A DNA stretch of 64,000 nucleotides from Paramecium tetraurelia (Eukaryota), in NCBI GenBank assembly GCA_000165425.1, contig CT868049.1:124001-188000 (forward strand), read 5' to 3'. Shown here one piece after another: positions 1 through 64,000 of the stretch. Below the pieces are notes generated by a model. It did no database searches. It was not told where the DNA came from and saw only the letters and a list, made by a program, of their open reading frames with translations. Positions within the stretch are counted from its first letter, which is position 1; each line of letters opens with the position of its first letter. Both the position numbers and the translations under genes were made by a program.

Positions 1-123
1 AATAAAAGTATCCCTGCACACACAGAATCGTTGATCGAAGGAATAGATGACTTAGAAGAAAACGATTAATCAGATTAACCAAATTTGATGACTCACATAT
101 CCTAAAATTATAATGATCTATGA
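1..123 (+). CDS. 3' end of an unidentified gene (truncated by window start)
   Basis: Frame 1 is open from base 1 under the ciliate code (NKSIPAHTESLIEGIDDLEENDQSDQPNLMTHISQNYNDL) to TGA at 121-123, followed by an AT-rich spacer. Confidence 0.55.
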
Positions 124-252
124 ATGCATCATATTTTTAAATATTTTTCTATCTTAGATTATACCTCCGAAATGGGGAAGAAATATTGTGTATATTTATT
201 GTAATTAAATTGTAGTTTATTTCTTATCAAATTATTATTATTACTTATACTA

Positions 253-2308
253 ATGAAAGTTTAAGATGCTTCCGAGAAGCAAGCCAAACCAATCGATTCA
301 CGCTTAATGAATGGACCATTGTAAGATCGTCACTGCACTGATATCATATGTTGTTTGTTATTTATCGCATCGTTCATATTCATGTGGTAAGTTATTATTC
401 TTAATCTAGGTATATTGCTATAACAGGATACTCTCTTGGAAAACCAGAAAGAATATTGGCAGCTTATGATTCTGATGGTACAGTTTATCTCAATTTAGGC
501 AATGCATGTGATTTGGATTTACCAGATTATCCATTATTATACTTTCCTATCGTTCATCCTGATTACTATAACAAGACAGTCTGTGTGGAAAGATGTCCAG
601 CAAATACATCAGACGCTGTTAAATGTTAAACAAACAAAAATATCACCTCCTGTCCTAGAGATTGTACAAAAGTTTCAATTGAAACATCTACTACTTTTGA
701 TTTTACTTCCATCGATTCGATGAAGACCTACGTGGACACAATAACAAGTTCAGTTAGTAACCCAGAAAATTGGATATGTCTCTATGGAAGTGAACCTATT
801 TTTTCAAGAGCATGTTTCCCAAGCACTGCCTTAGAAATTTTGAATCAAACTTCTAATTTCAGTTCCTCAGTTGATTTGAATAGATTGACGTCTTGGTTGT
901 ATGACCTTTCTGTTGCAAAATACATCATTCTTGCATCTTTTTTTATAGCATTTGGTTTAGGGTAAGGAGTAAAATTTATAATTTTAGATTAATCTATATG
1001 GTAATTTTAAGATTTTTGGGAGGATTATTTGTATGGCTGACAATCTTGCTTTATTTTGTAGGAATTTCAGTTTTGGCAGGTTACACTTGGGATTAGCACT
1101 TATATTATTTAAAGTAAATATAATCATATATATATTTTAGTGATTCTCAATAATCAGGCTCTGCTGGTTCAACAAATGCCTCTGACAATGCCAAAGCCTT
1201 GGAATACATATTTTATATCGAAATCGCTTGGATTGCATTTTCAATTCTGGCATTTTTTTGCATTTTCAACAAAATTAGATTGGCCATAGGAGTAGTGAAG
1301 ACAGCTACTCTCTATGTGAGAGATAACTTTTCAGTTATGATTGTACCTCCAGTAATTGGAGTTTGTTTAGGAGTCTTGTGGGTTTGGTGGATTGTTTCAG
1401 TTGTGTAATGAATATAATTAATTTATAAGATACATTGTTGGTCTTGGAAACATCAAAGGAGATGGCAGTACACCTTTTGCCTCTGTGACTTTTGACAACA
1501 CAACTAGAAACATGGTGTATTACTTTATGTTTGGTGGATTATGGAAATAGGCCTTTTTGTTGGCTCTGAATCAATTCATAATTGGTTGTTCAGTGTGCAT
1601 ATGGTATTTCAATTAGGGACCAGGCTAATCCTATACTGGCAACTTATTCTAGAGTATATATTGGGCATTTCGTTATCATCTTGGATCATTGGCATTTGGT
1701 TCATTCATATTGGCAGTGGTTCAATTCATTCGATTGATGTTGGAATACGCAAAATATCAAGCAAAATAGATGGCAGGCGATAATAAATGTACTAAATGCA
1801 TATTGGATTGTCTGTCTTGTTTGGTGGCTTGTTTTGAACGATTTATTGAATTCCTCAATAAAAATGCTTACATTCAAATTGCATTGACTAGCAAGAGTTT
1901 CTGTCCAGCTGCTAAAGATGCTTTTGAATCAATATGGGCTAATACCATGAGATACAGTCTAGTTTCTGGTATTGGTTCTATTTTCACATTCGTAATTCTT
2001 TATTTATATTCAAATAGATTGGTAAATTATTTGTTGGCTTTGCTACAGTTCTGTTCTCATATGAAATCTTTATCAATGTGGAACCGTATAAAACAGATCT
2101 GGCATCTCCAATTGTACCATCAATAGTGTGCTTTATTATTGCTTATATGGTGGCTATTCTGTTCATGAGTATCTATTAAATGGCATGTGATGCTGTGTTG
2201 ACTTGTTTCATTTACGACGAAGAATTGAATAAGTAGAATGGAGGGATGTCAGCATAACATTGTCCAGAGACGTTAAGAGAATGGTTTGATAGCACTTAAT
2301 CATCATGA
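253..2308 (+). CDS. Choline transporter-like (CTL/SLC44) membrane protein
   Basis: MKVQDASEK...NGPLQDRHCTDIICCLLF (CTL N-terminal motif), Cys-rich ectodomain, RYHLGSLAFGSFILAVVQFIR, CLSCLVACFERFIEFLNKNAYIQIA, SIYQMACDAVLTCFIYDEE. Several 21-28 nt GT..AG introns; TGA at 2306-2308. Confidence 0.93.
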
Positions 2309-2361
2309 TATCAAATTTTAAAAACATAATATAATTAATAGAATTACTAACCATCAAACAA

Positions 2362-2973
2362 TCATAAATTTTCTAATGCTTTATCTATTAACTTTCTCAC
2401 TTTCTTTTTATATTCATCCGGTTTGTCTCTAAATTGGATTCCAGCATCGACATTGGCAGGTGAATTGATATTAGGTTCCGATAACATTGAAACTATTGAA
2501 ATTAACACATCCTCAGGAGTCAATATGGGTCTCCATCTAAGAATATGGTAGATTAATCACCTTGTCTCTGGGGGTTCTTAATCATTAAACTCGTCCTATG
2601 CGTGCAGAATGGAAATGCAGACTCTCCCATCAGAGTAAACTATTGTCAGATGAAATAGGCTTACTATTTGGATGCCACATTTCAGTCAAGAATTTGAATG
2701 TTGGTGGAGAATTGGGATAGTCTTCTGGAAATTTCATTATCGCTTAGAAGTACCCCCCTTCATACAAAGTGTCTGATGGACCAGCAAAGCTAATGTTCCA
2801 TTGGTATAAGCTATTCGATTCCAATCCCACTGAAACTCCCTCTATAGTCTTGCTTTCCTCCAATTCTAGGTTGTGTTAATTCAATCGTTACATCTGAGTT
2901 ACTTTTTTAGCAAAGTAACTGTATAACTGGTTGAGGGAGCAGTTATCGGGTGAGATGACTATTGGGGTAACAT
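2362..2973 (-). CDS. Ubiquitin-conjugating enzyme E2, Ubc7/UBE2G/Cdc34 class
   Basis: WNISFAGPSDTLYEGGYFQAIMKFPEDYPNSPP...MWHPNIYSDGRVCISILH followed by the acidic loop AQDEFNDQEPPETRWRP and SMLSEPNINSPANVDA; 3 tiny introns. Confidence 0.95.
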
Positions 2974-3178
2974 CTGAATATAAATATTTAAAATTGATTA
3001 TTAGCTTAACTTTTTTGCTATTATTTTAGATTAATAAATTGGACTATTCGATAATAAATGAAAAAGTAATCATCAGTCTAATCTACAGTTATTTATTAAC
3101 TCTAGATTGCATATTGTGTGATTGCAAGTATATAAACAAATTTTCTTTTATAAATATATTTAATATAAATATAACACA

Positions 3179-5423
3179 ATGCAATTCTTATTGTATTCAA
3201 TATGCTTCCTATTGCTCCTCGTATAGGTTCAAACATAGGATGAGAATGAGATTAAGTGTGACTAATATTTTGTGAACATTACCACAGCCATACTCATGGG
3301 AAAAATGCCAACCAATCTGTCACCGTAAACAATTCTAAGCTCAGCAAAAGGACTTTAAGATTTAGGTTCCTATCTGGTTTGTAAGGATTCTGCGGATTTA
3401 CATTACATTCATCTCAGAATGATGAGCGAAGGAAAACCTATGCATATGGGTTTTTGTTTACCCGAATATTGCGAATAGAGTCACCTCCAAAAATATAACA
3501 CCCCAACCAAAGATCTCATCAACAATTTTACTGTACTTATCTCCATCTTAACCGTTAGATGCGTCTATATAACAAATCAATGGTCGACAGCGCTTCCTAC
3601 TAAGATCCAGATTTAATTTATCCGTCATGGACTGTAGGAACCTATTTGACTCTAGTTCTGTTGATTGTCATAGTGGCACTCAATGTTATCGGAAGCATCT
3701 TTTCGATTATAGCAGAAAACAAAAAATAAGCGTATTAAGATGACCTGAAGACAGAGATCAAGAGGAAAGCAGCCCAGAAAATAAATGAGTCCCACTAGGA
3801 TGAGAATTCATTAAAGGACTCCATATCTCAACTCTACAAGAGATCAGAATTGATTTGTAAATAAATAAATAAATTATATTTAGAAAATGAAATCATGGAG
3901 AATCAGGAATCTGCTTTCATGAGTGGCAAAGGTTAATTCGAAGAAATCAAATACAAGAAATACAAAGAACCATCTTGGGAAAGATTCGCTTTGAGTTTCT
4001 CCTTTATCCACAATTACCAAAAACTATTTAAGATTAATGAACCCAAAGGTGAGAATGCTGGATTTGTGATTTTTAATGGCATAAGATCATTGTCAATATT
4101 TTGGGTAATTTATGGTCACGATCAACTCATTCGAGGCTCCAATTCCTTCAATTTGATAGATATACCATACAAGATCACTGAAGCCGGATGGCTCACACTC
4201 ACACCAGCTGCATACTTTGCTGTCGACACCTTCTTTTTTGTGGGAGGATTCTTGGCTGCTGTTTTACTTCTGGAAAAGTTGACCAAATTGAGGTCCATCA
4301 AGTTTTCATTGGTGCCAGCAATGTGGGTACATAGATTCTTAAGAATATGGCCTACATATGCATTTTGCATTCTAGTGTATTGGCAATTGACTGTTTATTG
4401 GTCAGATGGACCTATCTGGAATGAATATATAGAGTATACCTCCACTTGCAATACTTAATGGTGGAAGAATCTATTATTCATTGACAACATGTTTTCACAT
4501 GATGCCAGTGGATTGAACTATTGTTTTGGTTGGGGTTGGTATCTATCCAACGATTTCCAGATCTTTCTTATCACTCCAATATTATTGATTATCTATGCTA
4601 AAAACAGAAAAATTGGATTAGCTCTTATTATTTCAATGCTAATCGGAAGCGTATTTTCAGCCTATTACATAGCTTATTCTCACGATTACCATTTATAAAT
4701 GGCCACTCCTAATGCTAAACCACAGCCAGACTATCAAGATGTTTTCTACTTCAAACCTTGGATCAGGATCTCTCCCTACCTCATAGGCATCCTATTTGGA
4801 TTCTTCTATTGCAATTACATTAGTGGTTAGAATTAAAAAATGGTTTAAGTGGCATAGAAAATTAAGGACAGCGTAGTTATCAGAACCCTATTCTATGTCT
4901 TCGGAATCGGGTTGACTTAAACGATCATTTGGATCATAGTCCCTCTTTAAAAGGACATGAATGCTTGGCCTCCTTAAGCCTAATATTTCTACTAAGCCTT
5001 TAACAGAGTGTTTTTTGTCATAGGTGTTGGATTGTGCATTACTCCTGCTCTTTTGGGTTGCAAAAATGATCCGTCAAGATTTATGTATACTTTGATAATA
5101 ATTTAGACTCGGACATCCCTTTTGGCAACCCATAGCCAGAATATCGTTCTGCATGTACTTGACACATTTCATAGTGATTCTGTTCATGACCTTCAGCACC
5201 ACTCAATTGGTTTATTATCAGTAATCACACATTCTCTATTTCACCCTCACTGACATTGTGTACACTATTATTATTGGGGGCCTCTTAAGTTTAGCCATTG
5301 AAGTAACGCTTTCATATAACGTAGGTGCCTTGCATGAATCTTGAGAAGATTCTGTTTGCTCCCAAGAAACAAGAAGCCGCAAAGATGAATGCCAATCAAG
5401 TAGAAAGTAGGAATGATTTATGA
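3179..5423 (+). CDS. NRF-6-like / acyltransferase-3 family O-acyltransferase
   Basis: Signal peptide MQFLLYSICFLLLLV, Cys-containing NRF-like ectodomain (DLGSYLVC...GFCLPEYC), FNGIRSLSIFWVIYGH, AVDTFFFVGGFL, HRFLRIWP, WYLSNDFQ, YFKPWIR, ARISFCMYLTH. Confidence 0.92.
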
Positions 5424-5539
5424 TTAATTGTTATATGTGTTGATATATTTAGTATATCAATCGAATTGCTCTTCCAATTCCCCTCCCCCATATACTGTTT
5501 TACATATGATTCAATACATAAATATTAAATATTTAAAAA

Positions 5540-7004
5540 ATGAAGCTTAAAAGGTTTCTTCTGAGATATTATCCTCCTGGCATAATTTTGGAGTACATTC
5601 GCAGTAATGGAGAATAAGAAACGAAATCTATTGACTTGCTAAATTTGAGCAATGAGTATAGTTTGAAGTCTAACATAATAGTACAGATGTAGATCAATTA
5701 GTTGAAGAAATAGTCATGGAAGAGCCAATCATTTCAGAGAGTCGGAAACCCTAACTCGCAGCTTTAATCAGAAGTAACACAAAATCTAAGCTTTATTAGA
5801 ATTAATAGATAAAATTGAATCAAAAAAAGAGCAATAATTTGAATTATTCAAAACTCTTAAGGCTCATATGCTGCCTCTGACAAATTGTGCATTCAATAAA
5901 AATGGAGACAAGTACTTAGTTTGAGTTGATATATAAAATAGGTTTATCACAGGTAGCTATGACAGAACATGTAAAGTGTGGGATACTTTTACAGGAGAGG
6001 AAATAGTATCTCTGGAAGGTCATAAAAATGTTGTATATTGTATTGCATTTAACAATCCGTTTGGGGTATTAAAGAAGGAGATTATATTAATAGTGATCGG
6101 GTGGTAACAGGATCATTTGATAAGACTGCAAAAATATGGGATGTTAATTCGGGCAAATGTCTCTAGACTCTAGTAGGACATAATTACGAAATAGTGTGCA
6201 CATCTTTTGATCCTCATTCTTTAATTGTGGCCACAGGATCAATGGATAAAACTGCTAGGTTGTGGGATGTAGAGAGTGGAAAGTAAATAGCAAGGCTAGA
6301 TGGACATGATGGAGAAATTGTTAGTTTGCATTTCAATCCAGATGGAGATAAATTATTGACAGGTTCATTTGATAAAACTGCAATGATCTGGGATGTTAGA
6401 TCAGGAGAGTGTATTCATATGTTGGATGAACACACAGGAGAAATATCAAGTACTTAATTCGAGTTTACAGGCGATTATTGTGCTACTGGATCTATTGATA
6501 AGTAAATTCATATATTTAATTAAATTAGGACTTGTAAAATATGGGATATCAAAACAGGTAAATGCATTGAAACCTTGAGAGGACACAAAGACGAAGTTTA
6601 AGATATCTGTTTCAACTCTACAGGTTCATCTATATACTTATTCTAGGCACTAGATTAGTGACAGTTTCAGCAGATGCTACAGGAAGAGTATACAATGTGC
6701 ACACTGGAGAATGCATTGCGTAATTACTTGGTCACAAGGGAGAAATATCCAAGGTTCAATTTAACCCCTCTGGTAACAAGATCATTACTGCCAGCGCAGA
6801 CAACACTGCCAGAATATTGTATGACTTTTAATTAATTCTTTAAATAGTTCAGAAACTGGTGAATGTTTGTAAGTACTTGAGGGACATACTGATGAAATAT
6901 TTAGTTGCTCTTTTAATTATGAAGGAGACATTATCATTACTGGGTCTAAAGATAATACATGTAAAATATGGAAAGAAGCTAATTTGCCGGTCAAAAACAA
7001 GTGA
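5540..7004 (+). CDS. DAW1: Dynein assembly factor with WD repeats (WDR69/ODA16)
   Basis: Diagnostic N-terminus [19 protein letters not shown], then [36 protein letters not shown] and multiple WD40 repeats; 7 tiny introns. Confidence 0.96.
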
Positions 7005-7128
7005 CAAATTCATTAATAATATATTTATTATTTTCATCAACTTTTATACAGTTTCAATTGATAAATTCATATGAGAATAATCAGAGAATAATTGTAATTT
7101 ATGATTTTAAATAATCATATCCCAATCC

Positions 7129-7419
7129 TCATTTTATTAGTTTTTCTAATTCTCCCTTCTAGTCTAATTTACTATATCTGTGTATCCACCAACAAACTTT
7201 ACTGAATATATATCATTGGACTAGTGCTCCATTTCAATTTAACTACGAATTCGTTCACTTCTCTTTCATGTTCCTTCTCCTTTGTGATATCCCTGTATTC
7301 ATAAGGTATGTATTTAGACTCCAAAAGCGCTTTACTTTATGACAATATGGACAATAATCACCTCAATGTATTACCACTGATTTATCTGATTTGTTCCATA
7401 GATATGGTAATAATTGTAT
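7129..7419 (-). pseudogene. Glutaredoxin (CPYC-type) pseudogene
   Basis: Reconstructed ...SVVIH*GDYCPYCHKVK/ALLESKYIPYEYRDITKE...SPMIYIQQKFVGGYTDIV/LDQKGELEKLIK*. There is an in-frame TGA at 7363-7365, two 1-nt frameshifts (~7332, ~7168) and ATA at the likely start. Confidence 0.8.
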
Positions 7420-7666
7420 TATAAATAATTATAAATAATCACTTAATTTATACTTCTAACCACCAAGATATTATTTTAACTCAACTTTTATTTTATTGAA
7501 CTAAATCTAAGTTGTTGAGCATTACCATAACTACTCCTTTATGAAGTTCAGTTCAAAAAAGTCAAATATTTGTAAGACATATTTTAAATTATTTCAATAT
7601 ATATATTTATATAAGATTTTTAAAGTTCTGAAAAACTATTGGTTTTTAATACAAATACTATTATTC

Positions 7667-8303
7667 TCAAATGAAATTCTTTAATGTAGGTCGACCTTCA
7701 TCATATTTTTGATCAAGACACTTGCTGGATTATAATGGAGTTATATATTGTCTTTGGTCTTCAATTTTTCCAAATTATTAAGGAATAGGCTGAAATTGTT
7801 AATAGGGCATCTACCATCCTTGCATATTTATTGCTTACTGGGTTTGCAATTACATCAAATATTAGTTTAAATATTGGGTTCTAAAGAATTAAATTAATAC
7901 TCTTACTGTTAAAGAAGCCTGTATGGATTCATGGACATACTAAGTTACATCATTTAAATTTATTAGTTTAGCTATAATTATAAGGATTGAAATTATAGAT
8001 CGGCTGGTAAACATTGGGCAGATTAAACTGGAGCCAACTATTCTTTTGTTTTTTTGATTTCTTGAGGTTTTTCCAGTTGGGATTCCAATCTACAAGTACT
8101 CCTTCTCTAGCGAGTCTTCTTCTTGCCTACTCTTCCTTCCCTTCTGTAAGTTTGCAAAATAGCTTTAGAGGTACTAAACTTAATTCCAAATTCTTAGGCT
8201 GCCTACTTTATTGTTGACTGTTTTGATTAGACTCGTTTTATAAAAGCCATTCGCACTGAAGGAGTGATAACGTCGTACTTTTTCTTTGGCTAACTACCAT
8301 CAT
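7667..8303 (-). CDS. Helix-turn-helix (homeodomain-like) putative DNA-binding protein with Q/M-rich C-terminus
   Basis: MVVSQRKKYDVITPSVRMAFIKRVQSKQSTIKQAAQEFGIKFSTSKAILQTYRREGRVGKKKTR matches the IKQAAxxFGIxxSTxKxI HTH pattern; one 20-nt intron; TGA at 7667-7669. Confidence 0.8.
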
Positions 8304-8495
8304 TTAATGAATCCATAATTTTAATATTGAAAATTGATGAATTTATTTAAAGATAAATACTTACATATTACATTAAATCATTATTCATAAGAGATTTATA
8401 TAATTGTATCATGTAAGCATTTTATATTAAATTAATCAATTATTTTATAATTCTCATCAATAAGATATTATTTATTATTATTATCAGGTCCAAAA

Positions 8496-9590
8496 ATGGA
8501 GCTGAAGGCTAAATGTTTAAAATTTCTTTAGCCTTCTCCTACCCTCATTTTCAAAGACATTTTATATTAAAAATTATGTCCATAAGATTAGTGGCCATAA
8601 ATTAAATTCTTGAATTAAACAATTGCGGACACCCAAATTATCAAATCTGATATAGAAATCCTAATAAGAAGTTATGAGACACAATTTTTATTAATTATTA
8701 AACTTTGTTACTTCCTTCAATTCTTGAATAAAATCAAGCTTCAATTGTTGAACTTATATAAGTAATTTACTTGGAATTCAATCCCCATCTACTATGTGGC
8801 CCCTATGAATGTCTAGAATGCAATGTTTCTGGGTAATTGGAAGTACCTTTAAAAATTTAAAAATTTATTTTATATTGTCCCTGCTTCTCTATGTCTTTCA
8901 TACTTAATAAATAAAAATAAGATTTTCAAATTTAACAAATAGAGTTGCAGTAGCCTAATAAGAATTACAGAGATTAAACAGTAAGAGTTATAAAATAAGT
9001 GTGGACTGTTAAACAGATGTAATAATTATCTAATTTATTATTCCAGCAATACCATTACAAAAACATCTAATAAACTATTAATATCCTTTACAAATTATTT
9101 TGATAGTTAAAACTAGCTTCTTTTGTTAATGGGTTTGACTCTACAACAGTCACATTGAAATTAATGACAGTATTAGAATAGTAGATTATGTTTTTGAATT
9201 AAATATTTAAGTTACTAATATACAGAAAAAAAATTAAACTCAATAAACATATATTCGAATTCTCATCGCTGCTTAAAATAATAATATTCTTATGGTTTTG
9301 TTATTTTATTTAAGATTTCTCCAATTTAAGATAAGTATTTAAGTTTTTCTTGTTGACCACTTCTTAAGACATATGCAAAAGCATGTTTTTGATAAAATTC
9401 AATTGACAACTTTTAGAACAAGGCTTTAAATAGATCTTAGTATTATTATCCCTTAGGATCAGAATGACAGAGGATTAACATTTCTTAGATAGCCTTTAGT
9501 TCTAGTTAGGATAGCCATGTATTAAAGAGGGGCTTTAGATTAGTATTGTCTGCAAAATAATTGTCGATGATTTAGATAGCTTCTTCATTT
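8496..9590 (+). other. Coding-like region with frame disruptions (unresolved gene or pseudogene)
   Basis: ATG at 8496 opens a ~51-codon frame ending in TGA. Long open stretches continue in other frames, and I found no obvious introns to join them. Confidence 0.3.
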
Positions 9591-9737
9591 GAATAAATAA
9601 AATTCATTTAATTTTAGATCAGAGCATTTTATATTTTTTTTTCTTCTATTATAAAAATATAACTATATTATATACCATCAATTGGGTAAAATCCTTTTTA
9701 TTAAATTTGGATCTACTTGATTAGTTCCTCTACAGCA

Positions 9738-10082
9738 TCATTTCTATTCTCTTCTACACGGAAGGAAGGATTATTAATTGCCCTCAACTGTTTATTGGAA
9801 TACGCTTATTAAATTAATTGCTGTAGAAAGCTGAGAGGGATGGTGACAGTTGGATCTTGGCGAGTCTACTTCAAGACAGATAATTACGATGGATTCTTCA
9901 GAAAGTTGGAAGCGTAGATTTAACTAAGGGTATTTGCGTCTTTCCTCATTACTCACAATATCGTTGTGAATGATTTTGATGGGAGCATACTTTACATGTA
10001 CATGGCCATTGCCATTGTGATGGTGATTGTTGTCGCTAGATTCCATGTTGAGTTTAGAAGGATGATAACGTTCAAAGCTCAT
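9738..10082 (-). CDS. Hypothetical protein (114 aa)
   Basis: Uninterrupted ciliate-code ORF MSFERYHPSKLNMESSDNNHHHNGNGHVHVKYAPIKII...LPCRREQK*, flanked by AT-rich spacers. Confidence 0.6.
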
Positions 10083-10206
10083 TGTTATTAGAGCAATATA
10101 TTATAAATAAATTATTATATAAATTATTATATAAAATATACACTAAAATTTCGAAGGAATTAAAGTTAATAATAATTATTATATATTTATAATTAAAATA
10201 AGTAAT

Positions 10207-11321
10207 TCATCATTATTGTTTAACATTCTTATGAGACTATGAATATCACAAAAATAGATTACCAATAGAGTTGAAGTTTTTTGCTGAAGTAAAGTCGTTG
10301 GATACTTTTGATGAATTTACTCTTTGGAATCCACCAATTATTTGAGTGTTTTATAGATATTGACAGCCTCAACTATCTTGTAATCCCCAATTCTACTATT
10401 ATTTTGGCTTCTGATGAAGGGATTCTCTTTGTTCTAATAAAACTAGGATTCGGATGGTAAATCTTACTTGTTGCGTGGTATTGGCTTTGGTTGAACTTAA
10501 ATCGTAGGTATGATTGGAAGTTTATTTTAAAATAGTTTTGACAGGCGAGGTTTTCTCACTTTCTGAGTTTCTCTTTTAAGACAACTATTTTAATGGTGGC
10601 TTTGGGATTTTACGCTCACTAGATATCACTTTTTACTATTTGACAACATTGGCATCGATATTAACTGATTTGGTTTTTGGTTTGATGATTACTTTTTCAG
10701 ATTGTGTTTTGATTTATAGAAAATCATAAGGTTTGGTTAAATCGTTAGTTTTTGGTTCTTCTCCCTTTCTTTGATTAGAATAATTGCGAATAGATTCTGC
10801 AAGTTTGGAATAAGAGTTTTCGGCTACCGAATTGATTTTATTAGATTTTTATCTATTTGTATAATAGCTCTGATTTCTATTTTAAATTGAGGTCTTCTAT
10901 TCTGACTTGGATAATTCCGTTTAATTTATTGTTTTGGTCAGAATTTTAGAGTGGGAATATTATTTTTCCAGATATTAGGGTTTGTTTCTAATGGTGTGAT
11001 ATTCATCGGTCATTTTCTGTATTTCCATGTCAATATTCCCAATATCCTTCAAGAGCGAAGTCTTAACTATTTTTTTTAATTGGATTTCTTTAGAAGTCTC
11101 CAATGGACTTTCATTTGAAGGTTTGAGTTTCTCAATTAATTTTGATTGCTCATGCTTCGATATGATATTATTTTTCTATTGTGGCTGTTTCTTTTGGACT
11201 TTTGTATATTACTCTATTAGATTTCCAATGAGCTTTTTCTTTCTCTTGATAGAATATGAAGTGGTTACCTTTCCTCGAATATGAGAGCTGCCTCATCCTC
11301 ATTCATTTTACTCAACTTCAT
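10207..11321 (-). CDS. Hypothetical low-complexity K/S/Q-rich protein (ends approximate)
   Basis: ~270-codon open frame between ~11250 and ~10470 plus candidate introns (e.g. gtaagatttaccatccgaatcctag); splice structure at the ends not resolved. Confidence 0.5.
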
Positions 11322-11388
11322 CAGTGTCACTTAAGATATATATATATTTGTTATTTTAGTTATAATAATAAATATATACCAACATCGA

Positions 11389-11914
11389 TCAAGAAGATTA
11401 AATAAACTGGCCAGATTTCCCCTCTTGATTGGATTGTTAAGTGCAATCGGTTTGAGATTCTTCCTCTGATCCAAAAAGAGACTGCTCCATTTCCTCGATG
11501 CATTCCTTCTGGCTTTTCGAACACCTCTCCTTCTCATATATCCTCCTTATTATTGCCCTCTTGTTTTATTTATTCGCATGAGAAATCTATGAATAAGTAG
11601 TCATCGCATCGTCATCCACTGTTGTTTTGTTAAGTTTCTATTGGAAGATTGAAGATATGTTCAAATCGGAATCCTTGAACACTCTGAAAATCACTCTCTC
11701 CTTTTGGGATTCCAAATACGCTTTCCCCACTGTATATTACTGCACATTCTTATTGAGTTGGTACTTCTTGTACACTACGATTAATAGTGAGGGAACACTT
11801 ACATAAACTATCAAGGAAACTGATTTTCGGCTTAAGTTCACTTAAATCCAATTAAGGGAAATGCTTTCGACTTGCCCTCCCTTTGATCTCTGTTGGGCTT
11901 ACTTCCTTACTCAT
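11389..11914 (-). CDS. Hypothetical protein
   Basis: MSKEVSPTEIKGRASRKHFPQLDLSELKPKISFLDSL / intron gtaagtgttccctcactattaatcgtag / LYKKYQLNKNV...VIFRVFKDSDLNI...GQFIQSS*. Confidence 0.7.
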
Positions 11915-12043
11915 TAATTTAAATATTGTTGTGTTCGATTTCTTGACTTCGAATTATATATATATTTTAAATATTCTACTAATTCAGATGCCAAAATTTG
12001 GTTTAATACACATGAGAATATTAAATATATATATAAATTAATT

Positions 12044-14412
12044 ATGCGATATCAGCAATTAGTAACTCATGTAATCGACCTCATCAAATCTTACAATCCC
12101 ATTATCCTGACTCCAGACTCTCACTGTGAACAATACATCCAAGAAAATTGCAAGAAACTCTTCGATACCGAAATCATGTTTTTGAAGCAAGTATAAAATT
12201 CGATCTCATTCCAAATAGGTCTTCTCTGGAGTGCAACGATACGAGGAGTTCCTTAAAATCCTCACCAAGACCATGTTCACTCTGCTGTCCAGCACAACCA
12301 ATAGAAATGATGCGACCCTCTATCATATCTTCTCCTATCTCATTTTGTTCCGATTGGATGAATTACCCTACAACGAATTCAAGAAAATGGTCAACGAACA
12401 AGACCCAGTCAAGATGAATGTCCTATTGCAATTTCTATTTGACATCGATAAAATTACCACGCATATCAAACCCCTTTGGAATGACATCTATGATCCTCAA
12501 TACATACAGGAAACTGTCATTGGAGGACTAGAATAACACTTCCCCATGATGAAAGATCTATTAAGTTCTCTGAGCTCAAGAGCCACTGGAAAACAAAGCG
12601 AACTCGTCCAAGAGGATGAGAGACCTGAATCAGCCACAAAAAAATAACCGACCAAAACTATGCCCTTCAAATTGAGTGAAACCAAGAAAAAGCCAGAACC
12701 ACCTCCTCCTCCTAAACCAGAGTTATATAAAAGCAAACCTGTTCCAAGTAATCTCAATAAAAAAACTTTGCAATAGATTGAAGAAGACAATAAGCTTAGA
12801 TTTGAGCAATCTAAAAAAAAGGTTCAAGAAACCTATAAGGATGCAAAGTAATTTGAATTCAAAACAGATCTTCGACCAAACAATTATGAAACTGTCAAAA
12901 AGGAAGTTGAAGACACTCTCAATCAATAATTATAGTTCAACATGAAAATCGCTAAGCCTGCCCCTGTTGACTTGGAGACAGCTGAAATCAAATTGAATGC
13001 AGCAGCCATCTTGAGGGAGGAAATGCTATTAAAGAAGAAACAAGAGATTGAAAGGGAGAGAGTCAAAAACTTAGAAGTTAATCTCAGAGATTCAGGAGAA
13101 TTCGAAGAATGGAAGAGGTAGCAAGAGGAAGAAGAGTAAATAGCTAGAATGGAACACTAATAATAAAAGAAGATAGAAATGGAATTAGCAAGAGAGGCAG
13201 CTATGAGAGCGTAGGAGGAGAAATTTAAAGAGAATAGAATATTGGCTGAAAAAATGAAGGTTGAGGCTGTGGAACGATTAAAGGAAAGATAAGAATTGTA
13301 GTAAGAATAAGTTGAGTATAAAAAGTAATTAATTGAGCAAATTATGGAAGCTGAGAAGAAGGTGTATTTGTAAGTAGAAAAAGTGCAAGAAAAGAATAAG
13401 CAAATGGCTGAGGATTAGAAATTAGAAATGGCTAGGATGCTGGAATTAAAGAGACAGGAAGATGAGTAAATTAGAATTAAGAGAGAAGAATTAATTAAAT
13501 AAATTAGGGAATTAGAAAGGTAACCAATCAAAAGGACCAAGGGATATGATCCTACTGAAACTATGGGTTATGGTCTATTGGAAGAAATGTCATTAGCTGA
13601 ATTAAGAGATAGATTAGAAATCGTGAAGGCGGAGAGAAAGGCAGAAGAAGAGGACAAAAGAAAAGAGATTGTTACATAGAAGGATGAGTACTTATCATCA
13701 ATGTAAAGGAAGGTACAGGAAATTAAAGCACATCGCTAAGCTGAATCATAGCAGAAAGACATGGAGAGGGAAGCCAAGAGGATGAAAAAGCAGAAGGAAG
13801 AAGAGCTGAGAAAAAGGATTAGGGAGGAACAATTGCTTTAAGTTTAAAATAAGATTAGCAGCAAAAAGCAAGTCAAGAGTGCTGAGGAATAAAGAATAGC
13901 AGCAGAAGTTAGAGAAACAAAACTTAGACAACAATATATGAATGCTAATAAAGCTATGGTGGAAATGAAGGCTTGGAAGTCTCAATAGGATGGTATGATA
14001 GAAGAATAATTGGTTAGGTTTGGAGAGAGAAATCAAGAATAGACAGAATGAGAAGTTGATTGTATAGGAGGGAGTCGAATCTGTTAATTTAAGAGAAAGG
14101 AAGATCTTGGCTGAGTAAGCTAAGAGATTGGTGAAGGCTAAGGTTGATTTCAATTAGGCATATGATCATGAATTGAAGACTGCTTATCAAATGAATGATT
14201 AGTTGCATTTAGATGAGGCTGAAAATAGAACGAAAATGCACAACATTCAAAGAGAATGGAAGGAAGAACATACTAAAAATATGATCACTAGAGATGAATA
14301 TAAATAGAAAATCTCAGAAATTTCATTAAAAAATTCAAAAAAAAAACTATAAAATATAAAATAGGAGTTTAGTAGATAAATAGAATAACTACCTTCAGCT
14401 TAGTATTCTTGA
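12044..14412 (+). CDS. CFAP99: Cilia- and flagella-associated protein 99-like
   Basis: FSYLILFRLDEL, PTKTMPFKLSETKKKPEPPPP, EIKLNAAAILREEMLL, LRDSGEFEEWK and GYGLLEEMSLAELRDRL match CFAP99 motifs; long coiled coil; 2 tiny introns. Confidence 0.85.
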
Positions 14413-14484
14413 TGTTTCATCATATATTCAAACTAAAGATATTTGTTTATAATATAATATACTTGGTGATCTATTATATAAAAA

Positions 14485-16736
14485 TCACATTCCAAGAAAT
14501 CTTTTTGTTTTATTAATAGTTTCCGCTGCAGTCTTCTTTACCTTATCCATTACTGCTTCACTGGTTTGTCGTTGGAATGTTTATCTATTTTGTTATAATA
14601 TGTAAAATACTATGGATCCTATTTCAAGAGTTTCTATGCATTTTTCAATACTAGCAATGTCTTCTTGATAGTATCTCTTTCGATTGTGATGTATTCAGGC
14701 TAAATCTAATTAATTCTTTTACTTCAGACATCAATCCCATAACTGATTAACTTTTCATGATTTCATTATATAATTAGAATTGCATTTGTTCTTAAGCAGC
14801 TCTAACCAAGAAATATCCTATTGCCTTAGGAATAGAATCTCTTAAGTTTCTTATGACTATTCTAAAGTATGCATCTAATCTTCTGCTCAATTCTTAAGCC
14901 AAAACCTTCTCAGGGTCTGTATCTTTATTGGATGCCTATGCAGCAGGTTTATTTGAAGTTGTGGTTGTGGTATTAGTATTGGTTGTGCCTGCAGCATTGT
15001 CACCAGGGGGAGCAGCAGCAGGATTTTTTTAATCCTCTTTATCCTCTTACTAATATGATATAGAAAATAGATAATTACTGGAATGATGCTAGCATTCATG
15101 GTTAAGTAATCTTAATCATTTGTGAAAATGTATCCTAATTCAGCATCAACCAAATTTTCAACTACTACTTTAGTTTTGTTCTTTTATTCTGTAAGTACTT
15201 AAGAACTAATATCTGAAATAGCATCTAAAATGGTTGGGAATCTATAAAACACTTTTTTTAAAATGCTATTAGACAGTGAGTCAACATAGGTAAACACTTC
15301 ATTCAGAGTATCTATTGCAGGTTCTCTTAATTTCTCAAGTTGTGGCATAATTAAATATAAAAAGCTATCGAAAGATGGAAATCCTGGAATGGAATCCCCT
15401 TGATGTAATCTAATGGCTTCTTTGATTTCTCTATCTGTGTACTCTCGACTGACTCTGTAATTTTTGCCTGCTTATCTAAATCCTATTACTAATAGAATAC
15501 TCATTATATAGATCATTCAAGTATAATTTCACTTAAGCTCCTCCAGAGATTTGAGTATCTTTCTGTAATGCTTATTTGACATCGAATTTTCCTCTTAATT
15601 TGTTATTTAGATTTTCTGTGTACTCAGTCAACATATTCCATATGACTTGCATTTTCTCCTTGTTATCTCTAGGCAATCCTGGACCAAGTTGAGCGAGTTT
15701 AACTTCGCAATCTTATACTTTTTGGTCGATTTCCCTAATGATCTGAGGCAAGGATGCTCGAATACTTTTATGATATTGAAGATAAATACTGTTTGAACAG
15801 AATATTAGTTAACTTCTGAATCAGAGCCTTTGTTCCCATGATATCTGGAGGCATCTGAGAGTACAAAGGGTGTTTTGCGAAGAAATCAGTCTCTCTTTAC
15901 AATGCAACACCAACTCTGACCTTCTCGTTGATGTCTTTTTAATTTCTATTTTTGACACCAACAAAACCCAATTTCAATGGAATTATTTATCCTAACAATT
16001 CCTTTCTGCAATCTGTTCCTTGATCCATGATATCAATCTAGATTTACGATGAATTACTACCTTTGTAATCACACCCAAAGTTCTTGATCCTGTGGGATCT
16101 AATTTGATTGCTAATTGAAGTCCATCACTAGTTGATAAATCCTGATTGGCTGGACACACAGCCAAGATTATTGTTCTCTCATCTTAACAATAATGAGTGG
16201 CCATCTCTAAGGTGACTTTTTCAATGTCTTCTCTTTGTCCTTTGATTGCTATTCTTGTAATTCCTGGTAAATCGATCACTGTCAAGTCTGGACAATCACT
16301 TGAATAGACAGTCATTACTATAGGATCGGGGACGACATCTAGTTTATAATTATCATTCCAAAATACCTTTTGAATTTCCTGTTGCTTTATCTGTCAATTC
16401 TACAATGTATTCTCTAACCTTCTCAAAATCAAAGAATTTCTGATCTTTGCACACTTCGAACACTGCCCATGGTTTTAATGCATCAGGTTTATGAATCAAT
16501 CTCATTTCCAAAGGTCTTCTTGTCACTATACCTTCTCCTCTTGGTAGGAAATCCAATCCGACAATGTTTTCCAAAAGACTACTTTTTCCTGCACTCTAAC
16601 TTCCCAACACAGCTATTCTGGGTAACTTTATGTACTCCTAAACTCCTAAGTCTCTCAACTGATCGATGAGTGTAATCAAAGATCTTAAATTATCGAAAAG
16701 CTATCCCTATAATGAATTATCTTTTTATTCTGACAT
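14485..16736 (-). CDS. Dynamin-related GTPase (GTPase-middle-GED; no PH/PRD seen)
   Basis: [80 protein letters not shown] and a GED ([25 protein letters not shown]). Confidence 0.96.
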
Positions 16737-17153
16737 TATTTAATTTAATTTATATATATTAAAATCATTAATATTGAGATTTAAAGAAAATAAAATATTG
16801 TCAAGGCTTAGTATTTTATTGATACAAATCTCACAAATCAAAATAATAATTTTACAGTGATTTCATCTCTCATATGATATCATTCACTTTTATTATTACA
16901 TACAATGCAAATAAGATTAGATTACAAAATATATGATCATTTGATATTTTTTTATATCTTTTTTATTTACTAATAGAGATTGGTGTATATTTGCAGGTTT
17001 TCTTAGTGTAATTCATCAATTGAATTAACAATAGCAGCAATACCTCAAATGTGATCTTCATGTCTAAGTTAACTAATTTGATAAATTGGATAAATAATTA
17101 CCAACATAATGTAAACATGGCAATTCTTATCAATCTTCTCTTTTCGATATCAG

Positions 17154-17736
17154 TCAATTGAAATTTTATTTTAAAAGTATATCATCACTTGATTTAAATA
17201 TATTATTAACATTTTTATCGTTCACTCTATTTAAGCCCGACTCATCACTCTTTTGTTTTTCCTTCCCCATCCGTCTCACCAGTAAATTATCTCTAGTCAT
17301 TTCTATCGCATCCATCAATCTATTGACATTGCGATCACACCATAAGTCAACTACTCCCATAGAGCCATCGTTAGCCAACTCTCCAAAGGCTTCATGAACC
17401 TATTTGATAAGTGGCTACAAATAATAGTTGTTCTTTTTATCATGCGTTCCGAATCCAAATTTTAGGAATGTTAATTTTTTTCGTCTTTGATTTATTGTTT
17501 ACCTTTCCATAAGTCGTCTCTTTTCTATTAAATTTCAGTTTTTGGAATGACATACGAGGTTTATGAAGCCATTTCCCTCGTATATGACCTAGAGCAAACT
17601 AATTCTTCACACTCTCCTATAAGATATCAAAATTAGGTATCATAGATGGTTCTGTCTTGGTTCTTTTAGATAAAAAATTTCTATGACTCGAAATCAGTTG
17701 GCCCTGACTCTGTAAATTCTCTCTTTAAGTTTGCAT
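17154..17736 (-). CDS. Hypothetical protein
   Basis: MQTQRENLQSQGQLISSHRNFLSKRTKTEP... with one intron (gtatgtcattccaaaaactgaaatttaatag) joining to ...VVDLWCDRNVNRLMDAIEMTRDNLL...NFN*. Confidence 0.7.
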
Positions 17737-17768
17737 CAATTTATAATTAATAGTAAGAATTAATAAAT

Positions 17769-19287
17769 TCAATATTGTCTTCTGTCCATCAAGATATTAC
17801 TTAAATACGTTTTTGTTTATCTTAGTTCCTCAATCTATTACTGTTACTGTTAATTTTAGTATTTAAAGTATTGTACATCATTCCTTAGCAACTCGCATTC
17901 CTCCCTCAATTAAACACACTCTTCTTCCAAATTCATTTAATCCTATATTTAATCCTTCTCTTATGTCTGTCTAATCTAATCTCGTAAACCTGTGTATTCC
18001 AATTACACCTTTAGAAACATACTCTTCTCAACATTTAAAGCCTATTGCAATTCCGAAACCTATCTCTTTAAAGCTTGTTATTCCGATTTCAAATCCTCAT
18101 TTTAGTTGTATAGTTTTTCGAATTCCACTTCTTTGTTTTAAGTGCAAGCCTGTAACCTCTCTTTCAAAATAGTCTCACTTTCAAGTTCCCCTCTTATTTC
18201 CATTATCTTATCTTAAAGTCTTTTAACCTAAGCAGTTAATTGTTTAACTTCGCTTTCATTGTCATTTTTGACCTACTTCTTGCTGTTTCTCATATCAATC
18301 AATAGGGTTTATTGTTCAATCAATTATTGACTAAATTGATTTATTTATTAATCCTTCTCCTACAATTATGCCTCCTAAGCTTTTACTATTACATTTAATT
18401 TATCGTATTTATTTTCCAAGTCAACCAATACTTAATTCTTATGTTCTATCCTCTTACTCAATTAATGAAACTATATGCAAATAATTAAATAAACATACTT
18501 CAGATTGATTGCCTTATTGTTGCAATTTAAAATCATTATAATCCTATTCCAATGATTCATACATCTTTGATATTTTCTTCATCTACAAAGATTGCTCATT
18601 ATACTTTCTGTCCATTCTCTCAATATCATTAATAAGATCATTGTTCTTTTTCATCAATTAATCAACTACTTTATCTTTTTTGTTGCTCTCCCCTTTCAAA
18701 CTTTCATTTTGTTGATATAAATTCTTTATGGTTGTCTCCTACTTGAATATGGTTCCTTTATACATGTCCTCGCATTCCTTTAGAGTTTACATGATATTGT
18801 TCAATTCATTATTTGATTCTGATAATTAATTTTATAATTTTTATTTCTCTTAATTTAGAATCTGTTCATTATATTTTAACTGTTTATTATTTTCACTCAT
18901 AACTTGCATCTTTTGAGTTGCCTCATTAATTGCTTATTTCAGCATATTGTTATTTTTATTTAAGTCCTCTATTCGATTCTGTTATTGAATCATCAATGCA
19001 TTCAATTCTTCCAATTAGGTAATCAAAATCTTAAGTTTTTATTCGCTCTGCTAAACATCTTTATTCTGCGTATTCAATAAGAATTAGTGTTCCTATTCCA
19101 AAGCCACATAAGCATGAGATAAGCGCTCAACCTCTGTAGAAACAAGCACAAAGTTTTTCATTATTGTCCATTTTTCAATCAAAGAGTCTTATTTTAATAA
19201 TTCTTAGAGAGTATTTTCAATTTCAATTTTGTCCTAGCGTAATTGGGTGACTTCTGCTTGGAGATTTGTCTAATTGTAATTTTGCAT
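17769..19287 (-). CDS. Coiled-coil protein
   Basis: MQNYNQTNLQAEVTQLRQDKIEIENTLQELLKQ...FVLVSTEVERL; E/Q/K/L heptad-like composition, intron near 18472-18499, TGA at 17769-17771. Confidence 0.75.
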
Positions 19288-19402
19288 TTATTGGAATAAA
19301 TTATCTTTATTTTATAAGTGTAATGTATATTATGTAAATAAAATTAAGTTTATAAAATGGTGATCTAAATATTAATTTCTTTACCTAATTTAATTTATAA
19401 TA

Positions 19403-21851
19403 ATGCAATTAAAAACTAAGCTATTGCTAACTTAATTGATCTTGTCCAATTTAATTAGTTTGATAAGGTCAGGAAGCTAAGAAACCAAAGATTTGATGAC
19501 GATTACTCTAAATTCAATTGGATTGTTATTGGATTTAATCATTTTTTGTTCGGAATATGCAAAACAAAAATAAAACCTTATTAACATTTAGATTCAAATA
19601 AACATTATTGTGTAACTGGAAACACTCTTTTACGATGTCTAAAACACCAATAATTACTTCACTGTCATATACCTGCTATTAATGCAAATTGATTTGAAAA
19701 AATAACATCAATGCTACTAATTTTTAACTCATACGATCTGCTTATATGTTTTTACTCGACTCGCTGCCTAATTCTATGTGTAATTTACTACTTCCTAGTT
19801 TATTCTCTTTGTTCTTTGGTAACCCCTTAATCATTTAATTTTATACAAAGAAAAGTCCTAAAATGAAATCCGAAAACCAAGTCCCACTTCTCAATCATAA
19901 AGACAACCTAATCACAATGCCCATTTCAGCTATATGGAATAATGTTAGTAGAATCTGATCGATGAGAATACCCCACATATCGATAGGAACATCAATGTAG
20001 CTCTCGATGAGGATCTACTCAACTATCTCCCCTACGGATTAGTTCTCATAGACACCAACCTTCAAGTCATAAAGCACAACGAGAAATTGATGAGTTACTT
20101 GATGATAAATCAAGCAGATTAAATTTTGAATCATTTAGATTAATTACTGTCCAAGTAACATTTATTCGTATGAATTAGTGCCTAACTGAATTCAATAAAA
20201 TCTAGTCCGCATACAAAGCACAAACCGCATATTGTTCCCTTGAGGAAATTGAAATAAAATTCAGCCAGTCAATATTAATATAATACTGGCATCAAATCTA
20301 ATAGCGCTAACTGGTTGTCGGATAGGCTGAAGGTCAACATCTAGAATAAAGGGTCCTTCAAATCGAGCATCTAAGAAGCAGGAACCCATTCCTATATTTA
20401 ATTTGTCATGAGTGAATTTTTAAATAAAAGCTTCATTAAGATTAATCCTTCAGAAAATCTATCCATGGCATCTGATTAGACTCGCATGTTTAAGTTTCAT
20501 GTAGTGAAAGATCTCAAGGTCAGAAAGAAGCACTTTTAGATTAAAGTTTATGAAGTAAAACTATAAACGAAAACAAAAGATATTGCATTCCTATTTATAA
20601 TTGAAAATATTACAAATAAAGAGGAGTTGAAGGAATTGACTAGTAGATTCAAATTTCAATAAGCATTATTGAATTCATTCAGTCATGAATTACGAACACC
20701 TTTAAATAGTTCATTACCTTTATTGCAAATTTTAAGTAAAAAAATAGATGATACCCTCAATGATAACTACTTATAGTTAGCAATTGTCTCTTGTCGTAGA
20801 TTACTGTTTTAAATAAACGACATATTAGATTATGCATAAATAGAATGCGAGGATTTTAAGTTGAATTCAAACAATTTTTTAGCAAGTGATATTTTTGATG
20901 ATCTAAAAGAATTATTTTAATAAGAATGCTCATAAAAATAGATTGAATTAATTCTAAATTATAATTCTCAAATAACAATCTACAGTGACAAATTAAGAAT
21001 AACCTAAATTTTAGTTAACTTATTAAACAATTCAATCAAATTCACAAAGTAAGGAGGCAGAATAGTTTTGTCTTTAAAAAAGAGAGTCTCTTAATGCATA
21101 TTTTCAGTGTGGGATAATGGTGAAGGAATATCCAATGAAGAAATGTTGACACTCTCAAATTAATCCATGTACTATTAATTAGGATCGAATAAAATGGGAT
21201 TGGGCTTGAGAGTTTCAAAAGGAATAGCAAAGTTTTTAGGTGGAGATGGCGAGTTGCAAATAAAGAGTGAAAAAGGATTTTACACAATTGTTAGCTTTTC
21301 GATAGAGGAGTCTGTCAGTACAATGATGAAAGATGAGGATTCATCAATACGGGACATAGAGGAATTAGGATCTGACACGAAGAACTCAGCATAAAGAGTA
21401 TATATATCTTCAAGGAAATTCCTGAATCATTGTGAATGCAATCAAATTTTGATTGTTGATGATGTACCTTTCAATCATATCACTTTAATTGCATTACTTC
21501 AAAATTATGGATACAAGGCAGATAGTGCATACGATGGGGATTCTGCAATCAAGAAAGTGAGATAGAGATAGTAAAATATTTGTTGCAAAGCCTATAAAAT
21601 AATATTTATGGACATTGAAATGCCAGGGAAGAATGGGTTTACTACTAGTAGTGAGGTATTATATTAAAAATCAATTAGAGATTTCTAAACTATTACAAAA
21701 TGAACGATAAAAATCCATCATTGTGATGTGTTCTGCTTATAATGGGTTGGAAAATGCAGAGTTAGCACATTAGAGTGGAATGAATGAAATAATTTCGAAA
21801 CCTATTTCATTGGATTCTCTATAAACACTTTTAGGGAAATACTTTTGTTGA
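19403..21851 (+). CDS. Hybrid histidine kinase (hydrophobic N-terminus, PAS-like, HisKA, HATPase_c, receiver)
   Basis: LLNYLPYGLVLIDTNLQVIKHN (PAS-like), H-box FSHELRTPLN, N-box QILVNLLNNSIKFT, G1 DNGEGI, G2 MGLGL, receiver LIVDDVPFN...IIFMDIEMPGKNG...KPI. Confidence 0.94.
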
Positions 21852-21882
21852 ATTTCTTAAACTTTTTTAATATATAATATAA

Positions 21883-22293
21883 TCAAATTCCATTGAATTC
21901 TATGACCATTGGTTTAATGAGTTTATTAAGATTTATTTGGTGAAATGGGTTGTAATTAGAGGCTCGATATAATCCATATATCTTTTCGAAAATTGCCAAT
22001 AAGTTTAATTTTTCTGTTCCTTGCTTGATAAATATGATCATTTTCAATTGTGTTATCGTTATATAAGCATGCACATCATAATCATTATTTGGCAAATAGA
22101 TTGTATACAATACTCCTAAATAAGGTTCTGTTGTTGTCCCTCCATTCAATTTCTTTTATAAGATAGGACTAATTAGTTGTAGAGCTGTGTAAGTTTGAAA
22201 TTTGAAATGCACTTGATCCTCAGTATCTATGTAATAATCAATAAAGTTTAGTTTGTCCTACGAATCTATTATAGCTATACAGGCAATAGACAT
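21883..22293 (-). CDS. TRAPPC2L: TRAPP complex subunit 2-like (Sedlin family)
   Basis: Intronless 136-aa ORF MSIACIAIIDSQDKLNFI...EPYLGVLY...DYDVHAYITITQLKMII...IFEKIYGLYRASNYNPF. Confidence 0.85.
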
Positions 22294-22309
22294 TTTAATT
22301 TAATATTAT

Positions 22310-23384
22310 ATGATAATTGAAACAATTTACATATGGATAATCTGGTTGATTTTAAAAATACCTCAATTGGATGTTAAAGAGAAAATAGATGCAGAAGTCT
22401 ATAATGAATTTGCAACTAGTAATGAAAAATTCAAATATTCTTTATTCAACTCCCTCTATTAGAATTTAGAACCAAAACCATTACCACGATTTAAAGTTAT
22501 GCAATCTATGAATTATTTGATTGTAAATAATTCAACCATTATTGAATATGATAAAGAATGTATGCATTCATAGAGTATGAGATTTTAGAGTATAATAAAT
22601 CAACAACGAGGATCAGAGCATTTGCCAGCAGAAGAGAAATCATACCTACATGAAAGAGTTACTATTAAGTTTTTAGGTCATCAACATTTCCAATTGTTCT
22701 ATCTCATACAAACAATAATAAAATAGACTTAAGAGTAGTGATATAACATTGAAATCTATATAATGCAAAGATATGAAAGTGATTGATTAATTCAATTTCT
22801 TATAGAAAGGGAAAGTCCTTATACTTGCTTGTAGAATAATGGCATCAATAAGGTTGCACATACTCTTTTAAAAGAATAATGACACAAATTTGATTTAGCT
22901 TTACGAATAACAAATATCGCTGAAAGAATTGACAAATTTATTTGTTTTATATCAAGCACACTCATCCGAGAAGTTCATTTTGATTATTAATGCAAAATTA
23001 TTATACTTTACATAGAATAAAATTGAATTTTACAAAATAGAACAAGTCGATGAAATATAATTCTCAGAAGACGGCACACAACTTTATGCAGTATATTATA
23101 TAAAATATCAATAGATGAGAAAAAGCATTGTTTATTTTGTCAGATTATAAATTTCGAAAGTGCAATTGGTTGAATTGGTTGATCAATAGAGCAAAGTCAT
23201 CAATAATAGACTTTTAGCATATAAATGTTGGAAATAAGGAGTATTACTATTAACTGATAAGGGATACTTGAGGTATCTTGAGGTAGACATTAAGGATTAA
23301 ATACATAAAATTACTATTTATGATGGATTTGGAGTGATTATGATTATGTTTGCATTGGTTTCAATCAAAGTAAATTATTTTTGA
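22310..23384 (+). CDS. Hypothetical protein with hydrophobic N- and C-termini
   Basis: MIIETIYIWIIWLILKIPQLDVK... A second long frame runs from ~22590 to TGA 23382-23384 and ends in IYDGFGVIMIMFALVSIKVNYF; joining them needs an intron near 22560-22590. Confidence 0.55.
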
Positions 23385-23454
23385 TAAATTGACATAAATT
23401 TTGCGAATTCATTTTTAATTAAAAATTAATTTTAAGAATAAAGAGTGGTATATT

Positions 23455-25589
<2,135 letters not shown>

Positions 25590-25929
25590 TTTATTGAATG
25601 TGTTATATTATAAGAAATTACACTAAATAATCATTGAATAATTCATTTGGTTTTTCTTAGAATTAAAATTAAATCTTTTTTTATCCTTTTTTAATTATTA
25701 CGTCAACAAATACACTATCATTCTTCTGTATACCATTTAATCTTCAAATTCATGTTAATAGTTAAGTTATAAATTTTTGGGATAACTCTTGCAAACAAAT
25801 GATGATGATATCAAAAATGCACTGTTATTGATAAATGACTTTGATGTAAAATTTGAAATAATTGTTAAATGAAAAAGGAGAATGTTAATCTAATAGATTT
25901 AAAAAAATTATGTGATTTTCAAGGAATTT

Positions 25930-26275
25930 GCTTGAATTGGTATTGGTCCCATTTATTATTCATATTTTCAGAACACTAAAATTTATTTGGATAGTACAAG
26001 TTCTGAATCTAATTAATTGTCAAAGACCTGCGAAACAGATTGAACAGTGTAATTATTTATAATAATACTTTCAGTATATTGTTGACACCTAGAATCACTA
26101 ATTTATTTTAGTAAATCTACTTGAAGATTCTTATAATCTCAATTTGATAGCCTACTTCTGATTCCTCAATTAGCAAAGGTTCATCATTTATGCATGGGTG
26201 CTCTTACAATTTCCAAACTTTATTGTCTAATGGAAACTGCTTTGAAGGTTTATTCTCAAATCTAAATTATGACAT
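25930..26275 (-). CDS. Hypothetical protein (3' end uncertain, may be degenerate)
   Basis: MSQFRFENKPSKQFPLDNKVWKLQEHPCINDEPLLIEESEVGYQIEIIRIF...; first in-frame TGA near 25935, with coding-like sequence continuing beyond it. Confidence 0.35.
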
Positions 26276-26845
26276 TAATTTAATATATTTATAAAACTAT
26301 ATAATCTAAATTCAAGTAGTCAAATCATCTACCAAAAATTTTTGTTTGTTTCTCATCACTCGTTTGGGTCTCATTCTGCTTTTTCGCTGGAACTGTTATA
26401 ACCAAAAACTACCTCAAAAATAGGCTAATGATGGTACAGATAACCAAAAAATTGAATGTGATGAGCTTTAATATATAATTATTGATTAATAGAAATTGTA
26501 CAGTTTTAGTTAAATTAAGTTTGAAAAAGAAAATATAATAAATTAATTAAGTATGAGAAGTCAACCAAAAAAAAATGTTAATCATCAAACACGTATGAGA
26601 GTTATCAAAATATTTACCAATAATAATGAATATCAACCAAATTGCAATTCTGATAAACTTATATTTACTACCAAGCATTAAATCTTGATATTAGAAGATA
26701 GTTAACATTATAATTTAAAAGTTCATTAAATGAAATATTTATAATTAATTTCCTCTATTTTCTAGATAAGGAGCTTAATAATCAACAGATTGTAATTAAA
26801 TTTTTTTTTATAATTCTTATTTAAATTATAAATTATTATAAGGTT

Positions 26846-27362
26846 ATGAACCCTGAAATTAATGAATAAGAATAGTTCATTATTTCTTTTAAATATTCAA
26901 TCAAAAATTTATGTACTAACTATCATACTAAAGATAACAAGTACTTATTGGAAATAGTAGATAATGAAGTTAAAAAGTCTTATTAATATATTTTGTTGAA
27001 TTTAGAATATTTCACGTTAGATTAAAATGATTATTTCTTTGGTTAACTCTTTTAGTTATTATTTAAGAATTATAGAGTTCCTTAAATAAAACCAATACTT
27101 CCATTTAGTATGACTACCTTGATTATTTTTAGAATTTGAATTTAATTAAAGATTATTCCTTCGTTGTTTAAATCCATTTGTTTTTTATAAAGAACTTTAT
27201 AAATTGAATCTTTCGATTTCTAAATTAAGTTGCTCACAACATTCTTCTATCATAATGTTTTTATATAATATAAAAATTCAATTTATTGTAGAATATCCTA
27301 AATTGTATCATGTTTTTTCTCATTTACTATTTATATAAAGTCTCCAAAATCTAAGATTCTGA
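26846..27362 (+). CDS. Hypothetical protein
   Basis: MNPEINEQEQFIISFKYSIKNLC... with intron gtatgactaccttgattatttttag restoring an open frame to TGA 27360-27362. Confidence 0.5.
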
Positions 27363-27405
27363 TCATAATATAAATTTTAATAAATATATATATAAATATA
27401 AAGAG

Positions 27406-27935
27406 TCATTTGATCGAGTTAAGATAATTTGTAAAATTCTTGTAATATCTGAATGATCGATTGGCATAATTGTCATCAGATTATAAAAAGAGTTTCATTT
27501 TATTTTAACGATTAGCGCATTATTAAAACGAGTATATTTGTGAAATTTGCGATAGTAGTTTCTACTACTAGGAACTAAATGGACGGATATGTGATTACTT
27601 TTTAGGTTTTTCAAGGGATATATGTTGTATCTAATTATTTATTTATATAGTATGATTACTGATTATTCCATGTCTAGGATTTCAGATTTAGCCTTTTCAG
27701 AGATCGAGGCATTCATTGGTCTCTCAATGATATGCCATCTTTACCTCAATTCTCTTACATCTTTTAGATGATTACGATATTTAATAATGTGTTCGTCATT
27801 CCAATTCTCTTATTCATGAAAGCTTAGTTACTTTTTGGTTTTGGCCAGTCTATTTTCGAATTTGGATTTGTTCTAAGGACAAGTCAAGGGCGAGGCCTAT
27901 ACTTTCTAGTTACGCCAACAGTATGAAGTTTTCAT
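27406..27935 (-). CDS. Hypothetical protein
   Basis: MKTSYCWRNQKVQASPLTCPQ...RELRQRWHIIERPMN... with a 29-nt intron; ends YKNFTNYLNSIK*. Confidence 0.7.
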
Positions 27936-27968
27936 TATTTTTATAAATTATATTGTCTTAAGCATAAA

Positions 27969-29611
<1,643 letters not shown>

Positions 29612-29899
29612 TTTTAAAATTATAATAAATAATATAATATATGACAATCCTTAAATTATATTTATTTTATAACATATTTCATATATATATATTTAGTGTA
29701 TTATATGAATTAAATTATAACATGTAAATTGGAATAATCATTAACTACACTTATAAGGAATAGGTACAAAGTTGTATCTTGATTGATTTTAGAAATTTTA
29801 ATTGGTTTATATCCATTCTTATTTCAAATTATAATTGGAAGTCATTATTTCAGAAGAAAATCGATATATATATCATATTCTTCAGTTTATTTTTTTTTA

Positions 29900-30919
29900 A
29901 ATAATTATCATTTATAATTGATGATTATGTAAGGTAAGTGAAAAACAACACTTGACAAATTTGAAATAGCACAGATCATAATAGCTAAAGAAATTTGAAA
30001 TCATTGTATCAAAAACATATCCAAAATACATGGGGGTTAGATTTTATGTTTCTAAAGATTAGTATCTTTCTTGTAATTCTCTTAATTTATTCAAAATTTC
30101 ATCTTTGTCGCTTTTTTTAATTGTTTCTTAGCTTTGAATTGTTCTTTTATTGTAATAAATTATTCTGTTTGTAATTTAGTACTTAGATTCCCAAGCTTTT
30201 ATATATTTTTTAAGGGAATTGGGTTGCTTAGATACTATTCCATTAATGTATTGTAGATTCAGTTTCATTTAATTGATTTGATCGTTATTCAAAATCTTAC
30301 TTGTGTTACTCCAACTCTTTCAATAAGGCTTGTAATTAATTCTTCAATTAATAGATTTCTTATTCAATTATTGTGTATTTGTAATAAATTTATTCTAAAT
30401 TTTAATATTTTTTTTGCCATAACTTAATCAAATTCTCCGCTTCAGCCAAAGGTATAGAAAGATCAGGTCTTTCCTTCAATTCATCAATAAATTATTATTG
30501 CTCATTATCTGGCTTATTTAATTCATTAATTTTAACATCTCTTTATTCAATCTAAAACTTCTTTCTTTCAATTCTCAGTTGTTTGTAATTCCATTAGCTT
30601 ACACAAGGTCATGTTCTAATTAATTCTATCACTAAATTATATTGGTTTGCCTCTTTACCGTAGTGTATCATTTCTCAATTAGCTAGATTTTAATTTTTGG
30701 TAACCAAAATTCTTAAATAATTTGATCCATCTTCTGATTTCTAACAAATTATCTACTAATTATTTAATTTGAAATCTCTTTCTTTGACCGATTCCAATCA
30801 CAGATATTTAATTGTTCATTTTATCTACAAAACGAACATTTAAAAAATCAACTTAAGATTTTATTTATTATTTTCAGACTACTCCAAATATAACAGATTT
30901 TAGAACTCTATGCACTCAT
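29900..30919 (-). CDS. Coiled-coil hypothetical protein (frames not fully resolved; possibly degenerate)
   Basis: MSAQSSKICYIW/IDFLNVRFVDKMNNQISVIGIG... and FIDELKERPDLSIPLAEAENLIKLWQKKYQNLEQ...; at least two frame changes could not be tied to clear introns. Confidence 0.4.
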
Positions 30920-30977
30920 TGTTTTGGATATTGATTTTATAATAATAGATGGATATTTGAGAAATTAAATTATAAAA

Positions 30978-31838
30978 TCACAATTAGATCCCTCTTACTG
31001 TAATTGATTATACCTTTCCACTTACAGGTCGATAGCGTTAACTCACTTTTACTTATTTGTTGACTGCACTTTAAGGTCTCAATCCTTAAGGTTTCGTCTT
31101 GACAATTACAGGACTTTTAGTATAAGTTTGACCATTAATCAATTTCATTATTTCAGCAAGATTGTCATAGATTTGCAAACTAGAGTGTTTGAATAATCTT
31201 TATTAATGTTAAGCCCCTTTAATTATTGTTGTATTTTAATGAAAACCACCTGTTAATTATTGCTCACTCTGCTTTGGAGAGAATAAACTACTCTTTACAG
31301 TTTGTTTTTCTATTATATTTTAATTCTTCGCTTCTTCGTCTTCAATAACATAAATTTCACTTTCTCCTTCTAAAGAAACCTTTTTTAAAGTTGAGTTATT
31401 CCGAATGACTTTTTAATTTGCTATTTAATAACTTATACAAAATAAGTTACTTTTATCTAATGTCTTTGTATTCCGAAAATGCTTTGCTTCTGAATGGTAT
31501 GGTACTGATATCATTGCTTCATTCTCATCTATCTTCATCATGTGTTTCACTTACACATTCAATCCTGGTGCTGTTATTGGCCTCTATCTTGATGAATAGC
31601 TATGACTAGGCGATATTAATGCAGTCATCGGTCTTATTGACTTTTAAGGTCCTATCTCTATATCTTCTTACTCTTATTCCCTTCTCGCTTTAAATGCTTA
31701 CTTCTATAACCCTTCTTTAGTTTTCCAAATGCCATAATTATGGTAGTCCTCTTAAAGACTTTATCTCAAGTACTCATGCTGCTTTTTACGATACATTACA
31801 GGATAGAAATACTCCTCTACTTGCTTTTCTTTCTACAT
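30978..31838 (-). CDS. Hypothetical protein
   Basis: MQKEKQVEEYFYPVMYRKKQHEYLRQSLQEDYHNYGIWKTK...RPITAP...RPQSA...VRGIQL*; frame verified to TGA 30978-30980. Confidence 0.75.
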
Positions 31839-32422
31839 CTATTCTCGATATATTATTTTGTTATATAATTATTATTAATTGTTAAATAGTTATGCTTATT
31901 GATCTATGAATTATTGTGACAATTTGTAATTCAAAGTAAAAACTGGAGATTGCTATGGTAAAGTGAAGATTCTCTTCTAAACAAAGAGTTTAATTGGATA
32001 GAAATAGACTATAAAAATTTATTGAAATAGTAATAACCTAAATAGTGATCATATTTTTATTTGTATAGTTAATGTAAGTCTAAATGATAAAGAAGATGAA
32101 ACCAAACCTTGAATATTTAGTTAAAGAAAATAAAATACTATTAATTTGTATATTTATTCTTATGGTTTAAAAAATATTGAAAATACATTTCCAATTTAAT
32201 GATGAAATCATGTTTTCTATTATGAAGTATTTAAGTCATAATTTTTGATCTGATATTTATTGTGTTTTATTACAATTATTATGGAATTTTGGTTAAAATT
32301 ATGATTTGATGTTTTTTGAAATTATTTTATTTTTATATTGTCATTTTATTCTTAGATAAGTGTGAGTAGAAATTACTGATTACTTAATAAATCAAAAATT
32401 CATAAAATACATAAATTTATAT

Positions 32423-34166
32423 TCACACTTTGAAATTCTTATTTGTTATCCATTTATCTTTTTAAATCACTCTAAAATGAGGTTATGAAGCAGTCCTTGG
32501 TATCCTGGGAGTAGTAATCTACTTTTGCTCTGTTAAGAAAGGAGTCGATTAACCCTCTTCACTAATTGTATTCTGAGTTTATTTCAAATATTTTTTAAGT
32601 TATCGACTTTGAGACAAATAACCAGGAACCCAAAGTGGTCTTGCATCAGGAAAAATGTTCTTATCAATAGTTGGATGGAGAAATTAAATAATCTCGGCAC
32701 CTGTTTTATTGAATATTAGAGTTTATTCTTCAAAATTATGTTGTGGTTATGCGCTATATGTGCTTGGCTATCGATCTTAATCAGCCTGAAATGGTTGATT
32801 TGAAAGCGAAGAATTCTAATAAAAATAATTTGCTGATTTACTTAATCTAATAATCTGTCTAAATCTTTTGGATTCAATTTCTAAGTTGTTTATTTAAATT
32901 TCTTTTTTCCAATCGCATTATTCACTACAACATCTAATTGATTGGATTTCTTAGCAGCAAACCCTGCATGATGAAATTCTGTAATAACATTAAATTTGAT
33001 TGTCTTTTAGTTGTTATATTTACTACGGCCTAAATGTTCTAAATAAATATCCATAGCATTGTCATTCTATTTAATAGAAGCAATTTCAATTGGAATCGTT
33101 TACGCCCTCCCAGAACATAATTTGGCTAGATAAATTATTAATATACTTAGTTAATATCCCATAAAATTACGGAGAATTTGAACTGTTTCCTTGTATTTAG
33201 AGCGTAGAGCGAATTGAGTAGCTATTATATTATCTGAAACTTAGATTATGAGAGGTCCTATTTATAATTAAAGAAGATGAACCTTTTTCACAATCAGCCA
33301 AAGTTTGGAATGTCTTCTTCGGATTCACAAAATTAAACGGATGAACATCCCATGAATTCTTAAATGGAACCACAAATTCAAAAGGCAAACTATTAAATAG
33401 ATAATTATGCATGGAATTCTTTCTCAAAGAGCAAACGATCTCATTTTCTTTGGAAACATAAAGTTAATCGATTTCTTTCATTCTCGATACCTTGTATTGT
33501 GGAGCCTTAACAATATACTTGCCAATGGTTTTAAATTCTTCAGCAGCCCTTCTACTGTGTACACCAGCATTTCCCTTGCTGACCCATTCTTCAGTATCAT
33601 AATTAAAACTGTATAAATCACCAGTTACATTATCAAGAAAGAAATCACTCATTCTGATTTCATTAAGAGGTTTCTTGATTTTAGAGAGGTCTCCCAATTA
33701 TCCACCATTAAGTCCATTAATCACTGAGAATTACTAAAGTAAGTGTAAGTTTGTACACATTCAACATTAGATGCAATCAAAAAGACTAAGCCTTACATGG
33801 CAAATGATGAGGCAAATAGAATCTTATTGCTTCGCATGCACATCCTTAATAAAATCAAGAACTTGTAAGCATTAGGAGACCAAGGTCTAAGATTTGCGTC
33901 TCCTTCAAAAAAGATTAAATCGATAGAATCGAACATCTTTCCACATTCAACTCTCACAAAAGAACTGTCTATTTCATAAAGAAAGTCATCTATTGAATCT
34001 CGATCAGCAAAGAAGAATTCTAATTCTGTATCTATCATCTCTTTCTTACCTGTTAACACCTACATATAATTTTGATGAATACTTCTTTAATAATTTGTTT
34101 GTAATGTTCTTAACTCCTAAATCCTTTGATACATTTTCCATACCCATTAACTATTAAAATTTTCAT
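32423..34166 (-). CDS. Class I glutamine-amidotransferase-like fold protein, catalytic triad apparently absent
   Basis: MKILIVNGY..., IDLIFFEGDANLRPW, KILFASSFAMQGL (nucleophile-elbow position), HNYLFNSLPFEFVV, FQTLADCEKGPLII, IIATQFALR...VQILRNF follow the GATase motif order. Confidence 0.65.
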
Positions 34167-34215
34167 TAATAATATATTAGTTATTTTATAACAATTTTAA
34201 TTTATGCTTTCAATA

Positions 34216-35372
34216 TCAATGCTTTTATAGAAATTCTCCCTCTCCATCCATTTTATCATTTTTCCACTGTCCAATAAGTTTGTCTCCATTTTTCCAATAA
34301 TACACTCCTTTTCCTTATCTCTTTCCATCCTAAAACACACCTTCAAAATAATCACCATTCGCATATTCATATCTTCCTTTTCCATAACTTTTTCCATTTA
34401 CCCATTCTCCAAAATAAACATCATTATTGACCATTTGCAATCTTCCTATTCCATTTCGTGTATCATTCTGATAATCTCCTTCAAACCTATCTCCATTAGA
34501 ATAAGTATAAATTCCTTTGCCAGAACGTATTCCGTCCACAAAAGATCCTTCATATCTATCCCCATCAACATAATATAAAATTCCATGTCCAAATTAAGTA
34601 TCATTCCTCCATTCTCCTTGATATTTAGCTCCATCTGAATATTAGTATAATCCTTATCCTTCTTTTAAACCTCCTTGCCATTCTCCTTCATATTTATCTC
34701 CATTTTAATACTCCATCACTCCCAATCCATTTGCTTTATCATCCAAGAATTCTCCCTCAAATCTTGTCCCATTTAAATACTCAAATACACCCTTCCCTGA
34801 TTTAGCACCATCTCTCCAATCTCCAAAATATTTATCACCAGTTGTGTAGATGTACATACCCTTCCCATGTTTTTCTCCGTCAACCCATTATCCTTCAAAT
34901 TTTTCGCTATTTACAAAGTATGTATATGTTCCCTAACCATTTTTTTTATCATTAGCCCATTCTCCCTCATATACGTTACCATTTTCATATAAATATATAC
35001 CACGGCCATGTTTGATGCTTTCTCTCAAATCTCCATCATATCTCTCTCCATTTGCGAATAAATAAACTCCTTTTCCATGAAACCTACATTGTGCTTTCTG
35101 TTTTACCTATCGTCCTTCCATTCTCCCACATAAGTGTCACCATTACTATAATAATATATGCCTTTGCCACATCTTTTATCATTGTTTAATTCTCCCTCAT
35201 ACTTGCCCATGTCAATGTAATTTTTAATTTTAATTCCTTTCTTATATCTTGGAGGTTCTTCAGATTCCTTTATCCATTATTGCTAAAATCGCTAAATTAT
35301 TTCCTTCTTCTCCTTTATCAATTTGGACTTATCAAATTCCTATGAATGAATTTTCAATTTTATATCTGCCAT
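34216..35372 (-). CDS. MORN-repeat protein
   Basis: About 13 tandem ~23-aa YEGEWxxDKxxGxGxYxYxNG repeats, e.g. [26 protein letters not shown]. Confidence 0.93.
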
Positions 35373-35405
35373 AATCAAAATTAAAATTATTAAATATAAA
35401 CTAGT

Positions 35406-36108
35406 TCATTGTTTAAGTTAACTTGATTTCATCAACAATAACATTATTTCTTCCTCAGTATAAATGCATTCCTACTAACAATACCATTCTCCATACGAAT
35501 TGATTGCATCATATTTGGTTTTCACTTTTCCACATCTCTTACAATTTACCTTAATTTAATTAAGACTTCATTACCTATATATCCTTCAAATACAATTATT
35601 TGCATTTTTCAGAGCATACCTTTCTCCCATAGCAATCTATGCTTTCAAAGATCAATTAAAAGCAAATCCAACAACATTCTTTTTAATCATTTTGCAAGTT
35701 CTATTCTATTTTTGGTGTTTTATTTGTTGGTTCTTTAGCCATCTTCTCAATCGCTTTCTCAATTTTAATCAAGTCTTTATACCTATAATTTAATCTGATA
35801 TCCAAATGGTAAATCCTTTATATCTTTAAATGATCTGATCAATAAAATCATTAATTTACTTCATCTCAATAAGTTACTATAAATTATCATCGCAATGCTA
35901 CGCTATCTTTCCATAAAATTACTGCAAATTTATTTATGTTAAAAAATCAAATAGTTCTTTATTCATCTTTTATTCTGACCATCTATGTTATCTCTATTAT
36001 TATAATTAAGTCTTCAAATTGTTGATTGATTAAGTCTAAAATTTTACAACTATTTACAATGTTCTATTACATTTTCTGTTAACTATTCGCTCTTCTTTGT
36101 TAAGACAT
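35406..36108 (-). CDS. Protein with two C-terminal FCS/MYM(TRASH)-like zinc-finger motifs
   Basis: CWICFQLIFESIDCYGRKVCSEKC and CKRCGKVKTKYDAINSYGEWYCQQEC, joined across a 25-nt intron. Confidence 0.65.
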
Positions 36109-37284
36109 CTAATCAAATTTATTTAATAATAATATTGAATTCAAATAATTTATAATTAATTTATAATTTACTTCCCTCCAAACAATAGGCCAATCTTATT
36201 GTTACCCTTATACTCATGAAAGGATATTCTTAATCAACAATAATTTTTTTTAAAGTATGAGTTTTAGATACTATTTGATATCCTCATCCTTATTTGAATG
36301 TAAATTTATTAGTTTGAAATTATTGTAAAATTTAATATTTCTCTGAGATTAATATGTCAGAGTGAATTATTATTAGACTAAAACGAAGGGAGATTCTTCG
36401 TTTCTATGTCTTTATTATCTGATTTCCATATTTCAACTAATCTATAATAGAGTTTAAATACTTGGAGAAATATCATTTCTTCTCTAAACTACATTCTTTT
36501 AATTATCTTTTTGAATATGGTAACATCTGATGTGATCCATAGACTTTATTTTAGAAATATATTTTATTGGTTTCTTATTAAAAAATAGATTGGTTAATTT
36601 CTAATTTTGATAATCACATATATTATACATTTTATTTGAATAATGATAAGACTTGTTTGCAATTAATAAATTTAAGCAACTTAATCTATTGTAATTGTAC
36701 TATTTGTTTTTTATAATTGGATTAAGAATTTGATATTCTAAAATAATTTATAGAAAATACGAAAATAAAGGAATTCTGATTTAACAATTCTTATATAAGA
36801 ATAAAAATAGTAATATCAATTTAATCTAATAGTGGAAAATTTTAATTAAAAATTACAATAAAATTGAATATTGATTAATTGTAAATACTATAAGTTTAGG
36901 ATAAGGAATAAGTTAAAATCTACTGCTACATATTTATATTATAGTAATTACTCGAATAGTTAATAATATTAGTTAATATTCTATGTTTCGAGAGTAGACA
37001 TACTTTTTTAACGCTTCTAATATTTTTTACTATTTTTTATATATTTAGTTGGCATATTTTAGATTAGAAGGATCGATAATTATCGAAATATAGGGATCTG
37101 ACAGGTTTAAGTATATGAATGCATTTTTGATTAGTATTTTAAGTTTTTAAGCAGGAGGTATAGTCAATGCCCATCAATCCTAAACAATAAAATTGTTGAA
37201 TGAATAAGAAGATCGTGAACTTTAAAAATCATTTGTGTAATATTGGTTATTTATCATTAATAGAGATTGTAACATAGTGTAATA

Positions 37285-37626
37285 TCAAAATAATTAACAA
37301 CTTTAGGACTGGCAACAGCCCACTTTTTCTTTATCTTGATCTATGATATTAAAATTTTTCCAATTGTCCACTAATATAATGTCATACAATTTAGCTTTGG
37401 CTGTTACTTCATCTCTAAATGTTATTTAATATTATGTTTTTTTGTTTTTGAGTATCAAATTTCCCAGTTTGTCAAATCGTTATGCTCTTGGTGAAGTAAT
37501 ATAAGTATTTTTCTAGCACTCAAAACTTTGAATATCAGGATCAGTTATCTTGCTTATAGATTTGTGTAGTGGGGCCAAGTTTTATAATTCAAGGGAAGGA
37601 CCATGCCTTATACTATCTTAAAGCAT
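37285..37626 (-). CDS. Small hypothetical protein ending in a CaaX-like motif
   Basis: Intronless 113-aa ORF ...RFDKLGNLILKNKKTQYQITFRDEV...IILVDNWKNFN...GCCQSQSCQLF*. Confidence 0.75.
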
Positions 37627-37826
37627 TTTTATATTATTTGATTATAATTTTAGATAAAACAAATCATAAATATGTATATTTGCATAAATATTGTGTTTAA
37701 TGCACATGAAAAATATTATTTTATGTTAAAGTTAACTGATTGAAATTTGAGTTTAAGAGATTCCTTCTATTAAAGAAACTCAAAATAACTTAAAATATTA
37801 TTAAAGGTTATTTTTGATTGTATCAT

Positions 37827-38435
37827 CATGTTTATACTGATTTTTAAATCAGGATTTAAATGAACTTTGCCCTTAAATTTTCTATCATTCTTACATCTTT
37901 TACTTTGATAATATAATCTAGAGAATACTGATGTTTTAATAAGAATAATGAAACACCTAAATTTATTAATGAAATTAGTTCATTCTTACTTTCTAATGAA
38001 TCTCCTTGTTAATTTATATCATTATAGTCCAATTTATGAGTTAGATCTAAATCAGTAGGCATTTTCAAAATCTCTTTGTTAAATTTATCTTGACAATTAC
38101 TCTTTATTGAATTAATTTGCTAGGGTACGATAGTCTCATCAAGACTTTTTGAAAATGGCTATCTAGCTTAGTTCTTAGTATTAAATCATCTAAACCATTT
38201 TGTTTTATTTTAGAAGAGGATGATTAGTATTGATAATTATTTGACTGTTTTTATTGATATCTTTAACTGTAATCCCTACATTGTGAAGTTAGATAATTAA
38301 AGCAAATTTATACTTTTTATAATCTGATGCTACTATGAAAGGATCGTCAATACATTGTCTTTTAATCTAAACTTATAATGCGTGAGTATAAATTTGAATT
38401 TTTTGGATATTCCAATTAAGATCTGTAATCTTCAT
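37827..38435 (-). CDS. Hypothetical protein (start uncertain)
   Basis: ~200-codon open frame under the ciliate code (MKITDLNWNIQKIQIY...RMIENLRAKFIQILIQKSVQT*); no recognisable motif. Confidence 0.4.
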
Positions 38436-38683
38436 AAAAGAATTATTATTTGAAACAAATTCGTTCACTTATGTCTTTGATTCATTTCATTCATATATAA
38501 TAATAATAAATATTCATGCGAATTTAGCTTTTATTAATCAAATATCAAACTTATTTTGATTTTAATAATTTTCAATTTTAAAATTTTTAATACAATTCAA
38601 ATTGATTAGCGAATGGATAAAAAATCATTCTTTTTCTTTTACCTTATTAAACATTTAATCAATGAGACTTGATATTATTTTAA

Positions 38684-41251
38684 ATGAGATCCAACATCAA
38701 GTAAACACACTATGTGCTCGACTTTTCTGATATTGAAGATATTTCAGATAATGAATCCGAATCTTCTTCACCTCAACACAATCAACCTCATGATTCACCT
38801 CCTAGGACTGACATTAAATCATTACAATAAGGTTCACTGCTTCAAGCTGTCAAAAAAGAAGCTGTAGAAATACCTTCTCTTATAATTTAACAAGAAGAAG
38901 ACTAAATTCAAAGACGAAAGCCAGAAAATCTTATCTAAAGATGGGAAGTGAACTTTGATGAACTGTCAGAATATGAGGAGGCAGATGATACTCCAGTATC
39001 TATTCAATTAGAGAAAGAACCCAGTCCACAACCTCAACTTGAAGAACCTCAATACATAGAGTAATTTTTTGAAGACTAACATATCATGGAGGAGGTTGAA
39101 ATAGATTAAGAATAATTGATATTGGAGAGAGTCAAGAATGTCTAGAAGCCAGCTCTAGTAACGAAATAAGAATGTAAATTAAAATCTTAAAAAAACCATT
39201 TAGAGAAAGTAAGCATTCGCATTGTGACCAACCCAATCAATAAATTACAAAAGGAATACGTAAATGATAGTACTACCACTCAAAAAAGGGATATCAATTA
39301 ACATATTTAATAGTCCAAACCTAAATAAATTGTAAAGTAGAAATTTTACAATCCAAAGAACTCTCTTATATATTTAAGGTTGAGGGGTCGAGAAGACTTA
39401 TATAAGAGAAATGATATTGTAGTAGATGAACCGCCGAAGCCATAGGAAGTTGATTAATTGCTTGAAGGCTTAGATTGCATAAATAATTTACTTATAGACT
39501 TATCAAATCTTAAAGAAAAAAAACAGAATACTGTTGAAAAAAAACAAATTACAATTAAAATACAAAAACGTAGGGTAGATGAAAATAATGTAAATTAGAT
39601 AGAAAAACAAACTAACAAAATAGAGAAGAGTAATGAACAAATATAGGAAAAAGAAAAATAGTTAGAATAATAGTTAGAAATATAGTCATAAAAATAGTAA
39701 GAAAAATAGTTAGAAATATAAAAATTATAAGTTTAGAAATAGAGAGAATCTGCTTAGAAATAATAACTTTAATAAGAAGCAGCATTGGCTAGATAAATTA
39801 GACAAGAAAAACTGTAATAAGAGAAGGAAATGAAAAAATAACAAGAATAAAAGTTGGTTTACAAGATTCTAACCAAAAAATTGATTAATCAAGGAATGCC
39901 TTTGTATAGATGTTTATTAAGATAAAAACAGAGGGAATTTATTAAATGGTTGAGATTTTCAGAAATTGCATTAATAAATGAAGGGGAAAAAGAGATCTAT
40001 AGATTTGAAAAAAGAATGTCAGATCAAATGTTTTTATAGATCCATAAATAGAATATGACATCAGTTACAATCACCAAATAATGTATGTTTAATCCCATAA
40101 TTTTACATTATGTGTAAGCATAGGAGATTCCCTTAGAGAATCCATAAGAGAATAAATCTTTAGAAATAGAAAAATAAATTAAGCAAGAAGAATTTGATAA
40201 AAGTGTTAACAATAACAAAATTAATAGTGAGTGCAAGAAGCAAAAAGAAAAGAAATAACCAAAGTAAAAGAAACATAAAAAGAAAAATTCATCGGAATGT
40301 ATTGAAATATTGTAGGAAGACAAAGAGAAAGATAAAGAAAAAGAGAATGAAAAATCATTGAAAATTGAAAAGGATAGGGGAATATAATCTAATAGTGAAG
40401 ATGAAGATTTTGATTTGTTGAATGCCGATAGAATCTAAATCTTAAAAATAGTTATTGATAAACGAAAATATAATAATAGATAGCATCAATAATTACAGAA
40501 TGTTTAATATCCAGATGAATCTAAATAACCTGATGATGGTGTGATGATTATATAAGGAATGGATCAATAAAATGAGCAGAAGTTTGAACAGGATTAATTA
40601 CCTACTTAATTTTACTAGAAATAATACAAATATTTAAATACTCCAGCTAATAAATCAGGATAGGCGATTGAGAATTAGAATGAAGTTAAGTAGAAAAAAA
40701 ATAGATCTTATAAATATACAGAATTACCATTGAGCAGATTGGAAACAAATGATGAAATAAAGAAGAAGGAAAAAATTAATGATAAAAAAAAGGAGAAAAA
40801 GAAGTAGGATTTTTTATAGTTGTTGAATGAGATTGAAATTGAATAAAAGTAACAACAGTTAAAGGAAGAACAATAAAAGAGAAAGTATAAATCCATATAG
40901 TAGAATAAGGATAAATAACTGCAAAAGAGTTATGAAAAAATGGTGGGATCAAATAATTTAGAATGGTTTTAATCAGCAGATGTAAACTCTAAGATCAAAA
41001 AGGAGCAGAAAATGAAAAAGTCGAAAAATGCCAATAGGATGACTAGATCAGAAGTGAAATAAGATATTTAAAGTGGAAATTCCTCGGTTGCAAGATCGTC
41101 TTCCATTGAGTAAGGAGTCTATTCCCCTAAGAGAGAGGAAGTAGAAAAGAAGCCAAGAAGGCTGAGGAGGAATGAAACTGATAGGGAGGATTCAGAGGAG
41201 ATTGCATGTCTTGAAAGGAATAGAGATAATCAAAAAAGATTAAAGAGGTGA
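38684..41251 (+). CDS. Low-complexity E/Q/K-rich hypothetical protein (~855 aa)
   Basis: MRSNIKQTHYVLDFSDIEDISDNESESSSPQ... long purine-rich open frame to basic C-terminus ...RDNQKRLKR* (TGA 41249-41251). Confidence 0.75.
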
Positions 41252-41499
41252 TATTGATGTTGAACTATTATATATGTTATAAATTGAAATAATTGATGTT
41301 GTAATTAATCTATGTTTTAACTTTTTTATCAAATAGTTTTTTATGGGGAACTATATATATGATCTATTTGGCATTTTTCAAATTCTTTTGGAATCAGTCT
41401 AGATACTAGTTTGAATGCTTTTGAAAAAGAGTATTAAAGATTACGATTGAATTAGATGTAGTAGTGCCATATATCCGTTTTTATTATTATTTTTTTAAT

Positions 41500-44400
41500 A
41501 TGTTAAAATTAGTTAGCATATTGCTGCTGACATTGTTGTTAGTGAAATCAACGGAAATTCATGGAACCATCAATGTGAAAGTTATATTACCGAATTAAAT
41601 TTCCGCATAAGAATCGAGTGGGGAACTTGATAAAGCATATAGATAGAATGAATTACGAGAGAATTCTGTAATGAAGGATATTGCTATGTATAAATGCATT
41701 CTATTCAGCTTAGAAGTTTTCTTGAAACAGGTAGGTCTGTTGAAGTGAACGAAGTAAAGGATAAATCCATTGAAATTTGGTCACAAAAATCATTGGAAAT
41801 AGAATAGCAACCACTAATCAAAGCAGAATAGACAAATGAAAATGCAAAAACTATTGAAGTCTAATCTGATTAAGTAAATAAGGAATCAGGAAGCTAATAA
41901 AAGAAATTATCCATTAAAGTACAAAAAAAGGAAAATAAATCAGTTGAGTAATCAACTAGTGATGTTATTGCCAATCCAAATAATAATGTTGAAGCAAAAG
42001 ACAATACAAACTAATCTGATAAATAAAAAGAAGCTTCAATATAGTAAAAGAAATTTTCAGTTTCTGTAAGCAAAAAGCAAAAATCAGAAGAGTAGAATGC
42101 TAGCCAATAGTAATAAGAAGTTTAGAATGAATAACTCTAAAATGAGAATAAAGAAAAAGTCCAAGAAGAGATTTAATAAAATACTTAAACAGCAAATACA
42201 GAAGCTGAAGTATTATCTAAAGACAGTACTTAATAATAAGATGCATCTGCTAATAATTAGGAGGTTGAGAATACTTAAACTGAATCTAAGAATATAGAAG
42301 CAACTAAATAAGTGGAATCTAGTAGTTCATCTTAAGAAATTAAGGTTGATGATTAATTGGAATAGAATAATGATTAAAACTAAGTTAAAACTGAAATCGA
42401 CAATCAAAAAGAAACTTAAGCTGACACTGCAAGTGAATCAATTTAAGAATAACAAAATTAAATTCCAGCATAATAAAATGAAACGGAATAACAATAAAAG
42501 GAGAATGTTGTGTAAAAGGAATCTTCTGAAGTAGAAACTTAATAATAATAAGAATTGAATACTTTATAAGATAAAAACATTAATAAAATATCTGTTGAGA
42601 GCAAAAAAGATGAAATTGAATAGTTGGCAAAAGATGATGTTTAAAATGAGGTTGTGATTCAGGATATTAAAATAGAAACTTAACCAATTCAATAAGTAGA
42701 TGACAAGTAATAATAAGCAGATACTAATAAAGTTGATGATTCAGAAATCTTAATCAAATCAGATGAAGAGATCAAAGTTGATCCAGTAGCATCAGATTCT
42801 AAAGATTAAGGAGAAAAAGAAGATTCTGCTGAGGAAGTTGAGGAGGAACATTCAAATAATACAGAAACTAAATAAAATTAAGATGATAAAGGATAAGCAC
42901 CTGATAATTAGGATGATTAACATGATCAACCAATTGAAGAAAATACCTAATGTGATGGGGAAGAGTTAGATACTGTACATGCATAAGAAAGTTAAAAGGA
43001 AGCTTAAGTGAAAGCAGAAACTTAAAATACAATTGAATAAAAATAAGCAGAAGATGTTAAATAAGAAGAAGTAGTTAATTAATAAGAGGTAGTTTAATAA
43101 TAAGAAGATATCAAATAAGAAGGAGTAGTTTAATAATAATAATAAGATGTATAATAATAAGAGATTAAAAAATAGTAAGATGTAAAATAATAAAAATAAG
43201 AGATCAAATAATAATAAAATGCCAATTAAGAGAAAAATAAGGATACTGATAAATAAAAGTAGGCTGAAGCACCTGATTTCATAGTCAAAAAGAAATAATT
43301 GACTAAGAAAATGAAGGAAGTTATTAATGATATGAAATAATCAGACAAAGCTCCTTAAAACAAATTGTACAGTTTGAATGTTTCAAATTTAGATCCTGAT
43401 GATGTGATTGTCATAAAAGACACTGCCTACTTTGACACAGATGCTGAAATAACAGTTTAAGAAACAATTAATCCAGAATAATAATTAATTGGAGAAGTTG
43501 TAAAGGTTTAAGCTGAAATTGAGAAAGTTGATCTGAGCATATTCGCTGATGATAGTTCTGATTTAGTTCCAATTATTGTTGAAGACACAGACAATTATGT
43601 CTAATCTGAAATTATCACTGATGCAATCAAGGATGTCACTGAGAAGGAAATTGAAATAATGGAAGAGGATAAGAATTTAGGAGAAGCTGATGTTGATGTT
43701 TAATCCTTGATTTCTGATTAAGTAGAAATCAATGCTAATTAAATCACTAAGAATATTTAGGATGACTATACTTTGGATTATGATTAAATGGAGACTGATG
43801 TTATTTAAAATAATAGTTTAAATAATGATGGAACTAATTTCGATTAATTCCAATCCTAATTAGATGAATTAGCAAAGGAACTTGATAATCTTAGTTTGGA
43901 ATAACCATCATAACCTACTTTGGAAGAACCATCTTAACCTGCTTTGGAATAACCATCTTAACTTACTTTTGAAGAACCTAAGGTTATTGACACACAACAG
44001 ACTGAGGTTGCAAAAGAAGATCAACAATACTTAACCATTGTTACCAATAATGACTCTACAATTACCAACACTGCTTCTGATGATGATTATTATTTGGATG
44101 ATTTAGATAATGAGTTAGATTAAATTATTTAATAATAGACAAATGTCTAATAGGAACCTGCAATTTAAGAATAGGTAGTTTAATAAAGCAATGATATTGA
44201 ATAGAAAGATGAGGTGACATAAAGCTAAGAAGTTTAATAAAATGATTAAGTTGATGAATTAAATAATTAGGATGAATAATAAACTATTCAAATTAATGAT
44301 GAAAGTAAGTCTAATCAAAATCTTGATGTTGATGAAAATCTTAACAATTATGATGATTATTATCAAATGGATAATTCAAATGAATAAGATGTTCAATCAG

Positions 44401-46333
44401 ATGTATAATAAGAATAAACTGAAAAATAAGAAATTCAATAAGATGATGTTTAATAAGTAGAATAAGAATTAGAAAACGAAGAGATATACGAAAGTTAAGT
44501 TTAATCCAATGAAGAGGCTGTTGTTAGTGATGGAGTAATGGTCTACACTGGTGATTCTAATGTTAATGATCAGGAATCTGATATTAATAAGGATTATGAT
44601 CTCTCATTTGAAGATTCAAATTCATAGGAAAATACAAACTAAGATGATTCAAGTAAAAAGTAGGATGCAAGCATTACATAAGATCAATAAACTTAAAATG
44701 TTGAAGCAAATTAAGAAATTAAAACATAAGTAAATGTAGATAAACCAGATTAATAATAAGAGGTAGTCTAAAATCAAGTGGTTGAGTAGTCAGATAATTA
44801 AGTAACTGAAAATAAGGTAGATGTTAATTAATAAGAGAATTAGGTAAGTGTTGATTAGTCTAATTCTGATGAACCTTAAAAATAACTAGAATCTTAATAA
44901 GAGAGTGTATCAGTATCAAAAGAAGAAACCGAGGCTTAATCTAACGTCTCTACTTAATAACCAGAACAACAGGCCTAATAATAAATAGAAGAATAAGTTG
45001 ATGAATAAGAAAATGAAATTACTTTAGAAAATGCAGCTGCTTCTGAGGAAATCAAATCTGAAGATCTACCTAAGGTTGAGATCAAGAAGAAGTAATTGTT
45101 GAAAAAGAATATTACTATAAAAGAAGAAGCTGATAACACTATTACTAATGAAGACATCAATGGAGAAGGAACTGTTCAAGAGGATAATATTGAGGTTTTC
45201 TATAATGATTCTTAAATACCTTAAGCTGAAACAGATGAAAACTTAGACGTTAAATCTGAACCAGAAGTTATTGAGAATCTTGAAGACTTAAAAGATTGCA
45301 TTGAAAATGATGAGGATGAGCATACTGTTGAAAATAAGGATGAGGTTGCATAGGAGAAGAACGAGAAAAAAGAAAAGCACTCCATAAAAGTGAGTAGGGA
45401 ACAGATACCATAAAATAAGTAGTAGGATAAATCTTTGAAAATTGAGTAAAATGAAAAATAAACTAAATTTGAAGAATAATTACATCAGTAGATTATCAAC
45501 AAAAAGTAAAAAGAGAAATAATAGTTGAGTAATGAGGAGTAATTTGATTAGATTGTGAATGAATTAGTTCATGAATTAGAAGCTACAACCAATAAAAGAG
45601 TTGAAACTAGAGAACAAGAATAATAAATTTATTAGGATATTAAAAAGAATGTGGAAGAACTTAGATAGATTCACAATAGTGATGATGTCATAGTTAAAAA
45701 GAGAGTAGATGTAGTTGAACAAGATGTAGATGCAGTTAATGATGAAAAAAATAAGGAGAAGGAATTCCAATAGAAAATTGAAGAACTATTGCGAACATAA
45801 TAAGCTTAAGCTGCATCAAAGAACAAAATTAATGATGGTGAAAGGTATTATTTGGATAAGCCTGTTAATTAAGCAGTTAGTGATTATGAAAAAGAATTGA
45901 ACTAAAGAAAATAGGAAGTTATGGAGAAAATTAAGAATGATTTGTAAATCAAGAAGGGTAGATTCTCATAGGATAACTAGAAATCAGATAATTTATCTCC
46001 TTATGAATTCGAAAGAATCTACTTGGATTGGACCCAAAATAAAAATGATATTATATCTAGTATGTTGTCTCATGCATCAGGTTCAGAAGTGTAATTGGAA
46101 TCATCAATCTCAGAAGAACCAGTAGCCAAAGTTGAAAGAGTGTCTAAAAAGCAAGAAGTTGAATAAGAAATCCAAGAATTGTTCTCAAATTATAAACCAA
46201 ATAAACAATAAATAAAGAAAAACGGAGGTATAATAAATATTATATAATCACTCTAGATTCATACGAAACAAGTTTTTTGGCAGTCAATCAACAAGTCAAG
46301 AAATCTAAGAATTTGCGAGGAAATAAAAAATGA
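41500..46333 (+). CDS. Large secreted, very acidic Q/E/D-rich protein (~1,590 aa)
   Basis: Signal peptide MLKLVSILLLTLLLVKS, two tiny introns near the ends, ~4.5 kb low-complexity exon; C-terminus DSYETSFLAVNQQVKKSKNLRGNKK*. Confidence 0.8.
43896..43979 (+). repeat. 24-bp coding tandem repeat (3.5 copies)
   Basis: Encodes LEQPSQPT-LEEPSQPA-LEQPSQLT-FEEP. Confidence 0.8.
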
Positions 46334-46682
46334 TGAAGAAATCGAATTTATAACATAAATAAAAGTATTTCATAAAAGCTTCGTCTCTAATTCTCACTAA
46401 ATTCTAAACTATTTAAATATAATTTATATTAACAATAATAAATAATTTCCCTTGGAATAATTCGTTTTTACCATTATTGTTAATTAACTAAGGCAATTTA
46501 TTTCTAATAGGAAAATATGAAGCACTTCAGATAAGAGGAATAAAGTCCATCTTACTTATAATTGTTAAGATGAAAGATAAAATTCAAAATTGTATTCAAT
46601 AGAGAAATTGATATTTATATTTTTTATTGCATCCTTAATAAAATCTATATTTAATTTCTTACTAAAATATTAATATCTTAAA

Positions 46683-48657
46683 ATGAGCTTGTTGATCTCA
46701 GAATTCTTTGATGATTAAAACGAACTATCAATTATGATATACAAGGACTTGGAATCGATTTTGGGATGTGCCCAAGAAATAGACTGCCTAATTGAGTATT
46801 TTCAAGGATCACAACCCTAACTTGTTAATCTGGGCTTGAATAAACTGTTTGCTATTTTTAACCAATCAAACTTGATGCATCTTGATATTAAGCAACAATA
46901 AGAAAGCACTGTTACAGCTCAATAAGCAGTTTAGGGAGCTAAAAGTGAATCCATTAAAATTGTTCTTGAAGTTTAAAAGTAAATCATAAACAAACAAATC
47001 CAATCAACCTTAAACTATTTCATAGATAAAAACCTCGCTTAATTCAATATACCTTATCAATTAAACTTAATTGACTTAGACTAGAGTAATATTTACTCTT
47101 AGGATTTGCTTCAAGACTTGTTTTCTTCAGATGATCAAATTCAACACTAGTTTATTTAAAGAAAGTCTAGTCTAAAAGAATCAACTCTATTAAGAAGATC
47201 ATTAAGCATCAATCAAATCCAAACAAAAAAATCAGTAATTCTAGAAAAAATTGAGTAAAATCTAATGTTATACGTTATTTAGGTATAGAAAATAGGCTAT
47301 GATCAAAAAGCTTGAACAACGATTTCCTAAGTTAGAAAGAGTAGAACCTATAATTCCATATATTTTGGGCCTATATGTCAATATAGAGAGCGAAGGACTA
47401 ATTGGGGATTTTCAGTAGGCAAAGGAGATTTTGAAATCAATCCATCATACAGTCTTAAAATTGAGCTTTAGTAACCTCTTGCAATTACTTTCTACGGAAT
47501 ATGTGAAACTATTTGTGAAATTGGATATGTAGGAGATTATATAAGGAAATTTTAACACATAAATTTAAATATAATTTGATAAAATAATAACATAACAAAA
47601 ATGGACCAAACTAGATAAATTCAAGATTTAAGAATTATTACAAAGTTCTAAATTTAATCAATCTTTCTAAATTGAATATCAAAAGCTCAAGCAATTGGAA
47701 GATTTAATAAGCCCATTAAATTCAAAAATACTCCTTCTTTTTTAATAAATTCTTCCTCATGAATAAGGAGGATTTGACAATAATCATTAGGTTGTAGACT
47801 AATTATTATAAGAGATCCAGTAGAACATTTCTGAAATCAGTAATTCCACAACACTCAATTAAGAGATTTCTCTCGCAATTAAGAAAATCCTCTAATAGAT
47901 TATAAATGTATTACATAAATTTAAAGAAAATATTCAATCTAAATTAGGACTTACTACATTAAATAGATTGAAATTATTAATTATGCAAGATGATAACCAT
48001 AAAAACATTAAATAACAATTACCTAGTAGATATCAATACAAGTGTGTACGTGAATTAGAAGATTCAGTAACAAACCTATTTAAAAGAAAAAAAATTATTC
48101 TTACTTCATCTGAACTTATTTCTTTGATTGTTGAATCCAATCAAAGAAGAGTAGACTTTGAAGGTATTTTAAGTGATTTAAAATATGGAAGTGCTACTTA
48201 AAGTGCAATACGTGAGATTTCTCAAATTTAAGATTATATCGTAAATGAAAGGGTGATATAGTTTCTTTCAAAGGTTGTTGATTATTTCTAGGATAGGATA
48301 AAAAAGAAGGATATAGATTTCAGTCTCTCTGAAATATAACTAACTTAACATGATGAATAAATGTTAAAATCCATTAATAATTAATATTTAATAAAATATG
48401 TAAAGGAAAACCGAAGACTTTTTAGAACAATCTCCAATTACATATTGGCTAATGATCCCTCAGTAAGTTTGAATCTTAGATAATATTCATCCTTATAGGA
48501 ATTATCTATTTTTGCCCTTAAGTTTTGTAAAGATTCATGTTTAAATGAGTTTTTCAGACTTTTTAGAGAAATAGATTCATAATAAATTAAATTAAAATAC
48601 TAATTAAATTCAACTGAATTGTAAGAGTGGAAAAACATCATATAGTTATTTGAATGA
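46683..48657 (+). CDS. Hypothetical protein
   Basis: MSLLISEFFDDQNELSIMIYKDLESILGCAQEIDC... long open frames with an apparent intron near 47270-47300; ends WKNIIQLFE*. Confidence 0.7.
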
Positions 48658-48776
48658 TTTAGTTCATGATATAAAGATTTTGAATTATGTTTAAATTGTT
48701 TTCCATACAAATAATAATTTATGAGATAGTTAAATTATAATTAATTCATAGTTCTGATCAATATATACTTTTATTC

Positions 48777-50590
48777 TCATTCTTCTTAAAAGATACCATT
48801 AATCCATTTTCCTGCAATTTTATTACCTTCCTAAGTTAAGAACACTCCAGTTCCATTTACCACTCCATTTCTGAAAAGTCCAGTATAGATTTCTTAATTA
48901 GATAATGTCAATTGACCATATCCATCCTGTTTCCCTTACTAGAAATCTCCATCATATTTTATCCACATATTTCCCAATTAATTGAAATCCTTGTAATTGA
49001 ATGGCGTTTACAACTGTTATGGGTTTTAATTTTTAAGAACTCCTGTACGATGAAATCTGATCTAATATTTTATATAAAATTTACTGATTTTCATAAAAGT
49101 ACCCTTCATAAATAATCTCATTATCATCATTAATCAACTTACCCAACCCTTGCTTTTTGCCACCCTAAAATATTCCTTCATAAGTTAATCCATTGGATAA
49201 TGATTCCACTCCAAATCCGTCTTAAGTAATGAGTTTCTTACTGCCTCCTTTGGAAGCCTGTTCAGTTTCAAACTTTTTAAACAAATTCTTTTTTTGTGTT
49301 TAAGGTGAATATGATTCTCTCTTTTAAATAATAGACTTAATTAAGAGATAATATTTATACACTTGAGGCTTTTGATTCTTTTGAATTCTTAGACAAGACT
49401 TATCGAAGGGATAAGTGTGAGCCTTTTTGCAATAATGACTAATTAGACATTTAGGATTGAACTTCAGGATGGACAAGAGAATGTTGCTTTGTTGTAAAAT
49501 GGACCTAATAGATTATTTCTCATAGTTTATACTCTTTTTTCGACTAAACTATATTAGAAATCTTCATTTGTCCAAATTTGAACTAGTCTTTTGCCATTTA
49601 ATAATTGTGACAAATTCAATAAATCATCTAACTATAAGAAGTCGCATCTCACTTTGGGATCATAATATAACATGGCTTCTAAAAGCAAAGGCAATGCTTC
49701 TCCATATCGATCTGATAATTTGTTGATTTATTCATTTAAAAGATTCTGATCTATCATGTAATCTTAATACAAACTTACACTTTGTCGAACAGAACACAAT
49801 TCCAAAGTCATCTAATTAAATAGAATTATAATTTACTAAACCCAGTACGAAAACATTGCTCTTGAAAACATCATAGGGCTCGAACTTCTTATTATGAATC
49901 ATTTGCCATTGCTCGGGACTCAAGTATGTGTAATCCTGCAATCTGACTTACTCACCATTTAGGATTTTATCATATAAAGTTTTGAACTCTAACTCTTGTT
50001 CAGTTGAATCAAATAAAGGACTTTAGACTTTTAATGCTATTGCTCCATTAAGCAGATGAGAGAGATAGATTTTATCAAATTTAAGTGCTGGCAAAGCATG
50101 GCCTTTAGATTAGAGAAATGCCTGACTACCAATTAGAGAATCAAGAAAGAATAATATTTCACTTTCTTCAAAATACATTTTCTTTCTGTATCCTAATTCC
50201 TAAGCAAGAGTAGTTTCATAGTAATCTAGAAAGAGTGACAATTTGTATTGGGTGTTAAAGAATTGATCTATCTATTTGTATTACATTGCTATTTTAAGAT
50301 AATGATGCAATACCATGTATTATTAAGAGATTAGGATGATTGAATCCATAAAATTTGGCTTCATAATATTGCAATGCTTATTGAAACTCTTCTTGCTCTG
50401 CAAATGTAATAAGTTTATGTACTAATTTAAAATCAAATTTTTTGAGTTCCTTGTATTCAAGTATATTCACTTAACCATACAAAGGATGCTAATAATCATC
50501 TTACACTACTATAAAATCATTGCTAAGTTAGTCAATGATGGTGAGATTGTTGATATCAAGATGCGATTTGCACTATTAACATGTTCCCAT
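48777..50590 (-). CDS. Pseudokinase domain fused to C-terminal MORN repeats; N-terminal acylation motif
   Basis: MGTCQQC start; FNHPNLL, FLDYYETTLAQEL, FEESEILFFLDSLI, YLSPEQ, DVFKSNVFVLG give a kinase fold, but HRD is replaced by HALPALK and DFG by QSP; MORN repeats at ~48790-49225. Confidence 0.8.
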
Positions 50591-50760
50591 TAATTAAATG
50601 AACAAGACTGTTATAATAATTGCTTAATAATCAATTTATTAAATATATTAAGTTACTCCATTTGAGATGAAGACATACAAATCAGAATTGAATTTTATTA
50701 TATTCGTCTGAATTGAATGGAGTCATTTAATTGAAATACCCATTATTCATAAATACAAAT

Positions 50761-52269
50761 TCATCTTATAATTAAATCCCTTGCACTCTTTGAAGTTAAA
50801 TTTACAACGATATCTTTATTGGGTTAGGTTTCCACATTTTCAGTGTCCACTATCAAAGGAATATCAGATTGCTGCGTATTCTCACTTCTTGTTTTCATCC
50901 TCTGCACAAATGGATTAACTCTGCTAGTTTCTCTTAAACTGATATCATTATTAAAACTAATCCATGGTTTGCTTTTTATGTTCTGTTCTATAAATTCTTT
51001 TCGACACAAAGGACAACACTTCTGTGTCTGTAACCATTTGAATAGACAATGCTAATGAAATAGATGATAACATGGAGTCAGTGAGCAATGATCTATATGA
51101 TCTCTTTCTGTCAATTTGCCTTATTGAGGAGGAGCCATAGATTCTAAACAAACCACACATTCAACGAATTCACTTAATTGGGGATATTTGTCTATTAAAT
51201 CCAAGTAATAAAACTGTGGGAAATACGTTTGGATAAATTCCAACTTAAACCCTTTCAGAATATCCTCATTTTATTATTGCTGCATTCTTCTTCTCCTTCT
51301 GTTGACTCTAAACTCTCGTTGCACTAATCTGATTTACTCTCTTTGTTGTTTTTATCTTATCTTCCGAAATATCAGATAGGTGATCAATATGAAACAAGTG
51401 AGAAAGATAGATTGAAGGATGATCTATAGATGATAGGGATCACTTTCTAGCAATTATTCCTTATCATACAATTCAAAATAGAACAAGATTGGAAATGAAT
51501 GTTAATTGTAAAATCCAATATTCAAAAATGAGCAATTCTCACACATCTACTGATAATAGATTAGATCGCCCTTTAATTAGTATATCTATTACTGTATTTT
51601 CTTTGGAATCATATAAGCATCATAGTGGACATTAGGAACTTCATGATTTTCTATTCCCTCCATTCCCAATCCCATCAACATCTCAGATGACTGATCCCTT
51701 ATTCTCAACTTTAAAGTGTCATTCAAATTCAATTATTTGGTTTCAAAACCAATGTATATCCATTCAAGAGGTTTAATGATAATATCATATTACATTTGCA
51801 AGACAGCAATGGTTCTCTAGAGTTAACAAAACTTCCCAAAATAGCCAGACTTGCACAAACACTACTTGTTAATTGAATTACATGTATTACCTTGTTGAAT
51901 ACAAAAGGAAGAGCATTCTCCAGATTGATTCTTGATTAGGATTGAGAAATTAGAGTATTGATTATATGATTGATTTAAGTACCCTGCATATATGTACAAA
52001 TCGATAGCAGACTCAGTAAATATGACGTGGACATCGTTGTTTGTGATGAATGACTCATGATCATAATTCAAAGACTGTATTTTATCCTATCCTTCTACAT
52101 AATAGATATTTTCAAATTATTTATTTGATGATGCCAAAATAAATGGCTGATGCAAATGCGAATGTAATGTTACTTGAATTTCGAGTGCAGATTGGTTGAA
52201 AAGGTAAAGAAAATTAGTTTAGTTTTGTTATGCTTAAGTCAATAGGATTTATAAAATAATAAATAACAT
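50761..52269 (-). CDS. Type I membrane E3 ligase: signal peptide, EGF-like domain, TM, RING-H2
   Basis: MLFIILQILLTQA; CSSFCIQQGNTCNSINKQCVCKSGYFGKFC; TM IILQSIFLTCFILITYLIF; CVVC...[26 protein letters not shown]. Confidence 0.88.
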
Positions 52270-52276
52270 TAATAAT

Positions 52277-52840
52277 TCAAAGAAATAGTTATTAAGTTTA
52301 TAAATTTTCTAAAAATTGTTTAAATTCTTGCATATTTTTATTAGCCCCCTCCAGAGTCTCCTTAATTTGATCCCACTTTTGAGATTTCTGACTATTATGA
52401 AATTTGCTGCATTTGTATGAATTAGGCTCAGTCTTTAATTTTGGAGTAAAATGTCTATTCAAAATCACCCCCAAAGGTTTCCTTGGAGACTGGGGTTACT
52501 GAACTTGTTTGAGTTTCTACCAAACCTGTTGGGGCTTACTATTAAATCAAAAATCGATTACAACATCGAATTTGTCCAATCTCGGCAATGGCCCATCTGG
52601 AGGCACTCCTCTAAAGGGTTTGTCTAATTATTTTTCAAGAGTCATCTCCAATAGAACACGAGCATATAATAAAGAATTCTATTTCCAAATAAAATTGTGA
52701 GTTGGAGTTCTCACTTTATCTAGCCATTGCAATATCCTTATTCTGAGATGTTTATCATTGATCTTCTAACAACTATTGTAGATCTTGTTGATAGTGTCAC
52801 TTAATTCTAAATCCAGAGTTTCTGCTCTTGGAGAATTCAT
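52277..52840 (-). CDS. DUF4485 (CEP112 N-terminal-like) domain protein
   Basis: MNSPRAETLDLEL...RIRILQWLDKV...WKQNSLLYARVLLEMTLEKQLDKPFRGVPPDGPLPRL; one 27-nt intron; TGA at 52277-52279. Confidence 0.8.
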
Positions 52841-54588
52841 TAATTTAACGGATAATATTAATAATTTATCAATCCTCTGCGATCCAACTCCTCCACAATA
52901 TAATTATTAATGATCTCTTCCTTGGGTATTTCTAAGGGCAAGGGTCTCAACAGCAAAGCCAATCCTTTCTTCTGACTTTAATGATAGACCTTTCGAAAAG
53001 CATCAAAATCTTGATTCCATTTCTGCAACACATTCGTAAATAATTTCTTATATATAAACATTATAAATTATCTATTAAAATGATAATAATAAATGCTATA
53101 CTAATCATGAATTAAGTAATGAAGGGGATCCCTCTTGTTCTTGTTCTTTTCCTGCTGCTACTATTGTTAAAGGGGCAGTTGCGAGATTGATTGCTATTTC
53201 ATCCTCAAGATGTCCCCATAGATTTGTTTGCATTGATGGGATATGGCTATCTTCATCTATGCCATGAATTCCAACCTTTTGTTCTTGTGTCTAACAAGCA
53301 TGTTTATACATTTTTTAACTAATTCTAAATGATCACTTACTTAGATTAACAGTGTGCAGCCCTTTTGTGACTGTATAATGGCTTCTGATGTTTTATCTGA
53401 GGATTTCGATGACGATATTGTTGCTTTTTTACTTAACTTTATCTTTCTGACTATGGATGCAAATCTACATACTCAATTAGCAGAGCAACAAGGCTCTTAA
53501 TTTAATTTTAGGTCCTTGATGTTAAATGTTATTTTTAATTTTGTTGATGAATTGCATAGTCAATATTTGTTTCCTCATATTTTTTTCAGATATGCGTTTT
53601 TGTACTTTAATGTAATTACTGATGGATGGTACTATGTAATTGACTAAGATGACAATCTAAATCCATTTCTTACATACCCATTCTTTATGCATTTATCTAC
53701 ATTTATCAGTATAACAGATTACTTTAGTTGTATGTTCATCTATTTTTACTTGATTTCTTTGGCAACATCATGCAAAGCTATCTAGGCAATTCGTTTTAAA
53801 CTTTACTCCTTCTATATAATTGTCTATTTAAATTTAATTTCTTTTTATCTCTCAGTGTTACAGGGAGATTCAATTCTTAATTTTCTCGGCAGTGATCTAT
53901 TAAGGTTAATGAAATTTAAGGATTTCTGTCTTAGCTTACGTTTTCGGATGATTAAATCAGCTAGCTCTTCTATATCTGAACAGAATTCATCTTTTTTTTT
54001 TATTTAAGGTATTTTCCTAGGTATTGGAGGCTTGGCAAACTCATTTTTGATAGTAATTACCACATCATTATGTGCTAATATGGCAACGTAAAGTGTAGGA
54101 TCAAAAAAAGTTGTGCCTTCTTTAGAGTGATATTTGAGCACTCGACCATAAGTTTCGATTTCTGCATTGAAACGATTGGGTTATTAGAATTTCACGGAAC
54201 AAAACAATCGCATTTTAGTATTGGGATCACCTTTTTTTACGTAGATGAATAAGACTACTGGTGAATATTTTTCATGGATATCTAGGGAGGTATAAAGGAA
54301 TTGATTTCTATAGAGAGTGAAGGTAGTTTCACCCCAAACATCCAATTTGTTATTCTAAATGAAGTGTTTCTTTCTGCTTGGCAATTCTCTTTGAGTCAGA
54401 TTATATTCTTTGATATCAAAGGCTCGATGGCTGAATTGATCAAGTAATGCAAATTTACTATTCAGATTGAGCTTTTCCTCACTTAGTATGCGAGAATCTA
54501 AAATAAGGGAATCAGCTGCACTCGGAGGTTCCGTTGTGAAAATCGAAGGAACAACCGATTTTAGATGTTTAGGTTTATAATATAACAT
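52837..54588 (-). CDS. Hypothetical protein (start may lie upstream at 54672 or 54750)
   Basis: MLYYKPKHLKSVVPSIF...IHEKYSPVVLFIYVKKGDPNTKMRLFCSVKFQQPNRFNAE...; frame followed through 2-3 tiny introns to ...LEIPKEEIINNYIVEELDRRGLINYQYYPLNQ* (TGA 52837-52839). Confidence 0.75.
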
Positions 54589-54595
54589 ATAATTA

Positions 54596-57500
54596 TCAGT
54601 CGATTTTATTTTCTCTTTCTTCTTGTCTGCTTAGTTCTATGAATTTGTCCTCTACTCTTCTGTAGAGTTCATTGTACTCTTTGAAAATGACTTTGCAAAT
54701 TCTGTATGCCTTTCTATAATAGCCTGTGTTGCCAACTTTAAGTTTGACATCTGTAATTTTGTCTTGATTCAAGAGTGCTTCTCTCTTCGCTCCTGTTTTG
54801 ATTTACATTTAGGTATCAAAGTCTAAAAGGATAGTTTGTTTTTTGGTGAGTCTCTGCTTGTTCATGGAAATTCTCTCTTGTTGTTTTCTTTCTGTGAATT
54901 TTTATAGTTTTTATAGCAAATACACTTCGAATCCATTGTTTTTGTAATCATCGAAATACTTCCCTAATTGTTCATTACGTAAATAGATTTGGACAGTAAT
55001 CTTATATCTCTGGTCGTAAGTCAAGGTATTGAATAGACTATGAGAAGGACAATCCAGTATGATTTTGATGTTGTCTTCTTAAACTCTTTCCAGATTTTCA
55101 CAGAGTAAGGCATACCCTTCATAAATCATGACCCCATATGGATGTTCACAGGTGGGACACAACTATAAGATAAGGGATGAAGATATTTACCTTTTCTAGA
55201 TTGGATAATGATCTATCCAACATGATTTATGCTTGATACAGTCTGTTGGCTATGAATGCTATTCTGTATTAGAGGATATCGCAGTAGACAATGCTAAAAT
55301 GTTCAGTGACATTTACGGAGTTGAAATATTCTTTATAGAACCTATAACATTGATCTAGCAAATCGAAAGTCCATTGTGTGATGAGTGTTTCACTGAGCCT
55401 CTCTTCAATATCATCTGGTGTATAGAATTTATATGGGAGATGAGATTTGTAAACATAGGGTTCAAAGAATTCTGCCTCTCTTCTTGTAAAGAAGTATTGA
55501 CTTTTGAATGCCATTTTAAAGGACTAGAATCCATTATATCCTCTTTCTTTGTGAATGAGTATAAATTCAGCATAGATCATGAGAGCATCTACGTAGAGTA
55601 TACTCTTCCTTCCCATTGTTTTACGGATCTTTTCTAGGATTCTAATGATGGATTAGAAGAGTCTATGTAAATCTGTATCTTTCTCGTGCATTCGACTGTA
55701 GTATTTATAGATTCTGCATCTTGATCTTAAGGTGAAATAATGATTGAATTGATTCAATTGATCCAATAGTAGACTGTCATTTGTGAATTTGTCACGGAAA
55801 GATCCAGAGATATGTTAGACTGGCAATTTTAGATCTTCATATAAGTTCTATTGACCCAGATATCTCCTGGCTGCTCTTTCAAAGAAGAGGGATGCACGTT
55901 GTGTTTGTCTGATAAACAAGAAGTAAGTGCCAATAGAATACTCAAAGTAAGTTCTGGCATAATCCTCTTGGTTGTTTAATTTCACATAATGATTATAGAG
56001 CATTTGGAAGTGATTGTGAGCCTCTTTGTACATTCCAACCAAGGCATAATATTCTAATAGTTTCCACTCGCATTAATAATAGATTAATTTGTATTTCTGG
56101 AATGCCTCCAATTATTTTGGTTTTGCATAATCCAAAATGTTCAAAGCATGATCATCCCAAATAATCTTTGTGGTTGGAAACTCATTCATTCTTAATTTAG
56201 CTTATTCTGCAGTGTTTGTGACTATGTCTACACAGGCTAATAAGGCTGTCTTTCTAGTCTTCAACAATTGGGGACCACACGAAAATATATTCAAAAATAG
56301 CTTCATTATGGCGACTTTGCATTTTGCTCCCAATAGATTTGGATCATCATTCTCCATTTTCTACGAAAAGACCTATTACACTTATCGACTGAATCTCTCA
56401 TCATAGAGAATCAAGGCATATTGGACATCCAAACATTTCAAGGCTGCTATGGGATCTCCACTCTCTTCTAATAATTGAGATTGGACAACAAAAAGATCAT
56501 TCAAACAGATGGATTTCTTTTCCATCTATCTTTTATCAACTGGAATTGAGATATCTTTGTAATCTATCAATTCCTTCTATTTAATCTTATCTTCAATATC
56601 GCAGATTTCAGAAAGCAGATTTAGAGATAGATCTTAAAGGTATTGATTCAAAGTAGTCAAAATGAAGAACTTTATCTCAAAATTCTTATCAATATAATCG
56701 TTATTCTCCTTATCCTTATATTCTTCCAACAATAATTTCACAAAGAAGATCTTGAATTATTGTTATAACTATTTGCAATCATACTTTTGGGATGCAATTT
56801 CAATTAACTTAAATGCCAACTTGCACACTAATTATGCATACAAATTATTTAGATCGAACACAAAAGTTATAAACAGATTCTTCCATGACAAATCACTTAA
56901 TTAGAATTTAACATCGTGTTACAATTCTATCATTTTGTTATTCTTCATTTACCATGCATCAATCAATCTATCTATGGTGCACTTCGTATTATCCAAAACA
57001 CTCTTGGCTTATGAGTATTTCTATTTAGCAAACAGTTATTTGGCAACTAAGAAATGATACCTATTCCTTAACTATTACTCATTTATCTCTAAATAGAGTT
57101 CGTAATCCATGTCCATCTGTAGGTTGCACTCTAATTCAAAAAACAATTGACTCAGGTAATCATTCTACCTTGAGAATGACTTTGGCATATGCTAATAGGA
57201 CTTCAACAACAGTCTTTATTGTCCCTCCTCTGAATTCTTATCGTATTGTGTAATCATTCCATAATTTATTATGCCCAATTGTAAGTTTATGATCTACAAC
57301 AATTTAAATTACAAGTAATCAACGAGAAAGAGGTTTTTGTCACTATATTAATACAGAATTTGGAGATAATCCTCCACGAAGTGAATATTATAATTGTAGT
57401 ATAAGAGATTGATGCAACACTCAAGATTGTACAACCCTATCAAAGCCAACTCCTTATGTTTACTCTATGTTGACTTGTACTTCTGAATCCAATAATTCAA

Positions 57501-60500
57501 GTAATCATAGTTATTTTAATAGTGATCTAAACACCATTGAGTTTAAGATTGTAGAGTCAGAGTTTCCTAATGAACCAACTGTTCAAATAGACACTGCTCA
57601 TCTGAAGGCTTGATAATGACACATTTTTTCATTGCCTCATGGTATTACTCGCTTTCAATGTGCAATTTAATCAATAAATTACGTATTTTCAAATTATAGT
57701 ACTCAGATTGGCAATCCAACTTACTCAAATATTGAATACTCTAGAGTCTGTCCTTCTGAATTTTCCCAATATTTATATGTAGAATTAGTTGTCTTAAGGG
57801 ATTGTTACTGAATTTTAAGGCTTTATTGAACAACTCGATTGCATACGATGAATTCTATTTAAACATTTCTCCGTAGGCCTATAGAAATAAAAACTTGATT
57901 CGTATCTACTCTAATTTCTTATGCAAGGCTTCGTAATTCTCTTTCTGTACTCTCAACCGCTTTCTGATGAGTAATTTATCACTTTGCTAATCGAAATCAT
58001 CCAAAATACTTGGAGATGCGTATCTCTCAATCTTGGTTATGAATTGATAGATATCACTTAGATTTGGTTGGTAGGATATGGAATAAATACCTTGCAAGGT
58101 TAGATTATTAAAGAAGTAATAAAGCTGTTTGTAAAACTCAAATTAGATGAAGTCCAACATTAATTTCTGGTGATGTGCTTTGTCGCAATAAAAGGCGAAG
58201 TTCTTAGATATGTGAGTCATATAATATTCTTTATTGTAAATGCTAGAGGCAATGGAATCAGTTACAGTCAATTCTTCTTAGAATTACTTGAATAACTTGA
58301 ATTTATACAACATATCCATTTTGAATAGTTGTTGAGACAAGACTTGATGCAATTTCTGTGTTTCCAATTGATTGGATAATTCATTCTAATCATATAATTT
58401 CAGATCTTAATAATTGATATCCGATATTTTCGAATCCTCAATTAGTTACTGTGATAATCTTTCATTTTCCAAAAACAATTCTTCATTTCCACACTCTGTT
58501 TTGCATAATTATTTAAAGTAATTGTAGGGTTTCCTTTGATTTTCAGATAATAACATATCCGAAATGATAGTGAATACAATAGGATATTTGTTCATTAATC
58601 TTGCTTAATGTTCAATGAGATAATCTTTGTTGGTTTCAATCTAACCTAGAGTCATCATATAAACAACAATCATGGCTGCATTGTACACCATTTTGGATAG
58701 ATTGTTATTGTTTTCTTCAGTTGGAATATATAGTTTCTCCTTTTCAATATCCCTATTTCCACACATCATCCAATGGAAAGTGTAGCCAATTTAATTCTTA
58801 TTCCTATTTGCATAAATGGACTTTGGAGTAATTACTCGTTTATCCTTCCAATGAGGAATAGAATTCAATAAGTTGAGTAAGAACAATAGCAATTCCTTCT
58901 TCTTATAGGTCATATTGACTGATTGTCTAAACTTAATGGTGTCAAACAAAGTCCATCCATTCAATAATTCATATCTTGAATCCATAATTTTGCCAACGAC
59001 TCCTTTACTCTATGGGAAATAGAAGTGATCGAACATTGTAAACTCCTACAAGATCAAATCTTCAAATAAGACATTTTTATGTTGTAAATCAATTTCAATG
59101 ACTTCCAGTATTTTTAATTGATACTATTGAAGTATCAACCAAACTTCCTTTTGTTTGTCCTTCTCTATCATTTTGATCATCTTAAAATCAAGATTTCTCA
59201 TCTGAGCCTTCTGATTTTGAATAAACAAACTCTTCAATTCCGATTAATCTAAATACAAATAATTGGGAACCTCTTAATGATATAACTAACTTTGTATCGC
59301 TTCAATCTTCCGAGTTTTCAAAGAGTACAAATCTTCAATACTTCTTACTAACTCTGATTTGTATTGGTTAACTTGCACATACTAATCCCTAGATTGAATC
59401 AACAATTTGAGGATCTCCTGAGAACTACTCTTGCTGATATCCAAACAGGAGATCTCCTCAAATATCCTAGGTCTATCCTTAATAAGTTTATCCTTATTAA
59501 TTTTGATCATTTATATTGGTATAAGTCTTTGATTCAATTTCAATTTGCTTAGTTTTTAATCCAATCTCTTCAGATGTTCAATCATATCCTTGGCTCTTAA
59601 GATGGGAACCTACCTTCGAAACTACCCAAACCAAACTCCCTTGCTCTTCAAAATAGCCACATTTTTCACCTATTGTAGTGCTTTCTTCTTAGCCACTTGA
59701 TTAATCCTGGCAGTCTTCTGTTCTCTATCATTATTGTCTTCCATGAGACCAGCCTCTCTCTTCTCCTCTTACAAACGCTTATATCTATTGAACAACTATC
59801 TATAACTTTCAATGAACACTTTCAATTTCCTGATGTTCAAATACTTATACAATATGTATCTTCTTTTTTAATACAACCTCCTATAAAGTAATCTCTACTC
59901 ACACCATTTCAGTGTGTAATACTTCTCAAAGAACCTCAGCAATTTCTTTAATCTGGCTATCTTGTCATCGAATTCCTTCTAGGCATGAGCGATCTCAAAT
60001 TTCTTATAAGGGAAATCAAAATTATGAATGTTCTTCCTCAATATTATTTGTCTCCTCTTTACCAATAGGATTTCAGGCATTGCCTCCCTCTACGAGTCCT
60101 CCTCCTTCTGTTTCTATGCTATCTCCATTTAAGATTCATCATCATCATCGTCATCATCCTCCTCCTAGATCAACTACTTCTACTTCTTCTCCACTTTCAA
60201 AATAGTTCCATAGGGTTTGAACAATACATACTTTGAGAGTGTGTTTCTGTCGGACTTTAATCTCTTCATCTTACTTGTCTTCTTCTTAAAATGTTCTATA
60301 GTAGATTTCAATAGATAGGTTTGTCGTTTCATAATCGAAATAAACTCATAGGTTGCCTCTGGAATCAACCCTTCCAATATGAATCTCAAGGCAAATGCTA
60401 TCAAAATGATGATCAAAAACATAGTCACATCCTTAATCAATGGTGGAGTAGGCCCATTTCGATCAGGATGCAACTTCCCCATCAGAAATACAACACCTGT

Positions 60501-63500
60501 ATTGAAGATTATACTGAAATTTGCCAAGAATTCCAAGAGCAAACTCCAAATACCAATGCTCTGTTCATCCAAAGGAACTGGCCTTTGAGAATACTTGATC
60601 AATTTGATCTTATCAGTTTGCATTTCCAGAGCATTCCAAACAAATCCTATGAACATAGAAGCAGGGAATAAAGGTGCAAACAATCCCAACAAGCCAGATT
60701 GAATGATGATTTCCATGTAGTCATCCACTGTACCATATCTATCCACAGATTTGAAATAACTATCCTTTTAGGACTCCTACTCCACATAGTAGTTGATGAT
60801 TCCATATTCATCAATCGTTTCTGGCTGCTCCTGTGTTCGATTAAATAATTTGTTGATCACTGGAGTCACCACCTCCTTGATATTGAACACGAACAATATG
60901 ATGAACAAACTGGAGAAGAAGTATTTAGCATTCAGATTGCAATCCCCATAGGCACAATCAATACCCAATTCCTGATTTAGAAATGCTATCATAAATATAG
61001 GAGCAAAGTAGGACAGCAACATTAAAGTGAATTTCTTTATGATAAAGTTAGCCTCGAAATCTGCCACTGTTTGATGATTCTCCTAATCAGTCATACTCTC
61101 TGCTAATCTTTCATAGATGTATTCAAAGATGTTCAATATTAACACATTGATACTACAAGGGATACTCACTTCCAATTTCAAAAAGTTTAACCTCTCCAAA
61201 CTAGTGAAGATATCATATTCATAAAAGAACTTAGTCATATAAAATAAACCTATCACACTTCCAATGTATATACTAAACACAAATCCCAATATTAATCCAT
61301 TCTTCAACATATGAATAAGCAACTTACTCATTGGGTAATATAAGGTGTTAGCTTCATCGTTGCAAGGATCACGTCTGTACTCCCCCTAAAAGGCAGGTCT
61401 CTACTCTTATTACTCATTTCCCTGTTTGATATTCTAAGCAAATTGAGCCACTATCTACTTCTCCTTCAATTTCCAAGAACCCAACATCAATGTTAAAAAT
61501 GATGAATGCAATATCCCGAACATCATTGCAATTACAATTGAGACTCTGGGCTCAGTTAAAGACTGTATGATTGTACAAATCAATCCAATAATCCCTGGAA
61601 TCAATAAACTTTTGGTGTAATGTCCTAGAAATGTAAAATAAAGGGCAATCTTTTCCCCATAATATTCTCTTACTTCATCTGATGGCACATGCCAAATCTC
61701 CCCAATTTTGAGCTTCCAAATCTCTTCCAAATTATGCAATTTCGGTTTCACAAACAAACTCTCCGCAATCAAGAACTTCTCCTATAACAATCGTATATAT
61801 TCTTGAGCATCTGAACTTAAAGTCTGAGAGAATGCCTTAGGATCACTCTGAAAGAATCGCTTATTACTCAATCCATTCAATTCATATTGATCATTTAAGC
61901 CAAATATCTGTTCCAAATAGGACTTGTTGAATATATAAGGGATATTGATGGCTTAATTGACTAAGTAATTGGCCAACTTAATTCTCTCCATGATGGAAAA
62001 CACTGATATTCTCCCACTCTCACTCACTTGATATTTCTTCCAAATTGTGTTGATCCTACTCTTCTTCTTATATGAGAATCTCCTCCCTGATACAGTGTAC
62101 TCACTAGAGATGGCTATGTTATACAACTCTCCAAATGAAAAGTCCCAAATGCATTTTAATAAATTGCCCTTCGCATTATTAATGATCTACATTCCATCCC
62201 TCATGGCTGTACCGTATGCTTAAGCCAACAACCCTCTTTGTCTTTCCTTCAAGAATTTGGTGCATAAAGAATTCCATTTCAGATGGAACACCTTCTTCAT
62301 ATTCAGAAATTGCTCTTATTCCTCTTATATCTATTCCTTCCAAACCTCTTCCTCCTTTTCCATAAATGACAAGAACAAACACTCAATCAATTGTTATTTC
62401 ATAGAATCGTAATAGACTGGATTTTTGTCTCTGGTCAATGTGAATTGCTTTTAGTCCACCTTCTCTGGTATTTCCTTCATCTAAATACATAGTTGGTCGA
62501 TTATTTTCTTTTGGGCCGAGTCTCCATTGGGATCTACTAGTTTCTTGAGGCTGGTTTCTGCATCTTCTTCGTCATCGAAGTAATGTTGGATCTGCTTTAA
62601 GTAGGCTTCGATATTGGTTTCCTTCTCATTAATGTCTAAATTCAATTTATCCCTAACGAGATGTTAGAGGATCTTGAGTAGGATGGTATTGAAGTCTTTG
62701 GAATAGGTATCACAGATGATGAGGGGATTTTCATTATATTGTTTGATATTTTAATTTTTCTTGGTGGTTTTTGGAATGAACTTTTTTCTTTGATAAGAGA
62801 AATACCTTTTGATCTGTTGTTCTTATTTGATGGTTCTATCTTAGTCATTCAAATCGATTAATTGATTGATATCAAAATTACTCTTGTCATTTTTCTTGGT
62901 CACTCTTCTTAACTAAGCCTTGGTGACAATTTTGGTTTCTGCCTTCTTTTCTTTCTTTTTGGCAATAGAAGGATTCATCAAGACTGCAAAATCCAATTTA
63001 AAATAGAACTTCTCTCTGGCTTCAGTGACTCTTTATTCCAAATACACCAGATACTCATAATAGGCTTCCCATAATTCATCCGAGGGGCCTTCTTCGTCTC
63101 CAATTAGATCACGTTAGCCGTAATCAAACATCTAATCATTAAGATTCTGGATGTGCAATTCTTTGGCCATTTTCTTAAAATTAATCTTCTTAAGTAGATT
63201 GATGATCTTGGGTTTGATGTATTGAAAATAACTACTTTGATTCACATCCATATCGTTTCTCCATAGACGATTGTTCAATCTCAAGGGACGGTAATTCTGA
63301 TCTATGGGTTCAAGAGATAACAAGTCAGTAAATTCGAGATTGAGAAACTTTCTCATTTTAATTTGTTAAGCAACAAGAGAAATGTTGGCTTCTGCACAAT
63401 ACAAAATAGCAAAGATTGATTTGTTATCTGAGGATACGAATGTCCTCATTTTGAATCCCTTTTGACTCAACCTCAATAGAATCAGGTTACGAACCAAAGT

Positions 63501-64000
63501 ATAGAAATCTTTAACCTTATGATGAGTACGTTGCAGACCTCCAGCTGTTTTAATGATGAACTTTCCCCTTGTTAAGATCTTCTTCTTCAGAATCGTTGAG
63601 AACCCCTTCCTTTTTTCTCTATTCTTGCTCACCTTAAAGTTTTTATTCAAACTGTTCATCACTTTATTCCGTACCATCTCCACAAACTCATTATGCTCTC
63701 CTTGTATATTTAATTGATCATCCTCCTTGAAGAACAACTTGATTGCAGCTATCAGATTTTGAGTTGAGAATTGATTGGAGTATGCCAATTTGTTAGGACC
63801 CAAGTCATCCTATTTTGAATCCGCTAATTGGGAATAAGCATATTAAAATGCCATCGAAAGTATCTCGTAATCCAATTGCTCAGTTTTGAATTCAATCGAA
63901 CACCTAGTTCCTATGCCCTGTTATAGAAACTCCTAGGCTTCTATATATGAAATTGTTGCATAAGCCATCTCATCTGGATTCGGGAATTGCAGCACTACAT
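54596..64000 (-). CDS. Giant anoctamin/TMEM16-family protein (>3,100 aa, 5' end outside window) with long C-terminal extension
   Basis: VREYYGEKIALYFTFLGHYT, ESMTDQENHQTVADFEANFIIKKF, DDYMEIIIQSG, NALEMQTDKIKL, QRPVP..IGIW. No in-frame TGA from 64000 to 55191; one 28-nt intron (55163-55190), then open to TGA 54596-54598. Confidence 0.9.

Follow-up and report, generated by a model that had tools for sequence, protein, structure and literature searches.

A giant TMEM16 protein of Paramecium tetraurelia with a ~1,900-residue tail that includes a kinase-like segment

A gene of Paramecium tetraurelia, a member of the aurelia complex, encodes one giant TMEM16 protein of ~3,216 aa, in which the membrane core is followed by a tail of ~1,900 aa. 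The window, meaning the whole 64,000-nt stretch of DNA analysed, ends at base 64000, and the gene's first 92 codons fall outside it. The protein would consist, in this order, of an N-terminal cytosolic region, a complete TMEM16 core and a ~1,900-aa cytosolic tail, the latter starting with an acidic-then-basic linker, continuing with a degenerate kinase C-lobe and ending with ~1,290 aa that are probably helical. We consider it probable that this one gene joins a TMEM16 core to a pseudokinase-derived, probably helical scaffold tail, whose function we infer. Coordinates are given in Table 1.

Table 1. Features of the gene in the window
Feature	Position	Strand	Remarks
Exon 1 within window	55191..64000	minus	Frame starts at 63998; open frame, matches P0007
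N-terminal cytosolic region	61674..63998	minus	ORF residues 1-775; two blocks common with giant paralogs
TMEM16/anoctamin transmembrane core	60321..61673	minus	ORF residues 776-1226; Pfam PF04547
Calcium-site segments, TM6/TM7/TM8	60612..60887	minus	Alignment to solved TMEM16A, F, K
TM6 segment FNIKEV	60870-60887	minus	Calcium-site string NIKE
TM7 segment DDYMEI	60708-60725	minus	Calcium-site string DDYME
TM8 segment LEMQTD	60612-60629	minus	Calcium-site string EMQTD
Post-TM10 linker	59529..60320	minus	ORF residues 1227-1490; homologous to paralogs' linker
Kinase-like segment	58506..59051	minus	ORF residues ~1650-1831; ~180 aa, kinase C-lobe resemblance
Remaining exon 1 tail	55191..58505	minus	ORF residues ~1832-2936; no family match, no internal repeats
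Faint TPR_12-like stretch, around YQCEWKLLEYYALVGMYKEA...	55860..56048	minus	PF13424, below threshold
Intron, the only one of the gene inside the window	55163..55190	minus	28 nt, GTA...TAG; frame shift by one base
Last exon	54596..55162	minus	188 codons + TGA stop at 54596-54598

The TMEM16 core and its calcium site

The core matched the complete Pfam Anoctamin profile (PF04547, positions 1-460 of 460; E 3.6e-85, 287 bits), close to where a sequence-only reading of this DNA had placed it (~61700-60350). Among PDB sequences, the 20 matches at E<=0.001 were all TMEM16 proteins, the best being Anoctamin-10 (9.6e-28), Anoctamin-6 (3e-24) and nhTMEM16 (8e-24). The protein thus resembles TMEM16K/ANO10, TMEM16F/ANO6, nhTMEM16 and afTMEM16 (PDB matches 9.6e-28 to 1e-17) in having an end-to-end Anoctamin domain, and their acidic residues of TM7 and TM8 and N/E pair of TM6 align with its own. 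However, these proteins are 667-975 aa long with short C-termini, whereas the window protein has ~868 aa before the core and ~1,900 after it.

In TM7 and TM8, DDYMEIIIQ and NALEMQTDK align with YEYLEMIIQ and NILEIRVDA of Anoctamin-6, and with DDYLELFLQ and NFTEVNSDA of Anoctamin-10. The alignment with Anoctamin-1 starts at query residue 29 and chain residue 650, and therefore the TM6 N and E of the window protein correspond to 651 and 654. The strings NIKE, DYME and ExxxD, already reported as retained, do align with TM6, TM7 and TM8 of the solved TMEM16A, F and K. The aligned acidic and N positions of TM6-8 are presumably the calcium-binding residues of TMEM16 proteins. We conclude that the calcium-site residues of TM6-8 are kept in the core, and calcium binding is predicted.

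Of the ~868-aa N-terminal region of the full product, ORF residues 1-775 lie in the window; scanned in pieces against Pfam (E<=10), they gave only a chance-level match to YdiH (0.033). With BLASTP, P0003 aligned to the giant paralog P0025 at 45% identity over residues 249-441, and at 32% over residues 670-1132. No hydrophobic segment was found in P0003 outside residues 888-1307, and the tail is judged cytosolic because none follows TM10.

The kinase-like segment and the rest of the tail

A kinase-like domain had been proposed in the tail, and the peptides quoted for it are each present once, at 58548-58973, inside the stated ~59150-58500. The kinase motifs have equivalents in the segment, with KRVITPKSIY for HRDLKPENIL, GYTFHW for DFG and IPTE for APE. 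A kinase-fold match for 59150-58500 had been named beforehand as the test of this proposal, and none was obtained. The segment matched 0 Pfam families at E<=10; phmmer against PDB (E<=10) returned one match, CNOT1 at E 0.37, and no kinase, and a family profile returned 0 PDB matches at E<=10. The AlphaFold2 model was unusable (mean pLDDT 38.5, pTM 0.23): Foldseek found no match for it at E<=0.001, the kinases that made up 38 of the 44 rows listed were all non-significant, and the best VIA-align hit (Z 5.1) covered one helix only.

The giant Paramecium paralogs P0024 (3,670 aa) and P0025 (3,657 aa), both named 'Protein kinase domain-containing protein' in UniRef, have the same order of parts as the window protein, with 32-45% identity in the N-terminal blocks and ~32-35% in the core. 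In the linker, homology reaches up to 264 aa beyond the core; the extreme C-terminus is weakly matched, but over most of the tail identity is undetectable. Their segment passes the Pkinase cut-off of 31.7 bits (PF00069; 38.8 bits and E 9.2e-10 for P0025, 33.1 bits and E 5e-8 for P0024), the matches covering profile positions 78-253 of 263, i.e. the C-lobe only. It has lost the HRD Asp and kept DFG and SPE, whereas the window protein passes nothing and has lost both of the latter motifs. Of 10 PDB matches of the P0025 segment at E<=1, 9 were named protein kinases, including KSR1 (2.7e-4 and 4e-4), MNK1 and STK4; the remaining one is titled 'F22L4.1 protein' (0.0076).

Two further giant proteins, P0026 (2,875 aa) and P0027 (2,161 aa, truncated at its N-terminus), resemble the window protein in the N-terminal blocks and the core (29-32% identity) and likewise continue into a long tail. 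Weak matches within the tail are collinear (for P0027, 5 of 5 in order), the kinase-like counterpart aligning at P 0.013. Their glutamine content is 3.3-3.5%, compared to 7.5% here, which points to a different organism, possibly with different stop-codon usage.

MAFFT aligned the product of 58506-59051 with the segment that passes Pkinase in P0024 and P0025, and when given full-length proteins it brought the kinase-like segments together unguided. In hhalign, the segment and its paralog counterpart fell in the expected register (P 0.0033-0.0057, probability 6-10%). Comparing window protein, paralogs and P0026/P0027 three ways yielded P values of 0.0033, 0.013 and 0.037 over 177-195 columns, in one register. 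Smith-Waterman scores were equalled, per 1,000 shuffles, by 67 (P0025), 39 (P0024), 10 (P0027) and 220 (P0026). We conclude that the ~180-aa segment most likely represents a protein-kinase C-lobe in degenerate form. The proposal of a kinase-like domain survives in so far as a collinear paralog segment passes Pkinase and aligns weakly (P 0.003-0.006), but not as a direct Pfam or PDB match. A Gly-loop, a VAIK Lys or an N-lobe could not be aligned in the segment, and the residues invariant across four subfamily representatives include 0 catalytic ones. Since the catalytic Asp, DFG, APE and a recognisable N-lobe are missing, the segment cannot phosphorylate.

The same observations can be read differently: the tail would be a lineage-specific helical scaffold that was never a kinase here, its C-lobe likeness being due to chance or helical composition, and only the P0024/P0025 branch would have gained or retained a kinase domain there. 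The uniformly negative direct searches on the window protein, the marginal pairwise scores (67 and 220 per 1,000 shuffles, hhalign probability 6-10%) and the absence of an invariant catalytic residue all fit with this. It accounts poorly, however, for a segment that occupies the same place within proteins homologous on both sides, for three independent profile pairs sharing one register, and for the unguided co-placement by MAFFT; the prevalence of kinases among the Foldseek rows points the same way, though these are non-significant and the model is poor. We therefore hold this reading to be unlikely.

Very improbable, in our opinion, is a module that still binds nucleotide and switches the TMEM16 core in response to a ligand, as a true signalling pseudokinase and not a passive scaffold. 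Among solved structures, the paralogs' kinase-like domain, in which DFG and SPE are kept, does match KSR1 best (E 2.7e-4), a pseudokinase able to bind ATP. But the DFG equivalent is GYTFHW in the window protein, the N-lobe elements are not alignable, and even the paralogs match Pfam only from profile position 78. KSR1 is soluble and has the full two-lobe fold, whereas the window module is most likely what remains of a C-lobe, catalytically dead and attached to a TMEM16 core.

The linker consists of an acidic EEDDDDDDDES (60132-60164) followed by a basic helical stretch, and its K+R content is 23.8%. The remainder of the tail contains 1.8% Gly, 1.4% Pro and 13.5% Leu. It had been described as possibly TPR-like, for which no significant match was obtained: scanned in overlapping pieces against Pfam, it matched TPR_12 alone (E 0.14, 12.8 bits for a cut-off of 30.1; E 0.28 in a second scan), and self-hhalign found no internal repeat (best off-diagonal P 0.21). 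In contrast, Pfam TPR_12, TPR_2 and TPR_19 are carried by the tails of two distant giant relatives, P0026 and P0027. For the tail of the window protein, nothing relevant was matched among PDB sequences, and HMMER with 1,200 aa of the tail against 1.84 billion representatives retrieved 6 short fragments and 0 kinases. The last ~1,290 aa are Gly/Pro-poor and probably helical, with TPR traces at most.

Core and tail in one gene

Under table 6, the ciliate code, a minus-strand frame of 2,950 aa is open from 55146 to 63998, where it runs off the window end, and is overlapped by a second one at 54596..55576. Joined through the 28-nt GTAAAT...TTATAG intron at 55163-55190, they form a reading frame that spans from the window edge at 63998 to the TGA at 54596-54598. 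Exactly 28 bases at 55163 are missing from one X9 RNA contig (depth 17.4/17.4), and the same splice is used in models P0003-P0007. The protein across the joint reads SNLEK/LCPTCEHPYG in the sibling-species models, and P0003-P0006 have the C-terminal end RQEERENKID in common. P0007 is the window genome's own public model; the exon 1 product is identical to it over 2,936 of 2,936 residues, starting from P0007 residue 93. The earlier statement of a single intron is correct, with RNA support, inside the window, and does not extend to the 92 codons beyond base 64000.

The claim that one frame runs from the core to 54596 was confirmed: the 2,936 codons of exon 1 hold 0 TGA in frame, whereas the two remaining frames contain 123 and 124. 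In the 1,710 codons of its tail part, the counts are 0 versus 64 and 79. Based on the fact that base composition predicts 35.6 TGA in the tail frame, the probability of finding none is ~3e-16. Homology is equally continuous, as hhalign with P0025 produced a single alignment (76-1582 to 94-1655, E 1e-90) and therefore extends 264 residues past the Pfam core; BLASTP aligned tail residues 64-190 with P0025 1520-1655 (E 9e-8).

In three stranded oligo-dT RNA runs, reads go in a single direction. RNA cover is unbroken and 3'-biased from 54.6 to 64 kb, an interval in which no internal loose ends or joints were found. X9 contig depth is 10-16 over the core, 5-17 over the tail and 0-2.8 over the neighbouring gene, and the contig ends at 54573, 23 nt beyond the stop. 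The raw-read runs have 58-nt reads and a depth below 1 over the core. The sole strict intron-like GTA..TAG site of exon 1 (56927-56952) is unspliced in the X9 contig 56552-58057.

That two adjacent genes, an anoctamin and a large cytosolic protein, were read as one through a chance lack of TGA or merged models is hardly credible: models can err here (P0007, with 3,895 aa, fuses the next downstream gene through a 19-nt 'intron') and no single RNA molecule was seen across the core-tail junction with 58-nt raw reads, but the frame is free of TGA, strict intron-like sites near the junction are absent, paralog homology crosses it, four sibling-species models repeat the layout, as do paralogs and relatives, and RNA cover passes it without loose ends or a rise in depth. 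Frame, RNA cover and sibling models thus agree with the fusion of an anoctamin to a ~1,900-aa tail as had been proposed, and the RNA cover showed no internal transcript end that would split the channel from the tail.

A family of giant TMEM16 proteins and its possible role

Four sibling models (3,216-3,218 aa; P. primaurelia, P. pentaurelia and P. sonneborni among them) have the same layout. Averaged over pairs of the proteins of five species, identity amounts to 92.4% in the tail, compared to 93.9% in the kinase-like part and 95.5% in the core; by sequence comparison, the tail is under selection. Eight proteins of 1,622-5,163 aa match the core, and four besides the self-cluster share the N-terminal blocks and have a long tail. 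The layout recurs in paralogs and other giant relatives of 2,161-3,670 aa. We conclude from these comparisons that the gene is a member of an old family of giant ciliate TMEM16 proteins, in which the P0024/P0025 branch keeps a Pfam-recognisable kinase C-lobe and the P0026/P0027 branch has recognisable TPRs.

Other large proteins are built differently. P0028 (Florenciella parvula, 2,900 aa) and P0029 (2,475 aa) also hold Anoctamin cores within very large multi-module proteins, but core identity is 22-26% and they carry PKD_channel and Ion_trans as additional modules instead of a kinase-like or helical tail. TRPM6/TRPM7 are the textbook membrane channels with a C-terminal kinase domain; the kinase of TRPM7 is however an active alpha-kinase unrelated to Pkinase, whereas the window module is predicted to be catalytically dead. 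In yeast Ist2, a TMEM16-like ER scramblase that tethers the ER to the plasma membrane, the extension is a few hundred residues long and has a basic lipid-binding end. The window tail has five times that length, is conserved over its whole extent, ends in an acidic sequence (RQEERENKID) and contains a kinase-like segment; it showed no homology to the Ist2 tail.

The closest solved relatives of the core are scramblases. Activated by calcium, as in other TMEM16 proteins, the core may scramble lipids and/or form a non-selective channel. The tail would be a non-catalytic docking and allosteric platform. The TMEM16 core of Ist2 is reported to need its long C-terminal extension, which attaches to a second membrane and to a partner protein (PMC12618243), and an intrinsically disordered stretch is reported to link ER and plasma membrane (PMC12617493). 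By analogy, the tail of the Paramecium protein would hold it at a particular membrane site or recruit partners.

Extent and transcription of the gene

The sequence-only reading had placed the anoctamin core and its long tail in one frame with a single intron, and within the window this was borne out. With the ciliate code (table 6), a minus-strand frame stays open from the window edge over 2,950 codons, a second overlapping minus-strand frame continues to a TGA, and a 28-nt intron joins the two (coordinates are collected in the table below). The tail part of exon 1 contains no in-frame TGA in 1,710 codons, where 35.6 are expected from base composition (chance of zero ∼3e-16); the other two frames contain 64 and 79. 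GC content per codon position is similar in tail and core. Splicing is seen in a contig from the RNA run X9, which ends at 54573 and lacks the 28 nt.

Three stranded oligo-dT RNA runs yielded 242, 316 and 265 reads, every one in the same direction. Their cover is unbroken over 54.6-64 kb and falls away from the 3′ end, with depths of roughly 3-5 at 55.2-56.4 kb and 0.1-1 across the core. This continuous, 3′-declining cover is the pattern expected of one long poly(A) RNA; the reads and contigs each lie over part of the gene, none across the whole. In X9, the fourth RNA run, word depth was similar in core (10-16) and tail (5-17), against 0-2.8 in the neighbouring gene. At the core-tail junction the RNA data revealed no joint, loose end or pile-up of ends, in line with the single transcript that had been proposed. 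A short anoctamin-only isoform, produced through a hidden frame-shifting intron near the junction, was considered and rejected, as no strict intron-like site exists there: exon 1 has only one GTA..TAG site of this kind, and an X9 contig spans it gap-free. We conclude that core and tail belong to one gene, a result that we regard as solid.

The public model of this genome, P0007 (3,895 aa), starts 92 residues upstream of the window edge and is letter-identical to our reading at all 2,936 residues of exon 1 and at the first 169 of the 188 residues of exon 2. After ...EYNELYRR it departs by skipping a 19-nt 'intron', which carries it past the TGA and into the downstream gene, with a DUF4485 at model residues 3775-3857. 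Since the X9 contig over 54573-55535 has the 28-nt gap alone, and the four sibling-species models end in ...ENKID, this fusion looks like an annotation error, meaning that P0007 is 679 residues too long through fusion with the next gene. Taking the stop used in the sibling species, the predicted gene product is 3,216 aa. The downstream minus-strand open reading frame (ORF) has its first ATG 10 nt past the TGA, within the reach of the X9 contig of our gene; either hardly any spacer separates the two genes, or the second of them begins at a later ATG.

Features of the window, with the giant anoctamin gene and its neighbours
Feature	Position	Strand	Remarks
Open frame containing exon 1	window edge to 55146	-	2,950 codons
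Intron joining the two frames	55163-55190	-	28 nt, GTAAATATCTTCATCCCTTATCTTATAG
Stop codon TGA	54596-54598	-	end of second frame
'Intron' skipped by P0007	54637-54655	-	19 nt, GTAGAGGACAAATTCATAG
Strict intron-like GTA..TAG site	56927-56952	-	only one in exon 1
Kinase-like segment	58506-59051	-	ORF residues ∼1650-1831
Peptide strings of the kinase-like stretch	58548-58973	-	each found once
Best TPR_12 result	around 55860-56048	-	below cut-off
First ATG of downstream ORF	54584-54586	-	
Acyl_transf_3 membrane acyltransferase	3262-5253	+	E 1e-19
ORF with HisKA, HATPase_c, Response_reg	20174-21703	+	hybrid histidine-kinase-type protein in a ciliate
Open frame of 1,622 codons	41652-46520	+	214 TAA/TAG codons; extremely Gln/Glu/Asp-rich; no Pfam family
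Membrane protein, C-terminal RING-H2 finger	50761-52458	-	zf-RING_2, E 1.8e-7
Base differences in RNA reads (X20-X22)	52670-53149		several, e.g. 52697 G>A in 8 of 10 X20 reads

The base differences listed last could stem from a strain allele or from reads of a duplicate gene that map to this place. No Rfam family, tRNA or notable tandem or direct DNA repeat was found.

The membrane core and its giant relatives

The Pfam family PF04547 (Anoctamin) matched ORF residues 776-1226, numbered from the window edge, over profile positions 1-460 of 460 (E 3.6e-85, 287 bits, cut-off 28), and the PDB matches at E≤0.001, 20 sequences in total, were TMEM16 proteins without exception. The scramblases Anoctamin-10 (9.6e-28), Anoctamin-6 (3e-24) and nhTMEM16 (8e-24) ranked above the channel Anoctamin-1 (1.6e-19). 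The segments FNIKEV (TM6), DDYMEI (TM7) and LEMQTD (TM8) aligned to their counterparts in Anoctamin-1, -6 and -10, and the acidic pairs of TM7 and TM8, DDYME and ExxxD, fell on those of Anoctamin-6 and -10. The Anoctamin-1 alignment starts with query 29 at residue 650, so that in FNIKEV the N falls at 651 and the E at 654. The aligned positions in TM6 (N, E), TM7 (D/E, E) and TM8 (E, D) are those that we take to be the calcium ligands; the TMEM16 core thus has an intact calcium site, as the sequence-only reading had proposed. A PDB match to an 'engineered TPR' at the TM8 region was an artefact of summed repeats, in which no stretch passes.

TMEM16 proteins have ten membrane helices; here a Kyte-Doolittle scan (19-residue window, threshold 1.6) gave about 8 hydrophobic segments, at residues 888-1307 in the full-length numbering of P0003, a sibling-species model, and none elsewhere in the full protein. 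Both long extensions should therefore be cytosolic. Models from P. primaurelia, P. pentaurelia and P. sonneborni and one further model are 3,216-3,218 aa long, with identical splice and end. Among the five proteins the core has a mean pairwise identity of 95.5%, the kinase-like segment 93.9%, the linker 93.0%, the remaining tail 92.4% and the last exon 91.1%. The tail is therefore conserved, and constrained almost as strongly as the channel part.

Searching with the core among proteins of 1,622-5,163 aa returned 8 clusters, including the self-cluster. Two are Paramecium paralogs, P0024 (3,670 aa) and P0025 (3,657 aa), which UniRef calls 'Protein kinase domain-containing protein'; P0026 and P0027 (2,875 and 2,161 aa) are further relatives. 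These four have N-terminal blocks, core and long tail in common with our protein; in the N-terminal pieces of our protein Pfam recognised no family. Three more distant giant anoctamins were also found, two of them fused to other channel domains: P0028 (Florenciella parvula, 2,900 aa) and P0029 (a JGI record, 2,475 aa) carry PKD_channel and Ion_trans. Large TMEM16 fusions are accordingly not limited to ciliates.

The hhalign comparison with P0025 gave a single alignment over residues 76-1582 (E 1e-90), reaching 264 residues past the Pfam core. Weak collinear matches lie beyond it, including 1863-1879 to 2041-2057 and 2943-3206 to 3375-3650. With P0027 the five best tail matches were all in order, and one of its matches, 2126-2185 to 1184-1247, landed on the Pfam TPR_12 site of P0027. 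From these alignments we infer that the tails are homologous as wholes, diverged almost past recognition. A word-indexed search with tail residues 1300-2950 found the self-cluster alone (1 of 3,216 candidates), HMMER with 1,200 aa of tail against 1.84 billion representatives gave 6 fragments of 44-96 aa, with no kinase and no full-length protein, and a metagenome scan with the single protein matched 36 patterns and confirmed no relative.

The kinase-like segment and the rest of the tail

The tail had been read as containing a kinase-like domain, and the peptide strings quoted for it were all recovered. Direct searches with the segment of our protein were negative: Pfam gave no family at E≤10, PDB phmmer gave one match at E≤10, which was not a kinase, and a mixed family profile gave no PDB match at E≤10. 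The paralogs are more informative. Cut out alone, the P0025 segment matched PF00069 (Pkinase) with E 9.2e-10 and 38.8 bits, and the collinear P0024 segment with E 5e-8 and 33.1 bits (cut-off 31.7 for both), each over profile positions 78-253 of 263, a span that starts at the hinge and takes in the C-lobe to its end. A whole-protein hmmscan of the 3,657-aa P0025 (E≤0.1) had listed Anoctamin alone, whereas the isolated 457-aa segment gives Pkinase. Because whole scans of ∼3,600 aa missed this match, the tail was scanned in overlapping pieces; for very long proteins, Pfam scans are better done so. A PDB search with the P0025 segment gave 10 sequences at E≤1, of which 9 are named protein kinases and one is titled 'F22L4.1 protein'; the best kinase was KSR1 (2.7e-4), followed by MNK1 and STK4. 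Both paralogs have HGQLNLDSFIL in place of the kinase HRDLKPENIL, and retain DFG and SPE.

MAFFT on the full-length proteins paired our segment with the Pkinase segment of the paralogs unprompted, and the segment is collinear in position within the homologous proteins. The blocks aligned, ours first, are LLNGWTLFDTIKFR with FCNGKTLKDVIKER, KRVITPKSIY with HGQLNLDSFI, GYTFHW near DFGMFF, MVYNAAMIVVYMMTLGQ with DIYSLGMVSLQMVTLGQ, and YPIVFTIISDMLL with YPNSSQLIMQLLH. At the kinase motif positions our protein thus reads KRVITPKSIY, GYTFHW and IPTE. No N-lobe could be aligned in it, and the Gly-loop, the VAIK Lys, the HRD Asp, DFG and APE were not found: the kinase-like part is without catalytic residues. 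Residues that do not vary among the representatives of the four subfamilies have structural roles in the C-lobe, and none is catalytic.

Pairing our segment with those of the paralogs in hhalign gave P 0.0033-0.0057 (probability 6-10%), with P0026/P0027 P 0.013, and the paralogs with P0026/P0027 P 0.037; the three pairings cover 177-195 columns each, in one register. Smith-Waterman shuffles reached the observed score in 67 of 1,000 cases for P0025, 39 for P0024, 10 for P0027 and 220 for P0026. These statistics are weak, yet they agree with one another. Structure prediction had been proposed as a check: an AlphaFold2 model of the segment (12-row alignment) was obtained, and with a mean pLDDT of 38.5 it was unusable. 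Foldseek with this model gave no match at E≤0.001; among the matches listed, 38 of 44 were protein kinases (E 0.4-2.4, TM-scores 0.15-0.2). Among the VIA-align rows on model residues 130-209 were PknB (Z 4.2) and Mnk2 (Z 4.0), both on residues 141-209, with scores that the tool itself counts as noise. Such kinase rows may serve as pointers, and are not evidence either way. Compared with shorter proteins, the segment matched 9 fragments (30-91 aa) that evidently derive from other Paramecium genes, truncated at TAA/TAG.

That the segment has no kinase ancestry in the branch of our protein would agree with the lack of a direct Pfam or PDB match. Set beside the collinear paralog segment, which passes Pkinase and aligns weakly to ours, we consider this unlikely. 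By these comparisons the segment is probably a catalytically dead remnant of a kinase C-lobe.

The suggestion that the remaining tail is TPR-like was not upheld in our protein. Its best Pfam result there, TPR_12, stays well below the cut-off of 30.1 (E 0.14-0.28, 12.8 bits), and self-hhalign of the 1,286-aa tail detected no tandem repeats (best off-diagonal P 0.21 over 18 columns); the backing comes solely from P0026 and P0027, which pass TPR_12. PDB sequence searches with two tail pieces returned nothing relevant. The composition (Gly 1.8%, Pro 1.4%, Leu 13.5%) would fit a helical protein. A candidate IQ/calmodulin-binding motif in the basic linker was dropped, having no Pfam support at E≤10.

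Possible role, parallels and significance

Upon a calcium rise, the core would scramble lipids and/or conduct ions, and the tail would act as a docking and allosteric platform rather than an enzyme. Tentatively, with the odds rather against it, the protein may belong to an old ciliate family of 'TMEM16-pseudokinase' giants, in which a kinase-derived switch and a docking platform of ∼1,300 residues are built into a calcium-activated scramblase or channel; the platform would place the scramblase at a specific cortical membrane junction and couple its gating to bound partners. One such junction could be where alveolar calcium stores and docked secretory organelles meet the plasma membrane.

Fusions of a channel and a kinase exist in animals, in TRPM6 and TRPM7, and are a parallel to our protein. 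Another is a Paramecium adenylyl cyclase with channel properties, according to the accessible part of PMC10587447. The nearest precedent, by functional analogy only, comes from yeast: Ist2 is a scramblase of the TMEM16 type that, as described in the accessible part of PMC12618243, uses its C-terminal extension to bind the plasma membrane and Osh6, a lipid carrier. Compared with that of Ist2, our tail is putatively structured, has five times the length and is conserved throughout, with an acidic end (...RQEERENKID); the disordered linker and basic lipid-binding end of the Ist2 type were not found in it.

In the full-text literature on anoctamin/TMEM16 in ciliates, Paramecium, Tetrahymena and protists, or with pseudokinase, we found no paper on a giant anoctamin-kinase/TPR architecture. 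The accessible text of a broad review of Paramecium excitability (PMC8208649) does not mention chloride or scramblase, so that, as far as this text goes, no known current is waiting for the gene. A Stentor preprint (10.64898/2026.07.23.740246) has, in its accessible part, an anoctamin given a PKG orthology number by eggNOG; this may reflect anoctamin-kinase fusions, which that part does not discuss. Family members carry only automatic names in public databases. The gene and its layout, both solid, are unstudied so far; the kinase reading of the tail is indirect.

To our knowledge, TMEM16 work has dealt almost wholly with animals and fungi, whose proteins are regulated by calcium, by lipids and through short termini. 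In the present TMEM16 protein, two thirds of the sequence lies outside the membrane and is conserved, and it includes what is probably a kinase-derived module. Such a protein would amount to a natural experiment on the positioning and control of scramblases and channels, a question directly testable in Paramecium, which is amenable to feeding RNAi, tagging and electrophysiology and whose cortex is well mapped. If the tentative family reading is true, the TMEM16-pseudokinase giants would be the TMEM16 counterpart of the animal channel-kinase fusions.
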